Source of the DNA: an uncultured Acidimicrobiia bacterium
GTDB lineage: Bacteria > Acidobacteriota > Terriglobia > Versatilivoradales > Versatilivoraceae
NCBI GenBank assembly: GCA_963786955.1
Contig: CAWBAT010000005.1
Coordinates: 704,001 to 768,000 of the forward strand
Direction: 5' to 3'
Length of the DNA: 64,000 nucleotides
The notes under the pieces are model-generated. The model was not told the origin of the DNA and did no database searches. It saw only the letters and a program-made list of their open reading frames with translations. Shown here piece by piece: positions 1 through 64,000 of the stretch (its first letter is position 1; each line of letters begins with the position of its first letter). The translations under genes were made by a program, and so were the position numbers.

Positions 1-213
1 AAAGCCCTGTACGAATCCTTGTGTGAGACAGTACATCTTAGCTTGGGGCCACGAAACTGTCCCTGCAGCAAAATACAGGATGACACTCTCTTACCTCTTC
101 ACGGACCAACACACTAGATTTGGATGTTTAGCTCGCGCCCGAGCACAAAAATTCACTAGCCACAAGGCTTCCTCGGGATCATTTCTGCTTGCATAAATCC
201 CTTTCTAGATCAG

Positions 214-290
214 GTCTTCGCGGCATTTGGCTCATGAAAGAGAAATGAGATAAAGGTGAACGGTGCCACACTCAAATAGGTTGAATCTTT
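214..290 (+). repeat. Degenerate, truncated copy of the Rhs-cassette leader repeat
   Basis: gtcttcg..ctcatgaaagagaaatgaga..tgccacactcaa..ttgaat aligns by eye with 517-597 and 3646-3718. Confidence 0.6.
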
Positions 291-490
291 ACTGTAGGTC
301 CTTTGATCAACATTTAGGGGACATCTGTCTCCCGTTAATTTCTCCTAGTTATTACTCAAGCTATTGTAAGTTGCAATCCCCTGCTGCCCAGACAGGGCGT
401 TATAGTCTCTAATCATGGCTTGGTCAACTTGTCCATGCTGGTTCACTTGCTGTTGCTCGATTCCAAGTTGTCGGCGCCGTTGGAGCGCGC

Positions 491-712
491 GTGGCGAAGA
501 CATGCGCTCTTTGCATGTCTTCGAATCAGTTGACTCATGAAAGAGAAATGTGGGAAAAGAAGAATCGGGCATTGCCGCTCTTAAAAGTTTGAATTCTCGC
601 CTTTCCTTAAAGCTTGGCATCTATCCTACTAAATAGAATAGTCTGTCATTCATTCCAATTCGCTCTTCCTTTTTCTTGTCGCAGAGAAAGGCGTAACCGG
701 CAATCAGCCGCT
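491..712 (+). repeat. Rhs-cassette leader repeat copy 1 (GTGG-tagged hairpin plus ~190 bp conserved non-coding DNA)
   Basis: GTGG then a perfect 11-bp stem CGAAGACATGC(495-505)/GCATGTCTTCG(513-523); the rest aligns with 1219-1429, 3620-3830 and 4949-5159. Confidence 0.85.
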
Positions 713-1165
713 GCCACTCAAGACAATGGGCAGATTACCGAATTTATCGATTCGGTTGCCGGGCAGACAGTCGATTACACCTACGACAGTTTGAATCGTT
801 TGATAGCGGCCAGCACGACCGGGTCCCAGTGGGGTTTGAGCTTCAGCTATGACGGATTTGGAAACCGTTTGAGCCAAACGGTAACGAAGGGATCTGCTCC
901 GGCTAGCTCGCTCGCGATTAATCCAGCTACCAACCGGATCAGCTCGACCGGCTACGGGTACGATGCGAATGGCAACTTGACGACCATGCCGAGTGGCACT
1001 TCAAGCCTCACGCTCAGTTATGATGTGGAGAATCGGCTGGCACAGGCCAGTACCACATCAATGACCAATCGTTTCGGATATGATCTGGACAATCGTCAGG
1101 TCTATACCAACACAACTGGTTCGACAGTTGAATCCATTATCTTTTACGGAGCCTTTGGGGAACGG
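713..1165 (+). pseudogene. Orphan Rhs/YD-repeat core fragment, truncated at both ends
   Basis: ATQDNGQI..YTYDSLNRL..FSYDGFGNRL..YDANGNL..YDVENRL; ends at YGAFGER where GGGGTCAC begins; the annotated TTG start at 614 lies inside the non-coding repeat. Confidence 0.85.
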
Positions 1166-1620
1166 GACTGGGGTCACATCTTTCCTTTTTCCAAAAACGA
1201 GCGTGGAAGGGGCCGCGGGTGGCGAAGACATGCGCCCTTTGCATTTCTTCGAAGAAGCTGCATCATAAAAGAGGAATGAGAGAACAGAAAAAGCTGCCCC
1301 ACTAAAGAGATTGAAATCTCGCCTTAAAGCATGGCATCTATCCTAATTAATTGAATACTCTGTCATTCATTCCATTTCGCTTTTTCTTATGCTTGTCTCT
1401 GAGAATGGCATAACCGGCCATCATCTGTTGCCACTCAAAACAACGGGCAGATCAGCCTGACGATTGACTCGGTATCAGGAGAGACTATTGATTACACCTA
1501 CGACAGCCTGAACCGGCTGATCACGAGCGCTACCCAGGGACCGCAGTGGGGCCTATCATTCAGCTATGATGGATTCGGGAACCGCTTGAGTCAGACGGTG
1601 ACGAAGGGATCCGGGCCGAG
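812..1620 (+). repeat. 809-bp near-identical direct repeat, copy A (copy B at 4542-5350)
   Basis: Line-by-line identity at offset 3730; only 2 mismatches seen (853, 856). Confidence 0.95.
1219..1429 (+). repeat. Rhs-cassette leader repeat copy 2
   Basis: GTGGCGAAGACATGC..GCATTTCTTCG hairpin plus conserved body, joining the Rhs frame at gcc act caa aac (1430). Confidence 0.85.
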
Positions 1621-2854
1621 TAATAGTTTGATCGTCAACGCGGCCACGAATCGAATCGCTTCGTCCTATTATAGCTACGATTCCAATGGGAATCTTGTCA
1701 CCATGCCTTACGGGACCGGCTATACAACGCTGAGCTACGACATCGAGAATCGGCTGATCCAGGCCACAAATACAAACGGGACAGAAACATATGCTTACGG
1801 GCCGGATAACCGGAGGGTGTATCAGAAGATGGCCAGTGGGACGGAATTGGTGTTCTTTTACGGGGTCAATGGGGATCGATTGAGGACGTATCAGCTTCAG
1901 TGGATGAACGGCTTTTCTGTGACGAACACGAACATCTATTTTGCCGGAAGATTGATCTCTGCGAACAACGGACCCATCCGCCTTGACCGATTAGGCTCAG
2001 TTCGAAACTGGTCGCGCTACTACCCGTTTGGAGAAGAGCAAGGGTCTGGGTATATTCCAGAAAAGTTCGCCACCTACTACCGCGACACCTCGACCAGTCT
2101 CGACTACGCCATGAACCGGTACTACGGAAGCACCATGGGACGGTTCACGACGCCCGATCCGTATGGCGGAAGTGCTAATCTAGAGAATCCTCAGAGTTGG
2201 AATCGGTATGCGTATGTCAACAATGATCCAGTCAATAACAACGACCCTACAGGGCTCTTTCTCCCTGGAACCCCTTTTGATGATTCATTGAGTTATTTCG
2301 AGTTGTGGTGGGTATATAACAACCCTATGAGTCGCCAATTTGCATTTCCCGGAGGCGGATCTCAGCCACCTCCACGTCTTTTCAAAGATCTTCTTGTATA
2401 TGGTGCTGCCAACTTAATTTACAAGAAAAAATGTGGAGACTTCTTGGTGAGCGTAGGGCAGAAGGCCTTTTTGGATGTAGTCGGCAAGTCGAGTGTTAAT
2501 GAATTAAATTCTGCCGAGCGAACATACTATGATGCCATCACTACGACCAACCTCAAGGGACGGCTTCAGGGTGCGTCATTCTATGATAAGCATCGCCCAG
2601 AAGAGGATCAGTATAAGAACATCGTTCGTGCTCGCTCTGACTACGGTATCGATGGAACCGGTCAGTCTATATCTTTCTTCGACGCGTTCATTGGACAAAG
2701 TACCACAGAACAGTCCCAAATAGTAGTACATGAGAGTATGCATTTGATCAACGCCGTAAGCGACTCCAATCTAGCAAGGGGCGCCGGCGTCTATAAGGGG
2801 GATAAAAGTGCATCGGAAGATTTTCAAACAGAACTTAAAAAGCATTGCAAATAA
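1430..2854 (+). CDS. Orphan Rhs core plus C-terminal toxin tip with HExxH (putative zinc metallopeptidase); lacks its N-terminus
   Basis: Frame open from ATQNNGQI at 1430, first start codon TTG 1586; YD repeats, RYY..GRF..PDP and NRYAYVNNDPVNNNDPTGL core end; ~198-aa tip with HESMH at 2729-2743. Confidence 0.85.
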   Translation, partial: ATQNNGQISLTIDSVSGETIDYTYDSLNRLITSATQGPQWGLSFSYDGFGNRLSQTVTKGSGPSNSLIVNAATNRIASSYYSYDSNGNLVTMPYGTGYTTLSYDIENRLIQATNTNGTETYAYGPDNRRVYQKMASGTELVFFYGVNGDRLRTYQLQWMNGFSVTNTNIYFAGRLISANNGPIRLDRLGSVRNWSRYYPFGEEQGSGYIPEKFATYYRDTSTSLDYAMNRYYGSTMGRFTTPDPYGGSANLENPQSWNRYAYVNNDPVNNNDPTGLFLPGTPFDDSLSYFELWWVYNNPMSRQFAFPGGGSQPPPRLFKDLLVYGAANLIYKKKCGDFLVSVGQKAFLDVVGKSSVNELNSAERTYYDAITTTNLKGRLQGASFYDKHRPEEDQYKNIVRARSDYGIDGTGQSISFFDAFIGQSTTEQSQIVVHESMHLINAVSDSNLARGAGVYKGDKSASEDFQTELKKHCK

Positions 2855-3272
2855 ACTTTTCTTATTTTCCAGCTTCGTCATATTGGCATTCGCAGTATCC
2901 GTACAAGGTCAGGTTGAAGAACCTTTGAGGGTTTCTTACTTCATTTCACCTGAATATCCGCGTCTAGCGAGACAGGCCATGATGTCAGGCGACGTCGTGC
3001 TGACAGTGACAGTTGATGCCACAGGCACACCTAAAGATATCGTTTTCAAGGCTCCGTACCCATTGCTGGGCGAATATGCCAAGGAAGCTGTTTCCAAATG
3101 GCGATTTAATCCTGTTTCTCCTCCTTCTACACGTAAGGGATTCGTTTTCATCCACTACAGTTTTTCCGGCACGACTCGTGACTGTGACCCCAGCACAGTA
3201 GTGGCTGCCGACTTAGAAAATCTGCGGGTAATTGTAACTGTCGATCCGCGCCGTCCTTCTGACTCGGAATGA
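2808..3272 (+). CDS. Secreted TonB C-terminal-domain protein in the immunity-gene position
   Basis: Signal-like NKLFLFSSFVILAFAVSVQG; PEYPRLARQAMMSGDVVLTVTVDATG..AKEAVSKWRFNP matches the TonB_C pattern; overlaps the toxin stop; start codon uncertain. Confidence 0.75.
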   Translation: MHRKIFKQNLKSIANKLFLFSSFVILAFAVSVQGQVEEPLRVSYFISPEYPRLARQAMMSGDVVLTVTVDATGTPKDIVFKAPYPLLGEYAKEAVSKWRFNPVSPPSTRKGFVFIHYSFSGTTRDCDPSTVVAADLENLRVIVTVDPRRPSDSE

Positions 3273-3460
3273 CCGAGAGGCGTTTCCAGCATCAAGGAGA
3301 TTTCACAAGAGTCAAAAGAGATTTGAAGTCAATTTCGGGGTTAATTATTCAGCATCTTATATAGTAAAGCTCAGTGCAATCGAGCCATTTTGGAGAATTA
3401 AGGATGACAACTACTTTTATCTTATTTTTTCTGCGATTACTACTCCTTGGCGGTACCAAA

Positions 3461-3597
3461 GCGAGGTCGGACCAAGCAAGATCCTTGTTGGATGCGGAAC
3501 GGGTGTGATTTTAGAGGTATTTTTCGGCCTTAGAAATTCTTTTTTGGGTGCAAAAACGGGCTTTTAACAAAATGTCTCTGCGCGGAGCAGCATAAGC
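3461..3597 (+). repeat. 137-bp direct repeat copy A (copy B at 3881-4017), starting G(A/G)GGTCGGACC
   Basis: Clear alignment at offset 420; each copy lies just upstream of a GTRG hairpin. Confidence 0.9.
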
Positions 3598-3619
3598 TTA
3601 AGAGAGGCTCACACGGCGG

Positions 3620-3830
3620 GTAGCGAAGATATGCGTCGTTTGCATGTCTTTGAAGAAGCTGACTCATGACAGAAAAATGAGAGAACAGAAAAGGCTGCCA
3701 CACTCAAGAGATTGAATTTCCGCCGTAAAGCTTGCCATCTTCCCTAATTGATTGAATACACTGTCATTCATACCAGTTCTCTTCTCCTTATTCTTGGCTC
3801 TGAGAAAGTTAAAACGAGCAATCAGCCGCT
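3620..3830 (+). repeat. Rhs-cassette leader repeat copy 3 (GTAG-tagged)
   Basis: GTAGCGAAGATATGC..GCATGTCTTTG plus conserved body; joins gcc act caa aac aac ggg cag atc at 3831. Confidence 0.85.
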
Positions 3831-3875
3831 GCCACTCAAAACAACGGGCAGATCAGCCAATCGATTGACTCGGTG
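3831..3875 (+). pseudogene. 15-codon Rhs remnant (ATQNNGQISQSIDSV)
   Basis: Homologous to 1430-1474; cut off by the 137-bp repeat at 3881. Confidence 0.75.
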
Positions 3876-3880
3876 CACAA

Positions 3881-4017
3881 GCGGGGTCGGACCAAGCAAG
3901 ATCCTTGCTGGATGCGGAAGAGGTGTACTTTTAGAGGTATTTTTCGGCCTTAGAAGTCCTTTTTGGGCCGCTAAAACGGGCTTTTAACAAAATGTCTCTG
4001 CGCGGAGCAGCATAAGC
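3881..4017 (+). repeat. 137-bp direct repeat copy B
   Basis: Aligns with 3461-3597. Confidence 0.9.
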
Positions 4018-4018
4018 C

Positions 4019-4229
4019 GGGTGGCGAAGACATGCGTCCTTTGCATGTCTTCGAGGCAGTTGGTTCATGAAAGAGAAATGAGAGGATAGAGAATAGCACG
4101 GCACATGAAAGATATAATCTTTGCAAAAAGTTTCATGATCAATGTTCAGCGGTAGAATGTTCACCCGTTACTATTGTTTTGCTTTACCAATTGAATCGAA
4201 GACATCGCAAAACGATGTCTTCGCCACCC
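4019..4229. repeat. REPIN/BIME-like doublet: two inverted GTGG-tagged hairpins
   Basis: GGGTGGCGAAGACATGC..GCATGTCTTCG (4019-4053) and inverted CGAAGACATCG..CGATGTCTTCGCCACCC (4197-4229). Confidence 0.8.
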
Positions 4230-4250
4230 ACGAAAAGTGGGGTCGGGACG

Positions 4251-4500
4251 AACAGGTCGTTCCTGACGGAGCTAAGAAATCTTCAACGACACTCCGTTCT
4301 ATAAACAGGTCGCCGCGCTGCGGCTTCGCCTAGAATGACAACAGCCGCGGACCCACATATCGGGTCCGCGCTACGCTAGGGAAAAGCCACAGAGTCAAAA
4401 TCAGCTCTGCGATTCCCACTACGTGCTGGCTCCGTAGGAGCCTCCGGTCTATAGTAACCAGGAGCCACTGGTCTTGAAAGCTCCAGAGGAGCGGCCTGTA
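4251..4500. repeat. Composite REP-like element (2 forward and 2 inverted units) with a nested GTAG REP at ~4343-4374
   Basis: acaggtcgttcctgacggagct / ttctataaacaggtcgccgcgctgcggct / ggctccgtaggagcc..tatag / agctccagaggagcggcctgt; same layout at 62446-62636. Confidence 0.7.
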
Positions 4501-4541
4501 GGCTCAGATCCAACTTCTCAATGCATTTCCCTAAAAGCAAG

Positions 4542-4895
4542 AGCACGACCGGGTCCCAGTGGGGTTTGAGCTTCAGCTATGATGGTTTTGGAAACCGTTT
4601 GAGCCAAACGGTAACGAAGGGATCTGCTCCGGCTAGCTCGCTCGCGATTAATCCAGCTACCAACCGGATCAGCTCGACCGGCTACGGGTACGATGCGAAT
4701 GGCAACTTGACGACCATGCCGAGTGGCACTTCAAGCCTCACGCTCAGTTATGATGTGGAGAATCGGCTGGCACAGGCCAGTACCACATCAATGACCAATC
4801 GTTTCGGATATGATCTGGACAATCGTCAGGTCTATACCAACACAACTGGTTCGACAGTTGAATCCATTATCTTTTACGGAGCCTTTGGGGAACGG
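4542..4895 (+). pseudogene. Orphan Rhs core fragment (duplicate of 812-1165)
   Basis: Same translation STTGSQWGLSFSYDGFGNRL..YGAFGER. Confidence 0.85.
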
Positions 4896-4948
4896 GACTG
4901 GGGTCACATCTTTCCTTTTTCCAAAAACGAGCGTGGAAGGGGCCGCGG

Positions 4949-5159
4949 GTGGCGAAGACATGCGCCCTTTGCATTTCTTCGAAGAAGCTGCATCATAAAA
5001 GAGGAATGAGAGAACAGAAAAAGCTGCCCCACTAAAGAGATTGAAATCTCGCCTTAAAGCATGGCATCTATCCTAATTAATTGAATACTCTGTCATTCAT
5101 TCCATTTCGCTTTTTCTTATGCTTGTCTCTGAGAATGGCATAACCGGCCATCATCTGTT
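4949..5159 (+). repeat. Rhs-cassette leader repeat copy 4 (identical to copy 2)
   Basis: Part of the 809-bp duplication. Confidence 0.85.
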
Positions 5160-5430
5160 GCCACTCAAAACAACGGGCAGATCAGCCTGACGATTGACTC
5201 GGTATCAGGAGAGACTATTGATTACACCTACGACAGCCTGAACCGGCTGATCACGAGCGCTACCCAGGGACCGCAGTGGGGCCTATCATTCAGCTATGAT
5301 GGATTCGGGAACCGCTTGAGTCAGACGGTGACGAAGGGATCCGGGCCGAGCAACAGTTTGAGCGTCAACACTGCCACGAATCGAATCAAAATGAGCGGGT
5401 ATTCCTACTTTCCCAATGGAAATCTAGTTC
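5160..5430 (+). pseudogene. Orphan Rhs core fragment ending at YFPNGNLV
   Basis: ATQNNGQI..SQTVTKGSGPSNSLSVNTATNRI..NGNLV, after which Rhs similarity is lost. Confidence 0.8.
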
Positions 5431-5486
5431 CGCCAATCCCCTTCGCCAGTACTGACGATCAAGTTACCAACTTCGCCCACGCAAGA

Positions 5487-6602
5487 CTAGAAGGTCACCT
5501 GCACAAAGCGGAACAAACCTAATCCAATGAGTCCGACCGAGAGTAGACGGAAAAGCTGTTGGGAATTAGGATGCGCGCTGAGCCGCCTCAAAATGGCGAA
5601 TGTCAGAAAGCTCACTAAAGCCATCACAATCGCCAAACCCAATTGAAAAGACAGTAATGAAAGAATCATCCCTTTTCTGGGATAGCCAATGCTCCGAGCC
5701 AGATCTGAATAGCTCAGTCCATAGATAATGCCCAGAAAACCCGCAATAGCCCCTCGATATCGGATCTTCTTGATGAGCACATTTTCAGCTGCAACATAGG
5801 CGACGCTCAATGGAATTGCTGAATGGACAAATCGAACCGACAAGATTGGCCCGTGCCAGGTGTCGTAGGAGAATGCGGCCGCTTGACCCAAAAAGGACAT
5901 CGCCACGACGATCCCTAGGCCTCCCCAAGTGGGTTCTATCAAGATCAATCCCAGGAGGAAGGCCGCAGATTCGGGAGTCGAAAAGTACTCTTTGATTGAA
6001 TAAGTGCATGATCGCCATGCCAGCTTGAAGTAGCTTCTCGTTTCCCGTCGCAGTTCGACTCGGCCCTCCGGCGTCTCCAAGTTGAAATAGCGTTGCTCCT
6101 CAACACCATCGTAATGAATGCGGGCAAGGTCCCAATGCCCTGAATCAGTGAGCGAATGCAGTGTTACCCGAAAAACAACATCCTCCAAAGGTCTTTAAAT
6201 GCATAAATCAGGTGGCAACGGAGCTCCCCTTTCTGGGGGTTGAAATTCACTTCTGCCAATCCTTCCCTGTCCTCCCTCTCCACTTCCAAAGATCCGAAAC
6301 TGTTCCAATAGCTGTGGTGCAATTAACCGAATCTCGGCTAGAACTTCCTCCTCCGTGATGAGCAAGTCGTTATTGCGATCGAACTGCCGCGCAAACTTTA
6401 GTTCGCGCAAATTGAATTGAAGCCAGACTGCAATTTCCTGCTTTCCAATTTCGATCTCTGCATAACTGACACCCGTCATATGCGCAGCGGACGACAGCGT
6501 AAAGAGAGGAATCAGGAGGCAAATCCAGACGAGGAAGGCGGCCCTTCGACCCTTCAGGCTCTTGAGGAAAGCGGAGGGATGAAGATCAATCCATATCATC
6601 AC
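5487..6602 (-). CDS. HupE/UreJ-like membrane protein with an N-terminal exported domain (frameshifted near 6190-6270)
   Basis: Signal peptide then AHMTGVSYAEI; C-terminal multi-TM domain with LSVAYVAAENVL, GIIYGLSYS and FQLG aligning to HupE_UreJ_2 motifs. Confidence 0.6.
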
Positions 6603-6734
6603 TGGGAATGATAAGAACGCTTTGGATGTGGTGAAAAAACGATTTCGATTCGAGTTAAAGGGGCCGCTGTGGTCTTTCCCGATGAAGGCCGAATTGGTGA
6701 ACCCATCAGTCCAGCAGATTGGTGCCCACCAGAT

Positions 6735-7519
6735 TCACGGTTGGCTCCGATCTCGAATAGCAGCCATCATCGAGTCGTGAATCAATCCGTTACTGGCGAG
6801 AAGTTCATCTCCATAGATCGAATAGTCCCTTCCCATGGAAATCCGTAACGGTCCCGCCTGCTTCGAGCACGATCAGGAACCCAGCTGCAGAATCCCAAGG
6901 CTTCAGTTTCCGTTCCCAAAATCCATCGGTACGGCCCATCGCCAAGTAGCACAGGTCCAGCGCCGCAGATCCATCACGCCGGACTCCTTGGGCTGTTTTC
7001 ATGAAACTCGTGAAATAGCTCATGGCATCTTCGAGATTTTTGAAAAGCTCATAGGGGAAACCCGTGGAAATTAATGCCTGCCGAAGTTTGTCCACTTGAG
7101 AAACTTGAATTTTTCTGCCATTTAGATAGGCTCCATTCCCCTTTTCCGCGACAAATAGTTCTTCGCTCACAGGATTGTAGATGACCCCCACGATGAGCTG
7201 CCCGTTCTGCTCCAAAGCCACCGAAACACCAAAAAGAGGATAATCATGCGCATAGTTGGTCGTCCCATCCAGGGGATCGATAACCCATCTGAAACTCCTC
7301 GGATCGCTGTATTTCCGTGCCCTCTTCAGCAAGGATAGAATGATGCGGAAATCGCGAATTAAGCCATTCCACAATTAACTTTTCCGAGCGTTTATCGACT
7401 TGAGTCACAAGATCAATCTCAGCTTTGTACTCGATTTCTTTGGCTTTTCCGTAATATTGCCTGAGAACATCTCCTCCTATTTTGGCGGCTTCAACAGCGA
7501 CTTCAAGGTAGTCTCGCAT
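6735..7519 (-). CDS. suhB: Inositol monophosphatase family protein (frameshifted)
   Basis: DLVTQVDK, ILAEEG, WVIDPLDGTTNYAH, GSAALDLCY, KPWDSAAG, LASNGLIH across frames. Confidence 0.9.
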
Positions 7520-7793
7520 TCACTTTCCCCATCTCTTTGGACTCAATACTGAAGAGCGAAACATTACCACAATCCAAAAGCTTTTTGATGTATAATATGG
7601 TGGAGCTTGTAATAGAGGAAAAGTGGCGGAATTTTCGAGCATTCCGGATACGGGCTGTACCGTTTCTTGAATCCTTCAGGGCAGTCAATTCATCATCATT
7701 TCCTGATCCCGTACCGTCTTCAAGTTTCTCCTGGTCGAAATTGACCGTAACATTTTGATTCATTAGCAGTGTCTTCTCTTTGGAGAGACCGTA

Positions 7794-8198
7794 ATGCAAC
7801 GATTCTTCCTGAGCGTGGTGGTTTTTCTTGGGTCATGCTTGATTTTAGTCTCGTCTCCGCTCTTCATCAAGTCTGCGCCCCAGGATCAGCCATTTTCTGC
7901 AATAAGAGATCAGGCAAAAAGTCCATTCCAGAAAAAGCTCCACCAATCGGAGTCCGGTCGCCCGCAATCAGCTGTTGCCCAAGGGGGGCAAGTTGGAAAA
8001 GCCGTCCTCATCCTGGAGACGCGAGACAACCGAATCACGGTTTACTGCGGCGAGAATTCCCTGCTTTACACGGTGAGCACTGGAGGGGGTGCCATTTTGG
8101 CTGAAAGGCTCAAAGGATCGGACTTAAAAGACCGCTTCCCTGAACTCTACGACATTGTCACGGGAACGGCCTGGGCTGGTGAAATACACACGCCTTAA
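7794..8198 (+). CDS. Hypothetical exported protein
   Basis: 134-aa ORF with an N-terminal hydrophobic segment; GGAG RBS upstream. Confidence 0.6.
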   Translation: MQRFFLSVVVFLGSCLILVSSPLFIKSAPQDQPFSAIRDQAKSPFQKKLHQSESGRPQSAVAQGGQVGKAVLILETRDNRITVYCGENSLLYTVSTGGGAILAERLKGSDLKDRFPELYDIVTGTAWAGEIHTP

Positions 8199-8314
8199 TG
8201 TCGCTCAATGACGGTGGCGGAATTCTGTAAGGTTCAATCGTTTCTCTGGATTTTCAGATACCCATTCCCCGCCCTTTCATTGAAAACCATCTTAGGACCT
8301 AGTGGAGAAATTTT

Positions 8315-8572
8315 ATGGCTAGAGGTTGGGAGAGCAAATCTGTTGAAAATCAAATTGACGATTCCCATTCTGAGAAAACAGATCAAGTTGCCGTTGTGAG
8401 CAAAGGCCGCCATATCAATAGGCCTTTACGCCCTTCGCGCGAGAAGGAGGCATTGCTTCTGGCTCGGACACGGCTCTTGAGCGATATCCAGTCCACAGAA
8501 AACCCGCGTTACAAATCGTTTCTGGAGACTTCGCTGGCTGCAGTCGACAAGCAGATTTCCGAAATTCAATGA
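8315..8572 (+). CDS. Small hypothetical protein (MARGWESKSVE N-terminus)
   Basis: GGAG RBS, ATG, 85 aa with a helical C-terminal half. Confidence 0.7.
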   Translation: MARGWESKSVENQIDDSHSEKTDQVAVVSKGRHINRPLRPSREKEALLLARTRLLSDIQSTENPRYKSFLETSLAAVDKQISEIQ

Positions 8573-8942
8573 ACGCAAATGCAGGGGCCCGATTGGTCGG
8601 AACGTGCTGATAGTTCTCCCCAAAAATGGCATTTCTTGGACTCGTAAAACAAGCAAATGAGTCCCGATTCCTCACATTTTCGGAGAGGGTTTGTCTTCAT
8701 TTGCCTTTCACAGTGAGGCAGTGAAACTCGCGCATACTCATATTGAGAACTGAGACGTGAATAGGTCTCTCCAGGAATCGTTCCAGAAATTCGCATATGG
8801 AGTTATTTTTGGTTTAAATAGTAGAATCTTGCGATTATCATGAATCGTTGAGCAGGGTGCCCATCGATGTCGGTAGGAACAATCAGTTGGTTGGTTGCTC
8901 AGAAACCCGCAAATAGTGGGCGAAGTAAGAAAGAGGGGCAGG

Positions 8943-9885
8943 ATGTCTCAAGATCTTTCCGGCCTAATCCACCATCTGATCGATCGTCGCCAAGCTCTCC
9001 GCACCTTGATCGCCGGCGGTGTTGGCTGGACAATGCGATCCTTCATTGGAGCTTTTTGCGAAGAATCCACCCCGTAAGATTCTATTTTTCTCCAAATCGT
9101 CAGGCTACGAACATAGTGCTATCCGGCGCAACAGCAATGGACTCAGTCCTGCTGAAATAGTGCTCATCGAGTTAGGCAAAACTCATGGATTTGATGTCGT
9201 TGCCACCAAGGATGGATCCATTTTCACTCGTCAAAATCTTAAAGGATTCGATGCGATCTTCTTTTATACAACCGGAGATTTGACCCAGTCGATGGGAGAT
9301 AAGAACCCGCCGATGACAATTGAGGGTAAAGTAGCTCTCCTCGAGGCGATTCGATCCGGGAAAGGGTTTCTTGGGACCCATTCAGCCACAGACACTTTCC
9401 ACTCTCCTGGCCTTGAATTTGAAACTCAACCCATTGAGAGAAGGGATCCTTATATTCAGATGATCGGAGGAGAATTCATCCGCCACGGCCCCCAGCAGGA
9501 GGCCACCCTGCGCGTGACTTCACCCCGCTTTCCCGGAGTCGAAAAACTAGGAACGGAATTTCAGATCAAAGACGAATGGTATTCATTGAAGAACTTTGCT
9601 CCGGATCTTCATGTCATCCTGGTACAGGTGACGCAGGGGATGGAAGGAACCGATTACCAGCGCCCAGATTATCCGGCAACATGGGCTCGCAAAGATGGCA
9701 AAGGACGAGTATTCTATACTTCAATGGGCCACCGGGAAGACGTCTGGACCAACCCGATTTTTCAGAGCGTGTTGCTCGGCGGGATTGCCTGGGCAGTGGG
9801 CAATGTCAAGGCCGCGGTCCCACCCAATATTTCGGAGGCCACTCCGAAGGCAGGGACGATCCCTCCAAAGCCCCCAAAATCCTGA
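8943..9885 (+). CDS. ThuA-like (class I glutamine-amidotransferase-like) protein with a Tat-type signal; frameshift ~9070
   Basis: DRRQALR signal; KILFFSKSSGYEHS, GFLGTHSATDT, DEWY, GRVFYTSMGH. Confidence 0.85.
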
Positions 9886-10057
9886 ACGTAATGTTCATCA
9901 GTTTCTCAATTAACTGTGAAGTCGGTTCCTGGTGACAGCTTTTCCTTAGACTTCGGCTTTCACAATCGGAAATGCATCGAAGCATACCAGTGCACCCCCA
10001 ACAAAAATCAGAAATCTCTTAAACTGGCTCCAGGCCGGGACGCCTGGCGCCGCAAAT

Positions 10058-10885
10058 CTACTTAGGCTCTGGACAGAATTGTTGATTTTTGAACCCATGA
10101 GCCTGTTCTCTTCGATAAAAGGATCTTGAGATACTAGTGCCGGTAAGATTCCCATCTTGACCAGCACCGGCCTGAATTCATATCTCAAGCTGATGGTGGA
10201 AGCTGGCGCCGGTTCCAGTTCCATGGAAACCCACTGGATCGGGTGGTCACTTCTTTGCCCCATCCCTGTTGCTGCGTATTCATCCTTTTTAGGGGCTGCG
10301 GCCGCGGCTTCATTTGAAGCCATCGAAGAACGGTCCGCCTCTTCATTGGACTTCATTGGAGCCGGGCCGGCCCCATTGAGGTTGCCTGCAGACCGGGATT
10401 TATGCATGTCCTGAGACAAGGCCGGATGAGGCTCAACACAAATCTTCTCTTTATAAAATACAGCTGAGATGACCCCTAAATTCTGATCATGCCCAAGCCA
10501 TTTTCCATAGGAATTCTCTTCCGAGGTGAAAAAGAATCTCTTCGCTTCTTTTTGATTCACTTGCCACCCTTCAATGGTGATGGTTTCGTAGGGACCCAGG
10601 ACCCATTTTTTCGCATTCATTGCCGTGGTGTGCCGGGCATCAATAGTATTAAGACCGTCCACGGCCAAGGCTACCGCAACTCGTCGATTAAAAGGGTTTC
10701 TCAACCGAACCGAATACTCCCTGTCCTTTATTGCTTCTATGTAGTTTTTTCCATTATGGAAATATTCTGGAGCAGGGTTACCATTAACCAGAATCTCCAG
10801 GTCGAAGCCATCTTGCCCGGCAGCCATAAGCGGCGTGCATGAGAGCCAAGGCGATAAGTGTGAAGAAAGAATAACTGATTTTCAT
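10058..10885 (-). CDS. Hypothetical exported protein (frameshifts near both ends)
   Basis: Signal MKISYSFFTLIALA; YIEA..EYSVRLRN..RVAVALAVDGLN..GW..F.FT..NLGVI; end reconstructed as FCPEPK*. Confidence 0.7.
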
Positions 10886-10989
10886 GGAGCTACCTCCCAG
10901 CTTTGATTGACTTACTTCACTTTTAAGACGGACCGAATGGAGCATCTTGCATACTATTTTTTCGGTTGAACAAATGGCGCGGAGGACAC

Positions 10990-11547
10990 ATGGAAGTCCT
11001 TTACAGAACACGATTTGATAGTCCGCTCGGCCCAATGGTTGCCGTAGCCGGAATCAATGGACTATGCGCCTTGGAATTTTTCGAACCAGGCCGACTGTCA
11101 GGCTTGGAGGCCAGGCTGCAGCGACTGTATGCCGAATACACGTTAATAGATAAGTCGCATCCGGTATTCAAGAAACCCGGCAAATGGCTGAAAAACTATT
11201 TTGCCGGAAGCTTCTCGCTCTTGCGCCCACTTGCCTTGGATTTAAAGGGCACCGATTTTGAAATCAGAGTCTGGAACATGTTGCTCCAGATTCCTTTAGG
11301 GAAAACAGTGAGTTATAGCGAGCTGGCAGTCGGCTTGGGCCAAGCCAACAAGGCCCGAGCCGTAGGGATGGCAGTCGGGCATAATCCCGTGGGTATTATT
11401 GTTCCATGCCATCGGGTAATGGGAGCCAATGGTTCGTTAACAGGTTATGGCGGGGGACTCGATCGCAAACGCTGGCTACTCGGTCATGAAGGAGCCATGC
11501 CTAGAGAACTCCCCTTTGCGGGAACCATGTTTCAGCAGATGCCTTAG
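10990..11547 (+). CDS. ogt: Methylated-DNA--protein-cysteine methyltransferase
   Basis: IPLGKTVSY, ARAVG, NPVGIIVPCHRV active site, LTGYGGGL; GGAGG RBS. Confidence 0.92.
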   Translation: MEVLYRTRFDSPLGPMVAVAGINGLCALEFFEPGRLSGLEARLQRLYAEYTLIDKSHPVFKKPGKWLKNYFAGSFSLLRPLALDLKGTDFEIRVWNMLLQIPLGKTVSYSELAVGLGQANKARAVGMAVGHNPVGIIVPCHRVMGANGSLTGYGGGLDRKRWLLGHEGAMPRELPFAGTMFQQMP

Positions 11548-11649
11548 TCCTTGTGCTTCATGGAGCAATCGTGACATCGCCTGAATACAGCGATGGTCGG
11601 CTCAAGTGGGATTTGAGGAGAATTTTTTGGAGAGAGGAGCAAATTTATT

Positions 11650-11979
11650 ATGAAACACTCGATGACAACAACCACATTTTCTTTCGAAGGATACCGGATT
11701 ACTGGCTCACTTGGGGTTGTCAGGGGGATTACTGTTCGTTCGCGCTCTCTTTTCGGAACGATTGGTGGCTCACTTCAAACCCTAGTAGGCGGGAATATTT
11801 CCTTGTTCACCAACCTCTGTGAAAAGACAAGAGCGGAAGCCTTTGACTTAATGGTAGAGCATGCAGATCAGCTGGGTGCCAATGCCATTGTCGGGGTGAG
11901 ATACGATGCCACGGAGTTGATGCAAGGGGTGACAGAAGTTCTCTGTTATGGAACGGCTGTCATCGTTGAACCTGCATAG
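11650..11979 (+). CDS. YbjQ/UPF0145 family protein
   Basis: GVVRGITVRSRS, GANAIVGVRYD, EVLCYGTAV. Confidence 0.9.
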   Translation: MKHSMTTTTFSFEGYRITGSLGVVRGITVRSRSLFGTIGGSLQTLVGGNISLFTNLCEKTRAEAFDLMVEHADQLGANAIVGVRYDATELMQGVTEVLCYGTAVIVEPA

Positions 11980-12057
11980 GAGGGGGAGCACAAGGCGCCC
12001 CCTCTGTTCGAATGGTGAGTATTGGTAGGGCCCGTTGTATTCAGCAAGAATCGGAGG

Positions 12058-12462
12058 TCAGAACATCCCAAGCTGAAGCCTGGCAGCCTCAGACATCATG
12101 GTTGGCGTCCAGACAGGATCCCAGACTACCTCCACACGAGCTCCAGTGACCCCCGTAACCTGGCGAACTTTATCTTCCACTTCCCCAGGCAAAGTTCCTG
12201 CCGAAGGGCAGGCCGGTGAGGTGAGGGTCATACGGATGCTTACGGCATTGGAAGGATCAATATCAATATTGTAGATGAGGCCGATCTCATAGATATTTAC
12301 CGGGATTTCCGGATCGTAAATCGTGCGGATCATATCAACGATCTTCTCATACAGCTCGTTGGGATCAACCTCTGAACTGGCTGCTTCGCTAGGAACACGG
12401 CCTGAAACGCTTGCTGGCTCCAATTCGGACTTCTTCAAAGAATTCGTTGAATCCATGATCAT
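12058..12462 (-). CDS. sufT: DUF59/SufT-type Fe-S assembly protein
   Basis: DPEIPVNIYEIGLIY, MTLTSPACP, WDPVWTPTMMSEAARLQLG; last gene of the suf operon. Confidence 0.85.
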   Translation of the reverse strand: MIMDSTNSLKKSELEPASVSGRVPSEAASSEVDPNELYEKIVDMIRTIYDPEIPVNIYEIGLIYNIDIDPSNAVSIRMTLTSPACPSAGTLPGEVEDKVRQVTGVTGARVEVVWDPVWTPTMMSEAARLQLGMF

Positions 12463-12553
12463 GGCTCCGTGAGATAAAATTTACGACCATCAAACTTACG
12501 GCTGGAGCTATACCACCAGCGATATCAGGCTTCCTTCGACTACTCCCCCCCAA

Positions 12554-13006
12554 TCATTCCGTGGACACCGGCTCCTCTTGATGTTCAAGGATCGCATTCA
12601 TCGTGTGCCAAGCAAGTGTGGCACATTTGACACGCACTGGAAATTCCTTAACCCCGCCAAATACCACGAGTTTGCCCAGACTCTCAGGATCTCTCGGGCC
12701 ATCAAAATCTCCCGTAAGCAGTTCATGAAAGCGTCCGAACATCGTTTTGGCTTCTGCTATGGTTTTGCCTTTCAAGCTTTCCGTCATCATTGAAGCAGAA
12801 GCCATCGAAATCGCGCAGCCTGACCCGATAAAGCTAATATCAGTAACAATCCCTCCATCCACAATGAGAAAGACGGTGAGTTTGTCGCCACAGAGAGGAT
12901 TGTGCCCGTCTGCTTTCGAGCCGACTCCCTCGATCTTGCGGAAGTTGCGAGGCTTCTTGGTGTGGTCCAGAATGAGTTCCTGGTAAAGATCGCGCAGATC
13001 TGACAT
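12554..13006 (-). CDS. sufU: SUF system NifU-like protein
   Basis: LYQELILDH, HNPLCGD, GCAISMASAS, RVKCATLAWH. Confidence 0.95.
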   Translation of the reverse strand: MSDLRDLYQELILDHTKKPRNFRKIEGVGSKADGHNPLCGDKLTVFLIVDGGIVTDISFIGSGCAISMASASMMTESLKGKTIAEAKTMFGRFHELLTGDFDGPRDPESLGKLVVFGGVKEFPVRVKCATLAWHTMNAILEHQEEPVSTE

Positions 13007-14280
13007 TAGCCAAACACCTCCCTGACTTTCCGCAATCCATCGACCAGTGCATCCACTTCTTCTTTCGTGTTGTAAAAAGCAAATGAGGCTCGAGCCGTCG
13101 CAGAAACACCGTAACGATCCATGACTGGCTGCGCACAGTGATGTCCGGCCCGGATCGCGATGCCTTCCTGGTCAAGAATGGTGCCGATATCATGAGGATG
13201 GACGTCATCCAAGAGGAACGACAACAGGCTTGCTTGTTCCCGAGCATTTCCAAGAAATCGAACGCCCGGTATCGTCGCTACTTTCTGTTTGGCATAATTG
13301 AGAAGCTCGTGTTCGTAGGCAGCGATTTTATCGAGACCGATATGATTGACATAATCAATGGCCGCACCCAACCCGATCACCCCTGCGATATCGGGCGTCC
13401 CTGCCTCAAATTTAAAAGGAATTTTATTGAAGGTCGACTTTTCAAAAGTGACCGAGGTAATCATTTCCCCGCCTCCCTGGTAGGGGGGCATGGATTCCAG
13501 CAGCTTGGCCTTGCCGTACAATACACCCACACCGGTTGGGCCAAAGAGTTTATGACCTGAAAAGGAGTAGAAATCGCAATCCAGTTCTTGGACGTCCACT
13601 TTCATGTGGGGGACCGCTTGAGCCCCATCCACCAGGACAGGAACATTCTGCTGATGTGCGATCTGGATCATCTTGGCTACCGGGTTGACGGTGCCAAGGG
13701 CATTAGAAACATGCGTCACCGCCACAAGCTTCGTTCGGTCACTGATCAGCTTCTCAAACGCATCCAATTCAACATCACCCTCATCATTAATTGGCGCGAC
13801 GCGCAAACGGGCCTTCTTGGCTTCGCAAAGCAGCTGCCATGGCACTATATTCGAATGGTGCTCCAGAGCCGTAATCAGGATTTCGTCGCCCTCTCCGACC
13901 GCAATTTGACCAAAACTATGGGCCACCAGATTGATCGCTTCGGTGGTTCCCCGGACAAACACGATTTCCCGGTCTTCCCTTGCGTGGATGAATTGTTGGA
14001 CCTTTCTGCGGACTTCTTCGTACGCCCTGGTGGACCGCTCACTCAGCGTGTGAACGCCACGATGAATGTTTGAGTAGTCTTCATAATAAAGACGGGTGAT
14101 GGCGTCAACGACCTGCTTCGGTTTCTGGCTTGAGGCGGCATTATCAAAGTAAACCAAAGGCCTTCCGCAAATCTTCTGTTGCAGGATTGGAAAGTCTTGC
14201 CTGATTTTGTGGACATCAAAAGGGAGGTCCTTTTCTGGCCGTGTATTTACTTGGGCTACTATTTCCGCAGAGGTTTTCAT
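13006..14280 (-). CDS. sufS: Cysteine desulfurase
   Basis: YFDNAASSQKP, EHHSNIVPW, FSGHK, RAGHHCAQP. Confidence 0.95.
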   Translation of the reverse strand: MKTSAEIVAQVNTRPEKDLPFDVHKIRQDFPILQQKICGRPLVYFDNAASSQKPKQVVDAITRLYYEDYSNIHRGVHTLSERSTRAYEEVRRKVQQFIHAREDREIVFVRGTTEAINLVAHSFGQIAVGEGDEILITALEHHSNIVPWQLLCEAKKARLRVAPINDEGDVELDAFEKLISDRTKLVAVTHVSNALGTVNPVAKMIQIAHQQNVPVLVDGAQAVPHMKVDVQELDCDFYSFSGHKLFGPTGVGVLYGKAKLLESMPPYQGGGEMITSVTFEKSTFNKIPFKFEAGTPDIAGVIGLGAAIDYVNHIGLDKIAAYEHELLNYAKQKVATIPGVRFLGNAREQASLLSFLLDDVHPHDIGTILDQEGIAIRAGHHCAQPVMDRYGVSATARASFAFYNTKEEVDALVDGLRKVREVFG

Positions 14281-14283
14281 AGG

Positions 14284-15624
14284 CTAACCCTTGATTTTTC
14301 GGCCTTCCGCCAATCTCGTAAAGAGGATGCTTTCCAGCTCAGCACGGAGAGGTTCGATGTTAATTCGGTTATTCAGTTCACTGGCAAAAGCATAGGTCAA
14401 GAGATGCCGCGCTGAATCATAGTCAATCCCGCGGCTGCGCAGGTAAAAGATAGAATCGGCATCGAGCTGACCGATTGTAGCACCGTGCGTACACTTGACG
14501 TCGTCGGCATAAATTTCCAACTGTGGGTTTGTGTTGACAAGAGCTTCTTCTGATAAAATAAGGTTTTTGTTGGTCTGTTTAGAATCTGTCTTCTGTGCGT
14601 CCTGGCGAACAATAATTCGTCCACTGAAGACCGCTCTGGCTTTTTCATCCAGGATCCCTTTATAGAGCTCAAAGCTGCTGCAATGCGGCTTGGCATGATC
14701 GATGCAAGTGTGATTGTCCACATGTTGGGAGCCATTCACGAGGTAAAAGCCATTCAGTGTCGCTTCAGCGCCTTCGCCATTTAGGACCACATTGACATTG
14801 TTTCGCGCTAATGCGGCTCCCAGGGAAATAGAGAAGTTCGAAACATTGGCATCACGGCTGAGCTGCGCCTGAAACGAAGAAATATGGAAGGCTTCCAGGC
14901 TTTCACGTTGGAATTTGTAATACTCAACCCGGGCATTTTCGCCGGCAACCACTTCGGCGACCGCATTGGTGAAGTAAACTCCATTGCCGAACCCTGCGTA
15001 ACTTTCGAGAATTTGAACCTGGCTGCTCGACTCAGCGATGATCAAACTCCGTGGGTGAGATACCGGGGATTCCTGCGAATCCGTAACCGTTAGGTAGAGG
15101 ATATGGATTGGTTTTTCCAACACCACCCCCCTCGGAATATAAATGAATGCTCCATCATGGAGAAAAGCTGTGTTCAGCGCAGAGAATGAATCTTTCTCGA
15201 ATGATGTCTGACGGGCCAGATGCGGCTCAACTAAACCTGCATGGGTATTCAAAGCCTGGGATAAACTACCTAAGATCACACCTGAAGGAAGCGATTCGAG
15301 CACGGAAAGCTGCGCCGAGAACACCCCGTTCACAAACACCAAACGATGACTTTTCCATTGGCCTAAGATCCACGGTTGGATCTTCTTCAATGGGAACTTT
15401 GGGCTGACAGCGGCTGCAGGCTTAAAGGTCCTTTTCGCAATCGGAGCCACATTGGTAAAACGCCATTCCTCATCATGAACGGTCGGGAAACCCAGTTTCT
15501 CGAACGATGTCATGGCCGTTTCCCGCAAGGCGTGAAGCCAGGCAGGGCCTACGCGGTCCCGGGCCCGTTGAAGATCAGCAAAATGGGATCGATAGGCTTC
15601 TTTTTCTTCGGTCACTTGAATCAT
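14284..15624 (-). CDS. sufD: Fe-S cluster assembly protein SufD
   Basis: EEWRFT, PQLEIYADDVKCTHGATIGQLD..FYLRSRGI. Confidence 0.95.
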   Translation of the reverse strand: MIQVTEEKEAYRSHFADLQRARDRVGPAWLHALRETAMTSFEKLGFPTVHDEEWRFTNVAPIAKRTFKPAAAVSPKFPLKKIQPWILGQWKSHRLVFVNGVFSAQLSVLESLPSGVILGSLSQALNTHAGLVEPHLARQTSFEKDSFSALNTAFLHDGAFIYIPRGVVLEKPIHILYLTVTDSQESPVSHPRSLIIAESSSQVQILESYAGFGNGVYFTNAVAEVVAGENARVEYYKFQRESLEAFHISSFQAQLSRDANVSNFSISLGAALARNNVNVVLNGEGAEATLNGFYLVNGSQHVDNHTCIDHAKPHCSSFELYKGILDEKARAVFSGRIIVRQDAQKTDSKQTNKNLILSEEALVNTNPQLEIYADDVKCTHGATIGQLDADSIFYLRSRGIDYDSARHLLTYAFASELNNRINIEPLRAELESILFTRLAEGRKIKG

Positions 15625-15790
15625 AGGTCAAAATCATTCCTTCAACATATTGCATTGAACTATACATAGAGGTGACCCCGGGCAGGCCACCCGTTCATCA
15701 CCGGGTCCTCATACCTTGGGTAGAGGGCAAAAAAGCACTTCAGAGTTTAAGATTCCAGGCTGGGAACCCTCTAGCACGGGGGAATAGTTG

Positions 15791-16543
15791 TTAAACCTTG
15801 ACGGGTTCTTCGAGCCAGACATAACCCTTTGCTTCCAACTCATGGGCGAGTTCTTTGTCCCCAGACCTGACAATCTTCCCGCCCGAGAGAACATGGACAT
15901 AATCGGGAATGATGTAATTCAACAACCGTTGGTAATGGGTAATCAAAATGACGGCTCGATCTTTACTTCGCAAAGTATTCACCCCTTTGGCCACAATCTT
16001 TAAGGCGTCAATATCTAGGCCAGAGTCCGTTTCGTCCAGTATCGCCAGCTTGGGGTCGAGGATAGCCATATGGAAAATCTCATTCCTCTTTTTCTCCCCG
16101 CCGGAAAAGCCTTCATTGACCGAGCGGTTGATTAGGCTTTCGTCCATTTCGACGATTTTCATTTTTTCTTTGATCAACTTCAGAAAATCCATCGCATCCA
16201 GCTCTTCCAGCCCACGGTATTTTCGGATCGCATTGAGCGCGGCCTTGAGAAAATAGGCATTATTGACTCCCGGAATTTCAACAGGGTATTGGAAGGCCAT
16301 GAAGATCCCTTCTCGGGCTCGCTCTTCGGGGGACATCTCTAAAAGGTTTTTGCCCTCATAAAGAATTTCTCCGTCGGTAATTTCATAACTTTCCCGGCCA
16401 GCCAAAACCTGGGACAGTGTGCTTTTCCCTGAGCCATTCGGCCCCATAATGGCATGGACCTCCCCCGCTCGTACTGTTAGGTTGATCCCTTGTAGAATCG
16501 ACTTCCCGCCGATGCCCGCATGTAAATTTCGAATTTCAAGCAT
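15791..16543 (-). CDS. sufC: Fe-S assembly ATPase SufC
   Basis: [32 protein letters not shown]. Confidence 0.97.
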
Positions 16544-16608
16544 AAGTACTTAGTCTCCCGTCGTATTGCCTAATTCAAATGAGCTCTTGGTCATCCCCAC
16601 TAGAAATT

Positions 16609-18057
16609 CTATCCGACACTGCCTTCCAAACTCACACCGAGGAGCTTCTGAGCTTCAACCGCAAATTCCATAGGAAGTTCCCGGAAGACTTGCTTACAGA
16701 AGCCATTGACGATCATCGACACCGCATCTTCTGCCGAGAGCCCTCGTTGCTTACAATAAAAAATTTGATCCTCTCCAATCTTAGAGGTGGAGGCTTCATG
16801 CTCCATCTTCGCAGTGCTGTTCTTCACTTCGATATAGGGGAAGGTGTGGGCACCGCACTTGTCACCCAGCAACAACGAGTCGCATTGGGAATAGTTGCGA
16901 GCCCCCGCTGCACCCTTGAGGATCTTAACGGCGCCTCGATAGGTGTTCTGGCCATGCCCGGCGGAAATGCCTTTCGACACGATCGTACTGCGAGTGTTCT
17001 TACCAATATGAATCATCTTGGTTCCCGTATCTGCTTGTTGGTAGTTGTTGGTCACCGCCACCGAATAGAATTCTCCGACCGAGTTGTCCCCTTGCAAGAT
17101 ACAACTGGGATATTTCCAGGTGATCGCAGATCCCGTCTCTACTTGTGTCCAGGAGATCTTGGAATTCACTCCCAAACATTTCCCGCGCTTGGTCACGAAG
17201 TTGTAGATTCCGCCTTTTCCTTCTTTATCTCCCGGGTACCAGTTCTGTACGGTCGAGTATTTGATTTGGGCATTATCCAGCGCCACCAGTTCGACGACAG
17301 CCGCATGCAATTGGTTCTCGTCTCGCATGGGGGCGGTGCATCCTTCCAGATAACTCACGTAGGCTCCCTCCTCCGCAATAATTAGGGTGCGTTCAAACTG
17401 CCCGGTGTCTTTGGCGTTAATTCGAAAATAAGTCGACAATTCCATGGGACATCGAACACCCTTCGGTATATAGCAAAAGGAACCATCACTGAAAACAGCT
17501 GCGTTCAGGGCAGCAAAAAAATTATCCGTATGCGGCACGACCGACCCAAGGTACTTCTTGACCAGATCTGAGTGCTCCCTTACCGCCTCCGAGAATGAGC
17601 AGAAAATGATTCCGAGTTCTGCCAGCTTGCCTTTAAAGGTTGTGGCCACCGAGACACTGTCAAACACCGCGTCAACCGCCACACCACTTAACCGTTCCTG
17701 CTCTCTGAGGGGGATGCCCAACTTATCGTAGGTCCTTAACAATTCCGGGTCAATTTCGTCCAGGCTCTTGGGAGAAGCCTTCTGGGTTCTGGGAGCCGAG
17801 TAATAAATGACGTTCTGGTAGTCAATGGGCGGGTAGTGGACATGGGCCCATGACGGTTCTTTCATGGTCAACCAATGCCGGTAGGATTTAAGCCGCCATT
17901 CCAGCATAAATTCCGGCTCCATCTTCTTTGCCGAGATTATACGAATGACGTCTTCATTCAAACCGCGAGGGAGAACATCGGCGTCAATGTCCGTCACAAA
18001 TCCATATTTGTACTCTTTTTCAGTGAGCTCCTGAATTGTCGAAGTCTCGGTACTCAT
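16609..18057 (-). CDS. sufB: Fe-S cluster assembly protein SufB
   Basis: [49 protein letters not shown]. Confidence 0.97.
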
Positions 18058-18086
18058 GTTCCATTTCTCCTCAAATTATCCTTACT

Positions 18087-18563
18087 TTATTCCGGAATGG
18101 TGATACTCACAAGGCTGGGTTCGTTGCGAGCAGCGGAACCCTGGACTGAAAGGTCCGAGTCCTCTCGGTTCATCTGTTCAATTGTGATGTCCATCAACCC
18201 TTGCACAACCAGGTCATTCAATCGCTGCAACGGGCTTTTTACATTGCATTTGTCAAACTGGCCACAGACTCCTTCATCAGAGACACAGTCGGTCAGCGAG
18301 AACGGCCCTTCAATGGCTTGAATGACTTCAGCTACACTGATCTTGTCCGGACTCAAACGGAGCGAGTAGCCGCCGTAGGCGCCGTGCTGGGAATTGAGCA
18401 ATCCTCGCTGAACCAGCTTCTGGAGCACCTTGGCCAACAATTCAAGAGGGATGTCGTACTCGGCTCCAATCTCTCGAGCACTCCAATTGGGCTTGTCCGG
18501 GTGCCGGGCGAGATGCATCAATGAAATGAGACCGTAATCAACCTTTTTCGACAGTTTAAGCAT
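18087..18563 (-). CDS. Rrf2-family transcriptional regulator (IscR/SufR-like, three Cys)
   Basis: MLKLSKKVDYG, winged HTH, GAYGGY, C-x6-C-x5-C; first gene of the suf operon. Confidence 0.9.
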   Translation of the reverse strand: MLKLSKKVDYGLISLMHLARHPDKPNWSAREIGAEYDIPLELLAKVLQKLVQRGLLNSQHGAYGGYSLRLSPDKISVAEVIQAIEGPFSLTDCVSDEGVCGQFDKCNVKSPLQRLNDLVVQGLMDITIEQMNREDSDLSVQGSAARNEPSLVSITIPE

Positions 18564-18572
18564 GGCTTTAAT

Positions 18573-18597
18573 ATATCCGACTAAAATGGTCGCATTT
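18573..18597. promoter_or_regulatory. IscR type-1-like operator upstream of the rrf2-suf operon
   Basis: ATATCCGACTAAAATGGTCGCATTT, an imperfect palindrome CGAC-N7-GTCG resembling IscR type-1 boxes, ~10 bp from the start codon. Confidence 0.7.
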
Positions 18598-18892
18598 GTA
18601 TTATTCATTTACAGTCAACACTTGTCAAGTGGTTGAGACACAAATCGACAGAATTTTCCAATAGGCCACTCTTTCGGTTTCAGGCAACACGTTCTAGAGT
18701 TTTCCACGAGATAGTGTCTCATTTAAGAGACACTTAATAGGGGTGCGAGAGGCCGCTTTAGATAACGATCTTATTTCTTTTCATTAAGATGTATAATTCT
18801 CCTGCTGGTTGGGCAACAAGCTGCATAGACCTTCTCAGAGAAGTTCTGATGGCCGCTGTGACTCGATTTTTTTGATTTGACGACAGGGAGGA

Positions 18893-19798
18893 TTGGTGGA
18901 AAACCAGCAAACTCTTGCTTCGCCCATAGCATTTTCGGGAGTTGGACTCCATACCGGCGCCACGGTCAACCTTAAAGTCCTTCCAGCTCCTCAGGACACC
19001 GGGATCGTTTTCAGACGGATTGATCTGGACGACTTTCAAATTGAAGCCACCATAGAGAATGTTGCCCATGTTTCCTATGCCACGACCTTGCTGAAACAAG
19101 GCGTCCTCATTTCCACGGTCGAGCACCTGTTATCGTCTCTTTACATTTTCGGGGTGGACAATGCCATCATCGAATTGGATAACTTGGAGGTCCCTATTTT
19201 AGATGGGAGCGCTCTGGAATTCGTGAGAGAGATCCGGAGGGTTGGGCTCAAACAACAAAAACGTCCCAAAACGTATCTCATTATCGAGAAACCGATTCAC
19301 CTCAAAGAAAGAGGCAAAACCATCTCTGTCTACCCGGCGAACAGCCTGCAGATCAGCTACTCAATCGACTTTGCGCATCCGATGATCGGAAAGCAGACTT
19401 TTGATTTCGAAGCGACTCCACAGAAGTTTGCAGCTGAAATTGCTCCCGCCCGAACTTTTGGTTTTTTGGATGAGGTGGAAGAATTGAGAAAAAATGGATT
19501 AGTCCGGGGAGGCTCGCTGGAAAATGCGATCGTACTCACCAAGACAGGAATCCTCAATGACATTCTTCGATTCAAAGATGAGTTTGTCCGACACAAGATT
19601 CTCGACAACATTGGAGACTTATCATTGATCGGGTGCCCCTTAGTGGGGCGCATCGTCGCTGAAAAAGCAGGTCACGCTTTGCATACAAAACTTGTATCGA
19701 GAATTCTGAGTAGCCCGAAGTTCCATCAGAAAGTTACCTACAGCCAACTTCGAGAAATCGAAAGGCAGCCTGCCTTTCAAGTGCAACTTGCAGAATAA
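18893..19798 (+). CDS. lpxC: UDP-3-O-acyl-N-acetylglucosamine deacetylase
   Basis: GVGLHTG, STVEHLLS, EVPILDGSA, ARTFGF, RHKILD, GHALH. Confidence 0.97.
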   Translation: MVENQQTLASPIAFSGVGLHTGATVNLKVLPAPQDTGIVFRRIDLDDFQIEATIENVAHVSYATTLLKQGVLISTVEHLLSSLYIFGVDNAIIELDNLEVPILDGSALEFVREIRRVGLKQQKRPKTYLIIEKPIHLKERGKTISVYPANSLQISYSIDFAHPMIGKQTFDFEATPQKFAAEIAPARTFGFLDEVEELRKNGLVRGGSLENAIVLTKTGILNDILRFKDEFVRHKILDNIGDLSLIGCPLVGRIVAEKAGHALHTKLVSRILSSPKFHQKVTYSQLREIERQPAFQVQLAE

Positions 19799-20063
19799 TC
19801 CACCCATTTGATATTGCTTTCATTTGCGGAGATAGTTCCAACACTCCGGTTTCCCTCTAAATAAAGAGAAGTGTTTGTAAAATCGATCTATTCCCCAAGG
19901 TTTCGCAAGACGTGCTTCCCTTCATGCAACGATTAGTAATTCCGCGTTCATTGCACTGAATAGCATTCCTGATAACGTGATCCTGCTTGCTTCCCTTTTG
20001 AAGCCTCTTCTATACTAAGTTTAAAGGATCTTGGGGTGATGGATCCTAAGGAGTCGATGCCAC

Positions 20064-21329
20064 ATGGAGCTAAACGAACCGCAGGTCGAAACGAATCCCT
20101 ATGAGGCAATGCTCAGCCGTTTTCGCGTCGCTGCAGAGAAGCTAAATCTTGACGAAGGAATTTATCAAATTCTCGTGACTCCGGACCGCGAGATCACGAT
20201 CGCCATCCCGATTCAAATGGATAATGGCAAACTGAGAGTATTTAAGGGTTATCGGGTTCAACACAGTTTTGCCAGAGGGCCAGCCAAGGGCGGCATACGC
20301 TATGCACCCGATGTTACCCTGGACGAGGTTCGGGCTCTGGCGGCTTGGATGACCTGGAAATGCGCCGTCGTAAAACTTCCGTTTGGTGGAGCCAAGGGCG
20401 GCATCATTTGCGACCCCAAGCAACTTTCCTCGAGTGAACTCGAAAGGATCACCCGACGCTACACGGCTTCGCTGATTGACATTTTAGGGCCGGAAAGAGA
20501 CGTTCCGGCACCGGACATCAACACCGATGAGCGCGTGATGGCCTGGATCATGGACACTTATTCCATGCATGTCCGCAAGACCGTAACCGGAGTGGTCACA
20601 GGAAAGCCGCTCGATTTAGGTGGGTCGGTGGGTCGGCGCGAGGCAACGGGTCGAGGCTGTAAGATTGTCTGCGATCGCGCCCTTTCTCGATTCGGCATGA
20701 AGAGGGAAATGACGCGGGTGATTGTTCAGGGATTTGGTAATGTCGGTTCCATGGCAGCCACTCTTCTTTACGCTGCCGGATACAACATCATCGGAGTCTC
20801 CGATGCGCAGGGTGCAATCATGAATAGCCTGGGAATCAACATTACCCGTTTATTGGCCCATTCCAAAGAAGCCAGGACAGTGGTGGGATTCCCTGACGCT
20901 GAACCGATCGATGGAAAGGAACTATTGGAGCAACCCTGCGATATTTTGCTCCCTGCCGCCACGGAAAATCAAATCACGAGCCACAACGCCGACCGGATTC
21001 AGGCCAAGATCATCTGTGAAGGGGCCAATGGTCCAACCACGGCCCAAGCTGACGATATCCTTTTTGACAAGAAGATTTTTATCATTCCGGATATCCTGGC
21101 TAACGCTGGAGGAGTCACGGTCTCATACTTTGAATGGGTCCAGGACCGGCAGGGATATTTCTGGAATCTAAAGACTGTCAACGAACGCCTTGAAGAGATT
21201 ATGGTCAACAGCTTTGACGAAGTAGTCGCCTACGCAGACCGCCATAATGTGAATATGCGGATTGCCGCCTATATGCTGGCAATCGATCGCGTCGCCTTTA
21301 CGATTCGAGAACGGGGGATCTATGCTTGA
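20064..21329 (+). CDS. gdhA: Glu/Leu/Phe/Val dehydrogenase (glutamate dehydrogenase)
   Basis: [44 protein letters not shown]. Confidence 0.92.
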
Positions 21330-22599
21330 TCTTTCCTTCATTCGGCAAAACCTGGATCAGGTCCGTCAAAAAATGCAGGATCGTGGCATGCCCATGGCCC
21401 TCGATGAGTTTGAGGCTCTCGATCTCGAACGGCGCCGGTTGATCCAGGAGAGTGAATCCCTGAAACATCTGCGCAATAAGACCAATGATGAAATTACTTC
21501 TTTAAAGAAACAACAGCAGGATGCTTCGTCCAAAATAGCGGAGATGAGGGAGGTATCGGCAAAAATCAAATTGCTGGATGAAGCGTCCGGTACCTGCGAC
21601 GACAAGTTGCGCGCACTGCAACTGGTCATCCCAAACATTCCACATCCTACAGTTCCTATAGGAATGGAAGCCTCGGCCAATTTCGAAGTCCGCCTCGTGG
21701 GCAAGAAAACAACCTTCCCTTTTGAGCCTAAACCTCATTGGGAGCTGGGGCCTGCTCTGGGAATCCTCGATTTCGATCGTGCCGCTAAAATTGCCGGAGC
21801 ACGATTCAGCCTGTACACAGGCCTAGGTGCTCGAATGGAAAGAGCGCTGATTAATTTTATGCTAGATCTCCATACCAAGGAACATCATTACACGGAGGTG
21901 CTCCCACCCTTGATGGTGAATTCCTCCAGCATGCAAGGCACCGGTCAACTCCCAAAATTTGCGGGAGATCTTTTTAAGGTCGAGGGCACCGATTACTGGC
22001 TCATCCCGACGGCTGAGGTCCCTGTGACCAACATCTATGCAGGTGAAATCATCGATGGCGCGCGTCTCCCTATTTACATGACCGCTTATACACCTTGCTT
22101 CCGCAGCGAGGCGGGATCTTACGGGAAAGACACGCGAGGGTTAATCCGCCAGCATCAGTTTAATAAAGTCGAATTAGTCAAGTTGACCAGACCGGAGACT
22201 TCTTATGAGGAATTAGAGAAGCTCACCCATAATGCCGAAGAAGTACTCAAACGACTCGACTTGCCCTATCGCGTCGTCTCACTTTGTAGCGGAGATCTCG
22301 GTTTCTCTTCCGCAAAGACGTATGATCTTGAGGTCTGGCTTCCCGGACAAAATGCCTATCGTGAAATCTCTTCCTGCAGTAACTTTGAAAGCTTTCAGGC
22401 CCGCCGAGCGAATATCCGGTATCGCCCGGATTCTAAATCCAAGGTCGATTTTGTCCACACCCTTAATGGTTCAGGGCTGGCGGTTGGACGGACCTGGGTT
22501 GCGATCCTCGAGAATTACCAGCAAGCCGATGGCAGCATCGAGATCCCTCGGGCTCTCCGCCCTTATATGGACGGGGTCGAGAAAATTACCCAACAATAA
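21322..22599 (+). CDS. serS: Serine--tRNA ligase
   Basis: MLDL start, [56 protein letters not shown]. Confidence 0.98.
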
Positions 22600-22618
22600 A
22601 ACCCTGGCTGGAAGATTA

Positions 22619-22762
22619 ACCACGGGGGACACGGGGAGTTACGACCAATTTGATATTGCCTATTTTCGATTTGTTATTTGCTATTGGACGAAGGAACCCT
22701 CCTGGACTCAATAGCAAATAGTCGGTAGCCAATAACAAATAGCTTATCATTATCCCCGTGGT
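22619..22762. repeat. Nested inverted-repeat element between convergent genes
   Basis: ACCACGGGG/CCCCGTGGT ends; internal TATTTGCTATTG/CAATAGCAAATA and ATTTGTTATT/AATAACAAAT. Confidence 0.65.
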
Positions 22763-22795
22763 ATAAATCGGCTTGCGGCTTTCCAGAAGCTATTC

Positions 22796-23307
22796 CTACT
22801 TCACGATCAGCAGGCTCTCCCCTGCATTCACTGGTTGATTCTCCTCGACCAGGATTTTCTCCACCACGCCCTGATTTCGGAGCCTTCAGTTCATTTTGCA
22901 TCTTCATGGCTTCGACAACAACCACTCCCTGCCCTTCCTGAACTGCTGTGCCTACCTGAACCAAAAGCTTCACCACCTTCCCCGGCATCGGAGTAGAAAC
23001 GGACATGGGTCCGGCAGAGTCTTCTGCGGAACCTGAACCCTTTCGAAGTCTTTTCGGGTCGCGGAGAACCACTTCAAACGGCTTGCCATTAACCAGAACC
23101 TGGCAAGTGTCGTTGAGCATCATGGACCAAGATGTCAAAGGATTGCCCATCGATGAGCAGAGAATAACAATGATTCGAATAACAGATGGGGTCCAGGCTA
23201 ATTTGCCGATCACCGATAAAGACAATGCTGGAATTCCCATTCCACTCAAATCGGAGCATTTCGGTGTTCTTGGAAATGACCACCTCAAAGGAAAATTTCT
23301 TCTTCAC
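22796..23307 (-). CDS. Biotin carboxyl carrier subunit (frameshifted)
   Basis: PMPGKVVK, VEAMKMQNELKAP biotinylation motif. Confidence 0.9.
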
Positions 23308-24809
23308 GATCTCTTTCTCATAGCCTCTAACCTCCCCGATAGCTTCCAGGGACTTTCTGGATCACCCCCAGGAGGGGTGGCCTCATTCCCTATAATTCCT
23401 TTGTGAAGCGAGGCACCGATGGCCGCGATTTCCTGTAGGGGGCCAGGCTGACTCACATGAATCGGGTAGGGTTGGAAGTAACGCCCAATGAAATCGGTGC
23501 TCAATTCACCCGTAATAAATTTCTCGTGAGTCAGGATAGACTCCAAGAAATGAAGATTGGTTTTTATCCCTAAGACTTGATATTCCCGCAGTGCTCTGCG
23601 CATCCGCGCAATGGCTTCGTTGCGATCATTCCCAAAAGTAATCAGTTTGGATAGCAAGGGATCATAGTAAACAGGGACTGTCCATCCTTCGTATATCCCG
23701 CTGTCGTCTCTAACCCCCGGGCCTGCGGGGGTTCGTAGAAAGCTGATCCTTCCAGGAGAAGGGAAAAACTGATTCTCCGGGTCCTCTGCACAAATACGGC
23801 ACTCCAGCGCCGCGCCGCGCCAGCGGACATCCTCTTGACGCAGCTCAAGCCGATCTCCCCATGCCATCTTAAACTGTTCTTTGACTAAATCGATCCCCGC
23901 CACCAGCTCGGTAACCGGGTGCTCTACTTGCAATCGAGTATTCATCTCCAGAAAGTAAAACTTCCGCTGCGCATCCACTAAAAACTCGATCGTGCCGGCG
24001 TTTTCGTATCCACAGGAATGCGCTATCCTGACCGCTGCCTCCCCCATCTGCTGGCGTAATTCATTGGTCATGAGTGGAGAGGGACATTCTTCAATGACCT
24101 TCTGATGCCGCCTTTGGATGGAGCATTCCCTTTCGCCCAGATGAATCACGTTTCCAAAACGATCTGCGAGTATTTGGAATTCAATGTGTCGGGGGCGCTC
24201 GAGATATTTTTCGATATACACAGCCGAATCGCCGAAAGCTGCCAGTGCTTCCGACTGTGCGTCACGCCATGCCGAAGCTAGGTCTTGAAGGCCTTCGACC
24301 AATCTCATCCCCTTTCCTCCGCCGCCAGCCGCCGCCTTGATCAATATTGGAAATCCAATACGGACTGCTGCTGCTTGGGCTTCCTGAACATCCCGGACCG
24401 GTTTTTCTGTTCCCGGGACAACGGGCACACCCACTCCGACCGCTGTTTTGCGGGCAGCTATTTTTTCTCCCATCATCTCCATCGAACGAGCACTGGGGCC
24501 GACAAAACAAATTCCCGCTTCATGACAACGTCGGGCAAATTCCGCATTCTCAGCCAAGAATCCATAACCGGGATGAATGGCATCCACTCCAGCAGAGCCG
24601 GCAATCCGGAGAATCTTATCCATCGCGAGATAACTCTCGCGAGATGGCGAGGGACCCAAAAGATAAGCTTCGTCGGCCATTCGCACATGGAGCGCTGCCC
24701 GGTCACATTCTGAATAGACCGCCACTGTGGATAAACCCAGCTCACGCGCCGCACGAATCACACGGACAGCGATTTCACCTCGATTGGCAATCAGGACTTT
24801 TCGAAACAT
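23304..24809 (-). CDS. accC: Biotin carboxylase subunit of an acyl-CoA carboxylase
   Basis: ANRGEIA, HPGYGFLAEN, GGGGKGMR, ERECSIQRRHQK, EMNTRLQVEHPVTE. Confidence 0.95.
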   Translation of the reverse strand: MFRKVLIANRGEIAVRVIRAARELGLSTVAVYSECDRAALHVRMADEAYLLGPSPSRESYLAMDKILRIAGSAGVDAIHPGYGFLAENAEFARRCHEAGICFVGPSARSMEMMGEKIAARKTAVGVGVPVVPGTEKPVRDVQEAQAAAVRIGFPILIKAAAGGGGKGMRLVEGLQDLASAWRDAQSEALAAFGDSAVYIEKYLERPRHIEFQILADRFGNVIHLGERECSIQRRHQKVIEECPSPLMTNELRQQMGEAAVRIAHSCGYENAGTIEFLVDAQRKFYFLEMNTRLQVEHPVTELVAGIDLVKEQFKMAWGDRLELRQEDVRWRGAALECRICAEDPENQFFPSPGRISFLRTPAGPGVRDDSGIYEGWTVPVYYDPLLSKLITFGNDRNEAIARMRRALREYQVLGIKTNLHFLESILTHEKFITGELSTDFIGRYFQPYPIHVSQPGPLQEIAAIGASLHKGIIGNEATPPGGDPESPWKLSGRLEAMRKRS

Positions 24810-24833
24810 GTTCAGAGATTGTGAATGAACTGC

Positions 24834-25826
24834 TCAATCACCCTTTTGAGAGAATCCGCTACCGGGTAAGTTTTTCAGGAACTCGCTCTCCAGTTGGGCA
24901 ACTCGCAGATTGGTGTTGTCCAGACTGAGAAAAAATTTCATATAAGCCACATCATACTGTGGAAATGAATTTTTCAGATAAATGTGGTCCGCGTAAAACG
25001 CGGCGTTTTCATAAACCACAGCGTCGCGGAAATCAGGCTTTGAGCCGGTCTGGGCATCCACAAGATTGTCTGTTAAGCGATGGGTTGTCTCATGCAAGAC
25101 GACGAAGAAAGACTGCTCAACCTGTGATGAGTTTTCGGGAAGTGGGGCCACGATGTTAAAAAGGACGCGCTGCTCCTGATTGATAGGCACTCCTCTTCCA
25201 TTTCGCCTGATCACGGGACAAAGATAGATATTAAACACATTGACATCCGATTTTTGAGCCCAAGGATAGATCATTTTCAAGCCATCGGCTTTCCAGAATT
25301 TCAAAAATCTTTCGTACCCCTGTTGATCGAGTTCCGTTCGGACCTCCCGATAATTTTTATAGAATTGGGTCCGTTCATCATCCATACATTCTGCAAATTG
25401 CTTGAGAAATTGGCGTTCGGCAGGGACTGGAAATCGATTTTTCAACAACGGGATAAGTCGGCGACTATTTCCAAAAAGAATAGGCGTGTTACCGCTCTTG
25501 GCTTTCCGTTCTTCGGGAGACTCACGGATATCCTCGTCGGTCTGAGATCGGAAGTTAAAGTCAATGGAGGAAAGTGCTTGTTTGAGGGAGGCGTAGTCAT
25601 CCGCCATGAATGGCGCTAGATTGAGAAAACGCAAGCTAGGCATCTCCCGATACATTTTTCCCAATTGCGGGGAAAACTGATCAAGCTTGGATTCAGGGGT
25701 CTCAAGATTTTGCTTTGCTTTGTTGATCTGTTGAATATAGTCGGAGGAGAAAAGATTGGATGGGTCTCCCGGAACTGAGAAATAAGCCAGCGTATGATAG
25801 ACAATATCGATGTCCGGGTTCATCAA
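24834..25826 (-). CDS. Hypothetical protein with an HExxH...E motif (putative zinc metallopeptidase); ends uncertain
   Basis: 330-aa ORF; VLHETTH followed ~24 aa later by ENAA. Confidence 0.6.
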   Translation of the reverse strand: MMNPDIDIVYHTLAYFSVPGDPSNLFSSDYIQQINKAKQNLETPESKLDQFSPQLGKMYREMPSLRFLNLAPFMADDYASLKQALSSIDFNFRSQTDEDIRESPEERKAKSGNTPILFGNSRRLIPLLKNRFPVPAERQFLKQFAECMDDERTQFYKNYREVRTELDQQGYERFLKFWKADGLKMIYPWAQKSDVNVFNIYLCPVIRRNGRGVPINQEQRVLFNIVAPLPENSSQVEQSFFVVLHETTHRLTDNLVDAQTGSKPDFRDAVVYENAAFYADHIYLKNSFPQYDVAYMKFFLSLDNTNLRVAQLESEFLKNLPGSGFSQKGD

Positions 25827-26325
25827 AATCTGAATGTCACGCGGGTCAAAAGCCCGGGTAGAGGACTGATCAAAGAAAAGTGTTGCCGCTAAAGAATCGA
25901 GGCCGCAGACTCAAAAGGGAGGTTCTTTCGGGACTTTCCAACGGAGAGTCTACACTGGTAAAGCAACCAGCCTTCGATTCGGCAAGACACTCGGTCATGA
26001 TCGCACGGCGAGAATGCCAGCCGGGTAAGCGCAAGTGGGCCACCTCGGTAAGCGGAAAGGTCCGTGAAGTCATTTGCAGACTGTGTGTTCTATGCGCACG
26101 CAAAATCAGAATAGATGACCTCATTTCACAACTTTGCTTGAGACACGCAAGTGAAAGTGAGGACCAGGCAGGGAAAACAATCCGAGATCCGGTCAGTTCA
26201 GGCATCCAAATACCGGAGGCCATGAGAAGTCGGAGCACAAGAAAGGATCTACAAGTACTCGATCTGCCTACTGAGAACCGCAAGTATACGTCGATGAATA
26301 GCCATCTGACTCGGGACCTTTCCGA

Positions 26326-27904
26326 CTACAGTGGAATGTTTCCATGCTTTTTACGGGGGGTATGATCGCGCTTGTTATCCAGCATTTGTAACGCAGTAAT
26401 CAATTTCTTCCGAGTCTCACGCGGCATAATCACCTCATCGACGTACCCTCTTTCCGCAGCCAGGTAGGGATTCGCAAAGCGTTCCCGGAAATCCTGTACC
26501 CGCCGCTGCTTTTCCTCTTCTGGATTCTCGGCAGAAGCCAGTTCCTTGCGATAGACAATGCTGACAGCCCCTTCCGGTCCCATCACGGCAATTTCAGCTG
26601 TCGGGTAGGCATAATTGATGTCGGTACGAATTTGTTTGGAGGCCATGACGCAATAAGCGCCTCCATAGGATTTCCGCGTGATCAGCGTAATTTTCGGCAC
26701 CGTGGCCTCTGCATAAGCGTAGAGCAGCTTTGCTCCATGCCGGATAATCCCTCCAAATTCTTGGGCAGTCCCGGGCAGAAATCCGGGTACATCTTCAAAA
26801 GTAATGAGGGGAATATTGAAGGCATCGCAAAAACGAACGAATCGGGCACCTTTTACGGACGCGTCAATGTCCAGACACCCTGCCAGAAAGGCTGGCTGGT
26901 TTGCAACGATACCCACGGGCCTCCCGGCGAGCCTGGCAAAACCAATGACGATGTTTTGAGCAAAGTGAGATTGAATTTCAAGAAATTCATGATCGTCCGT
27001 GACTACCGAGATAATTTCTTTAATGTCATAGGGTTTATGAGCCTCCGGTGGAATCAGGTGATCCAGTTCCGGGTTCAGACGATCAACAGGATCCCGAGAT
27101 TCCCGCCGTGGAGGTGACTCGAGATTATTCGAAGGGAGATAGGATAACAATTCGCGGATGAGACTCAGGCACTCCCGGTCATCATTCGCGGCAAAATGAG
27201 CGACCCCACTCTGCCGATTGTGGGTCATGGCGCCACCCAACTCTTCTTTACTCACCTCTTCATGGGTCACCGTTTTGAGGACATCAGGCCCCGTTATGAA
27301 CATGTAGCTACTCTTCTTCACCATGACGATGAAGTCAGTGATCGCAGGGAGAGTAAACGGCCCCTCCGGCACAAGGCCCCATAATTGCGGAGATCTGGGG
27401 AATGACTCCGGAAGCCAGTGTGTTTTGCAGAAAAATATCGGCATAACCAGCCAGTGAGACAACGCCCTCTTGAATGCGAGCGCCGCCCGAATCATTAAGC
27501 CCGATGACCGGGGCCCCCAGCTTCAAAGCCAGCTCCATCACCTTGCAGATCTTGGCGGCGTTAGTTTCCGATAAGGAGCCTCCAAAGACCGTAAAATCCT
27601 GGGCAAATATGGTTACCAGACGGCCCTCGATTCTTCCATAGCCCGAGATCACACCGTCTCCCAAGACCTTCTGATCTTCCATCCCAAAGTCCTGGCATCG
27701 ATGAGTCACGAACTTGTCTAGCTCCTGAAAAGAATCTTCATCGAGCAAGAATTCAATGCGTTCTCGTGCAGTCATTTTTCCGGCCGCGCGTTGTCGCTGT
27801 AAACGTTCTTTTCCACCACCTGCCTCGGCTTCCTGGTTCAGCCGGTCTAAGCGTTCCAATACCAGATCTTCTTTTTGCCGCAGGCTTTCATCTTCTGAAT
27901 TCAT
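26326..27904 (-). CDS. pccB: Acyl-CoA carboxylase carboxyltransferase (beta) subunit; frameshift ~27350
   Basis: [54 protein letters not shown]. Confidence 0.92.
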
Positions 27905-27927
27905 CGCCGCCCCTTTTTCCAAAGAAT

Positions 27928-29029
27928 TCACTCTACCTTTTCGCTCACTTCCTCAGAAGAATCACTGGCATTCCCCTTTTGGTCTATAGCTTTAATCCTA
28001 TAAAGGTAGGTCTGGCTTTTGACAACCGATGAATCAATCCATGATGCCGTTGTCACCAGCGAATCAGAGATCTTTTCAAACTTCTTTTCTGGCCCACTGC
28101 GGTAAACGACATAGCCAGCCAGATCCGGCTCCATATTCGGTGCCCAAACGAGGCTGATAGCTTCTCCATTGCTGATCGCCGCAATTTCCAGCGGGTGGCC
28201 TGGGTGGATAGACATCCTTATTCATGACCTCGACCGAATCGGAATCCAGAGACTCAATTCCGCCGACAGAGGGAGGAAGCTACCGCCCGTACCCGGTAAA
28301 AATAAGTTTTCCCGAATTCCATGGTCTCGTCTTTGAATGAGACTCCAGCCACGGGAGTGGAGTTCAGGCGCTGACCAGGTGAGAGCTTGTGGGTCCTCAC
28401 TGCGAAAGACATTGAACTGGACTCCCGCATCCGATGGGAGACCCATCGAGATTGGTCGAAGGAATCTCCCACAGGATTTCGACATACTTTTCATATTGGA
28501 GGCTTCTGAGATTCTGTGGCGGTTTCGGTGCTGGAAAAAGTTTGGTCAAAGTAATATTGGAAAATCCCGCATCTTGCCCTTTCTTGTTGAACGCCTTCAA
28601 AGCGTAAGCCAGAGTCGTTTGGGGAAACGTGGCCATTGGGATTCCAGCCAATGGATCGATGAGCGTGAGCTTGTCGCCGGGTTTATAGGCCTCGAGTTCG
28701 GATCCTCGCAGGACTCTCCAAGGCTGAACGGACTCCGGAAAAACCAGTTTACCTGAGCTGGATCGAGAAATCCCCTCCAAGGGAAGCCGATAGATTTCCA
28801 TACCGGTCAAGACCGGTGTCGTTGAGCCATCGGTATTAGTTTCTGGAAGTTTCCAACTCAGCTTAATGGTATTGCCGACTTGTAACGCCTGAAGGTCCGA
28901 CACCGGTTTGGGAATCTGGACTAAAGGCGGGAGAGGGTCTCCGACATTACCACAACCAGTCAATAGAAGTAGCAAGAGAAACAGTCCGGGCAGGGCGAAA
29001 TGTCGGCAGAGGAGATAATCCGGTTTCAC
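27928..29029 (-). CDS. Fibronectin type III-domain lipoprotein (several frameshifts)
   Basis: Lipobox [14 protein letters not shown]; FN3-like [27 protein letters not shown]. Confidence 0.75.
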
Positions 29030-30425
29030 AGGATGTAGCGGCTGAGGTCCTGGTCTTTGACAATTTCGGCAAGCATTTTTTGAACGTAGGCCGCATCAAT
29101 GGTCACATTTTTTTCTTTCAAATCAGGTCCTTCAAAAGAAATCTCTTCCAAGAGCTTTTCCATGATTGTATGGAGTCTTCGTGCGCCAATGTTTTCTGTA
29201 CTCTCGTTTACGAGTGCCGCGTATTTTGCGATTTCCATGATCGCATCGTCCGTAAACGCCATGGTGATTTCGTCCGCCGCCAGAAGTTCGATATATTGTT
29301 TAATCAGCGCATTCTTCGGTTCCTTAAGAATGCGCACAAAGTCATCGATCGTCAAGGATTCCAGCTCGACACGAATGGGGAAGCGCCCCTGCAGTTCGGG
29401 TATGAGGTCAGAAGGTTTACTCACGTGAAATGCCCCGGCAGCGATAAACAGGATGTGGTCGGTGCGAACCATCCCATAGCGGGTATTGACGGTTGTTCCC
29501 TCCACAATCGGCAGAATATCCCTCTGCACGCCCTCGCGACTGACATCCGGACCATGGCCGGACTCACGACCCGCAATTTTGTCGATTTCATCCAGGAAGA
29601 TGATTCCACTTTGTTCGACGCGATCCACGGCAACCCGGGTCACCTGATCCATATCGATGAGTTTCTGCTCTTCTTCCTGGACGAGATATTCAATGGCTTC
29701 AGAAACTTTCATTTTCCGCTTCTTGGTCTTCTGACCGAACAAGCCCGGCAGGATGTCTTTGACATTGATGTCCATTTCTTCAATGCCGGCATTGGAGATG
29801 ATCTCAAAGCTTGGAATGTTGCGTTCGCGCACTTCAATTTCAACCGACCGATCATCCAGTTTGCCTTCCCGCAGTTGCGCACGCAATTTCTCTCGGGTTT
29901 TTTGGAAAGTTTCCAGGGCTTTTTCTCCCTCCTCATTGGGGTCAGAGCCCTTCGGAACCGTGGGTAATGGGGGAAGCAGCAGATCCAACATCCTCTCCTC
30001 GGTATTCTGCTCTGCCTTTTCCGCGACATCTTCTAGTTTTTCCTCACGAACCATATCGATGGCAATTTCAATCAGGTCGCGAATCATGGATTCAACGTCT
30101 CGGCCCACATAACCGACTTCGGTAAACTTGGAGGCTTCCACTTTCAGAAAGGGCTGTTCGAAAGCTTGGAGAGACGGCGAGCAATTTCTGTTTTCCCGAC
30201 GCCAGTGGGTCCAATCATGATGATGTTCTTTGGCATCACTTCTTCCGCCATCTCATTGGAGAGCTTCTGGCGACGGATCCGGTTTCTGAGGGCCACAGCG
30301 ACTGCTCGCTTGGCAGCTTTTTGACCGACGACATGCTTGTCTAGCTCGGCCACGATCTGACGTGGTGTTAATTCATCCAAAGCAGTGTCCTCCTCTTCTG
30401 AGGCGCCCGGCAGGTATATGACCAT
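29026..30425 (-). CDS. hslU: ATP-dependent protease ATPase subunit (frameshift ~30145)
   Basis: [49 protein letters not shown]. Confidence 0.97.
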
Positions 30426-30475
30426 AGTTGTCTTTGAAATCTTCTCTCAGAAGCTGATGATTCAAGGCCGAATCT

Positions 30476-31003
30476 TTAAAGCTCCTCGACGGTAATGGAG
30501 AGATTCGTATAAATACAAATCTCGCCGGCAATAGTCATAGCCTCCGTAGCAATCTCTTTGGCAGAGAGATTCGAATGCTTTAACAAGGCTTTGGCCGCAG
30601 CCGCGGCGTAGGGACCACCGGAACCAACCGCCGCAATCCCATCGTCCGGCTCAATGAGATCCCCATTCCCGCTGAGCAGTAATGTTGTATCTTTGTCGGC
30701 AACGATGAGCAGGGCTTGCAAATGGCGTAGGGCTCTGTCTGTCCTCCAGTCCTTGGCAAGCTCCACGGCCGCCCGCGAAAGATTCCCCCGATATTCTTCC
30801 AGCTTGCCTTCGAATCGGGTAAAAAGCGCAAAAGCATCGGCGGTGGACCCGGCAAAACCCGCCAGAACTTGGCCGTTGTAGAGCCGCCGTGTCTTCCTGG
30901 CAGTCTGCTTGATTACAGTTTCCCCCAGTGTCACCTGCCCGTCGGCTGCCATGGTTACCTTCCCATCCTTACGAATACAAACGACCGTCGTGCTCTTGAT
31001 CAT
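30476..31003 (-). CDS. hslV: ATP-dependent protease peptidase subunit
   Basis: [31 protein letters not shown]. Confidence 0.97.
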
Positions 31004-31027
31004 CAGATCTCCATCCTGGGAGTGAAG

Positions 31028-55792: not shown

Positions 55793-56689
55793 GCAAGCCC
55801 CCTTTCCATCTTCCTCAAAGAAGGCTACCTTACGCGTAGATAAACCGCAACTGAAGATCCTTTCTGAATGGATCAGAAACGTTAGTATTCCTGTTCAACC
55901 AGTGAGGATTAAAAGGAACGGCTAGATTGAGATCTTTTATGAGCGGGACTCTTCCAAACCAAACTCTTCTCTGGAAATGAATTCTTCCAGAAAGGGAAGA
56001 TCCTGTTGGGTGCAGAGGACAATCGGAGTAAACGGCAGCTTCTTGGCGCAGCTCAGCGCCTCTTTAACGGACTGGCAAAAATTAAAGAGTTGCAGCGTTT
56101 TGCCGCGGTAAGCCCAAACACTAATTGGGAAAAGACTTTTTCTCATTGGGATACTCCATCAAAGCAACAAGCAAAAACGTAAAACAACATCAATGATACA
56201 CATTGTTATTTTGACTTGAAAAGTCGAAATTGCGTTGACTATCAATACCAGCCGGAGGACAAGGCCAATAGTCTCTGACGAATCGGATTGCATTGACCTT
56301 ACTTAGATTGAGTGTGCAACAAACAACAGAAAGCCATTGAAAACGGCTTCATGAAAACCTTGGCGGAATTACAGATTGTTCTCGATATACACCCACCTTA
56401 TCGTCATCACCACTTCCAAACTTTAGACCCGACCATCTCCATTTTACAAATGCGGGAAGCTTCTTCGCTCAGGGACACCTTCCTGAATTTCCATATTTTG
56501 ATTTGTCTGTTTACCGATCTATTAGATTAATCTGAGCTGGCTAGGGGTTGCCTGAAAAATCCTGATCAAAAAAACAAACTGCCATTGCAAAGTGCCACTT
56601 GTCAAATCAGACAAATCATGAAAGAGACAATACAATGCGTGTGCTAAACTCACCGAACAAGGAGATCAACATTCGAAAGGGACCTTGTC

Positions 56690-57598
56690 ATGATTAAGAC
56701 GCTCTATCTTCGAAGGATTGTCAGCCTTAGCTTTCTCTCTCTGTGTTTGCTTGCTCCGGTTGCGATCCGGACCGATGAGAAACCCGAAGTCGGCCAAAAA
56801 AGCTGTCTTTGGAAAGTAACTTCAAAGCAGAGCACGGTTTATCTTCTCGGGGCGATCCATCTCATGCGGGAAGATGGCTACCCGCTCAACCAGTCGATTG
56901 AAAGTGCCTACCATGACGCACAAACATTGGTGCTGGAAATCAATCTGGATGAAGCCGCTTCCAGCGAAGCTCAATCATTAATGATTTCAAAAGGACTATA
57001 TCCTGCTGGTCAGACTCTGCGAGAGAGCCTGTCACCGAAGACGTTTGAGCTGGTTAAGAAGAAAACGGAAGAGCTAGGGCTTAATATTCAACAAGTGAAT
57101 CGGCTGAAACCCTGGCTGGTCACGATGACTCTGGCCGCCATGCAGCTGGAGCAGTTGGGCTATGACTCCAAGCTCGGAATTGACAAGCATTTCTTCGATC
57201 AGGCCAGAACAGACAAGAAGGAAATTCTCAGCCTGGAATCGATTGAATATCAAGTGAGCTTATTGGAAGGCATGTCTTCTGGCAATCAGGAAGCGGCATT
57301 GCTTGAGACAATTCAAGAACTAGACCTCTTTAAAAAGGAATTCGAAGAAATTGTCAAAGCCTGGTCAAACGGGGAGAGCAAGAAGCTCGACGAGCTACTT
57401 TTTGAAAGCTTCAAAGATTATCCTGAACTCCTCAATCAATTAATTGTCCAAAGAAACAAGAACTGGGTCCCCAAAATCGAAGAGTTCTTGAATCACAAGG
57501 GCAATGTTCTGGTCGTCGTAGGGGCCGCCCACCTGATCGGGAATAGAGGCGTGATCGAAATGCTCCGGCAAAAGGGTTATGTTGTCGAACAGCTATGA
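56690..57598 (+). CDS. TraB/GumN family protein
   Basis: LWKV..VYLLGAIH, GID, LESIEYQ, RNKNW, VVGAAHL. Confidence 0.9.
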   Translation: MIKTLYLRRIVSLSFLSLCLLAPVAIRTDEKPEVGQKSCLWKVTSKQSTVYLLGAIHLMREDGYPLNQSIESAYHDAQTLVLEINLDEAASSEAQSLMISKGLYPAGQTLRESLSPKTFELVKKKTEELGLNIQQVNRLKPWLVTMTLAAMQLEQLGYDSKLGIDKHFFDQARTDKKEILSLESIEYQVSLLEGMSSGNQEAALLETIQELDLFKKEFEEIVKAWSNGESKKLDELLFESFKDYPELLNQLIVQRNKNWVPKIEEFLNHKGNVLVVVGAAHLIGNRGVIEMLRQKGYVVEQL

Positions 57599-58930
57599 AG
57601 CCACAAATTCATCCGGGGAAAAACTCGGTGACACTTCCCAACCTACATAGGTCGTGAGAGGAATCACTTCAGGGATGGTTGCTGGTCTTCTTGGGCTATT
57701 ACGAAAGAGCCACATGGCGGTAATTGATGCCAAGAGAACCATGGCCGCTCCAGCCCAAAGCCAACTCCGCCAGGTCATTCGATCGGCAAACTTGAGGCGG
57801 GTTCGACTTCCTGCCTCGATAGTCTCTTCCACTGCCTGTAGTGCGCCCCTGAGTTCCTCCACGGTCTGCCAGCGGGCATCAGGCGACTTTTCCAGGCAGC
57901 GATTGATGATCTTTTCCAGGTCGGGGGGAAACGCGGTCGAGATCTCGCAGATAGGCTTGGGATCCTTCTTTATGATCGCTACCCTCGTCGAGGTCTTTGA
58001 GTCTCCCCGAAAAGCCTTCTGGCCGGTCACCATCTCATACAACACCGAGCCAAAACTGAAGATGTCTGATCGTGTATCCGTCTTTTTGCCTTCAGATTGC
58101 TCAGGAGACATGTAAGCGTCTGTCCCCAGGATTTCTCCCTCCTGCGTATAGGGGCCGCCGTTAGTCCTAGGAGATGGCACTCGATAGGACACTCCCCTGT
58201 CAGCTTGTTCAGCCAGCTTGGCCAAGCCGAAATCCAGTACCTTCACCAAACCTCTTTCGCTCACCATCACGTTGCTGGGCTTCAGGTCGCGATGCACAAT
58301 GCCTACCGCATGGGCGCTGATCAAGGCTTCCGAAATCTGGAGCGCATAACACAGTGCTTCGTTCAGATCGAGCCCAGTGGGAGGGATTAGCTGATCCAGA
58401 GTCTTGCCTGCGATATACTCCATCACCATGTAATCAATCTCATATTCACGGTTTGTATCGTAAATGGTGATGATGTTGGGATGGTTCAGGGCCGAGGCCG
58501 ATTTGGCTTCTTGCAGAAACCTTTGCTTGCGTTCGGCATCAGCGAGTTTCGCCAGACGCATCATCTTGATGGCAACAAAGCGCTCCAGCCGGCTATCACG
58601 GGCCTTATACACAACCCCCATCCCGCCTTCACCCAGCTTGTCGAGGATTTGATAATGTCCTATGGCTTGCCCGATCTTTCGGCCATCGAGGAGTGAATTC
58701 CCGTTCAGTTCAGGGACCGCCTGATTGAGCAATGAAACCACTGAACCTACTAGCGGCTTATCGATGTAACTGCCGGCCTTATCATGCTCGGCGAGCAGTA
58801 ACTCGACCTCTTGCCGCAATTCCTCATCGCCGGTACAGAAGTCCCTTAAGAAGTCTGGGCGCTCGGCTGGTTAGCGCTCCAGCACGGCATCCAACAGCTC
58901 CGTAATTCGCTGCCATCGCTCTGGAGTCAT
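57593..58930 (-). pseudogene. Hanks-type Ser/Thr kinase with an in-frame TAA at codon 20, truncated at the first PD40-like repeat
   Basis: MTPERWQRI..ER*PAER; LGEGGMGVVY, HRDLKPSN, DFG, YMSPEQ; TM helix; ends at SPSFSPD. Confidence 0.75.
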
Positions 58931-59061
58931 CTTTAAAGTCAGGAGTGATCAGTAAGAAGTGGGAGTAATTATAGACACGTTGGTCCAGACATTGAAAGAG
59001 CGATTTAAAGTTTTGGGGAACTCTGGTTAAGGATGGGTTCGTGTCTTTTGGTCGTTAACCG

Positions 59062-59637
59062 CTACCTGTCTTGCTTTACCACATTGCCGACTTCCCGATG
59101 AAGCCAGGCTTTGGCGGCACTCCAGTCCCGTTTTACGGTCTTTGGCGCCACACCCAAAACCTCAGCCGTTTCTTCTACTGTCAGGCCACCAAAAAAACGC
59201 AATTCCACGATCTGAGTCTGCCGGGGAGACAGTTCAGCCAACCTCGTCAGTGCTTCATCCAGTGCCACCAACTCTCGTGAACGTTCGGGAGAAAAGCATT
59301 CCAGCTCTTCTTCTAATGTTACTTCCATCTCCCGGCCTCTCCGCTTCCCTGTTTGATGGGCCCGAGCATAATCGACCAAAACACGGCGCATCATTTGAGC
59401 TGCCACCCCCAGGAAATGGGCGCGGTTTTGCCACTTAACTTCTTCCTGCCCAACCAGCCTCAGGTAGGCTTCATGAATCAAGGCAGTGGGTTGCAGCGTG
59501 TGATCGGGCCGCTGCTGGCTCATATAGTGCAGGGCCAGCCGGCGCAGCTCATCGTAAACCAGCTCCATGAGCTTCGAAGAAGTCTCGGGCTTTCCGTTTT
59601 TTAAATTGGCCAGCAGATCCGTAACATCACCAGGCAT
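59062..59637 (-). CDS. ECF sigma factor of the kinase-associated type (TIGR02999-like)
   Basis: VYDELRRLA, HTLQPTALIHEAYLRL, WQNRAHF, ELRFFGGLT, VKRDWSAAKAWL. Confidence 0.92.
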   Translation of the reverse strand: MPGDVTDLLANLKNGKPETSSKLMELVYDELRRLALHYMSQQRPDHTLQPTALIHEAYLRLVGQEEVKWQNRAHFLGVAAQMMRRVLVDYARAHQTGKRRGREMEVTLEEELECFSPERSRELVALDEALTRLAELSPRQTQIVELRFFGGLTVEETAEVLGVAPKTVKRDWSAAKAWLHREVGNVVKQDR

Positions 59638-59754
59638 AGTCGGCTCCCCTTAACTTGCAGAAATCATGATAGATGTCCGACTCCTAATCCCAAACCTTAT
59701 TTTATACCCAGGGCTTGATCCGTTGCAGAAATTTATGCCTCCTCGCAAAAAAAA

Positions 59755-59783
59755 TGACCCAATTTTAGAAAAAAACTCGCGTT
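59755..59783 (+). promoter_or_regulatory. Possible ECF-type promoter (TGACCC..TCGCGTT) facing the divergent small ORF
   Basis: Bipartite motif with an A/T-rich spacer in the divergent region; inference only. Confidence 0.3.
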
Positions 59784-60024
59784 AATAAAGTGAAAGCAAA
59801 AAGATGCGAGTTTTTGAACGAGGGAGACCTGATTAATCTGAATTAGTCGGGAATTCAAGTTTTGCCAAACGAACTGTCCAAACGCAGCTTATCTGTTGGG
59901 CCGGATGGGGGGGGGTCCGGCCTGTCGTGCCCGAAATTTTTGATAAACGAAGTTGTCGTTAAAAGTTTCGAAATGAAGCTCAGTTTCTGATTTTCAATTT
60001 TGATTTCCATAAAGGAGAACAACG

Positions 60025-60246
60025 ATGAGAAAAAGTCTGCTGCTCACCATAGGTCTAGTTGTCTGCGTTCTGGTTACCGCCGCTTCGTTTGCGGCAGGGG
60101 GGAAACCAGGCAGCACAGCCCCTAATGCACAGGAAACCTACGGAAATAAAACATGCTCTAATAGCCACGGTCGATACAGACATCGCAAAACTAGAGCCTG
60201 GGTTACTGTGATGGCCGATTGGCCCAGAGTGGCTTTTCCTTGCTGA
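60025..60246 (+). pseudogene. N-terminal remnant of a secreted protein
   Basis: AAGGAG RBS and clear signal peptide MRKSLLLTIGLVVCVLVTAASFA; runs into the convergent GH127 3' end. Confidence 0.5.
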
Positions 60247-62177
60247 AGCGGACTGGTTCGACATTCGCGACTTTCAACCAGGTCTTATAAGGATTTCCAT
60301 AGGCGCCCGCCGAAGCAAAATCACATAGCGTCACCTCCACACCATTGATCCCCTTCACTTTAATCATCATCCACGGCTGAACCGGGCGTTTCGAAGCAAC
60401 GAATTGAAACCCCAGAGTTCGGGCATCGAATTCTGTCAGATTATTGTCTTCATACGAATCAAAAGCGGGGTCATAAGCAAGTAAGATGGGCCCTCGATAG
60501 ATCGAGGTCTTTCCAAGCGATTCTCTTTCGCCAACCCAATAATGGAAGGACATGTCTAGATCCATCGATAACGTATCTCCATCCTTCCAATCACGAGTCA
60601 AGGCTCAAATAGGAACCGGTCTTGACGTCGATAACTGGCGATCCATTAAGCTCAACATTCGTCCTTTTAGACCAGGAAGGGATCCGCAGTTTCAATTCAA
60701 ACTTTTCGGATTTTGGGAATCCCGATTCGCAGTGCGATCTTGCCATTAACAGGATAGTCCGTGTCTTGGTGGAGCGTCAGCATTTGTCCACCCGGGGTCT
60801 TTGTCTTGAATTCAGAAGGACCATAATAATTAAGCACCACCCCTTCTTTGGAGCGAAGCAGAACCCACTCACTCAAAAGAACCATGCCGCGAGGACCGTT
60901 CACTGAACAGCAATTGAGCTCCGGACTCCCGGCGCGGCATTGAAAATGGATCGTGTGAGCTGAGGCTTCCTTGATCCCTTCCATAGGTGTTGTATAAGTC
61001 CACCAGCTTCCTGACGGCGATTGCCCACCGATGTTGGCATTGAAGGTCGTTAACTCGATCTCGTCCGCAACGAGCGAGTTTCCGGTGAGTTTCAACATCG
61101 CGATGCTCATATCGATCCAGCCTACGGTGGAACAAGTCTCAATGTTGGAAGTGTCATAAGGATTGCCGGTAGCCCGTTCTCCAGAACTAAATCCCCCCGT
61201 GTTATGCCGGTCTCCTTTTAGAATGCTGTACCAGATATGGGTGAAGGCCTGGCGATACTTGGGGTCTCCGGTAAGAAGGGCCATTTCATACAGGCCAAGG
61301 AAGTCATGCAAACTCTCCCAGCGGTTCCCTGGGAATTGGTGCATTTCATAACCCGTCAACGCCATCCTCAGATAGAGAGGGCCCTCGGGTTGATCCCACT
61401 GATTCACAATCCAGTTGGCCATCTCCAGATATTGCGGCTTTTCGGTCAATCGATATAAAAGCGCAAACGCATGGATGACGGCATAGTTCATCTGGCCATA
61501 GCTGCCATCATTTCTCATATCCACATTTTGATTGAGGTAGGTTTTGACAATCAGGTCCGCTGCTCGTGTTGCCGCTTCAAGCGCCTTAGGATCTCCAAAT
61601 TCCTGGTAATAAAGGAGCAATGCCCGAATGACCCAGTAATGGCCCCAGACATCCCAGTTTTGAGGGGAACTCGGGGGTTTTCGAATTCCGGTTAAGCGGC
61701 TCTCTTGATTGAAGGGCCCCAGGTAGCCATCAGGTCCTTGGCTTTCCAGGAAGCGTTGCATGACTTTCTGAATGAGGGCTTTTTGAGCGGGATCACGAAG
61801 AATCCTGTAACTGAGAATTGAAGCACACAAATACTTCCCAACAAACTCTCCGTGCCAGGGAAGCAAATTTCTGCTCGGTTTACTCTCACGGTCAAAGAAG
61901 ACTTCAAGCATCGCGGGATTGGAATCAGGCACTCGAAGCTCCCACCTTTCCATGTTCGCGACCAGCCTCTGCCCGACGAACCCACCAAAACGGAACTGGG
62001 CATCAACCGGTTCATCAAAGACAGGATCGATCTTGTATCACCACCGGCGCTCCCCAACAGAGATGGTGAAAGCATCATCAGGAGAAGCAGAAAGGCACAA
62101 CTTTCAACGCATCGATTAGGAAGAAATATTTTTGGCAATGAAACCTCCTGGTGTGAAATACTTTGTCCTGCGAACAC
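60203..62177 (-). CDS. Glycoside hydrolase family 127-like (beta-L-arabinofuranosidase) protein; frameshifted, start uncertain
   Basis: [45 protein letters not shown]. Confidence 0.85.
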
Positions 62178-62445
62178 TGTGAGTGAGAGCAGGCATTATA
62201 GACATTTGGCAACTTATACAACCCAGAAGATATGTGTCTAATACCAGGTGACTTCCAATGCTTAGGGAAGATGAGAAACGCAAATACCCCCTCATTCGCC
62301 ACACTGCGGATCGATTTGAGAAATGAGTGGTCAATTCATGAGAAGGAATGTTCCAAATTAACGCAGCCTTAGATGGACGAATACACTTTCCCCGCAATTT
62401 AATTAATTTCATTCTATCGGGCCATTCCGCGGGGCCAGCTCGCAC

Positions 62446-62636
62446 ACAGGTCACTCCTAACGGAGCTACGTCTATTGACAATTCTGAGGTTCTATAAAAG
62501 ACCGCCGCGCCGCGGGTATTCATGGTGAAACTCCCCCGTCTATGTCGATTGACAAGTATGGCTCCGTTAGGGCCGCCTCCTGTCTGTAGTGTCCGGTTTC
62601 AATCGGTCCTGAAAGTCTCCAGAGGAGCGACCGGTA
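62446..62636. repeat. Composite REP-like element homologous to 4251-4500
   Basis: acaggtcactcctaacggagct / ttctataaaagaccgccgcg / ggctccgttagg..tgtag / ctccagaggagcgaccggt. Confidence 0.7.
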
Positions 62637-63630
62637 AAGAATGTTCTCTTCGCGAAGCATCAGAGTCGCATTGTAACTTGCGCGGTTCGTCGTGAAGAAC
62701 CAAAACCCGCAGAACCAGAAATCGAATCTGCGCTACACCACCCTGTGTTGACATCATGGTGAACACGTTGGCAGTTGACAAGTTAGCGGTAATCCGATTC
62801 CCGAACCACTTCTTAGGCGGTCCAAAATTGACGGTCATTCCCAGAATGAACTGATAATCCAGAAATCCCCCATAAAGACCCAGTTGTTGAGTTGCCATTT
62901 CCACGGCAATTTTCTCATTCACCTGATACTCCAATCCTTCCACCAGAGAGAGTCCATGGAAACCACCCGTGGATCGTTCATACACCATATTCCCATAGGG
63001 AGTAAAGTGACTCATGGCTCCCGCATTGGCAAGCTTTCTCCCGTAACCTCCCACTAAATCCAGAGTCCCAGCCGGATTGGTTGGCGAAGGTGAAGTGGCA
63101 CCGGTCCAACTCGCACTAACTCCCGCGGTATTCGCCCCCGATTCGTATCGGGCAATGGCGACTGCTCCCAATCGCGCGCCTTTTTCATCTCGCCAGTAAA
63201 ATGTGGCCACCGGGGCAATCGCCACATTCCATTTCGGGCCTGCGTAAAGTACGGTGGTTGAGGCAACCGTAATATGATCGCTGAATTGAACGGACCGCTG
63301 GTCAGTCAGTTTGGAACTGTAAACCGAATCAAAACTGGCACTCAACTCCGTCCGTCCCCAAAAACCCGTCCCCGTGCCTGGAGTTAATTTGAGAGTCGTC
63401 GGCATGAAGAAGGTTCCGGTGGTCGAGTAAATATTGCTCCACTCGGTTTCAAAGGTGCCTGGCTCGGTAATGATGGAGTTAATATTGAGACGCCGGCGCA
63501 GGCTTGGCCCCGCGGATCTCTGGCCAGGACGGCGAGAGCGGATCTTGCCTCGAGAAGGCAATGTAGCGAGTAGACCACCAAGGGATCCCAAGAAGAAGAA
63601 CGTAAATCCCAGCAACTGAGTTCGAACCAT
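62599..63630 (-). CDS. Hypothetical exported, beta-strand-rich (possible outer-membrane) protein; ends uncertain
   Basis: Signal-like N-terminus; alternating beta strands ending YQFILGMTVNF. Confidence 0.55.
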   Translation of the reverse strand: MVRTQLLGFTFFFLGSLGGLLATLPSRGKIRSRRPGQRSAGPSLRRRLNINSIITEPGTFETEWSNIYSTTGTFFMPTTLKLTPGTGTGFWGRTELSASFDSVYSSKLTDQRSVQFSDHITVASTTVLYAGPKWNVAIAPVATFYWRDEKGARLGAVAIARYESGANTAGVSASWTGATSPSPTNPAGTLDLVGGYGRKLANAGAMSHFTPYGNMVYERSTGGFHGLSLVEGLEYQVNEKIAVEMATQQLGLYGGFLDYQFILGMTVNFGPPKKWFGNRITANLSTANVFTMMSTQGGVAQIRFLVLRVLVLHDEPRKLQCDSDASRREHSLPVAPLETFRTD

Positions 63631-64000
63631 TTACAAAGATAGGGCTGATCGAGTTCGCAGTGATATTCGCCGGATTTGAAGACAGAGTCTGATAGGCAGA
63701 ATATCAAAGCAATGTGAGAACTCTTTGACTGCCTCAAGAGTTCTTATACTCCCTTCCATCTGGCGCTTTCATTTCTCTTGGAATGGACCAACGGGAATCC
63801 ATTCGGGAAACAGTAACGTGCTAAGTTGTTAATTCTGAGATCCTTTTCCCCTTCGGGCAACAATCGGAAAAACCGGCCAATGTCAACCGCATTCGGGGTC
63901 ACCGCCCCCATTTAAAGCAATACAGAAATGGTGAGACTACACTGGGCGGGAGTTTCGGATACCTTTATGCCAGGGAGGAGGGAAAGGGATACCCATGGCT

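Follow-up and report, generated by a model that had tools for sequence, protein, structure and literature searches.

A strain-specific island of orphan Rhs cassettes joined at one codon to a leader of repeat origin

The bacterial genome analyzed here carries, downstream of its nuo operon, an 8.26-kb island (G000:C5:701204-709462, where G000 is the assembly, 93% complete in 9 contigs, and C5 the contig with the window) that is strain-specific and holds orphan Rhs C-terminal cassettes behind a non-coding leader of repeat origin; all of the Rhs cassettes lie within it. The window, i.e. the whole 64,000-nucleotide stretch that was analyzed, includes the part of the island at 1..5462 (+). We favor, with a probability of roughly 55%, the reading that a single REP/MITE-Rhs fusion was amplified and that homologous recombination, with a conserved block as its anchor, exchanged its Rhs alleles; most likely, then, the arrangement reflects ordinary recombination of a single fusion rather than a dedicated cassette machine.

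The leader head, GTRGCGAAGAYATGCG (≤2 mismatches), has 5 matches in the window, where shuffles predict 0.06; they lie at 491, 1219, 3620, 4021 and 4949 and share the + strand. The junction, GCCACTCAARACAAYGGGCAGAT, occurs at 713, 1430, 3831 and 5160 (4 found, 0 expected). Together these positions give head-to-junction distances of 222/211/211/211 nt, bearing out the claim of an earlier note that four full leaders, at 491, 1219, 3620 and 4949, are joined to the same Rhs codon at these spacings; the junction codon common to all leaders is the A of ATQ/RNNGQI. A fifth full leader (leader 0) is located 2.26 kb upstream of the window at C5:701744-701958, with its junction 215 nt from the head at C5:701959. 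Within the window, leader 1 occupies 491..712 (+; REP hairpin 491-523), leader 2 1219..1429 (+; REP hairpin 1219-1251), leader 3 3620..3830 (+; REP hairpin 3620-3652, with a GTAG head) and leader 4 4949..5159 (+), which is identical to leader 2 (211/211). Window 4542-5387 is a duplicate of 812-1657, 99.2% identical over 846 nt, so the leader at 4949 is not independent and the leaders reduce to three lineages: A (leader 0 and 491), B (1219, the same as 4949) and C (3620). Leader identity is 82-86% between A and B, 76-79% between A and C and 80% between B and C (JC 0.16-0.24), and the island-specific tail, shared without indels, and the junction are common to 5/5 leaders.

It was likewise confirmed that the Rhs cassettes arrayed here are orphans, lacking the 5' part of the gene; three are further truncated, and the two complete ones each carry a toxin tip followed by a small ORF. 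Cassette 0, after the junction at C5:701959 upstream of the window, is a 515-aa ORF followed by a 166-aa ORF. Cassette 1 (allele A, 713..1164, +) is an Rhs fragment 97% identical to cassette 0 that ends after ...GAFGER; with its leader, 491-1164 corresponds to C5:701744-702410 at 94.4%. Cassette 2 (allele B, 1430..2854, +) has an Rhs shell of 278 codons, ending in DPTGL at ~2243-2257, and then a 196-aa tip with an HExxH motif. The end of this toxin ORF is overlapped by a 154-aa ORF (2808..3272, +) with a signal-like N-terminus and a TonB_C match (PF03544, E 5e-11), a putative immunity gene by its position; the 166-aa ORF behind cassette 0 stands at the same expected immunity position. Cassette 3 is a 45-nt Rhs stub (3831..3875, +), 41/45 identical to allele B and followed by the second copy of a dispersed repeat, D6. 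A duplicate of the 3' part of cassette 1 (4542..4948, +, equal to 812-1218) precedes leader 4, and cassette 5 (5160..5462, +), a duplicate of the start of allele B, matches cassette 2 to 5387 and is unrelated thereafter. Both cassettes 0 and 2 match PF05593 and TIGR03696 (50.7 and 62.8 bits, respectively), and DPSGL/DPTGL motifs mark the Rhs-associated core before the variable tip. The part of the island upstream of the window also holds a lipoprotein-like ORF.

Relatives of these cassettes read on upstream as ...NMQYVYS followed by ATQNNGQI, so the N-terminal Rhs part is missing from the orphans. In cassettes 2, 3 and 5 the Rhs frame meets stops within the leader, and no ATG/GTG/TTG precedes codon 53; in cassette 2 none occurs from the leader's last in-frame stop to 1586. 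Cassettes 0 and 1 are the exception, their frame extending without a stop to a TTG inside the leader. The G000 assembly yielded no cognate full-length rhs gene; its sole full-length Rhs (1,986 aa, C5:1374316-1380276) lies 670 kb away and is 30% identical. Because this assembly is 93% complete and in 9 contigs, a main rhs gene, or a RAYT, could have escaped assembly.

Leftward, the island extends 2,796 nt beyond the start of the window, to the 5' edge of a half REP; rightward, it stops at window 5462, inside a truncated Rhs fragment. When the syntenic site was compared in the two other genomes of the genus (G001 and G002), the island was absent from both: in G002, with flanks 88-95% identical, nuoI is followed by 31 unrelated nt and a hupE-like gene, and in G001 the hupE-like gene comes ~220 nt after nuoI.

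The leader is a composite. It opens with a ~35-nt copy of a GT(A/G)G-headed REP that recurs throughout the genome; this is a genuine REP, as the earlier note had held, with a 12-bp hairpin stem and a pattern that gives 64 matches (~60 copies) across 7 contigs, 7 of them inside the island, the loci checked being intergenic. The following 70-95 nt correspond to internal sequence of a REP-doublet MITE, and the final 85-100 nt are confined to the island. Both the REP and the opening 70-130 nt of the leader have copies across the genome that show no Rhs association; the MITE-left part (70-130 nt) is present between genes, in ordinary intergenic sequence, at C6:399 kb, C4:166 kb, C4:170 kb and C4:784 kb, and also in G002. 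Full leaders, in contrast, are limited to C5:701744-709182 in a whole-genome search of G000, and none was found in 60 relatives, 30 genomes of the family or 400 of the class (0/60, 0/30, 0/400), or, by exact pattern, in metagenome contigs. Searching the genome and its relatives, as the note had suggested, thus yields a 5' part that is widespread and a full leader that is known from one island.

Other repeats surround the leaders. The partial leaders reported at 214 and 4021 do exist, but they are copies of the REP-doublet MITE and not truncated leaders: 211..342 (+) is a degenerate copy that lacks the REP 5' arm (211-300 resembles C6:399586-399494, and 282-342 resembles C4:784845-784906), and 4018..4232 (+) is a complete, REPIN-like one, with a left REP at 4021-4051 (+) and an inverted variant REP at 4199-4227 (-). 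The region 4018-4329 matches C6:399612-399272, its REPs lying at C5:708021 (+) and C5:708199-708227 (-); the inverted doublet, a REPIN-type unit, is present both at 4018-4232 and at C6:399367-399609. The ~49 nt preceding leader 2 (1170..1218, +) precede the REP at two unrelated loci too and belong to a repeat family, not to Rhs; 1170-1287 matches C4:170000-169887 (79.7%) and C4:784707-784820. One D6 copy (3451..3597, +) lies immediately upstream of leader 3 and is 90% identical to the second (3871..4017, +), with further copies at C4:548976-549112 and C4:551174-551338. A patch of other dispersed repeats fills 4235..4541 (+); examples of its copies, at C3:282017-282091, C8:321109-321182 and C9:203355-203420, adjoin Y1-transposase genes (C3:281497-281841, C8:320546-320901 and C9:203666-204010).

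Rhs alleles A and B are 61-62% identical, with codon-position identities of 0.70/0.75/0.40, a dN of 0.31 and saturated dS. The allele B protein is 78% identical to a G001 allele that continues upstream as Rhs, and ~60% identical to allele A. Set against leaders that are 76-86% identical, these values indicate that the alleles are far older than the leader copies, on a time scale that rests on the third positions of two genes, nuoH and nuoI. The simpler alternative offered in the earlier note, one ancestral fusion amplified by duplication with neutral decay, is by itself a poor fit to this disparity.

The junction falls at the 5' boundary of the best-conserved stretch in this Rhs clade (...YxYS-ATQNNGQITQ...) and abuts an amino-acid block that is near-invariant among 68 unique metagenomic alleles; related clades keep xTxNNGN, and nucleotide identity over the block is 92-100% between otherwise diverged contigs. 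Same-clade orphans in other organisms break 0-40 codons upstream of this stretch without any REP; individually, orphan L116 breaks at 0-1 codon from it, the G001 orphan L080 starts at VTSNNGN, and others break at about 7-46 codons. We infer that the leader sequence may have fused once, by chance, to an Rhs fragment at the point where the conserved stretch begins; leader plus block, ~240 nt, would then have acted as a portable direct repeat, between copies of which unequal homologous recombination would have duplicated and deleted cassettes, and a crossover within the block would have brought a different and much older Rhs allele into place behind the same leader. The fixed junction, on this best reading, follows from inheritance together with recombination anchored in the block, and not from any site-specific cleavage at the REP. 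Recombination between repeats is visible in the island, in the recent 846-nt duplication and in leader 1, which is 82% identical to leader 0 in its 5' part and 97% elsewhere, the 5' part resembling other MITE copies. Against this reading, the allele-swap crossover would have to fall within a conserved block of ~25-35 nt, a short target for RecA-type recombination when the DNAs have diverged, and, as the leader lineages number only three and the long Rhs alleles two, the argument rests on one event. In addition, the start of every cassette, and that of the island itself, coincides exactly with a REP 5' edge, for which recombination accounts only if the founding unit began there.

A leader divergence (K 0.16-0.24) below the dN of 0.31 in the adjacent Rhs (where dS is saturated) is equally expected under purifying selection on a functional leader, whether as a promoter/5' UTR for transcripts that would run across each cassette into its immunity gene or as a homology arm for a RecA cassette store, with whole leader-headed cassettes being acquired as units. 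We consider this rather unlikely. A weak sigma-70-like pair, [TA]TG[GC]CA-17-AATA[GC][TA], stands at the same position in all leaders (above the scan threshold only in leader 1 and read off the alignment in the others), and published work describes enterobacterial orphan immunity genes as expressed and orphan rhs elements as able to be expressed alone (PMC3150448, PMC7043789). However, substitutions are spread evenly along the leader with no outstanding block; covariation is absent (term +1.12 kcal/mol, a compensatory change in 1/45 pairs); promoter-like sites are not enriched (3 against a shuffle mean of 6.0); an Rfam search of the leader gave no match; the 5' half is an ordinary MITE; and it would be surprising for a conserved functional module to be absent from the other genomes and metagenomes searched. 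A model in which one ancestral leader-Rhs unit was simply duplicated in tandem, with neutral decay and no allele exchange, is improbable: it would explain the junction and leader tail that every copy shares, and one duplication is demonstrably recent, but leaders at 76-86% identity stand beside Rhs third positions at 40%, the codon-position pattern indicates selection on the protein, and allele B is nearer to another species' allele than to allele A. It is already contradicted unless gene conversion was frequent and confined to the leaders.

The earlier note had proposed instead that the REP defines the breakpoint and that a RAYT, or another enzyme of the HUH Y1 type, works in trans, cutting at the REP foot and storing or moving leader-plus-tip units. 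RAYTs recognize the GTAG head. In favor of the proposal, the architecture of the leader head, GT(A/G)G with a 12-bp stem, is that of a REP; all five cassettes and the left edge of the island start at a REP 5' edge; the sister genome G002 encodes a 169-aa protein with HUH and Y motifs between two REPs of the leader's family; and the empty site in both G001 and G002 indicates that the island arrived as a unit. RAYT-driven mobilization is nevertheless unsupported and, in our judgment, very improbable. None of 20 Y1-transposase loci examined in G000 has this REP within 1.5 kb, and the REP-flanked RAYT is deleted from the syntenic site in G000 (C4:139135-139232), where only the two REPs are left; the closest G000 paralogues are 54-56% identical and carry other REPs. 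The RAYT with the same hairpin that the note had called for is thus present in G002 and missing from G000. No right-hand inverted REP was found in any of the five leaders, each of which has a single REP, and neither a right-end hairpin nor copies outside the island were found to make an IS200/IS605-type unit of this 5' hairpin. On the right the island ends in a broken Rhs fragment and not in a hairpin, metagenome contigs aligned to the island give no informative joint, and a breakpoint found elsewhere without a REP, together with a REP and 70-130 nt found genome-wide without Rhs, argues against the REP as what defines it.

Among known systems, the closest likeness is to the enterobacterial orphan rhs-CT/rhsI and cdiA-CT/cdiI arrays, which passages of Poole et al. 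(2011, PMC3150448) describe as 5'-truncated tips in tandem that keep part of the upstream core, most without translation start signals and each with a small ORF behind it, and thought to be exchanged onto full-length genes via the retained homology. The island shares the truncated tips, retained core, small downstream ORF and tandem order. It differs in having no cognate full-length rhs upstream or in the G000 assembly, in one breakpoint and one non-coding leader in place of ragged ends, and in a long core (278 codons) that begins at the ATQNNGQI block and not near DPxGL. Like the Bacteroidales rAID-1 clusters, which have an adjacent XerD-family recombinase, and integrons, which have an integrase (bioRxiv 10.1101/471110), it arrays toxin-defence cassettes with repetitive intergenic sequences between them. 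Unlike them, it has no recombinase in or near it: no tyrosine recombinase is found among the island ORFs or within 500 kb on the contig, the nearest there of 11 PF00589 matches in the genome being at C5:166830, >500 kb off. Unlike rAID-1, its cassettes are toxin fragments with ORFs and not immunity genes alone.

The leader head resembles REP/REPIN elements (PMC3116915, PMC3337134) in being a GT(A/G)G-headed palindrome with ~60 dispersed copies, some in inverted doublets, and a RAYT with the same REP in a sister species; unlike a REPIN, the leader has one REP and is found nowhere else, and the cognate RAYT is missing from G000. According to a title cited in PMC10210955, porA was deleted between REP clusters in Neisseria. 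In enterobacteria, tandem duplications and deletions arise through recombination between REP copies. The island, whose join points are inferred from where homology starts, would resemble such REP-mediated duplications and deletions in using short dispersed palindromes as join points and in having rearranged units that start exactly at a REP.

The array of orphan Rhs cassettes, each headed by a non-coding leader that begins with a REP (a palindrome with a GT(A/G)G head) and joins an Rhs frame at one fixed codon, is real, and the earlier note described it accurately: the head motif, GTRGCGAAGAYATGCG, has 5 matches in the window (491, 1219, 3620, 4021 and 4949) against 0.06 expected, the junction string, GCCACTCAARACAAYGGGCAGAT, has 4 (713, 1430, 3831 and 5160) against 0 expected, and the head-to-junction distances of 222, 211, 211 and 211 nt are reproduced from the motif positions. 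The head folds as a 12-bp hairpin. Upstream of the window, the same contig carries a fifth full leader, which starts at C5:701744 and meets Rhs at C5:701959. Since window positions 4542-5387 are a 99.2% copy of 812-1657 (846 nt), leader 4949 is a recent duplicate of leader 1219, and there are thus three independent leader lineages: A (the upstream copy and 491), B (1219, the same as 4949) and C (3620), the last with only 45 nt of Rhs sequence behind it. The leader was rejected as coding sequence; in lineages B and C it is interrupted by two to three in-frame stops at matching places and has no start codon ahead of the junction, and only in lineage A, where both TGA codons of B and C read AGA, is the frame open back to a TTG within the leader. 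From this TTG it runs into the Rhs fragment (window 614-1279, and L039:15860-17407 in the island region, the latter giving the 515 aa of cassette 0); the chance opening of 35 codons has a probability of about 1 in 5, so that the open frame may be meaningless.

Two of the Rhs fragments have complete 3' ends: cassette 0, upstream of the window, has a 515-aa ORF with an overlapping ORF of 166 aa after it, and in cassette 2, inside the window, 278 codons of Rhs lead to DPTGL and to a 196-aa tip containing HExxH, after which comes an ORF of 154 aa with TonB_C; cassettes 1, 3 and 5 are truncated. The cassette 2 protein finds six places in the genome, five being the island's own fragments and the sixth a 1,986-aa Rhs protein 670 kb away with 30% identity. 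TIGR03696 has 3 matches in the genome and PF05593 has 11, all within the same six places, and the nuo operon upstream of the island (nuoD to nuoI) is without an rhs gene. The cassettes are therefore orphans, as had been supposed, while the full-length rhs gene that the earlier note proposed to look for has no cognate representative in the assembly, which comprises 9 contigs and is 93% complete. Behind the cassette 2 tip, where an immunity gene would be expected, the ORF at 2808-3272 combines an N-terminus resembling a signal sequence with a C-terminal TonB domain (PF03544, E 5e-11); such a fold would be unusual in an Rhs immunity protein, for which this ORF is a candidate. The island's first 540 nt, before the first leader (L039:15204-15743, i.e. 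C5:701204-701743), hold a lipoprotein-like ORF with a signal peptide and Cys and with no Pfam match, which may be the leftover immunity gene of a lost cassette.

The island, C5:701204-709462 (8,259 nt), is confined to the source genome, G000, since the two other genomes of the genus have empty sites. In the sister genome G002, whose nuoH and nuoI are 95% identical, nuoI is followed by 31 unrelated nucleotides and then by a hupE-like gene, the gene that stands from window 5463 onward in G000; in G001 (77-81% identical) the same hupE-like gene comes after nuoI. G001 also carries the nuoH-nuoI segment in two copies. On its left the island starts at the 5' boundary of a half REP, and on its right it stops within the broken cassette 5; G+C content gives no signal (0.487 in the island vs 0.493 and 0.496 in the flanks). 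No relative of the island Rhs fragments was detected in G002 at E <= 1e-5, and G001 has 15 matches to them, at other loci. Because the island is missing from both of these genomes, the array probably diversified elsewhere and came as a block, as judged with a rough clock.

A comparison of the leaders with the Rhs alleles behind them bears on the order of events. The leaders are 82-86% identical between lineages A and B, 76-79% between A and C and 80% between B and C (JC distances 0.16-0.24), and the island-specific 97 nt of the leader are 81-82% identical between A and B, with no indels. The first 450 nt of Rhs are 61-62% identical between allele A (cassettes 0 and 1) and allele B (cassette 2), with identities of 0.70, 0.75 and 0.40 at codon positions 1, 2 and 3, a dN of 0.31 and saturated dS; third positions of nuoH and nuoI agree at 0.88-0.89 between G000 and G002 and at 0.42-0.52 between G000 and G001. 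The allele B protein is 78% identical to a G001 allele and about 60% identical to allele A, and this nearest G001 allele goes on as Rhs upstream of the junction (...SLNMQYVYS, then ATQNNGQI). Given the divergence of A from B and the closeness of B to the G001 allele, the two alleles date back at least to the origin of the genus and were working protein genes while they diverged; by these distances, the copies of the leader are much younger than the Rhs alleles and somewhat older than the G000-G002 split.

The position of the junction was examined with an alignment of allele A, allele B and the G001 allele, which fetched 80 metagenome loci and 32 genome loci, the latter mostly Terriglobia or Bryobacterales MAGs. 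The stretch ...Y-x-Y-S-A-T-Q-N-N-G-Q-I-T-Q (window 1430-1459) is near-invariant in 68 unique alleles while its surroundings vary, an invariance that is partly by construction because the loci were retrieved with this motif as a search pattern; in other Rhs clades of G001 the equivalent position reads xTxNNGN. The block DNA is 92-100% identical between contigs diverged elsewhere, and its synonymous sites are conserved no more than neighbouring conserved codons, so that amino-acid invariance and codon bias explain the identity, and nothing points to selection acting on the block at the DNA level. The majority of the fetched loci continue as Rhs upstream of the block. In the orphan-like loci, with distances read by eye from translations in an upstream view of 80-90 codons, the break falls about 0-1 codon upstream of the block in L116, 7-11 codons upstream in L103, L118, L136/L138, L154, L161, L184 and L203, 14 codons upstream in L079 of G001, about 20-25 codons upstream in L108 and L126, and about 31-46 codons upstream in L125/L167, L111, L107 and L180; a G001 orphan from another Rhs clade (L080:1205-2898, on G001:C72) is a 488-aa ORF with a GTG start exactly at VTSNNGN. 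Identical duplicates excepted, no two of the orphan-like loci have a leader in common. Since orphans elsewhere break at or just before the block, such a break recurs without any REP, and what is peculiar to G000 is a uniform break accompanying a shared leader. Our findings suggest that the exchangeable Rhs module starts about 280 codons before DPxGL in this Terriglobia-type Rhs clade; the block, with the pile-up of orphan breaks just upstream in many metagenomic relatives, is a candidate recombination anchor that can be tested. Ahead of the L080 orphan stands a 76-aa remnant that weakly resembles a DnaA_C-type HTH (E 0.006, under the Pfam cut-off).

The leader head belongs to a REP family: its hairpin pattern occurs at 64 places, spread over seven contigs, and the island accounts for 7 of the 64. 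Together with the 70-95 nt that follow it, the head matches elements at C6:399 kb, C4:166 kb, C4:170 kb and C4:784 kb, as well as elements in G002; several of the matching elements are inverted REP doublets of 207-390 nt, and they sit between ordinary genes. The partial leader copies reported at 214 and 4021 are likewise real, but they are MITE copies of the REP-doublet kind and not leaders. The last 85-100 nt of the leader have no match outside the island; in a shuffle test, the last ~100 nt resemble the MITE interior marginally in lineage A, whose score is reached by 2-5 of 300 shuffles, and not at all in lineages B and C. Relatives had been named as a place to look for the leader, and the full leader occurs in none of 60 relatives, 30 genomes of the family and 400 of the class; leader tail plus junction, searched as an exact pattern that misses diverged copies, has 0 matches in metagenome contigs.

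None of the 21 matches to Y1_Tnp (PF01797) in the G000 genome falls in the window, in agreement with the earlier note, and none of the 20 Y1 loci examined has the leader's REP within 1.5 kb, as the RAYT (REP-associated Y1/HUH transposase) gene that it envisaged elsewhere in the genome would have; the locus at C7:33168-33659 has a different flanking REP, GTAGCGCAGACC.... G002 has a 169-aa ORF with tyrosine and HUH (HWH) motifs (L222:1297-1806, minus strand), bracketed by two REPs of the family to which the leader's head belongs (L222:1089-2020). The flanks of this site map to G000:C4:138342-140318, where there are two REPs only, ~67 nt apart, and no RAYT-like gene (C4:139135-139232, outside the window); the closest G000 paralogues of the G002 protein are 54-56% identical and have other REPs beside them. 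Since the gene is present in G002 and the G000 site has the REPs alone, a RAYT with the leader's REP exists in the genus and not in the G000 assembly, and the two genomes form a natural RAYT-loss pair, in which the question of whether RAYTs ever mobilise passenger DNA could be addressed. The contig carries no tyrosine recombinase within 500 kb.

In window 1-7000, Rfam gave a single noise match at E <= 1 (TMV_UPD-PK3, E 0.11) and no match to any intron, guide-RNA or riboswitch family; the 3' half of a group II intron with trans-spliced tips, and an omega-RNA-like right end, were therefore rejected as readings. RNAalifold on the four distinct leaders gave the REP hairpin alone as solid, with no covariation, and a promoter/terminator scan found no enrichment over shuffles. 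A search of sequencing runs listed 13 as containing the sequence, each with a small share (at most 0.14) and none of those listed an RNA run. Metagenome contigs from four of these runs (likeness >= 80) cover the island as short pieces from this or related organisms and say nothing on cassette order; one extends upstream of the junction as Rhs (...YLNMQYIYSA), and two joints, 1518>2198 and 4519>5322 (one run, side <= 30), are probably from other organisms.

We favor, with a probability of roughly 55%, a joint account of fusion, amplification by unequal homologous recombination and crossover in the block. A single repeat-derived sequence would have been joined, at the edge of the conserved block, to a fragment of Rhs; the ~240 nt of leader and block would then form a direct repeat whose copies gain and lose cassettes through unequal homologous recombination, and a crossover inside the block would bring a different allele, itself old, behind this leader. 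Recombination traffic is indicated by the 846-nt duplication and by the MITE-like sequence that replaces part of the 5' portion of leader 1. Several old alleles can come to share a non-coding repeat as a uniform "handle", mimicking a site-specific cassette system; if this ordinary reading alone holds, the finding is a well-documented curiosity. Neutral decay after one ancestral fusion, the simpler alternative in the earlier note, cannot give the divergence pattern of leaders and Rhs; plain duplication with such decay would do so solely with leader-limited gene conversion added, and in that form we consider it improbable. Selection keeping the leader as a promoter or homology arm would fit the low leader divergence, but substitutions are evenly spread along the leader, covariation and promoter enrichment are missing and the leader is absent elsewhere, and we judge this explanation unlikely.

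The mechanism first proposed, a REP-defined breakpoint with a RAYT acting in trans, is consistent with cassette and island boundaries at REP edges and with the G002 RAYT flanked by the same REP family; the enzyme is missing from G000, however, there is no right end and there are no copies elsewhere, which leaves it without support and, in our estimate, quite improbable. This mechanism, unsupported, and its simplest alternative, insufficient, both fall short. It is a long shot that the island was an HUH-driven store, in which a RAYT resembling that of G002 would have cut the REP foot and moved or stacked units of leader, Rhs tip and immunity gene as single strands; if this were true, the leader would have been joined to incoming alleles at the ATQNNGQI block, and the array would be an integron-like polymorphic-toxin system built on a domesticated REP/RAYT pair and frozen here by enzyme loss.

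Orphan toxin-tip arrays are regarded as stores of interbacterial weapons and immunities, and to our knowledge the entry, keeping and exit of orphan fragments are known mainly from Enterobacteria. The island works like the orphan rhs-CT/rhsI arrays of PMC3150448, except that the main rhs gene which usually accompanies them is lacking. The leader head is one REP of a family, but the leader itself is not a REPIN. The rAID-1 and integron arrays (10.1101/471110) share with the island solely the repeated inter-cassette DNA, and they have a recombinase, unlike the island. No description of REP-headed Rhs orphans was found in the literature searched.

Other repeats accompany the array. Window 4235-4541 belongs to a second dispersed-repeat family, copies of which lie within ~250 nt of three Y1-transposase genes (C3:281497, C8:320546 and C9:203666) and which is probably the REP family of these RAYTs. 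A 147-nt repeat (90% identical) stands at 3451-3597 and 3871-4017, immediately 5' of leader 3 and of the REP-doublet MITE, with more copies at C4:548976-549112 and C4:551174-551338. The 5.65-Mb G000 genome has at least three distinct GT(A/G)G-headed REP families.
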